From NCBI RefSeq assembly GCF_036365525.1, contig NC_090399.1:50128430-50192429 (forward strand): 64,000 nt of DNA, read 5' to 3'. The notes below the pieces were generated by a model that was not told the origin of the DNA, did no database searches, and saw only the letters and a list, made by a program, of their open reading frames with translations. The DNA comes from Heterodontus francisci. Its lineage: Eukaryota. The stretch's first letter is position 1. Each line of letters starts with the position of its first letter. A program made the position numbers and the translations under genes. Below, piece after piece: positions 1 through 64,000 of this stretch.

Positions 1-910
1 GGCTCAGTCTCCTCAATTGCTGCTTATATGATAATCCTGTCATCCCAGGAATCAGCATGGTGAACCTGCATTGCACTCCCTCTGTGGCAAATATATCCTT
101 TATTTGGTAAGGTGACCAAAACTGTACACAGTACTGCAGGAGCGGTCTCACCAAGGCTCTATACAATTGCAGGAAGACTTCTTTACTTCTGTACTCAAAT
201 CCTCTTGCAATTCAGGCCAACATACAGAGAATACAGGCCCAGTTTTCCAAATCTCTCTTCATAGCACAGTCCCAGCATCCCGGGAACAAGTCTGGTGAAC
301 CTTTGTTGCACTCCCTCGATGGCAAGAATTTCCTTCCTCAGGTAAGGGGACCAAAACAGCACACAGTAATCCAAGTGTGGTCTAACCAAGATTCTGTACA
401 ACTGAAGCAATACTTCACTACTCCTGTTCTCAAATCCTCTTGTGATAAAGGCTAACATACCATTTGCCTTCCTAATTGTTTGCTGCACCTGTATGTTGGC
501 TTTCAGTGACTTATGAACAAGGACACCCAGGTCCCTTTGGACATCAACACTTCCCGATTTCTCACCATTTATGAAATACTCTGCACATCTATTCCTGCTA
601 CCAAAGTGGATAATCTCACATTTTTCCACATTATATTCCATCTGCCATGTCCTTGCCCACTCACTCAGTCTGTCCAAATCCTCTTGAAGCCTCTTTGCAT
701 CTTCGTCACAACTCACATTCCCACCTAGTTTTGTGTCATCAGTAAACTTGAAAATATTACATTTGGTCTCACATCCAAACCATTGATATATATTGTGAAC
801 AACTGGGGGCCAAGCACTGTTCCTTGTGGTACCCCACTAGTTACAGCCTGTCAACTGAGAATGACCCATTTATTCCTACTCTCTGTTTTCTGTCCATTAA
901 CCAAACAATA
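1..910 (-). mobile_element. CR1 LINE ORF2 C-terminal fragment (degraded)
   Basis: ORF 195..716 has CR1 RT C-terminal motifs (LQEDLDRLSEWARTWQMEYNVEKC, RDLGVLV, LVRPHLDYC..FWSP); continues off-window. Confidence 0.9.
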
Positions 911-1070
911 ATCTGATGGAGGTGTTTAATAAAGGCAGTCATCAGGGTAGAAACAGGGAATCTATTTTGTCCGGTGTCGGAATCCAAAACAAGAAAACAT
1001 AATCTTAAAATTAAAATGAAGCCATTTAGCAGCGAAATCAGGAAACACTATCACAAAAGGCTCTGTGAAA

Positions 1071-4000
1071 TTTTTTAAAAATTCATTCATGGGATATGGG
1101 CGTTGCTGGCTACGCTAGGATTTTATTACCCATCCCTAATTGCCCTTGAGAAGGTGGTGGTGAGCTGCCTTCTTGAACCGCTGCATTCCATATGAGGTAG
1201 GTACACCCACAGTGCTGTTAGGAAGGGAGTTCCAGGATTTTGACCCAGTGACAGTGAAGGAACGGCGATATAGTTCCAAGTCAGGATGGTGTGTGACTTG
1301 CAGGGGAACCTGCAGGTGGTGGTGTTCTCATGTATCTGCTGACCTTGTCCTTCTAGGTGGTAGTGGTCACAGGTTTGGAAGGTGCTGTCTAAGAAGCCTT
1401 GGTGCATTGCTGCAATGCATCTTGTAGATGGTACACAGTGCTGCCACTGTGCGTTGGTGGTGGAGGGAGTGAATGTTTGTGGATGGGATGCCAACCAAAC
1501 GGGCTGTTTTGTCCTGCATGGTGTCGAGCTTCTTGAGTGTTGTTGGAGCTGCACCCATCCAGGCAAGTGGAGAGTATTCCACCACACTCCTGACTTGTGC
1601 CTTGTAGATGGTGGACAGGCTTTGGGGAGTCAGGAGGTGAGTTACTCGCCTCAGGATTCCTAACCTCTGACCTGCTCTTGTAGCCACGGTATTTATATGG
1701 CTACTCCAGTTCAGTTTTCGGTCAATGGTAGCCCCTAGAATGTTGATAGTGGGGGATTCAGCGATGATAATGCCGTTGAGTGTCAAGGGGTGATGGTTAG
1801 ATTCTCTCTTGTTGGAGATGGTCATTGCCTGGCACGAATGTTATTTGCCACTTATCAGCCCAAGCCTGGATATTGTCCAGGTCTTGCAGCACTTCTACAC
1901 AGACTGCTTCAGTATCTGAGGAGTCGCAAATGGTGCTGAACATTGTGCAATCATCAGCGAACATCCCCATTTCTGACCTTATGATTGAAAGAAGGTCACT
2001 GATGAAGCAGCTGAAGATGGTTGGGCCTAGGACACAACCCTGAGGAACTCCTGCAGTGATGTCCTGGAAGCTCAGATGATTGACCTCCAACAACCACAAC
2101 CATTTTCCTTTGCACTAGGTATGACTCCAACAAGCAGAGAGTTTCCCCCCGGATTCCTATTGACTCCAGTTTTGCTAGGGCTCCTTGATCCCATACTCTG
2201 TCAAATGCTGCCTTGATGTCAAGGCTAGTCACTCTCACCTCACCTCTTGAGTTCAGCTCTTTTGTCCATGTTTGAACCAAGGCTGTAATGAGGTCAGGAG
2301 CTGAGTAGCCCTGTTGGAACCCAAACTGAGGTTATTGCTATGCAAGTGCTGCTTGATCGCACTGTTGAAGACACCTTCGATCACTGTACTGATGATTGAG
2401 AGTAGACTGATGGGGCAGTCATTAGCCATGTTGGATTTGTCCTGCTTTTTGTGTACAGGACATACCTGGACAATTTTCCACATTGCAGGGTAGATGCCAG
2501 TGTTGTAGCTGTACTGGAACAGCTTGGCTGGGGGCGCGGCAAGTTCTGAAGCACAGGTCTTCAGTACTATTGCCGGAATATTGTCAGGGCCCATAGCTTT
2601 TGCAGTATCCAGTGCCTTCAGTCATTTCTTGATATCACGTGGAGTGAATCGAATTGGCTGAAGTCTGGCATCTGTGATGCTGGGGACGTCAGGAGGAGGC
2701 TGAGATGGATCATCCACTCGGCACTTTTGGATGAAGATTGTTGCAAATGCTTCAGCCTTATCTTTTGCACTGATGTGCTGGGCTCCCCCATCATTGAGGA
2801 TGGGGATATTAATGGAGCCACCTCCTCCAGTTGGTTGTTAAATGTCCACCACCATTCACGACTGGATGTGGCAGGACTGCAGAACCTAGATCAGATTGTT
2901 GGTTGTGGGATCGTTTAGCTCTGTCTATCACATGCTGCTTATGCTGTTTGGCATCCAAGTAGTCCTGGGTTGCAGCTTCACCAGGTTGAGACCTCATTTT
3001 GAGGTATGCCTGGTGCTGCTCCTGGCATGTGCTCCTGCACTCTTCATTGAACCAGTGTTGATCCCCTGACTTGATAGTAATGGTAGAGACGGCGATATGC
3101 GCTGGGCCATGAGATTACAGATTGCAGTTGAGTACAATTCTGCTGATGCTGACGGTTCACAGCACCTCGTGGATGCCCAGTCTTGCATTGCTCTATCTGT
3201 TCAAAATCTATCCCATTTAGCACAGTGGTCGTGCCACACAACACGATGGAAGGTATCCTCAATGTGAAGGTGGGACTTTATCTCCACAGGGACTGTGCGG
3301 CAGTCACTCCTACTAATACTGTCATGGTCAGATGCATTTGAAGCAGGCAGATTTGTGAGGACGAGGTCAAGTATGTTTTTCCCTCATCACCTGCCGCAGA
3401 CCCAGACGAGTAGCTATGTCCTTTAGGACTCGGTCAGTAGTGGTGCTACTGAAACACTCTCGGTGATGGACATTGAAGTCCCCCACCCAGAGTACATTCT
3501 GCACCTTTACCACCCTCAGTGCTTCTTCCAAGTGGTGGTCAACATGGAGGAGTGCCGATTTGTTAGCTGAGGGTGGGTGTTAGGTGATAATCAGCAGGAG
3601 GTTTCCTTGCCCATGTTTGACCTGATGCCATGAGACTTCATGGTGTCTGGAGTCGATGTTGAGGACTCCCAGGGCAGCTCCCTCTCGACTGTATGCCTCC
3701 GTGGGACAGGACATACTCAGGAATGGTGATGGCAGTGTCTGGGACATTGTAAGGTATGCTTCAGTGAATCTGACTATGTCAGGCTGTTGTTGACTGATCT
3801 GTGGGACAGCTCTCTCAACTTTGACACAAGCCCCCAGATGTTAGTAAGGAGGACTTTGCAGGGTCAACAAGGCTGGGTTTGCTGTTGTCGTTTCCAATGC
3901 CTCGGTTGATGCCGGGTGGTCCGTCCGGTTTCACTCCTTAGCGATTTTGTGGTGGTTTGATTTTAAGAGTCAACCACATTGCTGTGGGTCTGGAGTCACA

Positions 4001-4225
4001 TGTAGGCCAGACCAGGTAAGGACAGCAGATTTCCTTCCCTAAAGGACATTAGTGAACCAGATGGGTTTTACGACAATCAACAATGGTTGCGTGGTCATCA
4101 TTAGACTAGCCTTTTAATTCTAGTTTTTTTTTTAATTAATCGAATTCAAATTCCACCTTCAAACTCATGGCCCCAGAGCATTACCCTGGGTCTCTGGGTT
4201 ACTAGTCCAATATCATTACTCCAAC
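1071..4225 (-). mobile_element. CR1-group LINE (APE endonuclease + RT, frameshifted) with tRNA-like 5' head
   Basis: Overlapping ORFs 1367..2594 give GPDNIPA.VLK, LDIKAAFDRVW, GVPQG.VLGP, FADD. APE remnants (..VGDFNVHH) lie near 3470. The 3' tail is at the poly-T near 1071 and a SINE-like head at 3960-4225. Confidence 0.85.
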
Positions 4226-4441
4226 GCTTCCCCTCTCCCTTTCAATGATTGATTTGTGTTGGGTGAGGTCAGCGAGAGATATGGAAAGACAGTGAGGAAA
4301 TAGAGTTGAGGTACAGATCAGCGTTATCTCACTGAATGGAGGAATAGACATAAAGGGGCCTAATGGCCCACTCCTGTTCCGATGACAGAGACATACACGC
4401 AGACACAGGCAGACACACACACATCCAGTGCAGTTCCTTAC

Positions 4442-4720
4442 CCCACTGATAGAGCTTGGCCTCTGCCAGGCTGCTGTGATCAATACGACAGGAGTATTGA
4501 TCCTCTTCCCCAGCATTTATTTCAATCTCTTTCTGGATCTGACGGGTCCCATCGTGGTTCGGTCGCACCCCCGAGGATTGGCTCTCAGACATTACCTCTC
4601 CATTCCTTAGCCAGTTCACCTCAATCTCTACAGGATAAAATCCAGTAACCAGGCAGGAGAGAGTGAACGGCTTGAACTGACTATTGGGGTCAATTCTGGA
4701 GATGAACACTTCAGGCTGAA
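4442..4720 (-). CDS. MHC class I gene A, exon 4 (alpha3 Ig-C1 domain)
   Basis: 279 bp, ag/gt flanked, phase 1-1: VQPEVFISRIDPNSQFKPFTLSCLVTGFYPVEIEVNWLRNG...PNHDGTRQIQKEIEINAGEEDQYSCRIDHSSLAEAKLYQW. C1-set C..GFYP..W and YSC..H motifs intact. Confidence 0.95.
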
Positions 4721-4837
4721 CTGTAATGGGAAAGGATAAAAACACAAACAATACACAGACACTGAATGGAACGAGATAATGGATTCAGAGATCAGTGATG
4801 TTAGATCAGAACATGGGGTAAAAACTGAAATAAATAC

Positions 4838-5113
4838 CTTTCCTTTGGAGATATTCCTTTCCAGCTTGCAAATGTCTCTTTAAAAGTTTAACTAGTTCTA
4901 CTTCCAATTGCCATTCCCAATACTTGTTCCAGGATTCATCAGTATCCCATTTGTCTTTAAGCTTCTCTGCAATGTGATTGGTTGCGACCCATCTCATTCT
5001 GTCAGAGTCTAAACTAATCAAATCCTTTCCATCATATCCAAAACGCATCGATCTCTTAATGGAGCCATTGTCAGTGATCGCAACAGTCCTGATCCATTGC
5101 AAAGTGTGAATTC
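4838..5113 (-). CDS. MHC class I gene A, exon 3 (alpha2 domain)
   Basis: 276 bp, ag/gt flanked, phase 1-1: GIHTLQWIRTVAITDNGSIKRSMRFGYDGKDLISLD..W..KDKWD..ELVKLLKRHLQAGKEYLQRK. Class I motifs HTLQ, YDGKD and KW present; no cysteines. Confidence 0.95.
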
Positions 5114-5439
5114 CTGTTAGTCACAAAAAATAAATCAATAATAAATAATTAAGTGTTAATGGAAAGTGTCTTTTTATAGATCACATACTGGAGGATGTTT
5201 TACCCAATTCGCTGGTTGAGAAAACTGACAGAATAGAGTACAATGCTGGTTCAACATCCTGCTCAATTTTAGTTTAAATTTAAAACACGCAGAAAAATAA
5301 AGGGTGGTATTGAAATACTGCTTTTCACCCAAACTTGTGGGCTTCCAACAGATGGTGAGGCAAATATCAGGGCCAGTTTGTGCTTCTATCTTTGGACAGT
5401 AATGGCTGGAGATTGGAGAGGCAGTCTGATAAAAGAGGA

Positions 5440-7838
5440 AGGGGGGGTCCTCAATCAGATAGAAATGGGGGTCAGAGTCACCGTCTGATCAGAGGGGAAA
5501 AGGGAACCAGTATCAGATAGAAATGGGGGTGAGAGTCACAGTCTGATCAGAGGGGAAAGGGGATCCAGTATCAGATAGAAATGGGGGTCAGAGTCACAGT
5601 CTCATCAGAGGGGAAAGGGGATCCAGTATCAGACAGAAATGGGGGTTAGAGTCACAGTCTGATCAGAGGGGAAAGGGGATCCAGTATCAGATAGAAATGG
5701 GGGTCAGAGTCACAGTCTGATCAGAGGAGAAAGGGGATCCAGTATCAGATGGAAATGGGGGTTAGAGTCACAGTCTGATCAGAGGGGAAAGGGGATCCAG
5801 TATCAGATAGAAATGGGGGTTAGAGTCACAGTCTGATCAGAGGAGAAAGGGGATCCTGTATCAGATAGAAATGGGGGTTAGAGTCACAGTCTGATCAGAG
5901 GGGAAAGGGGATCCTGTATCAGATAGAAATGGGGGTTAGAGTCACAGTCTGATCAGAGGGGAAAGGTGATCCTGTATCAGATAGAAGTGGGGCTTAGAGT
6001 CACAGTCTGATCAGAGGGTAAAGGGGATCTAGTATCAGATAGAAATGGGGGTTAGAGTCACAGTCTGATCAGAGGGTAAAGGGGATCCAGTATCAGATAG
6101 AAATGGGGGTTAGAGTCACAGTCTGATCAGAGGGGAAAGGAGATCCAGTATCAGATAGAAATGAGGGTTAGAGTCACAGTCTGATCAGAGCTGAAATGGG
6201 ATCCAGTATCAGATAGAAATGGGGGTCAGAGTCATAGTCTGATCAGGTGGGAAAGGGGATCCAGTATCAGATAGAAATGGGGGTTAGAGTCACAGATTGA
6301 TCAGAGGGGAAAGGGGATCCAGTATCAGATAGAAATGGGGGTTAGAGTCACAGATTGATCAGAGGGGAAAGGGGATCCAGTTTCAGATAGAAATGGGGGT
6401 TAGAGTCACAATCTGATCAGAGGGGAAAAGGGATCGAGTATCAGATAGAAATGGGGGTTAGAGTCACAGTCCGAACAGAGGGGAAAGGGGATCCAGTATC
6501 GGATAGAAATGGGGGTTAGAGTCACAGTCCGAACAGAGGGGAAAGGGGATCCAGTATCAGATAGAAATGGGGGGGGAAGAGTCACATACTGATCAGAGGG
6601 GAAAGGGGAACCAGTATCAGATAGAAATGGGGGGGGGGAAGAGTCACAGACTGATCAGAGGGGAAAGGGGATCCAGTATCAGATAGAAATGGGGGATAGA
6701 GTCACAGTCTGATCAGAGGGGAAAGGGGATCCAGTATCAGATAGAAATGGGGGTTAGAGTCACAGTCTGATCAGTGGGGAAAGGGGATCCAGTATCGGAT
6801 AGAAATGGGGGTCAGAGTCACAGTCCGAACAGAGGGGAAAGGGGATCCAGTATCAGATAGAAATGGGGGGGGAAGAGTCACATACTGATCAGAGGGGAAA
6901 GGGGATCCAGTATCGGATAGAAATGGGGGTCAGAGTCACAGTCCGAACAGAGGGGAAAGGGGATCCAGTATCAGATAGAAATGGGGGATCGAGTCAGAGT
7001 CTGATCAGTGGGGAAAGGGGATCCAGTATCGGATAGAAATGGGGGTCAGAGTCACAGTCTGATCAGTGGGGAAAGGGGATCCAGTATCGGATAGAAATGG
7101 GGGTCAGAGTCACAGTCCGAACAGAGGGGAAAGGGGATCCTGTATCAGATAGAAATGGGGGATAGAGTCACAGTCTGATCAGTGGGGAAAGGGGATCCAG
7201 TATCGGATAGAAATGGGGGTCAGAGTCACAGTCCGAACAGAGGGGAAAGGGGATCCAGTATCAGATAGAAATGGGGGGGGAAGAGTCACATACTGATCAG
7301 AGGGGAAAGGGGAACCAGTATCAGATAGAAATGGGGGGGGGGAAGAGTCACAGACTGATCAGAGGGGAAAGGGGATCCAGTATCAGATAGAAATGGGGGA
7401 TAGAGTCACAGTCTGATCAGAGGGGAAAGGGGATCTAGTATCATCTAGAAATATTGGGGTTAGAGTCACAGTCTGATCAGAGGGGAAAGGGGATCCAGTA
7501 TCAGATAGAAATGGGGGTTAGAGTCACAGTCTGATCAGAGGGGAAAGGGGATCCAGTATCAGATAGAAATGGGGGTTAGAGTCACAGTCTGATCAGAGGG
7601 GAAAGGGGATCCTGTATCAGATAGAAAAGGGGGTTAGAGTCACAGACTGATCAGAGGGGAAAGGGGATCCAGTATCAGATAGAAATGGCTGCTAGAGTCA
7701 CAGTCTGATCAGAGGGGAAAGGGGATCCAGTATCAGATAGAAATGGCTGCTAGAGTCACAGTCTGATCAGAGGGGAAAGGGGATCCAGTATCAGATAGAA
7801 ATGGGGGTTAGAGTCACAGTCTGATCAGAGGGGAAAGG
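5440..7838. repeat. 58-bp minisatellite, ~41 copies
   Basis: Unit gatcagaggggaaaggggatccagtatcagatagaaatgggggttagagtcacagtct; period 58 read from the line offsets. Confidence 0.95.
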
Positions 7839-7844
7839 AATAGA

Positions 7845-10625
7845 TTGAGGCAGTGGGTTTAGTTTTGAATTCATCCAGTGGTATGGGGAGAGAGCGGGGC
7901 AGTGGCATTTATTTGGGATTGATATAGGTCTATGGAGATAGAATGGGACACTGAGATTACTTTGGGATTGATACAGGTCGATGTGCAGAGAGTGGGACAG
8001 TGGGATCTGTTTGGAGATTAATCCAGGTCGATGTGGAGAGGTTGGGGCAGTGGGATTAGGTTGTGATTGATACAGGACTATTTGAACAGATTGGGGCAGT
8101 GGGATTAGTTTGTGATTGATACAGGTCTATGTGGAGAGATTGGGGCAATGAGATTAGTTTTGGTGTATGATACAGGGCTGCGGGGAGTGATTGGGGCAGT
8201 GGGATTAGTTTGGAGATTGATACAGGACTATGGGGAGAGATTGGGGCAGCGGGATTAGTTTGGAGAATGTTACAGGGCTATGGGGAGAGATTGGGGCAGT
8301 GGGATTAGTTTGGAGATTGATACAGGACTATGGGGAGAGATTGGGGCAGTGGGATGAGTTTGGTGATTGATACAGGACTATCGGGACAGATTGGGGAAGT
8401 GGGATTAGTTTGGACATTGATACAGTACTATGGGGAGAGATTGGGGCAGTGGGAAAAGTTTGGAGATTGATACAGGGCTATGGGGAGAGGTTGGGGCAAT
8501 GGGATTAGTTTGGAAATTGATACAGGACTATGGGGAGAGATTGGGGCAGTGGGATTAGTTTGGAGATTGATACAGGACTATCGGGACAGATTGGGGAAGT
8601 GGGATTAGTTTGGAAATTGACAGGACTATGGGGAGAGATTGGGGCAGTGGGATGAGTTTGGTGATTGATACAGCACTATGGGGAGAGATTGGGGCAGTGG
8701 GATTTGTTTGGAGATTGATACAGTACTATCGGGACAGATTGGGGAAGTGGGATTAGTTTGGAAATTGCAACAGGACTATGGGGAGAGATTGGTGCAGTGG
8801 GAAAAGTTTGGAGATTGATACAGGGCTATGGGGAGAGGTTGGGGCAATGGGATTAGTTTGGAGATTGATACAGGGCTATGGGGAGAGATTGGGGCAATGT
8901 GATTAGTTTGGAGATTGATACAGGACTATGGGGAGAGATTGGGGCAATGAGATTAGTTATGGAGATTGATACAGGGCTTTGGGGAGAGTTGGGGCAATGA
9001 GATTAGTTTTGGAGATTGATACAGGGCTATGGGGAGAGTTGGGGCAGTGGGATTAGTTTTGGAGAATGTTACAGGGCTATGGCGAGAGATTGGGGCAGTG
9101 GGATTAGTTTGGAGATTGATACAGGACTATGGGGAGAGATTGGGGCAGTGGGATGAGTTTGGAGATTGATACAGGACTATGGGGAGAGATTGGGGCAGTG
9201 GGATGAGTTTGATGATTGATACAGAACTATTGGGACAGATTGGGGCAATGGGATTAGTTTGGAAATTGCAACAGGACTATGGGGAGAGATTGGTGCAGTG
9301 GGAAAAGTTTGGAGATTGATACAGGGCTATGGGGAGAGGTTGGGGCAATGGGATTAGTTTGGAGATTGATACAGGGCTATGGGGAGAGATTGGGGCAATG
9401 CGATTAGTTTGGAGATTGATACAGGACTATGGGGAGACATTGGGGCAATGAGATTAGTTATGGAGATTGATACAGGGCTCTGGGGAGAGATGGGGCAATG
9501 AGCTTAGTTTTAGAGATTGATACAGGACTATGGGGAGAGATTGGGGCAGTGGGATTAGTTTGGAGATTGATACAGGACTATCGGGACAGATTGAGGCAGT
9601 GGGATTAGTTTGGAGGTTGATACAGGGCTATGGGGACAGATTGGGGCAGTGGGATTAGTGTTGGAGAATGATACAGGTCTATGGGGAGAGATTGGGCTCG
9701 TGGGATTAGTTTTGGAGAATGATACAGGACCATGGAGAGAGATTGGGGCAATGAGATTCATTTTATGAGATTGATACAGGGCTCTGGGGAGAGTTTGGGG
9801 CAATGAGATTAGTTATGGAGATTGATACAGGACTATGGGGAGAGTAGGGGCAATGAGATTCGTTTTGGAGATTGCTATAGTGCTATGGGGAGAGATTGGG
9901 GCAATGTGATTAGTTTGGAGATTGATACAGGACTATGGGGAGACATTGGGGCAATGAGATTAGTTATGGAGATTGATACAGGGCTTTGGGGAGAGTTGGG
10001 GCAATGAGATTAGTTTTGGAGATTGATACAGGGCTATGAGGAGAGTTGGGGCAGTGGGATTAGTTTTGGAGATTGATACAGGACTATGGGGAGAGTTGGG
10101 GCAATGAGATTAATTATGGAGATTGATACAGGGCTATGGGGAGAGTTGGGGCAATGAGATTAATTATGGAGATTGATACAGGGCTATGGGGAGAGTTGGG
10201 GCAATGAGATTAGTTTTGGAGATTGATACAGGGCAATGGGGAGAGATTGGGGCAATGCGATTAGTTTTGGAGATTGATACAGGGCAATGGGGAGAGATTG
10301 GGGCAATGCGATTAGTTTGGAGATTGATACAGGACTATGGGGAGACATTGGGGCAATGAGATTAGTTATGGAGATTGATACAGGGCTCTGGGGAGAGTTG
10401 GGGCAATGAGATTAGTTTTAGAGATTGATACAGGACTATGGGGAGAGATTGGGGCAGTGGGATTAGTTTGGAGATTGATACAGGGCTTTGGGGAGAGTTG
10501 GGGCAATGAGATTAGTTTTGGAGATTGATACAGGGCAATGGGGAGAGATTGGGGCAATGAGATTAGTTTTGGAGATTGATACAGGGCAATGGGGAGAGAT
10601 TGGGGCAATGCGATTAGTTATGGAT
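7845..10625. repeat. 50-bp G-rich minisatellite, ~55 copies
   Basis: Unit ggagattgatacaggactatggggagagattggggcagtgggattagttt; degenerate at the left edge. Confidence 0.95.
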
Positions 10626-11178
10626 TGCTCTGGCAAATTGATGACTGAGACACCTTGTGCTGATTGGTGACTTGGATGCTTTAATTGACTATCTTTCTGT
10701 CTCTCACCATGCACTTTCCCTGAATCATCGTCTATCTCCACGATCATCTCGTCTGCTCATGTTTCATGATCATTTCTCTATCATGGCCATCTCTCCTTTT
10801 TAATATTTCTCTATTCCTCCATATCTGTGTCTTTCCTCTCTCCTTCCTCCTTGCTCACTTCTCCATTTCTATCTATCCGTGTCTCTCCACATTTTCAGTT
10901 TCTCTCCCTCACCCTTGTCCCACATCACCCAATATCTTTTATGTCTGAACAGGGAGAGTGGCCAGGCTCTGGACATCGGGAAGGCCACAGGAGGTGAGTA
11001 AAAGCATTAACTAAAAGCCAGGAATAGTCCAGGAGCTGATGTGGGGCTTGCCGGGGAAGTGGGAGCAGCTGGTGTTGGAGAGTAAGCAAACCAGCAGGAA
11101 ACATAATTGCTTCATTCCCAACGGACAAGCCCCATTAAGCTGGACGTGAGTGGGACATTCTGATTTGACAGATCATAC

Positions 11179-11439
11179 CGGCTGTCTGGTTCATCCATTT
11201 CATTATCAGATTCCGATTCTCTTTCGTCACGTTGTATCGCCTCTCCCCCAGGAGATTGAGATAATTCCAGTCTTCCACATTGAGAGAGTCTGTTATGAAC
11301 TGCTGTCTGGAAGCCATCTGCTGGGTGTCACTGTCATAATAGGATAATGTTACTTCATTGAGCATGGCCACACCGACAAACTCAGGGGAATCCGTGATGC
11401 CGGAGATTCCCGTGTACAGTACAGTGAAGGAATCAGTGT
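11179..11439 (-). CDS. MHC class I gene A, exon 2 (alpha1 domain)
   Basis: 261 bp, ag/gt flanked, phase 1-1: DTDSFTVLYTGISGITDSPEFVGVAMLNEVTLSYYDSDTQQMASRQQFITDSLNVEDWNYLNLLGERRYNVTKENRNLIMKWMNQTA. PEF, YDSD, W60 and the N86 NQT sequon are retained. Confidence 0.95.
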
Positions 11440-11599
11440 CTGTCAGATAAAGAAATAGAGGAAGTGGTTAATAATAAAATAATAACATTTCTAAAAGCTG
11501 ATCAAGCTGAAACACATCCACATAGTGACAATGTCCAGTCATCTGCCACTTTATTGCAATACCAGAATCCTGTCTGATATTCGAAATAAGAGATCATTA

Positions 11600-13035
11600 C
11601 AGCAGAGGAGAACGGAGCAGTGGACTTTTGGATGAGCTCAAGTTTACGGAAGATGGAAGATGGGAGGCTGGCCAGGAGATAATTGGAACATTCGAATCTG
11701 CTGGAGCCAGAAGCATAGACGAGTGTTTCAGCTGGGCTGAGGCAGGGGTGGAGATGGGAGACATAACAGAAGCGGAAGTTGGTGGCCTTTGTAATGGAGA
11801 GGATGTGAAAGAAAGGCGTGAGGACGAACAAAGCAATTTACAACCAATGGAGGAATTTAGAAGTATAGTCGCTGTAGGAAACACAGCAGCCGCTTTGTGC
11901 ACAGCAAGCTCCCACAACACCAGTGTGATAATGACCAGGTAAGCTGTTTTTGGTGATGTTGATTGAGGGTTAAGTTTTGGCCAGGATACCGAGGAGAATG
12001 CTCTGTTTTGAAGGAGTTACATGGGATCTTTCACATCCGCCTGAGAGCCTTGCTTTAATGCCACATCCAAAAGATGGCACATCCGCCGACAATGCAGTGC
12101 AGCAGTGAATACTGAAATCCCTCCACACTGAAATATTGTGCTCAAATCTCAAGTGGAACTTGAACCCACAATCTCTGAGCCAGAGGCAACAGTGTGACCA
12201 CCGAGTCACAGCCGATACCCTATGGGATTGGAAACTCACCTCAGAGTCAAAGAGGGTACTAAGTTCTGGTTCAGCCTGAGACAATGGGCAGGGAGGAGGA
12301 TGACAAGTGACAAGCAAATGGAGTTTGTGACGGTGGCCAAAGTCAGTGGCTTCAGTTTTTCCAAGGTTTAATTCAAGAACATTCTTGCTCATCCAGTACT
12401 GAATGTTGGACAAGGAGTCTGGCAATTTAGAGATGGGGAGGAGTCGAGAGAGGTTGTGGTGAGTAGAGCTGGGGGGTGTCAGCAGCATACATGTGAAAAC
12501 TAACGCTGTGCTTTCGGATGATGTTGCCAATGGACACAATTTGCAGGGGAAATAGAAGGGGACACCAGAGGTAACAGTGCAGGAGCAGGAAGAGAAGATA
12601 TTGCAGGTGATACACTGGCTATAATTAGATAGCTAAGAATGGAACCAGGTGAGTTTAGTCCCACCCAGATGGATGATGGAACAGCAGCATTAAGGACAAT
12701 GGTTAAGGAGGGATAGTTTTCCTTTGTCACAGTCATATAGGATGGTAGTTGTGACTTTGATAAGAGCAATTTCAGTACTGTGCCAGAGCAGAAACCTGAT
12801 TGGAGTGATTCAAACATAGAATCATAGCAAATTTAAGGAAAGAAAGAGGCCACTTGGCTCATCACGTCTGTGCCGGCCGATAAAACGATCCACCTATCCT
12901 AATCCCATATGGAATTAAGGGAAATATTTGCGAGATGTTCAAGGGCCTTGCAGAGGAAAGGGAGGTTGGCAGTAGTTTGCAAGGACAGAAGGGTGAAAGG
13001 GGGGTTTTTAAGGAGTGGGTGATGATGGCAGATTT
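11600..13035 (-). mobile_element. old L2-type LINE fragments
   Basis: Remnant motifs FHMYAAD (YADD), WMSKN.LELNLGKTE, ETLV.A...SR....N.LLASLP, FESLQSGF. Confidence 0.7.
11810..12218 (-). mobile_element. Deu-domain SINE (SacSINE1-like) inserted in L2
   Basis: The reverse complement contains the Deu core (GATGTGAAAGATCCCATG...CCTGGCCAAAAC...CCCTCAATCAACATCACC...GTGGGAGCTTGCTGTGCACAAAGCGGCTGC) and a tRNA-like head; homologous to 58800-59105. Confidence 0.7.
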
Positions 13036-13396
13036 GGTTAACTTTGCATTCCAGGATGATCCTGGAACAGTGGACAGTTTTAGCAGGTTTAGATTAGTCA
13101 TTGAGAAGACCAAAGAACAATCTAAAGTAGAACTTCTAAATTGGAAGAGAACAAATGAGACATCCTTGTTTAAGACAGGGCATAAGTACATTCCTAGTAA
13201 CTACAAGCCAGTTAGTTTAACATCAGTGATGGGTAAGGTTTTAGAAGCAATAATCAGGGAAAAAGTCAACAAGCACTCAGAGGTTCGAGTTAAAGATAGT
13301 CAGCATGGATATATAAAAAGCAGGTACTGCTTGACTAATCTAATCACATTTTTTGAAGAAGGAACAGAGAAGATTGATGAAGAGAAATCAATGGAT

Positions 13397-15875
13397 CAAA
13401 AACAAAAAGTGCTGGAAATACACAGCAGGTCTGGCAGCATCTGTGGAGAGAGAAGCAAAGTTAACGTTTCAGGTCTGTGACCTTCCATCAGAACTGGCAA
13501 AGGTTAGAAAGGAATTAGGTTTTAAGCAAGTGAAGGGGAGGAGGGGTGGGGGAGAGAACAAAGGGGAAAGTGCTTGATAGGGCAGGACAGATTAAATAAC
13601 AAAGCTGTCCTGGGACAAAGTCAAAGTGTGTGTTCATGCTTGTGGTGAAAGACAAAATATTAGCCCAGAGACAGTGTCAATAGCAGAATAATGAGCAGCT
13701 CTGACTACATGAAAAGCAGGGACATGGTTAAAAAATAAAATATTAAAAGGCCAGTTATTGAACTCAATGTTCAGAATGCAAGGCTGTAGAGTGTCTAATC
13801 AAAAGATCAGGTGCTGCTCCTCGAGCTTGCGTTGATGTTCACTGGAACACTGGAGCAGGCCAAAGACACAAATGTTGGCATGAGAGCAGGGGGGAATGTT
13901 GAAATGGCAAGCAACCAGAAGTTCGGGATCATGCTTTCGGACTGAGCGGAGGTGTTCAGCAAAGTGGTCACCCAGTCTGCATTTGGTCTCCCCAATGTAG
14001 AGGAGACAGCATTGTGAATACAGTATACTACATTGAAAGAAGTACAAGTAAATCGCTGCTTCACCTGAAAGGAGTGTTTGGGGCCTTGGATAGTGAGGAG
14101 AGAGGAGGTAAATAGGCAGGTACTGCACTTCCTACAGTTGCATGGGAAGGTGCCATGGGAAGGGGACGAGGTGTCGGGGGTAATGGAGGAGTGGACCAGG
14201 ATGTCATGGAGGGAATGATCCATTCGGAATGCTGACAGGGGAGGGGAAGACGTGTTTGGTGTTGGCATCACGCTGGAGGTGGTGGAAATGACAGAGGATG
14301 ATTCTCTGGATATGGAGGCTGGTGGAGTGGAAAGTGAGGACAAGGGGAACCCTGTCGCGGTTCTGGGAGGGAGGGGAAGGGGTGAGGGTAGAGGTGCGGG
14401 GAATGGGTCAGAACGCCATATCAACCACAGTGGGGAGGAATCCTCGGTTGAGGAAAAAGGAAGACATATCAGAAGCTCTGTCATGGAAGATAGCACTATC
14501 AGATCAGATGTGTTGGAGATGGAGAAACTGGGAGAATGGAATGGAGTCCTTACAGGAGGCAGGGTGTGAGGAAGTGTAGTCGAGGTAACTGTGGGAGTCA
14601 GTGGGCTTGTAATGAATATTAGTGGACAACCTATCCCCAGAGATGGGGACAGAGAAGCCGAGGAAGGGAAGGGAAGAGTTGGAGATGGACCATGTAAAGG
14701 TGAGAGACGGGTGGAAATTGGAAGCAAAGTTGATAAAGTTTTCCAGTTCTGGGTGGGAGCAGGAAACGGCACTGATATAGTCATCAACGTACGGGAGGGG
14801 GCCTGAGTTGGACTGGAACAAGAAATTTTCCACATATCCCACAAGAAGACAGGCATAACTAAGACCCATGCGGGTACCCATAGCAACACCTTTTACTTGA
14901 AGGAAGTGAATGGAGTTGAAGGAGAAATTGTTCAATGTGAGAACAAGTTCAGCCAGGCGGAAGAGGGTGGTGGTGGATGGGGACTGGTTGGGCCTCTGTT
15001 CAAGGAAGAAGCAGAGAGTCCTCAAACCGTCCTTGTGGGGGATGGAGGTGTAGAGAGATTGGACATCCATAGTGAAGAGGAAACGATTAGGGCTGGGAAA
15101 CTGGAAATTGTCAAAATGACGTAGGGCCTCAGAAAAGTCACGGATGTAGGTGGGAAGAGACAGCAGAGAAAAAGATAGAGACAAGATAGGAAGAAATAAG
15201 TTCAGTGGGGCAGGAACAGGCTGACACAATGGGTCTGCCAGGACAGTCCTGTTTGAAGGAGGTAGAAGCGGGCTGTTGGGTGTTGTGAGACTATGAGGTT
15301 GGAAGCTGTAGAGGGAATATCTCCGAAGGAGATGAGGTCATTGACAGTCCTGTGGACAGTAGCTTGTTGTTCAGTGGTGGGGTCATGGTCCGGGGAGGTA
15401 GGAAGAAGTGTCTGAGAGTTGGCGCTCAGCCTCTACAAGGTACAGGTTGGTACGCCGGACAACAACAGCACCACCCTTGTCTGCAGGTTTGATCACAATG
15501 TCAGGGTTAAACCTGAGAGAATGGAGTGCAGCAGGTTCAGAGGAAGATAGGTTAGAGTGAATGAGGGGAGTAGAGAAATTGACATGGCAGATATCTCGCT
15601 GACAGTTCTCAAAGAATCTCCACTCAGTCCGAAAGCATGATCCTGAACTTCCGGTTGCTTGCCATTTCAACACTCCCCCCTGCTCTCATGCCAACATTTG
15701 TGTCTTTGGCCTGCTCATGTTCCAGTGAATATCAACACAAGCTCGAGGAGCAGCACATGATCTTTCAATTAGGCACTCCACAGCCTTGTGGATGCTGCCA
15801 AACCTGCTGAGTATTTCCAGCACTTTTTGTTTTTGTTTCAGATTTCCAGCATTTGCAGTATTTTGCTTTTATGTT
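13397..15875 (-). mobile_element. Penelope-like element (RT + GIY-YIG) with inverted terminal pseudo-LTR
   Basis: RT motifs IKPADKGGAVVV, FTMDVQSLYTSIPH, GVAMGTRMG, YVDD; GIY-YIG NVVYCI..LYIGETKCRL..EH. 15615-15875 is an inverted copy of the 3' end. Flanked by agaaatcaatggat / agaaagcaatggat. Confidence 0.9.
13458..13496 (-). ncRNA. minimal type-I hammerhead ribozyme motif in the Penelope pLTR (core variant)
   Basis: Minus strand AGTT-CTGATGGA-AGGTC-ACA-GACCT-GAAAC-GTTA-ACT: stem II AGGTC/GACCT, palindromic AACGTT stem III; core reads CUGAUGG instead of CUGAUGA. Confidence 0.6.
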
Positions 15876-17719
15876 AGAAAGCAATGGATGTTGTCTATTC
15901 AGGTTTTAAGAAAATGCTGACAAAGCACCACATAAAAGGCTGATTAACAAACTTGCAGCTCATGGAATAGGAGTATCGGTGCCCGATTGTAAAAAAAAAT
16001 TGGCTGAAGGATAGAAAACCAGGAGTCGTCGTAACTGGTTGCTTTTCAGACTGGAGGATGGTAGACAGTGGTGTTCCCCAAGGGTCAGTACTAGGACCAC
16101 TGCATTTTTTGCCATATATAAATGACTGGGATATTGGAATACAGAGTAAAATTTCAAAATTTGCTGATGATAACAAACTTGGAGGTGTGGCAACCAGTGA
16201 GGATGATATAAATCATCTGCAACAGGACATAGAAAGGCCAGCAGAATGGGCTGACAAATGGCAGATGGAATTAGTACAGAGAAATGTGAGGTGATACATT
16301 TTGGCAGAAGTGATAGGGAGAGGCTATATATGCTTAATGGCACAGTTCTAAAGAGTGTGCAGGAACAGAGGGACCTGGGGCTGCATGTGCATACATGGAG
16401 CGGGGAAATGGGACTAATTGCTCGACAGAGAGCAGATTCAATTGCCGAATGACCTCCTCTGTGTTGTAATGATTCCATGACTCTACGAGAGCAGAACCTG
16501 ATAATGCTTTATGTGATCTGGGCAGATCTGGCGATGAATGGCTAATCTGGTTATCAGCCACAAACATTGGATTTAAGGGAAGTGGAAAATGAGGACAGTA
16601 CCAGGGGGAATGAGCAGGGTGAGAAAGTAATGGTTTTAATGGGATGTAAGGTGGAGTTGAGGATGTGATTGAGCAGATCAGTAGCTGCAGGAATGTTATG
16701 ATGAACAGTGGGCAAAAGGTAGGTAGTTGGGAATTTGAAAGTGTGCTTGTAAGTGACTTGGGGAAGGGACTTAACTAGGGGAAGACACAGAAGGAAGTGA
16801 AGTTGAGAGGATGTGAAAGGAGAGGGATAAAAGGAAGTGATCAGAGGTGGCCTTACCCAGGGCTGAAAGCAATGCAATATAGAGGCCACGTGATAAGGTT
16901 ATGTGAATATGGGTGGGAGAATTTATATGGTGGGGGGGGGGGGGGGGAGCGGGGGAGAGGTTAATGAGGACAGGAGGGCAGTGATTTCAGAGTACAGGGC
17001 AAGTTCAATTGATTTCCATTCGTACCTATCCAGTCATAACCAAAGTGTCACATGCAAGGCTTCTCATCTTGCTTCTGCACTGCTCCTTTGATGTCCCCCA
17101 AGCATCTATCCTTGCCCCCTCCAATTTCTAATCTAAATGCTGGCCCTCGGTGAATTCATTTGAAAAGATAACATCAGGTTCCACATGTACACTGACTTCA
17201 CACAATTCTGCCGACATGTGAATATATTTGCCCGATGGATCAATGAATGTATTCTAGCACTTGCACACCGTCTCTGCATCATGCTTCCTTGCAAGGCCTG
17301 AATGGCCATATGGGAGACTGGGAGATTTCCTGGTGCCCCTGTGAATGGTTCCACAGCATTTCCCCTTCATCGTGTGAACCCCTTTTGAGGGAGCCCCAGT
17401 CTGTCCCAGCTTCCGAGCGTAGCACATTGCTCAAACACACATTTTATAGACTGCCTTTAGCACGTTCTGCATAAGGCACTCCAAGTATGTTATATTATGT
17501 TGGACATGCTGAACAGGAATTTGTCAGCTGCTGCTCTGATGGTGGACTACACGCTTAACTTCGAGCTTTGTTGAAAGGGTTTAGATGTTTGTAAACTGAG
17601 TGATTTTAGCATAACGCACTTGTGCCATCTGAACCCTGAGATCGAACTGCATTGAAGTCCCATATAGAAAGCTTTCAAGTTACTTACTATTCATATTTAT
17701 AACTTTTTAAAATTTGACT

Positions 17720-18632
17720 ACCTCATCATCACCTATTACAAGCTTTCCACATCCTCTGATTTGTCATGCTGCTTATTTGACATCCAGTTCTGGATGAGCA
17801 GAAATTTCTACCAATTAAATATTGGGAAGACTGACACCATTATCTTCAGTCCCCATCACAAACTCTGTTCCACAGTTACTGACTCCATCCCTCTCCTCGG
17901 CAACAGTCTTAGACTAAACCAGTCTGTTTACAACCCTGGTTTCATATTTGACCCTGAGATGAGCACATGACCAAATTTCTGCCCCATCACCAATACCTCC
18001 TACTTCCATCTCCGTAACATCACCTATCTCAGCTCATCTGCTGCTGAAACCCTCATTCATGCTTTTGTTACCTCCAGACTTGACTATTCCAATGCTCTAC
18101 TGGTTGATCTCCAACATTCTACCCTCTGTAAACTTGAGGTCATTCAAAACTCTGCTGCCAATGTCTTAACTCACACCAATTCCTGTTCCCCTATCACCCC
18201 TGTGCTCACTGACCTACACTGGCTTCTGGTCAAGCAATATCTTGATTTTAAAATTCTCATCCCGCCATGGACCCCACCCCTCCCTATCTCTGTAATCTCC
18301 TCCAGCCCCATAACCCTCGGGATATCTGCACTCTTCTAATTCCGGCCTCTTAGGCATCCCCGGTTTTAATCACTCCACCATTGCTGGCTGCGCCTTCAGC
18401 TGCTTAGGCCCTAAGCTCTGGAATTCCCTCCCTACACCTTTCAGCCCCCCTGCCTGTCTCTCCTTCTTTAAGGTGCCCTTTAAATCCTACTTCTCTGACC
18501 AATGTTTTGATCACCTGTCCTAATATTTCCTTCTGTGGCTCAGTGTCAAATTTTGTTCGGTAACGCTCCTGTGAAAGGCCTTGGCGCATTTTACTACATT
18601 GAAGGTGCTATATAAATGCAAGCTGTTGTTTT
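17720..18632 (+). mobile_element. L2-type LINE 3' fragment
   Basis: DIQFWMSRNF.QLNIGKT, ETLIHAFVTSRLDYSNALL, PITPVL.DLHWL, and an L2 3' tail ending gctatataaatgcaag-ttgttg. Confidence 0.8.
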
Positions 18633-18899
18633 TGCTGATTTAATCATGAGAATAAGATCATGGATTGTAAGGGCCTTGTTCACATGCAAATGGATTTTCT
18701 GGAGGGAGAGTGAAGAGATGGGCGGTGAGAGCTGATCTGCTGACAGGGTTGATCAGTGCTGGAAGGGGATGGGAAAGATGTTGGTGAGATTTACCCCCGG
18801 GGGCACACCAGGTCGGAAGGCTGGGGAGCGAGCAGGCTGAGACAGTTGCGATTGCTGCCTCTGGGATTGCTATGGGTAAGAAGGCAACGGCGACTCAGT

Positions 18900-19320
18900 G
18901 AATGGTGAGACAGGGAGAGTGATAGAGAGAGAGACAGGGAAGGAGAGGTGGAGAGTTAGTGATACAGGTAAAGAGAGTGATGGGGAAGGAAAGTGATATA
19001 GAGAGAGTGATATAAAGTGAGAGAGAAAGAGTGACACAGAGAGAGAATTTGATATAGATAGACGGACAGTGATACAGAGAGTGATATGGAGAGAAAGTGT
19101 GATGGGGGAAGAGAGCGAGTGACACAGGAGACACAATGTGATATGGAGAGAGCGATATAGAAAGAGGAAGACAGTGATAAAGTTTGAGAGAGTAATATGG
19201 AGAGAGAGTGAGAGTGATATAGAGAGTGAGGGAGAGAGGGATACGAAGAGAGAAAATTAGAAAGAGAGACAGTCAGTTAGAGACTGAAAGACTGAAACAC
19301 AGAGAGGTAGAGAGTGTGGG
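18900..19320. repeat. GA-rich low-complexity tract in intron 1
   Basis: Degenerate gagagtgatatagagaga repeats. Confidence 0.8.
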
Positions 19321-19475
19321 TACTCTCTACTGTGAGTCCAATGTCGCAACACACATCCCAATGACACTGACACTTCCAATCCCAGTCAAATCTCAGGGCG
19401 TTTCCTGCCCAGACCCTGAGCTGTAGAAATGAGAAAGAGAGAGAGTGAGAATGGAAAACTGAATTCTGTACTTAC

Positions 19476-19527
19476 CGGGATAGACCCAGGAAAAACACAG
19501 GGAGATGGAGAAAAGGATCAGCAACAT
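19476..19527 (-). CDS. MHC class I gene A, exon 1 (signal peptide)
   Basis: ATG at 19527; MLLILFSISLCFSWVYP plus phase-1 G, donor GTAAG. 52 bp, splices in frame to alpha1 (G+AC=Asp). Confidence 0.88.
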
Positions 19528-19708
19528 TCTGGGAATCCACTGTCCCTATTCCGTCAGTGACTGGGAATAAAACACTCCAAGGGGGACACAATTACTGCCT
19601 ATTAACTGGAAAAACAGGTAAAACAACAAATCGACCGAGACCTCATTTACTGTCGAACTTGAACTTTGATCATTTTCTGAACTGCAGCTGCAGAACCTGT
19701 GGGTGATG

Positions 19709-19813
19709 ATTGGTTAGTCTCTAAAAAATAACCCAATGAAAGGTTAAACTGCCGCCTGTCACCAGGAAGCTGAGAGTCAGACAGGCTGAGATTCAGACTG
19801 TGAAACAGAAACT
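19709..19813 (-). promoter_or_regulatory. MHC class I proximal promoter: ISRE, S, X, Y, CCAAT
   Basis: Gene strand: AGTTTCTGTTTCA (ISRE, 19813-19801), CAGCCT (S, 19788-19783), 16 bp, CCTGGTGACAGGCGGCA (X, from 19766), ATTGG (Y, 19737-19733), 19 bp, CCAAT (19713-19709); ~180-290 bp upstream of the ATG. Confidence 0.75.
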
Positions 19814-19854
19814 CAGAGTGAGATTGAACAGGTGTCAGAGACCAACTCCAGTGT

Positions 19855-20010
19855 AAAGAGAGGAGACACGGGGATCCTGGGCTCCCCCTCACAGTAAACA
19901 CACTGACACTGGTCCCACTCCCACTGGGAACTGTTAAACTGTCTCTGGTCAGACTGGAGTTATACCACAACAAGTTACATTTATAAACCACCTTTCATAT
20001 AGTGAACATC
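19855..20010. repeat. ~150-bp upstream unit, copy 1 (other copies ~28428-28546 and ~53606-53710)
   Basis: Shared core cacactgacactggtcccactccc..gggaactgttaaactg.ctctgg.cagactggagttata..acaa. Confidence 0.8.
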
Positions 20011-20438
20011 TTTTTTCCAAAAATATACTTTATTCATAAAAATGTGCAAAAAATACATTACAAAACAGTTCAAAGCAGGTCAAATTTGACATTTCAGAAA
20101 GTCCAATAGCGATCAGCTTCCTTCGATACAGAACATGCGTTGCCTCACAACTCTTTCCATTCCATTTTATATGCAATGTACATTTGCATTACACAGCAAA
20201 AACATTTCTGGTGCATCCAGCCCAAGGGGTTTTACACAGGTTCCAGCCCCTCGGTATACCATGGCAGGGGGACCTTACACTGTGGTCTTTCCCATTGAGC
20301 CTTTGTAGCGGCTGCCCCAAGCTTTAATGTGTCCCTCAGCATGTAGTCCTGGACCTTGGAATGTGCCAGTCTGCAACATTTGGTTGTGGCCAACTCTTTG
20401 CACTGGAAGATCAGCAGGTCTTGGCAGACCAAAGAGCG
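20011..20438 (-). mobile_element. Tx1-clade LINE copy A (3' fragment)
   Basis: 3' UTR tttcc-aaaatatactttattcataaaa and ORF2 C-terminus CCRLAHSKVQDY.LRD.LKLG. Confidence 0.85.
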
Positions 20439-20446
20439 TTAACAGA

Positions 20447-23400
20447 TTTTTTATTTCCGAAATATACTTTATTTATAAAAATCTGTAAAAAATACATTAT
20501 AAAACAGCACCAAGTCAAAAAATACGAACAGTGCAAAGGAGGTCAGTTTCTTTCAACACAATCATGAGTTGCCTCACAACCCTTCCATTTCATTTTTCAT
20601 GCCGTGTACATTTTACAGCAAACTAATATTTTCCCGATACGGTTCGAGGGGTTTCCCATGGATCCAGCCCCTCAGTCCAGCTTGGTGGGGGGACCTTACA
20701 CTGTGGTCTTTCCCCATTGAGCCTTTGCTGCGGCTGCACCAAGCTTTAGTGCGTCCCTCAGCACGTAGTCCTGGACCTTGGAATGTGCCAGTCTGCAACA
20801 TTCGGTCGTGGACAACTCTTTGCGCTGGAAGACCAGCAAGTTCCGGGCAGACCAAAGGACGTCTTTCACCGAATTGATAGTCCTCCAGCAGCAGTTGATG
20901 TTTATCCTGTTGTGCATCCCTGGGAACAGCCCGTAGAGCACAGACTCCTGTGTTACAGAGCTGCTTGGGATGAACCTCGACAAAAAACCACTGCATCTCT
21001 TTCCACACCTGCTTTGCAAAGACACATTCTAGAAGGAGGTGGGCAACCGTCTCTTCCCCACCACAGCCACCTCGAGGGCATTGTGCAGAGGGGGTGAGAC
21101 TTCGAGCGTGCAGGAAGGATCTGACGGGGAGGGCTCTTCTCACCACCTGCCAAGCTACATCTTGGCGCTTGTTTGAAAGTTCTGGTGATGAGGCATTCCG
21201 CCAAATGACTTTGATGGTCTGCTCGGGGAACCATCCGACAGGATCTACCATCTCGTTTTCCCGTAGGGCCTTGAGGACATTCCGTGCAGACCACTGTGTG
21301 ATGGATCGGTGGTCAAAGGTGTTTTTCCGCAGAAACTTTTCCACGAAGGATAGGTGGTATGGCACGGTCCAACTGGATGGAGCGCTCCGCAGCAATGTGA
21401 CCAGGCCCATCCTTCGCAACACCGGGGACAGATAGAACCTCAGCACGTAGTGACACTTGGAGTTTACGTACTGGAGGTCTACACACAGCTTGATGCAGCT
21501 GCACACGAAGGTAGTCATCAGGATGAGGGCAATGCTGGGTACATTTTTCCCACCCTTATCCAGAGGTTTGAACATGGTGTCCCTCCGGACCTGGTCCATT
21601 TTAGATCCCCAGATGAAGCGGAAAATAGCTCAGGTGACTGCCACAGCCAGACCTGCGCCACGTACAGCAACAACGTGAGCGCCTCGCACCTGATGACCAG
21701 GTTCTTACCCACAATGGAGAGAGATCGCTGCTCCCACATACTCAGCTTTTGTTGTACTTTGGCTACTCGCTCCTTCCAGGTTTTGGTGCACGCCCCGGCC
21801 CTTCTGAACCATATCCCCAGCATCTTCAGGTAGTCTGACCTAACAGTGAAGGGGACAAAGGATCGGTCAGCCCAGTTCCCAAAGAACATGGCCTCGCTCT
21901 TGCCGTGGTTAACTTTGGCTCCCGAGGCCAGTTTGAACTGGTCATAGATGCTCACCAGTCTGCGCACAGACAGCGGATCCGAGCAGAAGATGGCAACGTC
22001 ATCCATGTACAGGGAGGTTTTGACCTGAGTGCCTCCACTGCCTGGGATTGTCACCCCTCTTATGCTCGCATCCTTCCTAATAGACTCAGCAAAGGGTTCA
22101 ATACAGCAAACAAACAAGACCGAGGAGAGAGGACAGCCCTGTCTGACTCCAGATTGGATCGGGAAACTTTCTGATTCCCACCCATTGATTGAGACTGCGC
22201 TACTGATGTTTGTGGAGAGCAGTTTGATCCAATTGCAGATTCCGTCCCCAAACCCCATTTTGGAAAGCACGTCCATCATGTAGGTGTGCGATATCCTGTC
22301 AAAGGCCTGCTCTTGATCCAGGCTGATGAGGCAGGTGTCCACCCTCCTGTCCTGCACATAGGTGATCGTATCCCTGAGTAGCGCGGGACTATCAGAGATC
22401 TTCCTGCCGGGTACAGTACAGGTCTGATCAGGGTGAATCACCAACTCCAGAGCAGACTTGACTCGACTGTCTATGACTTTGGACAGAATCTTGTAGTCAA
22501 CATTAAGCAGTGAGATGGGCCGCCAATTTTTGATTTCTGCCCTCTCCCCCTTCCGCTTGTAAATGAGGGTGATGATGCCTTTCCTCATGGATTCTGACAT
22601 GCTGCCGGCCAGGAGCATACTCTCGTATACTTCCAGCAGGTCCGGGCCGACCCAGTCCCACAGGGCCGAGTACAACTCGACCGGTAAGCCATCGCTTGCG
22701 GGAGTTTTACTCGTCTCGAAGGACTTGACGGCCTTTGTCAGCTCGTCCAGAGTTAGCGGCTTGTCCAGTCTCTCCCTCCTGCTGTCATCTAAGACCTCTG
22801 TGATAGATGACAGGAAGGACTGGGAGGCTCTGCTGTCTGTGGGCTTCACGTCATACAGCCCAGCATAAAAGGATTTGCTGATCCTTAGTATGTCGGACTG
22901 CGAAGACGTTACCGAGCCATCCTCTTCCTTTAGTCTGCTGATAGCAGAGCTCTCTCTGTGTACCTTTTGGAAGAAGTAATGCGAGCACGTCTCATCCTGC
23001 TCGATGGAGCGGACTCTGGACCGGAAGTTGATCTTGGAGGCCTCCGTGGCAAAGAGCGAGGCCTTCTGGCTCTTCACCTCATAGAGGTCCTCCTTGACCT
23101 CGACCCCCATCGACTGCAACCGGAGCAGATTTTGCATTCTTCTCTGGAGTCGGGACATTTTTCTCTTTCTCTCTCTTGTCCTCTGAACACCTTTGAAGAT
23201 AAAGACCCTCTTGATGTTCTCCTTGATCGCCTCCCACCAGTGAACTGGAGACTCAAAGAGGGGTTTCACGGTTCTCCGACCTTTGTAATCCCTTTTGAGT
23301 TCCTCAATGTTCTCTGGGGTTAGCAGTGTAGCATTGAGCTTCCATCTCCCCCTGCCAACCCGCTGGTCGTCCTGTAAGTGACAGTCGGCCAGTAAGAGGC

Positions 23401-26400
23401 AATGGCCGGAGAAGAACACCGGCTTGACATCGGTGGATCTGACCGTGACAGCACGGGACACAAACAGGAAGTCCTGTCCGATCTTGACCAGGTGTATCTA
23501 CGCTGCACTTCGTCTGCAGGTTTGCTGAAGATGTCGTGCAGTTTGGCATCTTTAACTGTTTCTATTAGGAATCTGGACGTAGCGTCCAGTTTGCTGTCGT
23601 CACTGCCGGATCGTCCAGCTGCATCGATGATGCAGTTGAAGTCACCGCCTAGGATGACTGGCCTGGACGTCGCCAGCAGCAGTGGGAGCTGTTGGAAGAC
23701 GGTCAGCCGCTCGCTGCGTTGTACCGGGGTGTACACGTTGATCAACTGGAGCGGAGCGTTGTTGTACATTACATCTGCTACGAGGAGGCGACCGCCCACC
23801 ACCTCCTTAACTTCGGAGATGGTGAAGTTACCTCCCCGCAGCAGAATACCCAGGCCGGAGGAACGGCAATCATTACCCCCTGAACAGATTGATGGTCCGT
23901 GGGACCATCATCGTGACCACTGCCTGTAGGTACTGAGGTGTGGTATTCCACACTCCTGCAGAAACAGTAGGTCAGCTTTGACCTTGGCGAGGTAATCCAA
24001 AGTTGAAACACATCGTGTAGTGGATTTAATGCTGCACACGTTAATTGAAGCAATCTTTATACCCATTTTTAAGTTAGTTGTTGCTTCCCATACCATCTGT
24101 TCTTGCTTGTCCCAGTCCTTCGGAATGTTCCTGCATACCCATCGTGTACGCAAGCTGTTTCATCTTCGTTGGGCTCAGAAACCCCTCCTGGTTTCTCATG
24201 CAGGGTTTGTTCCGCTGGGGTGACATCGGGGTGCTCTTGTAAGCAGCAAGGATTGGGCTGTACTCTGCTGTTCCCCTCTGTTCCTCTTCAAAAACATCAC
24301 TGCTCCCGGCTTCCCGGAGCTGGACTGCGCCAGACGTGTCGTTGCTCTCGGTGTCCTGGAGTAGGGGTGTGCTGGGTTTGGCGCTTTGCGTTTGGGGCGC
24401 ACGGGGCCCACAGCTTCCTGTGCTCGGGGGCTGGGGGGCTTTATCTTCCAGCTCCTTTGAGTCTGCCGCCTCGTTTGAAGGTGCCGTCATTCTGGCACTT
24501 CCTCGTCCAGTGAAGAGGAGCTGCTGTAGTCTGTCTCAGACGGTAACCTCCTCTTGCCACTGGTTTGGGTGGTGGCCTGTTCCGCTTTTGGATGTTTTTT
24601 CTTTGTGGTTTTCCTTTATACCACTTGCCACTGACCTATTTGTCCATCTGCTGCCTCCTCCTCCATTGATTCTGTCTATGGGGAGGGGTTTCCGGGCACA
24701 GGGTAGGTGCTGGGTCTCTGGTTCCAGCTGCCTCCCCTTTCTTCTCCTTCTCAGGTAGACTTTCCTCATTGTGGAGAAGGTTGCTTGTCTTCTTTCCAGC
24801 ACCAGACGCCTTAGTCAAACCTTCTCCCGGCCTTTCCTTGGATCTTGCCGCCTGAGCATAACTGAGGCAGCGTTTGGGGCAGGTTTTGTAGAGGTGGCCT
24901 GTCCCACCGCACAAGTTGCAACACCTCCTCTGCTTACAGTCCTTTGTCTGATGGCCTTCCTCCTTGCAGTTCTTGCAGACGACAGTGCTGCGGTTAGCTG
25001 CCATGTGACCAGATTTGCCACAGGTGCGACAAACTCTGGGCTGCCCAGCGTAGACCAAGAAGCCTTGACTTCCCCCAATAGCGAAGCTGGAGGGAGGGTG
25101 GATGATGGCTCTGTTAGCATCGACCTTCAAGGTCACCATGACCTGTCGCTTGCTGGTCCAAATCCCAAAAGGGTCCTTGACATCAGTGCTGCTGCCGGCC
25201 ACCTCGACGTACCTGGCGAGAAAGGTGAGTACATCCACGACAGGAACATGGGGGTTGGAGAGGTGAATCGTCACCACCCGGTCACGTTGTGACAGCAGTG
25301 TGAAGAGTGGCTCCGCTTTGAGGATGGACAGCAACACCAGGTTTCCCTTTCTCCTTGAACACCTTCAGGAACTTGATGCATCCCGCCACATTCTTAAACA
25401 TCACGTCGAAATATCTACTGCTGGGGAAATCCTGCAGGCAGAAGATGTCTGTAGCTTGGAATCCACAGCAATCGATGAGGATTTTCTTGATGAAGAAGGT
25501 GCGATCAACCGGTACATCTCCTTCCTCGTCCTTCACCACCTCCCCAAGGGTGTTACACACTCCCTGGCGTGAGGCTCTAAGATTGGTGAAAGCCATTTTA
25601 CTCAAAGCATACCCAGGATCACAAGCCATTGATCATGGTTTCTCCCCTGACAGGTCTCTCTTCTCTCTCTTTGGCCTCCTTGTCTCGAGAGACAATGGGT
25701 AAGCGCCTGGAGGTGGTCAGTGGTTTGTGAAGCAGCACCTGGAGTGGCTATAAAGGCCAATTCTAGAGTGACAGACTCTTCCACAGGTGCTGCCGATAAA
25801 ATTGGTTGTCGGGACTGTTACACAGTTGGCTCTCCCCTTGCACTTCTATCTTTTTTCCTGCCAACTGCTAAGTCTCTTCGACTCGCCACACTTTAGCCCC
25901 GCCTATATGGCTGCCCGCCAGCTCTGGCGATCACTGGCAACTGACTCCCACGACTTGTGATCAATGTCACAGGACTTCATATCGCGTTTGCAGACGTCTT
26001 TAAAGCGGAGACATGGACGGCCGGTGGGGCTGATACCAGTGACGAGCTCGCTGTACAATGTGCCTTTGTGGATCTTGCCATCTTCCATGTGGCTCACATG
26101 GCCAAGCCATCTCAAGCGCCACTGGCTCAGTAGTGTGTATATGCTGGGGATGTTGGCCACCTCGAGGTCTTCTTTGTTGGAGATACAGTCCTGCCGCCTG
26201 ATGCCAAGGATTCTCCGGAGGCAGCGAAGATGAAATGAATTGAGACGTTGCTCTTGGCTGACATACATTGTCCAGGCCTCGCTGCCGTACAGCAAGGTAC
26301 TGAGGACACAGGCTTGATACACTTGGACTTTTGTCTTCCGTGTCAGTGTGCCATTTTCCCACACTCTCTTGGCCAGTCTGGACATAGCAGTGGACACCTT

Positions 26401-27233
26401 TCCCATGCGCTTGTTGATTTCTGCATTGAGAGACAGGTTACTGGTGATAGTTGAGCCTAGGTAGGTGAACTCTTGAACCACGTCCAGAGTGTGGTCGCCG
26501 ATACTGATGGATGGAGCATTTCTGATGTCCTGTCCCATGATGTTCGTTTTCTTGAGATGATGGTTAGGCCAAATTCGTTGCAGGCAGCCGCAATCCTGTC
26601 GATGAGTCTCTGCAGACACTCTTCAGTGTGAGATGTTAATGCAGCATAGTCAGCAAAGAGGAGTTCCCTGATGAGGACTTTCCGTACTTTGATCTTCACT
26701 CTTAGACACTACCTGCCACCTGATCTTGTGTGGAGGAAAATTCCTTCATCTGAAGACTTGAACGCATGTGAGAGCAGCAGGGAGAAGAAGATCCCAAACA
26801 GTGTAGGTGTGAGAACACAGCCCTGTTTCACGCCACTCAGGATAGGAAAGGGGTCTGATGAGGCGCCGCTATGCTGAATTGTGCCTTTCATATTGTCATG
26901 GAATGAGGTGATGATACTTAGTAGCTTTGGTGGGCATCCAATCTTTTCTAGTAGTCTGAAGAGACCACGTCTGCTGACGAGGTCAAAGGCTTTGGTGAGA
27001 TCAATGAAAGCAATGTAGAGGGGCATCTGTTGTTCACGGAATTTCTCCTGTCGCTGGTGAAGGGAAAACAGCATGTCAATGGTGGATCTCTCTGCTCGAA
27101 AGCCACACTGTGCCTCAGGGTAGACATGCCCGGCCAGCTTCTGGAGTCTGTTTAAAGCGACTCGAGCCCTGACAGGTAAGTAACCAGATACGACACCGAA
27201 AACTGATTATCACATTAAGCACACATTTGCCTT
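20447..27233 (-). mobile_element. Tx1-clade LINE copy B, near full length (frameshifted), with an RTE in its 5' region
   Basis: ORF1 with three CCHC knuckles (CRTCGKSGH, CKNCKEEGH, CNLCGGTGH); APE (SINV..I, FLQE, GGDFNC); RT (WRPISLLNVDYKILSK, GVRQGCPLS, YMDD); zf-RVT (CPRGGCGGEETVAHLLLEC). Confidence 0.92.
25656..27166 (-). mobile_element. RTE-clade LINE, 5' truncated
   Basis: FIDLTKAFDLVSR, GVKQGCVL.PTLF, LLFAD, RLRWLGHV; 11-bp TSD ccctgacaggt (25645-25655 / 27167-27177). Confidence 0.92.
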
Positions 27234-27244
27234 GAGCGTTAATA

Positions 27245-28410
27245 TTTTTTTTATTTCCAAAATATACTTTATTCATAAAAATGTGTAAAAAATACATTAC
27301 CAAACCATTTCAAACAGCACCAAGTCAAAAATTACAAACAGTGCAAAGGAGGTCAGTTTCTTTCAATACAATCATGAGTTACCTCACAACCCTTCCATTT
27401 CATTGTCGTGCCAGATACATTTTTACATTTTACAGCAGGCAGAATTTTCCTGATACAGTTCAAGGGGTTTCCCATGGATCCAGCCCCTCAGTTCACTTTG
27501 GGAGGACCTTACACAGTGGTCTTTCCCATTGAGCCTTTGCAGCAGTTGCCCCAAGCTTTAGTGCGTCCCTCAGCACGTAGTCCTGGACCTTGGAATGTGC
27601 CAGTCTGCAACATTCAGTCGTGGACAACTCTTTGCGCTGGAAGACCAGTAAGTTTCGGGCAGACCAAAGGGCGCCTTTCACCGAATTGATAGTCCTCCAG
27701 CAGCAGTTGATGTTTATCTCGGTGTGCGTCCCTGGTAACAGCCCGCAGAGCACAGACTCCTGTGTTACAGAGCTGCTTGGGATGCACCGCGACAAAAACC
27801 ACTGCATCTCTTTCCACACCTGCTTTGCAAAGACACATTCTGGAAGGAGGTGGGCAACCGTCTCTTCCCCACCACAGCCACCTCGAGGGCATTGTGCAGA
27901 GGGGGTGAGACTTCGGGCATGCAGGAAGGATCTGACGCGGAGGGCCCTTCTCACCACCAGCCAAGCTACATCTTGGTGCTTGTTTGAAAGTTCTGGTGAT
28001 GAGGCATTCCGCCAAATGACTTTGACGGTCTGCTCAGGGAACCATCCGACAGGATCCACTGATTCCTTTTCCCATAGGGCCTTGAGGACATTCCATACAG
28101 ACTGATGGATCCATGCCTGATGGATCGGTGGTCAAAAGTGTTTTCCCGCAGAAACTGTTCCACGAAGGATAGGTGCTATGGCACGGTCCAACTGGATGGA
28201 GCGTTCCACGGCAATGTGACCAGGCCCATCCTTTGCAACACTGGGGACAGATAGAACCTCAGCACGTAGTGACACTTGGAGTTTGCGTACTGGAGGTCTA
28301 CACACAGCTTGATGCAGCTCCACACGAAGGTGGTCTTCAGGATGAGGGCGACGTTGGGTACATTTTTCCCGCCCTTATCCAGTGGTTTGAACATCGTGTC
28401 CCTCCGGACC
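27245..28410 (-). mobile_element. Tx1-clade LINE copy C (5' truncated)
   Basis: Highly similar to 20447-21590; ORF 27493..28059 encodes the zf-RVT region. Confidence 0.9.
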
Positions 28411-31400
28411 GTTAATAGTGACTATCATAAAAAGAGGAGATCCTAGGCTCCCCCCTCAAATTAAACACACTGACACTGGTCCCACTCCCCCCGGGAACTG
28501 TTAAACTGCCTCTGGCCGGACTGAATTTTTCCACAAGAAGTTACAGTGATACACCATAGTCAACATACTGGTCACGAAGAAGGAGAGAGCCCAAAAATGG
28601 GTGTGCCAGCTGCTTCCGATGCAAACAGCACACAAACTTCATGCTGCTTGCTAATTTAAATGATTGTAGCATGCAGCAGCCAGTGCTAAGCCTGCTGTTG
28701 AGTGGTGGCAAGCCTGAGCAGGGGTGCAAAATCATCAGAGCCTAACACAAGTTAAAGCTAGCCTCCACGACTTAAAGCCACTTGCCTTGTTAAAGGGGAG
28801 ATGCTCTGTGGCTGGAGATGGGCCGAAGGCAGTTAAGGAAGTGATTTTGTCCTGGGGAACACTCAATCATGGCACAACATGGCAGAGACTGAGCAAGGTT
28901 TTCTGATGCTGCACTGGAGGCGTTGGTGCAGGAGGTGAAGAAGGGGAGAATTGTCACCAATCCACAGGAGCCCCTCCAGTTAAACTTGCAAAGGCAACAG
29001 CACCAGACAGCCATGGCAGTCAATACCAGGAGTCATGCTGGATGCAGTGCCGCAAAAAGTTCAATGACCTCACACAAGTGGTCGAGGTCAGTGAATTTAT
29101 CTTCCAATGACATATTCGACCAACAGCACCACTAGCCTCAAGCATTGCTTAATGCACTTTACCCTCATCACTCTCCTACCAGCAACCTCTATCTATCAGT
29201 GTTAATCTGTTAATTGTATATCAATTGTTTGATTATATGCAGTTGGAAAGTGTTAATCGGAGTCTTATTTGAGCACTTATAAGCAGACACTTACTGAGAC
29301 TGGTGGAGGTTTTTTTTTTGAGTGAGTAGCTCCATGTTTGTAATCCTTTTACTATGTACAGTAAATGTGAAACTGAGTAAAGGTAGGCTCCAGCATTACC
29401 CTTCCACAACAAGCTTTCTGGAATTTAACATGGTAGCATAGGATGGCCACCTGGAGCTGAAGGTTGGAAACTAAGAATTTTTTTTTTACATAGAAAACTA
29501 AACTCTCACTGGTATTGTGGAAAATATGACAGAAAGCAAGTGTAAATTGTCAAGGTATATTTACTCTGAGTCTGAACCATATGACCAGTGGAAGAATAAA
29601 GTGGATATGTGGACACGGGTTATGACCCTACCAACGAGGAAAGGAGGTATGGCCTTGGCATTGTCACTTCCTACTAAAAGTGAAGTGTTTTGTGAACTGG
29701 ATGCTTGTCCATTGGATACTGATGAATGTTTGGATCTTCTGTTAGAATTCTTGGATGAAATTTACAAGAAAGATGACCTATTGAATGCATATGAGACATG
29801 GTCAGACTTTGATCGATTTTGGAAAACAGATGGATATTCAATGGAGGAATATATCATGGACTTTAACAGGCTGCACAGAAGATTGAAGAAATTCAATTTG
29901 GAGATCCCTGGTTCAGTGTTAGCATTTAAATTGCTAGATTGTGTTAGAGTGTCACATATGGACAGGCTCCTGACAGCCATGGCAGTCAATTCGGTTCTTG
30001 AAAAAAGACTCCCTGTTAGATCAGATGTCTGCTGCCTTAAAGAAATCCCTGGGGAAGCAATCATTTCCTGCAGCCCTGATAGAGCAAACAAGGTATTCTG
30101 TGGTGACACAAGGGCTCAATGTTTACTAGATTTTTGGACACAGTCATACGTATAATGGAAGTGTTAAAGACAGGAGGAATTAGGATGAAAGCACCTTTAG
30201 CAGGTGTGACTATTACAGTGGAAGACAGAATTGAACAGCAATCATAGGCAAATAAATCCCAGGAATGCCCAAGGAATGCTTCAGGTGTGACTCTAAGTAT
30301 CATGCAATGAACTGCCCTAAGAGAAAGGGCAGAATCCTCAAAATAACACATGACACAGAGAATTCTATGGCAGAAGAGGAAGATAATGATAAATCTGAAT
30401 GAATTGTACTATGTATGAGGAGTTTTAGGTCTGTGATGAATGTGTTAGTTGTGGATTCGCTCAACTGTGCTGTATTCGATAGTACTTGCACATCGACAGT
30501 ATGTGGAAGTAATTGATTATAATGCAATCTGGATTCACTCAGTAGTGAGGATCAATGTGAGGTTGAGTATAAAAGTGCTACAGCTTTAGGTTTAGTGATG
30601 ACAACACAATGAAGTCACTGAAGAGAGTAGTAATTCCATGTGAAATAGCTAGAATAAGCCATTTTATCAGTACTGGTGTAGTCTCTAGTGAGATACCTTT
30701 ACTGTTGAGTAAACCTTCAATGAAAAAGGCATTAGTGAAACTTGATATGGAGCATGATATTGGAGAGTCAGTGAATTTGCAGTTTGCCCAGTCAGGGCTG
30801 TTAACAAAGACTGATGTTTCTAGTCAATGTATTAGAGAAGTGTTAATGGCATTAGGTGAGAAGAATCAGAGAGATAAAAAAACAAATTGTCTTAAAGTTA
30901 CACAGACAATTTGCTCATCCTTCTCATCAAAGATTAAAAACACTGCTAAAGAAAGCAGGTGTGATTGATGAAGAGTATACGAGGATAATAGAAGAGATTA
31001 GTGGAAAGTTGAAATCAGTAAACAGTATCGGAGGACACCATTACATCCTATTGTCAGCCTTCCCCTGGCATAATTGCCATGAATTTAAAGGTTTGGGACA
31101 AAGACAAGAATATTTTCATTCTACATTTTATAGACCTAGCAACTAGGTTTAGTCTTTCTACAATAATAAATAGCAAGGAAAAAAGGGTGATTATAGATAA
31201 AATTATGGAGAAATTGTTAGGGACTGGACTTGGGGCACCATCTAAGTTTCTGACTAATAATGGATGGGAATTTGCCAATGACGAGTTCAGAGACATGTGT
31301 GAAAATGTGAACATTATGGTTATGAATACTGGAGCTTAAAGTCCTAACAGCAATGGGCTCTGTGAAAGGAATCACACAGTGATCGATGAAATGCTGCATA

Positions 31401-34244
31401 AAATCTTAGCTGACCAACCAAACTGTAAGTTGACAACTGCCCTGGCATGGGCGGTTCATGCAAAGAATTCGCTTCAGATGGTTGGGGGATGTAGTCCCTA
31501 TCAATTGGTCTATGGGTGAAATCCCAAATTGTCTGCTGTACTGTGCGACAGTCCGCCTGCTCTAGAAGGTACTATAATTAGTTCAATTGTTTTTGCACAT
31601 TTGAATACTTTATAAGCAGGGAGATGGGCTTTCGTCCAGGCTGTGATCTCTGAGAAAATTCGGAGACCTCTGAGGCATCGTATAAGGCCATCTGAGGTGG
31701 AATTTAATTCAGGAATTTGGTGTATTATAAAAGAGAGGGTCATAGGGAATGGAAGGGCCCTGGTAAGGTCATAGGTCATGATGGTAAGACAGTAGTTATT
31801 AAGCATGGAAATCAAACTATTAAGGCTCATTCCTTGTGATTAGTTGGGATTGATTACAAAATCTCAGAATATGAGCAGCTGATAGAGAGAAACAAGGCAC
31901 CTTGTACCTCAAATACTCATGTGTTTTGTGATGAAGGTCCTGACGAACAGAATACAGTAAATTAAGGGTTGGATAGTAATGTGAACGATCATGATGCTCA
32001 GGAATGAGCTGTTGTATCCAAAGGCCAATTGCCCCGAGTTGGTACTCAGGTGACATATATTCCAGAATGGAGGGATGCAACAATTGTGGGACGTGCAGGA
32101 AAATCTACTGACAGGTTTAAATATTGGTTGAATGTTCAAGATGATGGCCAAAAAGCAAGGTCCATGGACTGACAGAATGGGGTGAAAGCGTGGAGGGTAA
32201 GAAAGCACAGTGCAAGCTCTAATAGTGTGTCTGGAAGTGACTCTTGTGTAAGGAAGCAATCACGTACTGGAGAAAGAGCCTCCAATAGTCTGCGAGGGAA
32301 ATGTTGTAGCAGTAGTCCCGAAAGCCATCAAAGTGCTCATAGAGGCCATAGTTTGAACAGATTCCACAATGAAACGAAAGCTGGAGAGCAGTGTCAGAAT
32401 AGAACTAGAAGCAGAAGTCCTCACGAATGTGAAGTTTTAGTGGCTGCCAGAAAACTTGAGGATATACTAACAAGAGAAGCAAAACATAAGGAATTAGAGA
32501 GTTGGAGAGAGTTTGGAGTCTATTCTGAGCTACTAAATAAGGTGAAGCCAGCCTTGTCACATAGATGGATTTGTACTGAAAGTCCTTCCAGATGGGACTC
32601 AGAAGGCTAAAGCGAGACTAGTTGTGAGGAATTTTGTCGAGAGACTGGGTGATCGATATTAGAGTGGATTCTCCAAGTAACCTTGAAAATATTTTTAGCT
32701 CTTTTGACCACATATTCATGACAGTGTAGATCAACTGAAATAAAAGCCACATTTCTGCAAGTGATACTTTTCATGGAAAGGGGTTTCTGCAACCACCTAA
32801 AGAGGCAGCAGATGCAGAAGGAAATCTAGGTAAACTGAACAAATACATCTTTGGCCTTAATGATGCTTCCAGGGTGTGGTATTTCTCGGTGAGATCAGTT
32901 TTTTTGAAAATTGGTTGTGTTCAACTAAAAGCAGATCCTGCAATGTTTTATTGGTACCATAAAAGGAAACTTTCAGGCATCTTCATGGTGCACGTTGATG
33001 ATTTCTTATGGGGTGGTACTGTGGGTTTTGAGAAATATGTTCTTAAGATTAGGGCAGAATTTAAGATTGGGAGTCAGGCTTGTGGGTCTTTAAATATATT
33101 GGTTTCGATATGAAGCAGAATAAGTCTGGAATAACTTTAAATGAACAATTCAGTTGAGAGAGTGTTTCTCCCATCCTGATTAATCATGTGAGGTCATCAC
33201 ACAAAGATGATGTATCTGAAGCAGAGACTGAGCAATTGTGAAGCTTCATTGGTCAATTAAACTGGTTGTGCACTCAGACTACACCAGGGATAGCATTGAC
33301 ATGTTGCGCCATGGACATTTGACAAAATTATTGACTCAGCCACGGACATGGGGGCAATTAAGCTGTATTTAAAATATATAGCCAATCTAATGCCATCAAA
33401 TCACAGTCCAATTTAAAACACATTTCTCCCGATAAATAAAGTAACTACGCATACAAACTTCAATGGAGAGCAGCACAACTGTATTAGCTGGCTCGGAAGC
33501 AAAATTGTATGCAATGCAATGCAAATTACATTTGTTGAATAGAGCTAACGACACCACGTCACAGAGAGGTAGATGGACCTTATAGGATGATCTCTGTGGA
33601 TTCACATTGTGTCAGGAGTGCAAATTCATCCAATAAACCATGAAACTCAAGGAGAGGATTGTTATTGTGGTTATTGAGGTGAGACAGTAGAAAAAACAGC
33701 AATAGGAAGACAGACCATTTCTCACACTGCTGTTGGCACAAGACAATTTAACTCATGATGGTCAATGTTTGTGCAACTTCACCTGCTTGTAATATGTGTC
33801 TGAAGACAGGGCAGCCAATAAACGGGAAGTGATCGCCAAATCAGGAGGATATTACAGGATGAAGCAGATAGTACTTCATATAAAGTAGAGTGGAACATGA
33901 AGGGACAGAGAGATTAGCGGTAGGTAACCAAGACTAGTTTATTCACCTTGACAGGCTGTGAAACTTGGTCCTGGATTCTTGGAAAATACAGAAACAGCAG
34001 CATCACTCATGGACAAAATGTCATTTGCTAACAAAAGTTAGTGACAAAATTAAATAAACACCATTACAAATAAAGAGCTCCCTTCAGTTCCTCCAATAAA
34101 GTAATTCTCTTAAATTCACTTACGTTTATATCTCAGTCCATCACTGTTGATTTGATTCAGCTCTGACAAAATAATTATTAACAAAATGTTTTCTGCAAAA
34201 AGTTGAGCAGTTGTTATTGCATGTATTATTCAGTTACAAAATGT

Positions 34245-36156
34245 CGTTATGACCTAGGTGGGAGGAGTGCACCATTCATTCTAGTCCCACTTCTCCACAG
34301 GTCACACATATATTTAAGTTTCCCACTTACTGATACAGTCAATCGTACACTCTATTTTTCACAGAATAAAACACACTAACCAGAGTTCTTTAACAAGCAA
34401 CAAAATTATCAGTTTATTATAAAGCAAGTCTCAACCAGTGATGAAGCAAAGCATAAACACACAGATTGAAATATGGGGCTGCACTTTAAGAGTCCACGCC
34501 GAAGTAGGTGGCGAACGTAAAAGAATTTGGCCTGCCCGGACGGGCATCGCGTCACGGAGCTGCCGTGATTTCAAACATGACTACTCATTTGCATGACTGT
34601 GGCGCATGCCCACCGCGATGACGTAGAGGGAGTGGGTGAGGCACACAGGTAATGGTGTCTGGCGCCAATGCACATGCACCAGCACCATTTTTAAAGGGCT
34701 TACAGCTCTCAATGCACATTTAAAATTTAAAGGGACAGGGAGGTTTAAGTTTCCTAACACTAAATAAAATAAACATACCATTCACTCTCCTCCCCACCCA
34801 CAGCCCCCCCCCCCACCCTACCCCCCGCCCCCCCCCCCCCCCCCCCCCGCATGGTAAATCATAACTTTCCTGTCCTTTTCCCTCCTGGAATACAGATATT
34901 TAAAATTTGACCATTTCAGTACCCTCCCCCGCCCACCAAAGTTCGGCTCCTTTGCCCTTTACCCCTTCCCATCACAACCCCCCTGACCAATCCACAGCAT
35001 TTTGACCCTGCTCCCCCCTTCCGCACAGGGGAAAAAAGTCCTCCTCCCCCCCCTCCCCACAGGTGTCATGCCACGTTTCCCCGAACGGGGATTCGAAGGT
35101 GCGGCATTGTCGGCCACCCAAATGAAGATTGGTACGGTGATTAAGGAGGCGACGGGACCTTCATTAAATCCGGCATGTAAATTAGTTTACATATTTAAAT
35201 AGGGGTCCCGTCACTGAGCAGAAGAGCAGCCACTACGAGACCTTGCCATCGCCGAGATCAGCATGGGGCCTGTCGCTATCAGGGTTGGTGGTGGGCCTCC
35301 GCTGCACTGATCTTTATTGCCCCCTTGCCAATGTTTCCAATGGCGAATGGACTTTAAAATCCAGCCCATGAAAAATTCCTTTTTACTTTAACCCCTCACA
35401 CTCACACACATATACCAGTTAACAGAAAAATAAAGGGATTTTTATTTTTAAAGCTCTATTGCAGACAAAAAAATACTTGGTCTGAATACTTGCTCATTCT
35501 TGAAGAAACACCAGATGAAATATGATGTGTTCCAAAACTGGCATACAGTCTGGCCTCCAAATACACATAGACAGATTACTAGGATCTTTTCGATCAGTTA
35601 TTTTCAGGCGATGTTGAGAATTAATTATAATATTTTTCTTCAAAGACAGGAGATGAGATGAATTGACACAATGTACTTCACAGGGTCTTTTAACGAGGTG
35701 CTGGAAAGCTGAGCTGGGTTGTGGTCTTCTTCAGTGGGAATTCTCTTTTCTCCTTGGAAGTCCTCTCTCTCCTTGGATGTTCTCTCATTTTTAATACCAT
35801 TCAACCTGAACCCAAAACAGTTCAAAAGTGGAACTGACAACAGGAGAACTGACCTCCATCAATCTTGACCTGCCACTTCTTTGTAAACAACTTCTCTAGG
35901 TGTCCAAAGTTCTCTGCTGTTTATTGAGCTGGAAGTCAGATGGCTTCCTGGAAAGGCTTGCTGTTGTTGCTGGAAGTCAGGTGGTTTTTCGGCAAAGCTT
36001 GTTTTCCTCACACAACCTCACAGTGCCCCTTTTAAAAAACATTTCCAGGGACTGTTTCTCAAAGTCAAGTGGCCTTTAAATGACCCCCTTTAAAATTACA
36101 AAGTTAATTATTTCTTCAATATTTCAAAATTGAACCCTCAAAAAATATATTTAACA
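34245..36156. mobile_element. solo LTR-like element
   Basis: Starts (c)gttatgacctaggtgggagg, ends taaca; same layout as 51467-52334 and 55222-58421. Confidence 0.5.
34476..35367. mobile_element. Harbinger-type MITE
   Basis: TIRs gggctgcactttaagagtcca / tggactttaaaatccagccc; 3-bp TSD atg; non-coding. Confidence 0.8.
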
Positions 36157-36269
36157 AAACACTTTAGTCACTTTCTATCAGATTGAACTCCAGACTAACC
36201 AATTTATGTCCAAGCCAAATCTCTTACCTGTTGGCAAATATGCACTTTTAACGTAATGTAATTATATGA

Positions 36270-37730
36270 GGCACAGTGTGGCTTTCGTGCAGAGAGATCG
36301 ACTATTGACATGCTGTTCTCCCTTCGTCAGATACAGGAGAAATGCCGTGAACAACAGATGCCCCTCTACATTGCTTTCATTGATCTCACCAAAGCCTTTG
36401 ACCTCGTCAGCAGACGTGGTCTCTTCAGACTACTAGAAAAGATCGGATGTCCACCAAAGCTACTAAGTATCATCACCTCATTCCATGACAATATGAAAGG
36501 CACAATTCAACATGGTGGCTCCTCATCAGAGCCCTTTCCTATCCTGAGTGGTGTGAAACAGGGCTGTGTTCTCGCACCCACACTTTTTGGGATTTTCTTC
36601 TCCCTGCTGCTTTCACATGCGTTCAAATCCTCTGAAGAAGGAATTTTCCTCCACACAAGATCAGGGGGCAGGTTGTTCAACCTTGCCCGTCTAAGAGCGA
36701 AGTCCAAAGTACGGAAAGTCCTCATCAGAGAACTCCTCTTTGCTGACGATGCTGCTTTAACATCTCACACTGAAGAATGCCTGCAGAGTCTCATCGACAG
36801 GTTTGCGTCTGCCTGCAATGAATTTGGCCTAACCATCAGCCTCAAGAAAACAAACATCATGGGGCAGGATGTCAGAAATGCTCCATCCATCAATATTGGC
36901 GACCACGCTCTGGAAGTGGTTCAAGAGTTCACCTACCTAGGCTCAACTATCACCAGTAACCTGTCTCTAGATGCAGAAATCAACAAGCGCATGGGTAAGG
37001 CTTCCACTGCTATGTTCAGACTGGCCAAGAGAGTGTGGGAAAATGGCGCACTGACACGGAACACAAAAGTCCGAGTGTATCAGGCCTGTGTCCTCAGTAC
37101 CTTGCTCTACGGCAGCGAGGCCTGGACAACGTATGCCAGCCAAGAGCGACGTCTCAATTCATTCCATCTTCGCTGCCTTCGGAGAATACTTGGCATCAGG
37201 TGGCAGGACTATATCTCCAACACAGAAGTCCTTGAAGCGGCCAACATCCCCAGCTTATACACACTACTGAGTCAGCGGCGCTTGAGATGGCTTGGCCATG
37301 TGAGCCGCATGGAAGATGGCAGGATCCCCAAAGACACATTGTACAGCGAGCTCGCCACTGGTATCAGACCCACCGGCCGTCCATGTCTCCGTTATAAAGA
37401 CGTCTGCAAACGCGACATGAAATCGTGTGACATTGATCACAAGTCGTGGGAATCAGTTGCCAGCATTCGCCAGAGCTGGCGGGCAGCCATAAAGACAGGG
37501 CTAAATTGTGGCGAGTCGAAGAGACTTAGTAGTTGGCAGGAAAAAAGACAGAGGCGCAAGGGGAGAGCCAACTGTGCAACAGCCCCAACAAACAAATTTC
37601 TCTGCAGCACCTGTGGAAGAGCCTGTTACTCCAGAATTGGCCTTTATAGCCACTCCAGGCGCTGCTTCACAAACCACTGACCACCTCCAGGCGCGTATCC
37701 ATTGTCTCTCGAGATAAGGAGGCCCAAAAG
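36270..37730 (+). mobile_element. young RTE-clade LINE, 5' truncated, uninterrupted 456-aa RT/C-terminal ORF
   Basis: ORF 36310..37680 (LLFADD, C2H2-like CSTCGRAC.SRIGLYSH); perfect 10-bp TSD aattatatga. Confidence 0.95.
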
Positions 37731-38694
37731 AATTATATGATACAGACAACTTTCAAATGACATTGACCACTCAGGTTATCTGCCCTCCAACTGGATAGTA
37801 AATGATTCACATTGAAGTTACTGATCATTGACATACTTATAAAACCTGTCTTTTAATCCAATTCACAGCGAACAAAAATCAGTTAATGACTGTTTCTAAC
37901 ATGGTCTTTGAAACATAATACATTTTTCTGTGTCTTCCCCGACAGTTTTTAAAACTGCAAATACAGAATAGGTTTTGTTAGGAATGGTAGACAGTTCATT
38001 ACAGATTCAGGTTTATTACAGCTACCCTTTACATTTACTAACTATTTTATATGGGTCAGCAGCATCTTGTTTGCACCAATATCACTCTGCCCCATTACAC
38101 CATACTGTTGTAGTCATGAGGAACTTACAGTGCTGACTTCTGGAGATTCCTTGGATTTTCTTGCCCGTTTTCCCCTCAATGCAAGTTCTGGGACAATGTG
38201 ATTCCAAATGGATGGCAGCAGAATTGTGACATTTATATAGAAGTAAAAGTCCAGCAACTTTCAACATGTCAGTGAGCTTGTGTTCTTGGTGAAAACAATG
38301 CGTGCAGAAATTGAGACGGTCCCTAAAATGACTTTTGCCATTTAAAATGAGTTTACATAACACAAGCCTTTAAACTTTGTTTTAAAATAACCTAGCTACA
38401 ATGTTTGTCTCACATTGGGGGTCAGTGCGACAATTTTGGAAAGATAAAGACATTAAAGCTCTTTCTCACTGTTAATCAAAACAACACCAAATGCATATTT
38501 TATCAAGAAGCTTAAACCGAGGAGACTAATTCAGTGATTTACCTTCTCTTCTGTATGTTGGACACTGATTTAGTGAAGTATCTGGCAGTTTTTTGTTTGC
38601 ACAAGTAGTCAATATTTGTCCGCACACTTGTAGCGATGCGGAATATTCCGGATAGATGTCCATCTGTTGAGAATGATCTTGATTGCTCGTTGTT

Positions 38695-39025
38695 CCTCCT
38701 CTCTCTCTGCATCTGAGTGTGTGCGCGTGTGTGTGTGTCTGTGTGTGTGTCTCTCTCTGTCTCTCTCTCTCCCTTCCCCTCTCTCTGTGGGACTCCCTAT
38801 CTGTGGTTTCCCCCCCCCCCCCACCCGCCCCACCTCATTGTAGTCCCCCCTCTCTCTGTGTCATCACCCTATCTTTGCATCGTTTCCCCTGCTCTCTGCC
38901 CTTCTTTCTCTGACCACCTCTCACTCTCACTCTCTCTCTCACCCCCTGTACCCCACCCCCTCACTCTCCCTGTGTCCCCCCCTCTCTCTCTTCCTGTTTT
39001 CCCTCCCCTCTGTCTCTCTGTCTGA
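38695..39025. repeat. CT/GT microsatellite and low-complexity tract
   Basis: (gt)n, (ct)n and C-rich runs. Confidence 0.8.
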
Positions 39026-39249
39026 TAGTTGACAGTTGCAGGGAGCAGGAACTCTCTACTGAGCAGCTTTGTGGTTGATCTGTTTTTTAAAAAAAAATCG
39101 CAGCCGTCAATTTCACAGCTGTCAGGTGCTTAGAGCAGAGACAGTACTTTCAAAAGTCAGACAAGTTTGTGTGGTTTCAGGTGGGCTTTAAAAAAAAATT
39201 GTACCCGCCGAAAAACCGCGAACTTGTCCGAAGTTCAAAAGCACTGATT

Positions 39250-41130
39250 CTTGATTCTTTGGCCTCCTTATCTCGAGAGACAATGGATAAGCGCCTGGAG
39301 GTGGTCAATGGTTTGTGAAGCAGCGCCTGGAGTGGCTATAAAGGCCAATTCTAGAGTGACAGGCTCTTCCACAGGTGCTGCAGAGAAATTTGTTTGTCGG
39401 GGCTGTTGCACAGTTGGCTCTCCCCTTGCGCCTCTGTCTTTTTTCCTGCCAACTACTAAGTCTCTTCGACTCGCCACACTCTAGCCCTGTCTTTATGGCT
39501 GCCCGCCAGCTCTGGCGATCACTGGCAACTGACTCCCACGCCTTGTAATCAATGTCACAGGATTTCATGTTGCGATTGCTGACGTCTTTAAAGCGGAGAC
39601 ATGGATGGCCGGTGGGTCTGATACCAGTGGCGAGCTCGCTGTACAATGTGTCTTTGGGGATCCTGCCATCTTCCATGTGGCTCACATGGCCAAGCCATCT
39701 CAAGTGCCGCTGACTCAGTAGTGTGTATAAGCTGGGGATGTTGGCCGCCTCGAGGACTTCTGTGTTGGAGATACAGTACTGCCACCTGATGCCAAGTATT
39801 CTCCAGAGGAGCGAAGATGGAATGAATTGAGATGTCGCTCTTGGCTGACACACATTGTCCAGGCCTCGCTGCCATGGAGCAAGGTACTGAGGACACAGGC
39901 CTGATACACTCGGACTTTTGTCTTCCGTGTCAGTGTGCCATTTTCCCACACTCTCTTGGCCAGTCTGGACATAGCAGTGGAAGCCTTTCCCATTCGCTTG
40001 TTGATTTCTGTATCTAGAGACAGGTTACTGGTAATAGTTGAGCCTAGGTAGGTGAACTCTTGAACCACTTCCAGAGCGTGGTCGCCAATATTGATGGATG
40101 GAGCATTTCTGACGTCCTGCCCCATGATGTTCGTTTTCTTGAGGCTGATGGTTAGGCCAAATTCATTGCAGGCAGCCGCAAACCTGTCGATGAGACTCTG
40201 CAGACACTCTTCAGTGTGAGATGTTAAAGCAGCATCGTCAGCAAAGAGGAGTTCCCTGATGAGGACTTTCCGTACTTTGGACTTCGCTCTTAGACGGGCA
40301 AAGTTGAACAACCTGCCCCCTGATCTTGTGTGGAGGAAATTTCCTTCTTCAGAGGACTTGAACGCATGTGAAAGCAGCAGGGAGAGGAAAATCCCAAAAA
40401 GTGTGGGTGCGAGAACACAGCCCTGTTTCACACCACTCAGGATAGGAAAGGGCTCTGATGAGGAGCCACCATGTTGAATTGTGCCTTTCATATTGTCATG
40501 GAATGAGGTGATGATACTTAGTAGCTTTGGTGGGCATCCAATCTTTTCTAGTAGTCTGAAGAGACCACGTCTGCTGACGAGGTCAAAGGCTTTGGTGTGA
40601 TCAATGAAAGCAATGTAGAGGGGCATCTGTTGTTCACGGCATTTCTCCTGTATCTGACGAAGGGAGAACAGCATGTCAACGGTCGATCTCTCTGCACGAA
40701 AGCCACACTGTGCCTCAGGGTAGATGCGCTCGGCCAGCTTCTGGAGCCTGTTTAGAGCAACTCGAGCAAAGACCTTCCCCACTATGCTGAGCAGGGAGAT
40801 TCCACGGTAGTTGTTGCAGTCACCGCAGTCACCTTTGTTTTTATAGAGGGTGATGATATTGGCATCGCGCATGTCTTGGGGTACTGCTCCCTTATCCCAG
40901 CACAGGCATAGCAGTTCATGTAGTGCTGAGAGTATAGCAGGCTTGGCACTCTTGATTATTTCAGGGGTAATGCTGTCCTTCCCAGGGGCTTTTCCGCTGG
41001 CTAGCGAATCAATGGCATCACTGAGTTCCGATTTGGTTGGCTGTATGTCCAGCTCATGGTAGACTGGTAGAGGCTGGGCTGCATTGAGGGCAGTCTCAGT
41101 GACAACATTCTCCCTGGAGTACAGTTCTAG
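39250..41130 (-). mobile_element. RTE-clade LINE, 5' truncated
   Basis: ORFs 39715..40872 and 39305..39949 are nearly identical to the 36310 ORF, with one frameshift. Confidence 0.93.
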
Positions 41131-42254
41131 ACCCTGCTCTAAGCACCCAATAGCTGTGAAACTGATGGCTGCAATTTATTTAAAGTCACACTGGTCTGGA
41201 AGAAGAAGCCAATGGGAAATATCTCATCACTGAAATGAAATGTTTACTATGCACACTGGTGTCCATGTATGGGCACATTGCCGACTCCTGGAACAAACCT
41301 GATGCTCGTTTTGATGTGATGGATTTAAACACTATGATGAAACATCTAAAAGTTGAGAATGTTTTACGGGCAATTAAAACATTAAAAAAATTGAATCTTT
41401 AGGCGACCCAAAGAACATGAAACTAATAATTTTTCGTGATTCTTCACATGCTAATCTTCCTGATGGGTATTGGAATGCAGCTGGTTTCATAATATTTCTG
41501 ATGGCTGAAAATGGGAAATGTTGTCCTTTAGCTTAGGAAGCTAAGAAAATAAAATGCATTGTTAAAAGCACTTTATCTGTGGAAACACTGGGTCTTGTGG
41601 AGGTAGTGGATATGGGGTTCTATTTGTTGAATGTTTTGGGTGAAATTCTGAACAAAGGACATTTCGAAGATAGGATACCCATTGAATGTTATGTGGATAA
41701 TCATTCTTTGTGTGACAATGTATACTCTACAAAAAGCGTGAGTGAGCAAAGACTATGTCTTGACCATACTGGATTGAAACAAATGCTGGAGAGAAAGGAA
41801 ATCTCCAAACGTAAATGGGTCGATGCAAGTCATCAGCTACCCGATTGTTTCACAAAAAGAAACGCGAGTGCAAAGAAATTGTTCAGGGTGCTAGAGGAGT
41901 GGTATTTCACAATGTACTACTTGTACCCAATATGGAATTTATCGTTATTTATTTTGAAATGATGTTTGAGCATGTTAATCTACGTTTAGGGAATGTGTAA
42001 CCTGCAAATTGTGTATCAATTGTTTAATGAGATGCAGGTGGAGGGTGTTAAAGGAGACACATATTGAGACTGGTGGAGAGTTTTGAATGAGGAGCTACAT
42101 GTTTGTAATCCTTTTACCCTGTACAATAAGAACATAAGAACTAGGAGCAGGAGTAAACCATACAGCCCTTGAGCACACTCCATCATTCAATGAGATCATG
42201 GCTGATTTTCAACTTCAAGACCATTTTTCTGCACTATCCCCGTATCCCTTGATG

Positions 42255-42570
42255 TTTATTTATTTAGAGATACAGCGCTGAAACAGGCCCTTCGGCCCAC
42301 TGAGTCTGTGCCGACCATCAACCACCCATTTATACTAACCCTACAGAAATCCCATATTCCCTACCACCTACCTACACTAGGGACAATTTACAATGGTCAA
42401 TTTACCTATCACCTGCAAGTCTTTGGCTGTGGGAGGAAACCGGAGCACCCGGCGAAAACCCACACGATCACAGGGAGAACTTGCAAACTCTGCACAGGCA
42501 GTACCCGGAATTGAACCCGGGTCTCTGGAGCTGTGAGGCTGCAGTGCTAATCACTGCGTCACTGTGCCAC
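42255..42570 (-). mobile_element. tRNA-derived V-SINE (HE1-like)
   Basis: A/B box head (gcagtgattagcactgc..gggttcaattcc) and V domain gggtgctccggtttcctcccaca. Confidence 0.85.
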
Positions 42571-42933
42571 CCATGCACATGTTTCAAACATGTAGAAATC
42601 TATTGATCTCAGTCTTCGACATACTCAATGACTGAGCCTCCACAGCCCTCTGGAGCAGAGAATTCCAAAGATTCACTACCCTCTGAGTGAAACAAATTCC
42701 TCCGCATCTCCGACCTACATGGCCTGTTGCTTATTCTGCGTCTGTGTCCCCTGATTTTGGACTCCCCAGCCAGGGGAAACATCCTTCCTGCATCAACCCT
42801 GTTGAGCCCTGTAAGAACTTTGAAGGAAATCACCTCTCATTCTTGTTAACTCCAGAGAATAAAGACCCAATGTATTTAATCTTTCCTATTTCATCCAGGG
42901 CAATGCCCCCATTGCAGGAAGTGGTTTGGTGAA

Positions 42934-43032
42934 ATAAAAATAAGAAATGCTGGAAATACTCAGCAGGTCTGGCAGCATCTGCGGAGGGAGAAGCAAAGTT
43001 AACGTTTCAGGTCAGTGACCCTTCATCACAGT
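42934..43032 (-). mobile_element. ~100-bp Penelope pLTR fragment carrying a hammerhead motif
   Basis: Matches 13400-13495; flanked by direct repeat tttggtgaa; minus strand gTGATGAAGGGTCACTGACCTGAAACGTTAAC. Confidence 0.75.
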
Positions 43033-45469
43033 TTTGGTGAACCTTTGTTGCACTCCCTCTATAGCAAGTCAATTTTTCCTAAGTTAAAGAGACCAAAACT
43101 GCACAGAATACACCAGCTGTGGTCTCACCAAGGCTCTATATAATTGCAGTAAGAATTTTATTTTATATTCGTTCATGGGATCTGGCCAGGCCAACATTTA
43201 TTGCCCATCCTTAATTGCCCTTGAGAAGGTGGTGTTGAGCTGCCTTCTTGAACTGCTGCAGTCTTTGGGGTGCAAGTACACCCACAATGTTGTTAGGAAG
43301 GGAGTTCCAGGATTTTGACCCAGTGACAGTGAAGGAACAGCGATATAGATCCAAGTCAGAATGGTGTGTGGCTTGGAGAGGAACTTGCAGGTGGTGGCAT
43401 TTCCATGCATCTGTTCCCCTTGTCCTTCTTTACTCCTATACTCAAATCCTCTTGTAATAATGGCCAACATACCATTTGCCTTCCTAATTGCTTGTTGTAC
43501 CTGCATGTTAGTTTTCAGTGACTCATGAACAAGGACAGCCTTTAAATTTCAACACTTCCCAGCCTCTCACATTTAAGAAATACTCTGTATTTCTGTTTTT
43601 CCCACAAAAGTGGATAGCTTCACATTTCTCCGCATTGTATTCTATCTGCAAAGTTTTTGCCCACTTGCTTAGCCCCTCCAAATCCCCTTGAAGCATCTTT
43701 GCATCCCTCTCACAACTCACTTCTACCTAATTTTGTGTCATCTGCAAACTTGGAAATATTACATTTATTCCCCACATCTAAATCATTGATATGGATTGTG
43801 AACAGCTGGGGCCCAAGCACTGATCCACTCGTCACAGCCAGCCCCCCTGAAAATGACCCATTTATTCCTATTCTCTTTTCTGTCTGTTAACTAGCTCTCA
43901 ATCCATGCCAGTATATTTCCCCCAATCCCATGTGATCTAATTGTGTTTATTAACCTCCTTTGTGGGAACTTATCAAAAGCGTTCTGAAAATCTAAATATA
44001 CCACATCCACTGTTTCCCTCTTATCTATTCTGCTAGTTAAATCCTCAAAAAACTCCAACAGGTTTGTTAAACATGATTTCCCTTTCATAAATCCATGTTT
44101 TCTAAGTGTCCTGTTATCACATTGTTTATCATAGATTCTAGCATTTTGCCATCAGGTTTTTGCCATCAGGTCTGCTGGTCCCCATTTTCTCTCTCCCTCC
44201 TTTCATAAATAATGGGGTTACAATTGCCACCTTCCAATCTGCAGGAACCATTCCAGAGTCTATAGAATTTTGAACGATGACCACCAATGCATCTACTATC
44301 TCTACAGCCGCCTCTTTGAGCACTCTGGGGTGTAGATCATCAGGTCCCAGGGATTTATCTACTTTAAACCCCATTAATTTATCTAGTTTTTAAAAATTAT
44401 TAATATCTTTCAGTTCCTCATTTACACTAGTCCCTTAATTTTCCATTATTTCTGAGGGTTTTTAGTATTTTTCTCTGTGAAGACAGACACAATGTATTTG
44501 TTTAGCTTCTCTGCCATTTCCTTATTCCCCATTATAAATTCTCATGACGCCATTTGTAGTGGACCCATATTTATCTTTGCTGTTCTTTTGCCACACCAGT
44601 CTTTGAGCCAAGCATTCATCTCTCTAATCTTATTTACCCCATGCCAATTTGTATGTGGTTCAAGTAATTCTCCAGAGATTATTATCTTTGAAGTTCTGCC
44701 TTTTAATTTAGTGCCTAGCTCCTCATACTCCCTATGCAGAACCTGTTTCCTAGTTCTATCTATGTTATTAGTACCCATTTGGACCACATTTGCCTAGCTC
44801 CTTATACTGAATATGTAGAACTTTCTTCCTAATCCTACGTATGTTGTTGGTGCCTACATGGACCACAACAACTGGATCCTCCCCCTCCCACTGAAAATTC
44901 TTCTCTAGCCCTGAGCAGATGTCATGAACCCTGGCACTGGGCAGGCAACACATCCATTTGGACCCTCGACCCTAGCTCTAGAGAACAGTATCTATCCCCC
45001 TGACTATACTGTCTCCTACGACCACAACATTTCTTTTAATCCTGACTTAAATGGCTTCCTGTACCATGGTGCCAAGGTCAGTCTGCTCATCCACACTACA
45101 GCTTTCACTCTTGTCCATACAAGCTGCAAGAACCTCGAACTTGTTGCTCAATTGCAAGGGCCGAGGCTCCTCCACTCCGACCTTCTCGATCCCCTTACTT
45201 GCCTGACTCGCAGTCACTCCCTCCTGTCCCTCACCACTGACCAAATCAGATGACCCGATCCTAAAGGGCTTGGCTGCCTTCTGGAACCAAGTGTCCACGT
45301 AACTTCCCCCTCCCTGCATCGCAATGTCTGCAGTTCAGCCTCGAGCTCATCAACTCTGAGCCGAAGCACCTGAAGCTGCAGACACTTACTACAGACATGG
45401 TTGCCATGGATTGCAGTGGCATCCAGGAGCTCCCACATGCTGCAGCTGTGGCACATTACCTGGCGGTCA

Positions 45470-48360
45470 CACGCCTTAGGATAGGGTCTTCTGATTTGGT
45501 CAATCGTCAGGGACAGGAGAGTGTGGCTGCAGCTGAGGCAGGTAAGGGGACCAAGAGGGCAGGAGTGCAGGAGTCTCAGCCTTTGCGATTGTCCAACAGG
45601 TTTGAGGTTCTTTCAGCTTGTTTGGATGAGAGTTGGGGCTGCAGTGTGGATGAGCAACCTGACCTTAGCATCATGATACAGGAAGCCATTCAAGTGGAGG
45701 GAGCAAAAAGGAATGTAGTGGTAGTAGAGGACAGTGTAGTTAGGAAGATTGACACTGTGCTCTGCAGCGAAGAACAAGAATCCAGACGGCTGTGTTGTCT
45801 GCCTGGTGCCAGAGTTTGGGACATCTGTTCAGGACTGGAAAGGAACCTACAGTGGGAGAGAGACGATCCAGTCATCATGGTCCATGTAGGTAGCAATGAC
45901 ATAGGCAGGACAAAGAAAGTGGTTCTGAATAGTCAATATGAGGAATTAGGCACTAAATTAAGAAGCAGAACTTCAAAGGTAATGATTTCTAGGGTGGGAC
46001 TCGCCATCCATGGTTAACTAAAACAGTGAAGGATAGTATCAAACTAAAAGTAAAAGCATATAATTGCACAAAGATGGGTGGCAGGTCAGAAGATTGGACA
46101 GAATATAAAAACCAGCAAAGATTGACTAAAAGATTGATAAGGAAGGTAAAATTAGAGTACGAGAGAAAGTTTGCAATAAATATATAGACAGATAGTACAG
46201 TAAGAGTTTCTATAGATATTTAAAAAGGGAAAGAGTTAACAAAGTGAGCATTGGTCCTATAGAAAGTGAATCTGGGGAATTAATAATGGATAATAAAGAG
46301 GTGGCAGATGAATTGAACAGGTATTTTGCATCAGTCTTCACCATAGAAGATACAATTAACATCCCAGAATTAGCTGTAAATCAGGAAATGGAAGGGAGGG
46401 AGGAACTGAAGAAAATTACAATCACCAGGGAGGTGGTACTGAACAAATAGTTGGAGCTGCGGGCTGACATGTCCCCGGATCCTGATGGACTTCATCCTAG
46501 GGTCTCAAAAGAAGTGGCTAGTGAGATGGTTGATGCGTTGATTTAATTTTCCAAAATTCCCTAGATTCGGGGAAGGTTCTGCTGGACTGGAAAATAGTGA
46601 ATGTAACTCCTTTATTCAAAAGGGGAGACAGAAATCAGGAAACTACAGACCAGTTAGCTTAAAATCTGTCTTAGGGAAAATGTTAGAAGCTATTATTAAA
46701 GATGTTTAGATTAGATTAGAGATACAGCACTGAAACAGGCCCTTCAGCCCACCGAGTCTGTGCCGAACATCAACCACCCATTTATACTAATCCTACACTA
46801 ATCCCATATTCCTACCAAACATCCCCACCTGTCCCTATATTTCCCTACCACCTACCTATACTAGTGACAATTTATAATGGCCAATTTACCTATCAACCTG
46901 CAAGTCTTTTGGCTTGTGGGAGGAAACCGGAGCACCCGGAGAAAACCCACGCAGACACAGGGAGAACTTGCAAACTCCACACAGACAGTACCCGGAATCG
47001 AACCCGGGTCCCTGGAGCTGTGAGGCTGCGGTGCTAACCACTGCGCCACTGTGCCACCCTGTTATAGCAGGGCACTAAGAAAAATTGAAGGTAATCAACA
47101 TGGTTTTCAGAAAGAGTAATCATGTTTAACCAATTTATTGGAGTTCTTTGAGAGAGTTACAAGTGCTGTGGATGAAGGGAACCGGTGAATGTAGGAGACA
47201 TTTGATAAGGTGCCACATCGCAGGCTATTGCAAAAAATAAAAACCCATGGTGCAGGGGATAACATATTGGCATGGATAGAAGATTGGCTAGCTAACAGGA
47301 AACAGAGAGTAGGCATAAATGGGTCATTTTCTGGTTGGCAAGATGTAATGAGCAGTGTGCCACAGGAATCTGTGCTGGGGCCTCAACTTTTTACAATTTA
47401 TATAAATGACTTAGATGAAAGGACCGAAGGTATGGTTGCTAAATTTGTGACTGACACAAAGATAGGTAGGAAAGTAAGTTGTGAAGAGGACATAAAGAGG
47501 CTACAAAGAGATATCGATAGGTTATGTGAGTGGAAAAAATTCTGGCAAATAGAGTATAATGTGGGAAAATGCAAAGTTATCCATTTTGGCCGGAAGAATA
47601 ACAAAGAAGCATTTTATCTAAATGGTGAGAGATTGCAGAGCTCTGAGATGCAGAGGGATCTGGGTGTCCCAGTGCATGAATAGCAAAAGGCTAGTATTCA
47701 GGTACAGAAGTAATTAGGAAAGCTAACAGAATGTTACTGTTTAACGCGAGGGGAATTGAATACTAAAGTAGGGAGGTTATGCTTCAGCTATACAGGGCAT
47801 TGGTGAGATCACAGCTGGAGTACCATGTACAGTATTGGTCTCCTTATTTAAGGAAGGATGTAAATGCGTTGGAAGCAGTTCAGAGAAGGTTTACTGGAGT
47901 AATACTTGGAATGGGCGAGCTATCTTACAAGGAAAGATTGGACGGGCTTGGCTTGGATCTGCTGGAATTTAGGAGAGTAAGAGGTGACTTGGTTGAAACA
48001 TATAAGATCCTGAGTGGTCTTGACAGGGTGGATGTGGAAAGGATGTTTCCCCTTGTGGGAGAATCTAGAACTAGGGGTTACAGTTTAAAAATAAAGGGTA
48101 GCCCATTTAAAATAGAGATGAGGAGAAATTCTCTCTGAGGGTCGTGAGTCATTGGAATTCTCTTCCTCAAAAGGTGGTGGAAGCAGGGTCTTTGAATATG
48201 TTTAAGGCAGAGTTAGATAGATTCTTGATAAGCAAAGGGGGTGGAAGGTTATCAGGAGTAGGCGGAAATGTGGGGTAATCAGTTCAGCCATGAATTTATT
48301 GAATGGCCAAACAAGCTCGAGGGAGCGAGTGGACTACTCCTGCTCCTAATTCGTATGTTC
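45470..48360 (+). mobile_element. CR1 LINE (ORF1 esterase, ORF2 RT, 3' UTR)
   Basis: DSVVRKID..CCLPGARVWDI..HVGSNDIG; VPQESVLGPQLF..KFVTDTK; tail ttcgtatgttc. Confidence 0.88.
46706..47060 (-). mobile_element. tRNA-derived V-SINE (HE1-like)
   Basis: Intact A box (gtggcgcagtggttagc), B box (gggttcgattcc), V domain and (tctaa)n tail. Confidence 0.9.
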
Positions 48361-48739
48361 ATATGTAGACAAAAAACAGACCTTAGAGATCGAGATTAAC
48401 CCGTAAGACCCTGTCAGTCACCAAACTCTCGTCTTCACACTCTGTGCACTCAAGCAGCACTCAATATGAAACTGAGTAAAGATAGGCTCCAGCATCATCC
48501 TTCCACAGCAAGCTTTCTGGAATTTAACAAGAATAGCTTACCAGTTACTCACCAAACAGCTCCTTTCACTGCACCGAAGCAAGAACCAATTACTGATCTC
48601 GGTGTGTGTGTGTGTGTGTTTGGCTCTGTGATTGGGGTGCAATCTGTGTGTGTGTGTGCGTGTGTGTCTGGCTCATATTCATATGGTTCACCTCATTCTC
48701 ACACACTTAGCGCTGTTGAAAAGTCTCACACCTGCATTT

Positions 48740-49985
48740 GATTTGATTGATTGAGTTTTTTGAGGAAGTGACGAAGGTGATTGATGAAGGAAGGGCAGTG
48801 GATGTTGTCGAAATGGACTTCAGTAAAGCCTTTGACATGGTCCCTCATGGCAGACTGGTACAAAAGGTGAAGTCACACGGGATCAGAGGTGAGCTGGCAA
48901 GATGGATATAGAACTGGCTCGGTCATAGAAGACAGAGGGTAGCAGTGGAAGGGTGCTCTTCTGAATGGAGGGATGTGACTAGTGGTGTTCCGCAGGGATC
49001 AGTGCTGGGACCTTTGCTGTTTGTAGTATATATAAATGATTGGGAGGAAAATGTAGCTGGTCTGATTAGTAAGTTTGCGGACGACACAAAGGTTGGTGGA
49101 GTTGCGGATAATGATGAGGATTGTCAGAGGATACAGCAGGATATAGATCGGTTGGAGACTTGGGCGGAGAAATGGCAGATGTAGTTTAATCCGGACAAAT
49201 GTGAGGTAATGCATTTTGGAAGGTCGAATACAGGTGGGAAGTATACAGTAAATGGCAGAACCCTTAGGAGTATTGACAGGCAGAGAGATCTGGGCGTACA
49301 GGTCCACAGGTCACTGAAAGTGGCAACGCAGGTGGATAAGGTAGTCAAGAAGGCATACGGCATGCTTGCCTTCATTGGTCGGGGCATAGAGTATAAAAAT
49401 TGGCAAGTCATGCTGCAGCTGTACAGAACTTTAGTTAGGCCACATTTAGAATATTGCGTGCAATTCTGGTCGCCACACTACCAGAAGGACGTGGAGGCTT
49501 TGGAGAGGGTACAGAAGAGGTTTCCCAGGATGTTGCCTGGTCTGGAGGGTATTAGCTATGAGGAGAGGTTGGTTAAACTCTGACTGTTTTCACTGGAACG
49601 ACGAAGGTGGAGGGGCGACATGATAGAGGTTTACAAAGTTATGAGCGGCATGGACAGAGTGGATAGTCAGAAGCTTTTTCCTAGGGTGGAAGAGTCAGTT
49701 ACTCGGGGACATAGGTTTAAAGTGGTGAGGGGCAAAGTTTAGAGGGGATGTGCAAGGCAAGTTTTTTTACACAGAGGGTGGTGAGCGCCTGGAACTTGCT
49801 GCCAGGGGAGGTGGTGGAAGCAGGTACGATAGCGAAGTTTAAGAGGCATCTTGACAAATACATGAATAGGATGGGAATAGAGGGATACGGTCCCCGGAAG
49901 TGCAGAAGGTTTTAGTTTGGGCAGGCATCAAGATCGGCGCAGGCTTGGAGGGCCGAATGGCCTGTTCCTGTGCTATACTGTTCTT
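48740..49985 (+). mobile_element. young CR1 LINE 3' portion
   Basis: SGVPQGSVLGPLLF, KFADDTK, LVRPHLEYCVQFWSP; TSD tgcat. Confidence 0.9.
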
Positions 49986-50351
49986 TGCATCTCACAGCTT
50001 GTACGCAGTTCCAGCTATTCAACCATGACAGCCACATCACCAAAACAGATTGCAGGATTCTCACTGACACACTCCCCTCTCTCTTGTAGGACAAAGTGCT
50101 ACATAACTGGTGTCAGCAGCAGCTAACAGGCATGGCTGCATGTCCTGGTCACCGTCATTGAAGCGGCCAGGACAGGGGCTGTATTGTGTCGCAGTTGGAT
50201 GAGTTAATAACAGACAACCAGCCAGAAAGGAGCAGTGTTGGTTTCCTCCTCCCGTCCTCCTCCTCAACAGATTGCCATATAGCTCGCAATAAGGGTTGTG
50301 CCCTCATGATGGTGAGGTTGTTCAGCATGCAGCAGATCACCATGAATCAAG

Positions 50352-51310
50352 ACATGGGAACATAGTAGCAGGAGTAGGTCATTCAGCCTTCGAGCCTGCT
50401 CCTCCATTCTAGATCATGGCTGATCATCTACCTCAATGCCATATTCCCGCACTAATCCCATATCCCTTGATGTTATTAGGAACTAGAAATCTATCGATCT
50501 CTGTCATGAACTTACTCAGTGACTGAGTTTCCACCACAATCTGGGGCAGAGAATTCCAAAGATTCACCACCCTCTGAATGAAGAAGTTCCTGCTCAACCC
50601 AGTCCTAAATTGCTTGCCCTTTATTCTGACATTGTGCCCCTGGTTCTGGACCTCTCAGCCAGAGGAAGAATCCTTTCGGTATCTACCCTGTCGAGCCCTT
50701 TATGAATTTTGTAAGTTTCTATGAAATCGCCTCTCAGTCTTCCAAACACCAGAGAATACAGTCCCAGTCTCCTCAATCTGTCTTCATAGGACAGTCCCAC
50801 CATCCCAGGAATCTGTCTGGTGAACCTCTGCTACACTCCCTCTATGACAAGTATATCCTTGCTCGGGCAAAGGGACCAGAACTGCACACAATATTCCAGG
50901 AGCGGCCTCACCAATGTTCTATACAATTGAAGCAAGACTTCTTTACTCCTGTACTTAAATCCTCTTGTGATAAAGGCTCAATACCATTTGCCTTCCTAAT
51001 TGCTTGCTGCACCTGTGTGATAGCTTTTAGTGCATTATGAACAAGGACACCCAGGTCCCTTTGGATATCAACACTTCCCAATCTCTTACCATTTAAGAAA
51101 TACACTGCATCTCCATTCCTCCTACAAAAGTGAATAACCTCACACTTATCCACATTATATTCCATCTGCCATATTCTTGCCCACTCACTGAGAATGACCT
51201 ATTTATTCGCACTCTTTGCTTTCTGATGTGACCCAATCCTCAATCCATGCAAGTGTATTATCCCCCCATCCCATGCGATTTAATTTTGCTTACTAAACTC
51301 CTATGTGGGA
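50352..51310 (-). mobile_element. CR1 LINE 3' fragment inserted in the Harbinger transposase
   Basis: MEYNVDKCEVIHF..QRDLGVLVH; LSYEDRLRRLGLYSL..LRGD.IETYKI. Confidence 0.85.
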
Positions 51311-51466
51311 GGTGTGATCTGTACTCTAGCAAATACTGCATAGCTTCTCCAGAGTTGTCCAGGAAGTGGAAATATTGTTTAAACATCACAAGGTTCTGCT
51401 CAGTGATATTTCACATGGCAGCATGGCTGTGGTTATATGAATGCTGCCCATATGTGCCTGGGTTAC

Positions 51467-52334
51467 TGTTACAACAGGGTGAGTGATGGTGTGGCTTGTT
51501 CTCACTGTTCACCAAACAACTGACCACAGCAAGTGTCTTTGTGATGAGGGTTTTAACCCCTTGTTTTCTATTTGTCAAATAAACAGACAGTGACAGGGTT
51601 TCTTGTAGGTTTAAACAGAAGATTAAACATTTATTGAATATTCATTCCCAAAATGACTGCCACCGCACCTACGCACACATTCACTCACACACCTACTCAC
51701 AAGAATAGATAGATAGAGAGGAAAAGGGTAGGTGGCTTGAAGTGAGGTAGGTTCTCAGGGTTCACGGTAAACCTGTTGAATCTTCTCAGAGGACAGTTTC
51801 TCTTTTAAAGTTGCAGGCCTGGGTGTTTGTAGTTTACTGGTGGTTAAGACTTCAGTTTGGAGGTGGAGGTCACTTTCAGTTCTTTGCTACACCAAGATGA
51901 AATGTAGAATTTGCAGGGCTCCTTCTTTGGCTTTTGCTGGATCCCTCACAGCTCTTGGTTGGACAGGCTTTTTGTGTTGTTGTTGTGATCTATCTCTCTC
52001 TCTCTCTAGAGCTACCTTTTAAAGGTAAAAATCTCTCACATTAGCCTCTGTTAGGAGACACATGGCCCAGGATGTGACTAGTTCACGCCTTCTTTGTTTC
52101 AGAAGAACCCATTCAATTCAGCAATGTCTCTTAATTGACACATCTTAGCCTGGAATGTGTCCTTTTTGTTCTTAACAGACTGTGAGACAATTTGAATATA
52201 CAGGCAAAGTCAGCACGACCTTCGTCTGCCATTTTGCAGCACATTGACTTTTCCTTTTGAAAAGCGGACAATTTTCTTATCATGCTTTAGTTTGGTTTAG
52301 CATTTTCATCATTGCATTTCTCATGAGCATGACA
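51467..52334. mobile_element. solo LTR
   Basis: TGTTA...TGACA termini, TSD gttac/gttat; interrupts the Harbinger transposase frame. Confidence 0.7.
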
Positions 52335-53729
52335 GTTATACTATGGAGTCATGGGCCATGTTGTAAATGGATAGTCCTTGTCACAAAGTAGTCACCCTCT
52401 CCTGAGTCATGGTGGCTCAAATAATGACTGATGCAGTGTGAAGGCATCATGATTGCTGCCTGGAGGCTGGGCATTGACCTGCATGATACACTGCATATGT
52501 CAAACACCAACTGGACATGTGGAATCCATTTTGATTGCAATACATCTCAGAATTTACATGCAATGCCTGAAAAGCGACATGTGTGCAGTCAATGGCAGCC
52601 TGCACCATGGGGAAGTCTGCAATCCTGACAATGCTACATGTCCGCTCCACCTGCTTCTCTCTGTTAAGACAGAATGAAATGTATTCAACTGTCTTGGAAT
52701 TCAGAGTCTTCGTTATCTTCCTTACGCAACATGGGAGGTGAACTAGGAAATGTTGTAAATATCTCCTGCTCCAGCCTGGAAAGAGCCTGACACATAAAGA
52801 TTCATGGCCACAGCCACCTTCATAGCCACTGGCAATGCCGTCCTCCCCCTGCTCTGAGGCTGTTGTTGTCACCGCAGCAGGTGGCACATTTCAGTTGAGG
52901 ATGTCCTTACTGAAGCACAGATATCTCACATGCTGTTGCTCTCTGAGGTTCAGGTTGATCAGTTTCTCCCTTAACATGGTGGCGGATATGACCCCCTGCT
53001 GTGAGCCCTTCTCCCTCCCCTCCTCCTCCCTCTTCCAGCAGCATGTCCTGCTCTATGTTGTCTTTCCTCATTCGCCCTGTCATACTGTAGTCCAAGGCAA
53101 ATGCGTATTACTGCACCCATGTCCAGGAGCAAGTGGTTTGTGCAGATTTCTTGCAGTCAGGACAAGGTCATTCAGGACATGCCACCCAACTCACTGTTGA
53201 CTTCAGCAACTTTAAACAATTCGAGAAACCACCACAGTCTTGTAGAATCACAGTTACAGCCAGAAGCAATCAATCAGCAGCCAACCTGTAAGAAATTGAT
53301 ACTCCTTTAAGGAACACTGGTGAGGGATCCTTCCTGCTGTTGAATGTTTATTCAGCCGTGTGCAGTTAAGAGAGGACATTAGCTGGAGCAATGAGCTCTA
53401 AAACAGCGGTCCTGGCATCAAATCATGGTTACATGCAGATTGATATTATGATCTGGCTACTCAAAGTTTTCCAGGAGCCGGACATTCTGCGTACACTAAC
53501 GTCCTCAACCAAACAGCATCCTCTGATGCTCGCACCAGAAGTGGCACTGAAGGTACTGAAAAATGGGAGGCTAAGCAGCCATAATTTTCCTGCAATGACA
53601 ATGGTTTCACATCCCTCACTGGGAACTGTTAAACTGCCTCTGGCCAGACTGGAGTTATATCACAACACAGTTATAAACCACCTTTACTATAGTGATCTTC
53701 ACAAAGAGACATCACAGAAAAACTCACGA

Positions 53730-54150
53730 AGCAGGAGGAGAATAAAGAGAGGAAGTGACACGAACAGGGTGAAGAATGAGGGGAGGGAGTGACACCAACA
53801 AGATGGGAGTGAGGGGGGGGTGGGGGAGAGTGAGCCTAACAGGAGCAGGGTGAGGGGAGGGAGTCACACTAACACGAGGAGAGTGAGGGGTGGGTGTGAC
53901 ACTAAGAGAAGGAGGGAGATGGGAGGGAGTGACACTAACACGAGGAGAATGAGGAGTGGGAGTGAGACTAACAAGGGGAGAGTGAGGGGAAGGAGTGAAG
54001 CGAACAGGATGAGCTTGAGGGGAGGGACTGACATGAACAGGGAAGAATGAAGGGAGGGACAGACACTAACAGGGGGTGAATGAGGGGAAGGAGTGACATG
54101 AACAGGGGGAGTGTGAGGGGAGGGAGTGACACTAACAGGAGGAGAATTAT
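53730..54150. repeat. degenerate ~33-bp purine-rich tandem repeat
   Basis: gagtgacactaacaggaggagagtgaggggagg variants. Confidence 0.75.
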
Positions 54151-54208
54151 AGAAAGTTTAAGGCACAGCGAGAGGCCACTTGGCCCATCAAAGAGCTGAC
54201 CTGCCAGG

Positions 54209-54681
54209 TAAAGGCCTGCTCAGGTCAGGAAAAAAAAACCCCGACCTGAACCCGACAGAACCACATCGGACCCGAGCCCGACCCAGCCCGAGTCCCTCCA
54301 TTTTGTCCTGCGCCTGACCCGGCCCAAGTCCAAGCCGAGCCGACCACCGGAATGTTCACTTTAACTACTTTCCTATTCTGAATCTGCAGGAAGCTACAGC
54401 ATGAGCGTGATTGCGTCATGGTGACACTCACTGTGCAGACTCAGAGTTTCTCTCCTTGATGTCCCGGACTCACAGCTCAGATAGGCTTTTCAACGTTTGA
54501 CACTTATTAAACTCAACTTCCCAGCAGAGCAAAATGTAATACTTACTGTGTGTGTCTGACCCAGACCCGGCCCGACCCGAGCCCGAAAGCCAGACATGGA
54601 ACGGCGAGCCGACCCGACCCGATCCAAATCTGGCACATGTCGTTGGGTCCCGTCGGGTTCGGGTCAGGTAGCAGGCCTTTA
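54209..54681. mobile_element. hAT-type MITE
   Basis: 12-bp TIR taaaggcctgct/agcaggccttta, 8-bp TSD ctgccagg/cagccagg, multiple subterminal cccga motifs. Confidence 0.85.
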
Positions 54682-55892
54682 CAGCCAGGTATAGAAGCTC
54701 TGATCATGAAGTCATGGTGACAATAGTCATGTCATGGGGTTCGAGTGTCTGATGAACCAATCCTGAAGATGATCATTTCTGGATCATTTCAAGGTGAACA
54801 GCAAGAGTTATAAAGCCTGTTTAAAAACCTCTCTGAAACACTGCAAGATGGACAGCTGTAACTGGGAACAAGTTGCTCAAGATAAACAAGCGTGAAGGAA
54901 AGCCATCCCTGAGGATCCCTCCGACTGTGAGACCCATCACATTGCTGATGCTGGATGTAGACACTACTTGAGAAAGTCTCACTTAAAGAATCAGGATTCT
55001 AACCTGATGTATCCAGGATCCACTGTTCAATCTGTAGAAGGACATTCCCAGTAAAAATAACTCTCAATGATTGAAGAACAGAATGCTAACATTGAGCTAT
55101 AATTCTGTGGGTCTGCTGTGATATGGAAGGATGGACAATAATGTCCCTGTTCACACTAGTTATTCATCAATGAGGCTCTGGGAATGTGCTGCAGTGGTGA
55201 ACTGTAAATGCAGGAGGTAAGTGTTACGATCAGGTGAGGAGGGGATCACAAGACTCCCCTCTTGCTTCTCTCCTTGTTTGACCACAACAGGGTTCATTCC
55301 TTTTTAAACAGTGGATGTGCTTACGACTTCAGTTAGTGTTTAACCTTTTACCTTTGTTATGATCATAAGAGAACCAACCGGAAAGGATTTCTTGAGCTTA
55401 AACAAGAAAGAGATGAGTTTATTGTACTTTAAAAAAATCTAAACCCGATCTAAATCATGTAACACACGCACGCACGCACGCACGCACGCACACACACACG
55501 CACACACACACAGACAGACAGGGTTGGATTAGAGTCCAGAACAAATAATAATAATATACAGTCTGTGGTTGAAGTGATTTATGACTTTAACCCCTTATGG
55601 GAACTACACGAAATCAGGAGCACATCCCCCGAATCTCTTTAATCAAGTTCAAACAGGACAAATTCTCAAACATTTATTTGGGTCCTAAGAATTGCATTGG
55701 CTTTCCCTCAAAGAAAGAAAACAACTGAGAATTTTACCATCTTTCTGATAGTCTATTTCTAATATTTTTATGGCTAAGTCATAAATATCCCAGATATTAT
55801 TAGGGTCTGGGAAAGTCTCTTCAATACGTATCTCTCCACTTAAAGAGACACAGAGAGGGGGTTCTTGTAATTGTATACAGAATACTACATGA

Positions 55893-56616
55893 GACGATTC
55901 AGTAAAATGATGGAAGGTATCATCAACAGTGCCCTCAAGCGGCACTTGTTTAGCAATAACTTGCTCAGTAACCTTCAGTTTGGGTTCCGCCAGGGCCACT
56001 CAGCTCCTGACCTCATTTCAGCCTTGGTTCAAACATGGACAAAAGAGCTGAACTCAAGAGGTGAGGTGAGAGTGACTGCCCTTGACATCAAGGCAGCATT
56101 TGACCGAGTATGGCATCAAGGAGCCCTAGCAAAACTGAGGTCAATGGGAATCAGGGGGAAAACCCTCCGTTGGCAGGAGTCATACCTAGCACAAAGGAAG
56201 ATGGTTGTGGTTGTTGGAGGTCAATCATCTGAGCTCCAGGACATCACTGCAGGAGTTCCTCAGGGTAGTGCCCTAGGCTCAACCATCTTCAGCTGCTTCA
56301 TCAATGACCTTCCTTCTATCATAAGGTCAGAAGTGGGGTTGTTCGTTGATGATTGCACAATGTTCAGCACCATTCGTGACTCCTCATATACTGAAGCAGT
56401 CCGTGTAGAAATGCAGCAAGACCTGGACAATATCCAGGCTTGAGCTGATAAGTGGCACGTAACATTCGTGCCACACATGTGCCAGGCAATGACCATCTCC
56501 AACAAGAGAGAACCTAACCATCTCCCCTTGACATTCAACGGCATTACCATCGCTGAATCCCCCACTATCAACATCCTAGGGGCTACCACCGACCAGAAAT
56601 TGAACTGGAGTAGCCA
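55893..56616 (+). mobile_element. CR1-group LINE RT fragment (same family as 1071-4225)
   Basis: ORF 55871..56443: QFGFRQGHS..LDIKAAFDRVWH..GVPQGS..FVDD. Confidence 0.9.
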
Positions 56617-56940
56617 GCAGTGGTAAGCACCGCAGCCTCACAGCTCCAGGGACCCGGGTTCAATTCTGGGTACTGCCTGTGTGGAGTTTGCAAGTTCTCC
56701 CTGTGACCATGTGGGTTTTCGCCGGGTGCTCCGGTTTCCTCCCACAGCCAAAGACTTGCAGGTGATAGGTAAATTGGCCATTGTAAATTGCCCCTAGTGT
56801 AGGTAGGTGGTAGGAGAATATGGGATTACTGCAGGGTTGGTCTCAATGGGTGGTTGTTGGTCGCCACAGACTCGGTGTGCCGAAGGGCCTGTTTCAGTGC
56901 TGTATCTCTAAATAAAAATAAATAAAATAAATAAAAAATA
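56617..56940 (+). mobile_element. tRNA-derived V-SINE (HE1-like)
   Basis: gcagtggtaagcaccgcagcctcacagctccagggacccgggttcaattc, V domain, (aaata)n tail. Confidence 0.88.
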
Positions 56941-58799
56941 GATTTATTAACTTTTATATATTTATTAAAGAACTTAACATGCAACAAACTTCTTAAGTGG
57001 ATAAGTATATCACAATATCAAATATTCACACTTATATATGTGAATATAAGTAACACATATTCTTATTTCTAACAGAATCCAAAAGTTTAACCTTGCGAAT
57101 GTTACAGCAAAATTATCTTAGAATATCCAGAGTATCCATCAAAATTTAAAGTAAACTTGTACCTTAAATCTCTGAATAAGCATGGGATGAGAAGTGTTGC
57201 TGAGGATTCAACACTCCTAAGTGTTTGCTTCAAAACCTTGTATTTACACTATCTCTAAGGTGTCATATGACTTTTGCATTAGACATAACCTTCCTGTGTT
57301 CCTTTTAAAAATTCATATCTTTAATGTTTTACTGGAATTTGAAGTTGTGAGCTTTTATTTGGTCAAAATATTTCTAATTGTGTTTACCTGATCTCTCTTG
57401 TTCCTGTGCATACATTCCATTTATTGTTAATTACCCTTTCCATGGTACCCACAGCAACCTCAGGAGATGACCTGTCTGAACAACAACCCCATAAACCAAT
57501 TAAGTTTTATTGCTACCTCTTACTGAGGTCAAACAGGATATTTCAATGTGTGCTTATCTCCCAAGTTCCTGGCAGCAGCAATTTTGTTGTAACAGAGACT
57601 CCTTGTAACAGAGATTCTATTCTAACTGAGACCTTGCAATGTTTAACTCTACCATCTTAAAGGGGAACTTCAGTGAGCTCTGAAAACTAACCATTTATTC
57701 AATCTTTAACTCTAATGGCATAATACACTAATTATTTTAAAATTCTACTTAAACAAGCCTATGATACTTGTATTCCTTCACATGGTGTCTGTTAATCCAG
57801 TTGTCTTCTGGCTGAAGTTGTGATCCTGATGTCCGTGGTTGCTCGATGCTCTTGGAGACAGTGGAGCAGGTGGTCTTCTTCCCGGGGGTCTTTGTCTCGG
57901 ATCTGTTCCAACCAGCAAGCAAGCTTCGAGCGTCCCTGAGGTCGCCTGGAGAGAGAGGGGGAACGAGCGAGAGAGAGAGAGAGAGGCACCCCCTATATTC
58001 TGCACCCAGATTCTCAGCTGCGTAACCGTTTGCAGCAAAAGGCTGCCAGTTTTTCACCGATGGGGAGGTGGTCACATGATTTTCCAGCTTCCTTGTTTGC
58101 AATTTAATTAGTTTCAAGTCGAGGAATTCTCCATCTCTCTCTGGTCTCATTGTTTTACAATGGCTTTGAAGGTTTTGCCATTGGAAGTGAAGCTATTCAC
58201 TGATTCCAAATTCATGAGGCATTGTTCTAGTGGTGGTTCACTCAGACATCTGTTTTTCCTTTGAAGTGTAAGATATTTCAGTACAAATTGTGGTGGCCAT
58301 CTTGATTGCCAGTTTTTTAAAAGTGAACTGTCGGATCCCAGCTTTCCTTCTTAAAAGTTTAATACAGGTTTCCAACTGATGAATTAAAAATCCTCATTTG
58401 GCATTGCATGTTTTCCTGAGATAAGGAATGGACAGAATCAAGGCAATTAATTAAACTGGACCTGAAAAATGGGAAAGAAAGGGTTAAGCATTTCATTCTG
58501 AGACAGTTCTTCATGGATTGGTCAGGGTGTGATCGCGGGAGTTTCTACACAGCTCGATATCTGTGTTACAATGATTGTGATCACGGAACATTAATGGACA
58601 TTTATAGAGATGAATAATAATGATCCAGTTAAAGTGGCAAACTTCAATGATATATTTAAGGTGATAAAGTGTAATGGTATATTTTAACTGGTTAAGATTA
58701 ATGATTTGACTAAAGTAGTAAAAAGCAATTGTATATTTAAGGCAGTAAAGGTTAATGGTATAATTAAGGTGGATTTTTGTTCTCTGTTTATTGTCTTTC

Positions 58800-59105
58800 G
58801 GGTGAGACATTAAACAGAGGCTCTCTCTACTCTCTCAGGTTAGTGAAAAGATCCAATGACACAATTTTGAAGAAGATCTGGGGATTTCCTCCTGTGTTCA
58901 GCTCAATATTTATCCCTCAGCCAACACTTAAAACAGATGATTTATTACATTGCTGTTTGTGGGATCTTGCTGTGCACAGAATGGCAGCCACGTTTCTAAC
59001 ATTACAAACTGACTGCATTTCAACAGTATGTTGCTGGTTGTAAAACACAAAGGGGCATCCTGAGATGGTGAAAAGTGCTGCATAAAAGCAAGACTTCCTT
59101 TCTTC
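58800..59105 (+). mobile_element. Deu-domain SINE (SacSINE1-like), in the likely 3' UTR of gene B
   Basis: tgagacattaaacagagg..aaaagatcc..aatatttatccctcagccaaca..attgctgtttgtgggatcttgctgtgcaca. Confidence 0.7.
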
Positions 59106-59221
59106 ATATCTTTTTGTTGTAGGAGAAGGACAGATGTACCTGCTGGGTAGAACACTGTCTCTGATTGTAGGCTGGACACTGACTGATCAATGGACTGAAA
59201 TTAGAGAAACAGGGAGAGTGC

Positions 59222-59542
59222 GATAGGGTTAGGAGGGCAGTGAAATTATTCTGACAGGTTTTAACAGTGTCTGGGAGGGTGAGACAGGGTCAGGAGGACA
59301 GTGAAATTATTCTGACAGGTTTTAACAGTGTCTGGGAGGGTGAGACGGGGTCAGGAGGACAGTGAAATTATTCTGATAGGTTTTAACAGTGTCTGGGAGG
59401 GTGAGACGGGGTCAGGAGGACAGTGAAATTATTCTGACAGCTTTTAACAGTGTCTGGGAGGGTGAGACAGGGTCAGGAGGACAGTGAAATTATTCTGACA
59501 GGTTTTAACAGCGTCTGGGAGGGAGAGACAGGGTCAGGAGGA
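59222..59542. repeat. 61-bp tandem repeat, ~5 copies, last intron of gene B
   Basis: Unit gggtcaggaggacagtgaaattattctgacaggttttaacagtgtctgggagggtgagac(a/g). Confidence 0.9.
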
Positions 59543-59594
59543 TTGTGTTAATGTCACAAATGCATTAAAGAGTGGAATTTGAAATGTCACTTAC

Positions 59595-59630
59595 TGAATC
59601 ATGAACGAGCTGGAACAGAGACATCAGAAG
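59595..59630 (-). CDS. MHC class I gene B, second cytoplasmic exon (contains stop)
   Basis: Polypyrimidine cttttcacag acceptor; phase-1 TSDVSVPARS* (TGA 59601-59599); donor gtaagt. A further acceptor (ctaatttcag) opens a 3' exon at 59194. Confidence 0.7.
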
Positions 59631-59879
59631 CTGTGAAAAGAAAAACAGAATGTGAGAAACGTGAATAAAATATAAAAATATAGAGTGTGTGTAATCTACA
59701 TCACTCACTGAGTCCAGGATTAAATCATCTCCCAGCATGAACTAAACAGCCTCACACATGATAAATGAGCACTGAATGGATGGACTGGAGGGTGAGGGAC
59801 TGGAGGCAGAGGGATTGGGGGCTGAGGGACTGGTGGGTGAGGGACTGGAGGGTGAGGGATTGGAGGTAGGCAGTGACCT

Positions 59880-60780
59880 CCCCTGTGGAATTTGAGTAGT
59901 TGAGCCGATATTCTCCAGCGTTTATAAGAATGAGAGATGATCTCATTGAAAGATATAAAATTCTTTGAGGGTTTGACAGGGAAGATACTGAGAGACTGTT
60001 TCTCCTGACTGGAGAATCTCGAACCAGGGGACACAGTCTCAGGATAAGGGGATCAGTCATTTCAGACTGAGATGAGGAGAAATGTCTTCATTCAGAGGGT
60101 TGTGAATCTTTGGAATTCTCTATCCAGAGAGTTGTGGATACTCAGTCGATGAGGATATTCAACACTGAGATCGATAGATTCTTCAGCACGAAGGGAATCA
60201 AAGGATCTGGGAATAAAGTGGGAAAGTGGATTGGAATTGAGTTGAAGTGGAGTGTCTTGGAATCACAAAAAATTCCAGCACGGAGGGAGTCCATTCAGCC
60301 CATCCTCTTGTGCTGGCTCTTTGAAAGGGCCATCATGCTTGGTCCCATATCTCCACACATTGTCTGTAACCCTGTAAGTTCCACATCCTGATGTATCTGT
60401 CCAAATCCCTTTTCAAATTCTTCATGGAATCAGCTTCCACCAGCTTTACAGGTCGAGCGTTCCAGATCCCAACTACTCAGAGTGAAAATTAATTTATTCT
60501 CCTCTCCTCTCGAGTTCATTTCCCAATGATTGTAAATCTCTAACCTCCCCTTATTCATCACTCACCAGAGGGAATCATTTTTCTTGATCTACTCTATCAA
60601 AACCTTTCATCATCTGGAAAACTCTATGAGATGACCTCTGACCCTTCTCTGTTCCAATGGGAACAGTGCTACCTTTTCCAATCACTGCTCTTGTTGTAGA
60701 TGTTCATCCATGATCTTATTGAACAGTGGAACAACAGGCCTGAGGGACCCAGATTCCTGTTCCTATTTCTTATGTTCCTC
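59880..60780. mobile_element. old CR1 3'-end fragments (both orientations)
   Basis: RMRDDLIE.YKIL.GFDR.D.ERLF..GESRTRGHSL and CR1 3' UTR motifs. Confidence 0.7.
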
Positions 60781-61169
60781 TCCCCGAGTCAGTGACTGCA
60801 GGAGTGGAGGGGGAGAGACTGGAGATGTCCCCATTCTGGTCCCTATTTCCTGAACTGTTCCCTTCTTCCTCATTCATGAAACAAACTCTCTGATGAACAT
60901 TTCAATATTCTGCATGGTTAATCTTCAGCTTCGATTGTAAAATAATTCACAAACATGTCAAAACCATGGCTCGGAATTTCCCTGTTGTAAATTTAGCAGA
61001 AGAACAAAGGGAATTCTGTAAAAACAATTTCAAACTCTGATCCTCATCCTTCCCACTATTTGGGCATGGGATTGAGAATCCACTTCCAGAGAATTCTCAG
61101 GAGAATTTAATTCTACAACTTTAAATCCGTTCGATTTCATTCCCAACAATCTGTCTCTCATTCACTTAC

Positions 61170-61202
61170 TGTGAGCTGTTGTGTCGGTCACACTTGGTGA
61201 AT
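61170..61202 (-). CDS. MHC class I gene B, first cytoplasmic exon
   Basis: 33-bp phase 1-1 exon (typical class I exon 6 size), ttccacag/gtaagt, DSPSVTDTTAH. Confidence 0.75.
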
Positions 61203-61524
61203 CTGTGGAATCAAAATAAATGTCAGTTAGAATGGGGAATAACCCATTATCAGAGAGTGAGCAGACAACAAGTGTGAGGGAATGGAGATTGTGTAATAAG
61301 TACACACTCTGACACTCCCCTCAATCCTTACACTTTATCTTGATACTGTAGATCTCTCCCATTCCATCTATATTCAGTAGGTCAGGATGTGAGTGTCAGT
61401 GCTGGGTTTGATGATCGACATTAGACCTGGTCTGGGCCAATCACACAAAGGAAGATCAGACAGCGAACACAACGTCTTTATACGAGTGTACCTGTGTGTG
61501 GGAATTAAATCCGTTCATTCAACA

Positions 61525-61778
61525 CAGTGTCCTGTACTCCCAGTACTGGAGATTCCCTCACACTCACTCTGTCCCCTCAGTTCTACATTCCCTCTCTCTC
61601 ACTCTCCCCTCTCAGTGTCCTGTACTCCCAGTACTGGAGATTCCCTCACACTCACTCTGTCCCCTCAGTTCCACATTCCCTCTCTCTCACTCTCCCCTCT
61701 CAGTGTCCTGTACTCCCAGTACTGGAGATTCCCTCACACTCACTCTGTCCCCTCAGTTCTACATTCCCCTCACTCAGA
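61525..61778. repeat. 88-bp tandem repeat, ~2.9 copies, abutting the TM exon donor
   Basis: Units start at 61525, 61613 and 61701 (cagtgtcctgtactcccagtactggagattccctcacac...). Confidence 0.9.
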
Positions 61779-61785
61779 TTCTTAC

Positions 61786-61902
61786 CTCTCCATTTCGTTT
61801 TCCAGATGATTATTCCGATTATTCCCAATATAACCAGCGCAGCGATGACTGATCCAGTTATAATTCCAAGATATAAGTGTCCTCCATTATTTTCAGGGAT
61901 TT
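61786..61902 (-). CDS. MHC class I gene B, connecting peptide/transmembrane exon
   Basis: 117 bp phase 1-1, tttcag/gtaag: EIPENNGGHLYLGIITGSVIAALVILGIIGIIIWKTKWR. The upstream intron is homologous to the intron following gene A's alpha3 exon. Confidence 0.85.
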
Positions 61903-62530
61903 CTGAAACACATTTGAATAATATCAGGATGGTTTCTCTGTTCCTGGATCCATTCCCAGTTCTGTGTTGATTGGGGACAATTTTACCCGAACCCGCCTGT
62001 TGGGAATTGTTGGGATTGGTTGAAATGCTGGTTTTACACCCGCCTGATTTCACTCTGCAGTGAAGTCACTGAAGATTCACATTGATGGTGGTGTAAAAAC
62101 TGTTGTCCCAATCCCGTGGGTTACCTTCCCGACCAGTTCAGTTATAATGATCCCTGATGTCTCTGTGTCCGGTCCTTGTTCAATCAGTCGACAGGGTCGA
62201 TACGGAGAAACCATTTATTCTGGTGGCAGAATCTGGAGTGAGGCCATTTTGGAGTGAAATGGAGGAAGCACTTTATCACATAAAGGACAGTGGAAAATTA
62301 GGAGCTCCCTCCCCCAAAAGACGCTGGATGCTGGGGGTTAAATGACATTTTTAATACTGGGATTCAGAGGTTTGTGTTGGGGAAGGGAAGTGAGGGATAT
62401 GAAGGAATGGTGTGGAAATGAAGTTGAGGTACATGTTCTGACTGAATAATGGAATACACTCAAGGGGCCGAATGGCCTGCTCCTGTTCCTATGATCCATA
62501 CACACACACACACACACATCATATCCAGTG

Positions 62531-64000
62531 GATTTAGTGAGCTCGTTGCAGGTCCCAGCATCGTCCCCGCTAATCACGTGTGCGGTTGCTCCATCAGAAT
62601 CACGTGGCATATGGTCAATTATCATCATGGAGGTGCGGGGCCTGGTGAATCATGAGGCTGGGCAGGGATGCGAGAGGCCGAATGCAGCGTCGGATCGTTC
62701 TGGAGCCATATGGAAAGGCCTGCCTGTCCTGAATTCACTCCTGCCTGGTTTAGCAGTCTGGCTTCCTGAGTGCTCACTGCTGTACCAGGACACCTCCCGC
62801 TGCCCCAGGACTCCTCATCCTGACAGAGGCTACATCTCGGCCACAGGCCACTCTCTTTCACAGCTCATCTCCATTAAGTCCACTGAGAGCTGACGGAAGG
62901 CTGAGCTATATGGGACAGCCCAGTAGGGGACGAAGGGCTGCCACTAGCAGAACTGTCATGTTGATCTCTCTGAAGTATGACTATCGCTCTCTTTCCACTT
63001 GCAGAACAGATGGCCCACAATAGCAGAGAGACATCATGGACTGGTGGAGGAATCCCCGACATTGGACCACTCTCCACAGCTGAGGTGGAGGCACTTGAAC
63101 CAGCAGGGACCCAGGGTGACCACTCAATAGAGGATGGTCAGATAGAGTCACTGGAGTGTCTTCCAACTACATACAGATCACCTCTGGAGACCCACATCTC
63201 ACATGATTGGCATGACCAGATCTGCACAGCTTTAACCCACAGATGTTTGTGTTCTCTCATGCAGGTCGATGTGTGCAGGAGGCTTCAGAAGCAGGGGGAC
63301 AGTGTCTACCTCTGAGGATGAGCAGCATTCTGAGGATGCACTGTCCCAGGACGCTCTGCACTTTCCACCAATGCAGATACATTCACCTCGGTGGGAATCC
63401 GCTCAGCTTTACAATCAGGGTCAGAAGCTGGTGAGAGCACCACACACATGCGCCTGAGCAACTGGGTGAGGCTGAGACAGCCAAGGCCTCTGACAGTCGG
63501 AGGTCTGTGGGTGTCCAGGGCCAATCTGAGCCCCAGGCTGATGATGAGCCTCTGGTGTTGACAACACAGGGCATGCTGGAGTTGCAGAGAGAGGTGAGGC
63601 AACATCCAGTGGAGATGCCAGAGGCAAAGAGCAGCCATGAGTGGACGATTGAGGTGTCCATCAGGCCTTGACTGCTGCCTTGTTTCTGGCATATGAGCGC
63701 ATGTCTTCCTCCATCGAGAGGTTGCTGACCCTCATGGAGAGCCACATTCCACAGATGCGTACAGAACCTGCACACCATCGTCTTGGCCATGAACTCGACA
63801 CAGCAGTGGCAAGGTGAGAGAAGGAGCAGGCACCTGGAGACTTCTCCAGATCCTCGTCCTTCTCTGGTTAGCAGGGAGGTTCCAGTAAGCCTTGGGGGAG
63901 CCTGACCAGCAGTCTACCTCTAGTCCAGCTGCTCGTGCGGAGGTCACACTGTGTAGAAGCACTCGTAAATGTACAATGAAAACCACACTTGGGGATTCAC
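62531..64000 (+). mobile_element. Harbinger-derived Myb/SANT partner gene remnant
   Basis: ttgcag|EQMAHNSRETSWTGGGIPDIGPLSTAEVEALE (~63005) is the typical post-SANT exon. The insertion starts where homology to gene A's intron ends. Confidence 0.6.

Follow-up and report, generated by a model that had tools for sequence, protein, structure and literature searches.

A horn shark MHC class I gene without the alpha2 disulfide is a member of a shark-wide nonclassical family, most likely UEA

The window, a 64,000-nucleotide stretch of the horn shark (Heterodontus francisci) genome, carries on its minus strand an intact and spliced nonclassical MHC class I heavy-chain gene whose alpha2 domain contains no cysteine. 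This gene is not alone in the loss, which is common to a large shark-wide family, most likely the one named UEA. On balance, we favour a molecule that would pair with beta2m and probably bind a fixed, non-peptide, lipid-like ligand. As a discovery the result is minor, the family and a Cys-less reference sequence being already published. Its value lies in marking a class I platform that has persisted for long in nature with no C101-C164 bond; human class I depends on this bond to engage chaperones.

As the sequence-only reading had proposed, the four exons in the window are in frame and free of stops, with AG/GT ends throughout (Table 1). It had named off-window transmembrane (TM) exons and junction reads as checks. 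The TM exon and two tail exons follow 1-3.5 kb past the window edge and complete the gene, which encodes protein P0005. Contigs of public runs (presumed RNA, none being recorded as RNA) join the leader to alpha1 in two studies, and alpha1 to alpha2, alpha2 to alpha3 and alpha3 to TM in one. The alpha1 exon is matched with 0 mismatches in contigs of runs X1, X2 and X4, and loose contig ends at 4442 continue into the TM exon; the alpha3 contigs mix paralogues. The intronic satellite is also present in the upstream paralogue.

Table 1. Positions of the gene's features (window coordinates unless prefixed with the contig, C29)
Feature	Position	Strand	Remarks
Promoter, 5' UTR and leader module	19431..20005	-	Common to family paralogues and neighbouring UDA
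ISRE-like motif (putative)	19802..19813	-	Pattern scan
X-box-like motif (putative)	19766-19758	-	Pattern scan
ATTGG (putative)	19737-19733	-	Pattern scan
CCAAT (putative)	19713-19709	-	Pattern scan
Leader exon, coding part	19476..19527	-	Joined to alpha1 in contigs of 4/4 public runs (presumed RNA)
alpha1 exon	11179..11439	-	V7, Y9, D59, R70, W84; sequons N72 and N86
Intronic tandem satellite	5413..7838	no strand	Period ~58 bp; self-matches at 58-base steps
alpha2 exon, zero Cys	4838..5113	-	T100, V101, L164; W97, R99, M114, F116, W133, W147, W152, W156
alpha3 exon, C1 Ig domain	4442..4720	-	Both Cys present; open frame
TM exon	C29:50127276-50127157	-	Beyond window
Tail exons	C29:50126545-50126513, 50125028-50124997	-	Beyond window

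The C101-C164 bond is normally universal in class I molecules. HMMER alignments to PDB entries 7cpo and 9eb3 set V and L of the horn shark alpha2 domain against the two conserved cysteines (HLA-A2-style numbering, taken from a published alignment), as the sequence-only reading had it; a first correction to that reading is that G100 is lost as well (T). Among 30 of the 34 matches in the horn shark genome, C101 is absent from all six family alpha2 exons, while the other 24 loci keep both cysteines in 23 cases and are uncovered at position 101 in one, a pattern that excludes chance. The question whether paralogues and other species share the loss could likewise be answered: a cysteine at position 101 occurs in none of the 90 family alpha2 domains that extend over it. 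V101 is nearly fixed across the family. Residue 164, by contrast, falls within the four alpha2 positions of highest variability; it can be D, S, G or a lone Cys, and is leucine in 7/7 orthologues of the horn shark sub-lineage and in 19/65 members elsewhere. The proposed paired hydrophobic replacement thus holds within the orthologous sub-lineage and is not a family rule.

The horn shark genome contains six family alpha2 and six family alpha1 exons, and many paralogues occur per species. The family formed a single clade of 71 rows (SH-aLRT 100) in a tree from which rows with <80% cover of any domain had been dropped, leaving 76 and losing most outgroups. In a second tree of 37 hand-picked family rows and 9 outgroups, family and UDA fell into separate clades, both with SH-aLRT 100, and the family also stood apart from classical-like rows; all trees, including a third one of the 37 family rows alone, were quick IQ-TREE runs with SH-aLRT support only. 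All named family matches came from sharks of six orders, in a word-based search that is weak evidence of absence elsewhere.

Of nine peptide-terminus anchor positions (V7, D59, W84, L123, L143, K146, W147, Q159, H171), only K146 and W147 keep the classical residue, in agreement with the initial count; H93, Q96, D119 and D122 are retained along with the N86 sequon, again as claimed. Classical (UAA) membership fails on the same residues, the hallmark being Y7, Y59, R84, T143, K146, W147, Y159 and Y171 according to passages of PMC4364491. A second correction is that L123, L143 and H171 occur in horn shark alone or almost alone, orthologues having Y/F123, T/I143 and Y171; the N72 sequon is a horn shark variant. 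Mean Kyte-Doolittle hydropathy, computed over a list of groove positions carried over with their numbering from HLA-A2 by alignment, was +0.34 for the horn shark gene, -0.47 for UDA and -0.35 for classical-like class I, bearing out the idea of a functional nonclassical gene with a groove more hydrophobic than theirs. Across orthologues from six shark orders the groove is nearly fixed: F5, V7, Y9, G24, Y62, R70, V73, W97, R99, M114, F116, W152, W156, Q159, E163 and L164 are identical in 7/7. Because this groove is the most fixed of those examined, the orthologue group is a sensible refolding target for ligand discovery.

We propose that the family ancestor lost C101 and G100, a state also seen in dogfish UCA, and that hydrophobic packing of V101 and L164, together with a fixed M114/W147/W152/W156 cluster, likely keeps the alpha2 helix on the floor in place of a disulfide. 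Residue 164 would then have been free to vary among paralogues, while the groove stayed nearly invariant across sharks in the horn shark sub-lineage. The hydrophobic, aromatic C-terminal half of the groove could take an acyl or ring moiety, R70 and R99 with Y9 and Q159 could hold an anionic head group, and the complex might be recognised by an innate-like T-cell or NK-type receptor. AlphaFold2, run on the heavy chain alone without beta2m, predicted that the class I platform forms without the bond (pLDDT blocks of 78-92 over residues 21-190); the model resembles class I structures, with a pTM of 0.54 and an rmsd of ~11 A against full chains. MR1 and YF were among the best PDB matches by sequence, at low identity; no structure of a family member was.

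The gene is also a mosaic, in which alpha1 tracks the sub-lineage, alpha3 tracks the species, and promoter and leader are 91% identical to those of UDA. The upstream module matches the UDA upstream region at 91% identity over 587 bp and family paralogues at 79-85%. A dispersed repeat was rejected, full or long copies occurring only at family genes and UDA (copy counts are lower bounds). Exon-wise conversion of this kind would make whole-protein trees and alpha3 dN/dS misleading for family genes. We tentatively entertain a bolder reading, speculative as it is: a shark analogue of MR1/CD1 without the alpha2 disulfide, present as one orthologue per species, whose groove (R70, R99, Y9, Q159 and the Trp cage) would be fixed across six orders for a single conserved microbial ligand, an anionic lipid or metabolite, while gene conversion keeps overwriting alpha3 from paralogues and copying promoter and leader over from UDA, an unrelated gene. 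If true, gene conversion would have placed two distinct class I lineages under one shared regulatory module.

The same residues might instead fill the groove. In this unlikely alternative, the gene belongs to the same family, but Trp, Met and Arg side chains of the molecule itself pack the groove, which binds no ligand; the protein would serve as an inducible ligand at the cell surface or partner a receptor, much as MICA or HFE do. Six Trp at groove positions, W147 and W156 invariant and W152 near-invariant, would suit such packing, the putative ISRE-like promoter motif would suit inducibility, and the fixed residues could form a protein-binding surface. However, floor and helix positions differ strongly between sub-lineages and are fixed within this one, R99 and Y9 of the floor among them, which suits ligand specificity better, and the helices lack deletions of the type associated with closed-groove molecules.

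Peptide binding is less probable still, and we regard it as distinctly unlikely. Since the family mostly retains Y/F123, T143, K146, W147 and Y171, its members could still bind a peptide C-terminus; peptides would be anchored at that end only, with the N-terminus overhanging an A-pocket end opened by disulfide loss. C101-C164 is located at the A pocket according to passages of PMC6926029, and alpha2 varies most at positions 158-170, near this pocket. Against this, Y7, Y59, Y159 and W167 are replaced in 7/7 orthologues, and W84, L123 and L143 of the horn shark gene would crowd the F pocket. The same passages of PMC6926029 report that loss of the bond in HLA-A2 abolishes TAPBPR engagement.

As to the family's name, a shark UEA lineage was described by Almeida et al. 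in 2021 (J Immunol 207:824), reportedly with a range confined to sharks, peptide anchors that are not conserved and a hydrophobic groove. UEA is also characterised in passages of PMC10751288 and PMC12562908, and a published cluster combines single-copy UDA with multicopy UEA. The horn shark gene matches this arrangement: it belongs to a multicopy family and lies ~54 kb from a UDA orthologue, downstream on C29 (P0160, which matches published Gici-UDA domains). Classical-like class I exons are on the same contig. Its direct nurse-shark orthologue, NODE_26056 of PMC10751288, is identical by eye at 61/87 alpha1 (70%) and 63/92 alpha2 (68%) positions and already lacks both alpha2 cysteines, which removes most of the novelty first claimed for the gene. 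The supplement labels NODE_26056 'UCA' and contains the label 'UEA' 0 times; together with generic NCBI names, this would fit an undescribed lineage distinct from UEA. That reading is very improbable, as our searches turned up no other multicopy class Ib family beside UDA, this one is confined there to sharks, and passages of PMC10751288 use an orthologue as a 'previously reported' query and tabulate the white-shark orthologue locus LOC121291255 as MHC-Ib. A statement that UEA lacks the C101-C164 bond was not found in the literature passages searched, which is no evidence that the fact is unpublished.

Comparison of the horn shark gene with paralogues gave dN/dS of 0.33-0.59 for alpha1 (five paralogues) and a fairly high 0.53-0.84 for alpha2; the alpha3 values (0.39-1.50) were set aside, dS there being too low (0.03-0.07) for them to be informative. 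Although the alpha2 ratios and the few anchors changed in horn shark only could hint at a decaying pseudogene with Cys loss as degeneration, open frames, the full exon set, spliced contigs (runs presumed RNA) and a groove fixed across six shark orders refute this nearly negligible reading at gene and transcript level.

Among named class I systems, UEA is the closest: like the horn shark gene it is multicopy, shark-restricted in searches and located on the MHC contig beside single-copy UDA. We found nothing separating the two, L123, L143, H171 and the N72 sequon being horn-shark variants. The sequence-only reading had left the choice between UEA, UCA and a new sub-lineage; UEA stands as most likely, and UCA does not. 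Dogfish UCA (AF515705, PMC10751288 Supplemental File 10) shares the Cys-less alpha2, V101, a hydrophobic residue 164, W97, W152 and W156, but was rejected despite the common Cys loss, with 32/92 alpha2 positions identical by eye and K146 and W147 replaced. UDA (P0160, P0154) is adjacent, with a leader exon 98% and a promoter module 91% identical at the DNA level, yet it keeps C101-C164 and most peptide anchors, shows 24-26% alpha1/alpha2 protein identity and, in a clade of its own, is a different nearby gene. Separate UGA-like exons lie at C29:49.57 Mb (L024). The non-peptide presenters shark UFA/UGA, CD1, chicken YF1 and MR1 have likewise lost peptide anchors and have a hydrophobic or aromatic groove. 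Unlike the horn shark gene, the UFA, UGA and CD1 reference alpha2 domains retain both cysteines, and identity with UFA/UGA was rejected on this ground and on dissimilar sequence.

The sequence-only reading of four in-frame exons with canonical splice sites and no stops was upheld for the nonclassical MHC class I gene. Its product P0005 (XP_067865849.1, 350 aa), which its source labels as a class I protein of Heterodontus francisci, matched at 100% identity in the alpha2 search. The transmembrane (TM) exon and two tail exons, also flanked by canonical splice sites, were found 1.2-3.4 kb past the window start, so the concern that TM exons might be missing off-window falls away. The alpha1-alpha2 intron is filled by two differing tandem satellites (5413-7838 and about 8000-10620), the first of which (about 58 bp) occupies a much longer stretch in the intron of the upstream paralogue (C29:50201953-50222429 and further, on the same contig). 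Upstream of the gene, positions 20600-41200 are packed with retroelement reading frames, LINE- and LTR-like by eye, most of them broken.

Exons of the focal class I gene within the window
Exon	Position	Strand	State
Leader	19527-19476	minus	AG/GT ends, open frame
Alpha1	11439-11179	minus	AG/GT ends, open frame
Alpha2	5113-4838	minus	AG/GT ends, open frame
Alpha3	4720-4442	minus	AG/GT ends, open frame

Transcript evidence came from contigs of public runs presumed to be RNA, none being on record as such. Within 4300-5300, contigs of runs X1-X4, which represent one sample, contained exons only and in all four left out the 117-base intron between alpha2 and alpha3, with breaks at its splice sites; their loose ends continued into the alpha1 and TM exons. 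The leader-alpha1 joint appeared in 4/4 runs compared, from two studies. In sample S1 the pieces covering alpha1 and alpha2 showed no mismatches and therefore belong to the focal gene; alpha3 pieces were a mix of paralogues, and run X5, under another organism code, differed at nine alpha1 letters. At the level of transcripts, the gene is functional.

Alignment to solved class I chains placed V and L opposite the two conserved alpha2 cysteines, as predicted for C101 and C164. With numbering read off the published alignment (PMC10751288 Supplemental File 10), all nine peptide-terminus anchor states agreed with the prediction (only K146 and W147 kept), as did retention of the beta2m contacts H93, Q96, D119 and D122 and the N86 sequon. 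G100, a glycine linked to the raised bridge position in class I in excerpts of PMC8236899, is also replaced. Because the bridge stabilises the part of the platform without Ig-domain support and C101-C164 mutation of HLA-A2 abolishes TAPBPR binding (excerpts of PMC8236899 and PMC6926029, respectively), its loss is a real structural oddity. AlphaFold2 (29 sequences) confidently built the class I platform without the bond and Foldseek with this model returned class I and MR1 chains; these results show fold compatibility only. An extra N-glycosylation sequon lies at alpha1-helix residue 72, absent from the inspected orthologues P0006, P0010, P0012, P0025, P0081 and P0096.

Cysteine loss proved common to paralogues and species. 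All six family alpha2 exons in the horn shark genome (62-100% identity) carry V at 101 and none C, with L, L, L, L, F and S at 164; among the other 24 loci examined there, 23 retain both cysteines and one is uncovered at 101. The 97 database alpha2 matches at >=50% identity, which include isoforms and are thus not independent, have V (84), I/A/L (6) or no coverage (7) at 101 and never C, and at 164 L (32), F (22), Y (11), C (10), S (7), D (5), G (4), W, H and T (once each), one gap and two not covered. Among the 18 matches below 50%, 17 have both cysteines; the remaining one belongs to the family and carries a deletion. The family forms one clade (71 rows, SH-aLRT 100), and its named members are all sharks. 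Near-uniform V at 101 beside a diverse 164 makes C101>V the family's founding change; residue 164 was released and not co-selected across the family. The proposed paired hydrophobic replacement is not supported as a family rule: V101 is nearly fixed, but S, D, G and C occur at 164.

Within the family, the focal gene grouped with Pristiophorus P0025, Chiloscyllium P0096, Carcharodon P0006 and Mustelus P0081 (SH-aLRT 99), joined by Heptranchias P0010 on the alpha1+alpha2 tree (SH-aLRT 98); Cetorhinus P0012 was added by similarity. These seven orthologues share 16 identical groove residues (F5, V7, Y9, G24, Y62, R70, V73, W97, R99, M114, F116, W152, W156, Q159, E163 and L164), besides L33, K146 and W147. 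The remaining 65 rows vary strongly at positions including 24, 99, 159, 163, 164 and 167; M114, W133, W147 and W156 are invariant in 72/72 and W152 in 71/72. Since this fixed groove is hydrophobic at one end with R70 and R99 towards the other, its ligand would be amphipathic and anionic; a lipid-like ligand is slightly favoured.

The exons differ in their histories. Against paralogues, the focal gene gave dS 0.68-1.02 (dN/dS 0.33-0.59) for alpha1, 0.22-0.36 (dN/dS 0.53-0.84) for alpha2 and 0.03-0.07 for alpha3; among paralogues (L001-L006, L041-L046) dS fell from 0.17-1.02, mostly >0.5, for alpha1 through 0-0.38 for alpha2 to 0.02-0.09 for alpha3. Orthologues formed a clade in the alpha1 tree, which rejected a horn-shark-paralogue clade (p-AU 1e-9), and alpha3 trees grouped by species, rejecting the orthologue clade (p-AU 3e-41), both values being optimistic as the groups were defined once the first trees had been seen. 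For alpha2 neither clade was rejected.

The promoter-leader module (19431-20005) is 91% identical to that of the neighbouring, unrelated class I gene UDA (G000:C29:50091187-50091773; leader exon 98%), closer than to family paralogues (79-85%), whereas the alpha1-alpha3 exons share only 50-57% DNA identity with UDA. Leader peptides of UDA and the family match within each species. Gene conversion between the two lineages is the simplest reading of this likeness, the alternative being a shared ancestral promoter that has evolved slowly; the sequences suggest such conversion together with shared regulation. A separate small contig (G000:C130:769824-771258) carries a promoter, leader and alpha1 exon of the family, which may form the 5' part lacking from the gene that has locus L005 as its alpha2. 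At about 61786-61902 and 61170-61202 (minus), the upstream paralogue encoding P0007 has an open TM exon and first tail exon; its database model omits both and uses another last exon. Elsewhere, ten or more class I genes that are almost identical and retain both cysteines (L009, L012-L020; C29:57.4-62.8 Mb, C815, C1290, C1655) resemble the published nurse-shark UAA-2 entry and represent either recent expansion or assembly duplication.

Among the 'previously reported' cartilaginous fish class I domains of PMC10751288 Supplemental File 10, nurse-shark NODE_26056 lacks any alpha2 cysteine and matches the focal gene, by eye, at 61/87 alpha1 and 63/92 alpha2 residues, compared with 38-52% alpha1 identity to two horn-shark paralogues. 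Dogfish UCA (AF515705) also lacks both cysteines, yet shares only 32/92 residues, and a ray entry labelled UHA lacks them too. The supplement labels NODE_26056 UCA and contains no UEA label; because parts of the main text place multicopy UEA beside single-copy UDA, we infer that 'UCA' was a working name for UEA. P0154, a UDA orthologue, is located about 54 kb downstream of the focal alpha3, and white-shark P0006 (LOC121291255), listed as MHC-Ib in that supplement, fuses the focal-gene orthologue to UDA; P0004 and P0006 each join two tandem class I genes, likely as annotation read-throughs. UBA and UEA are given in PMC12562908 as the two shark families that have expanded. Assignment of the focal gene to UEA is very probable; the family has almost certainly been described already, and the absence of the cysteines can be seen in its printed reference.
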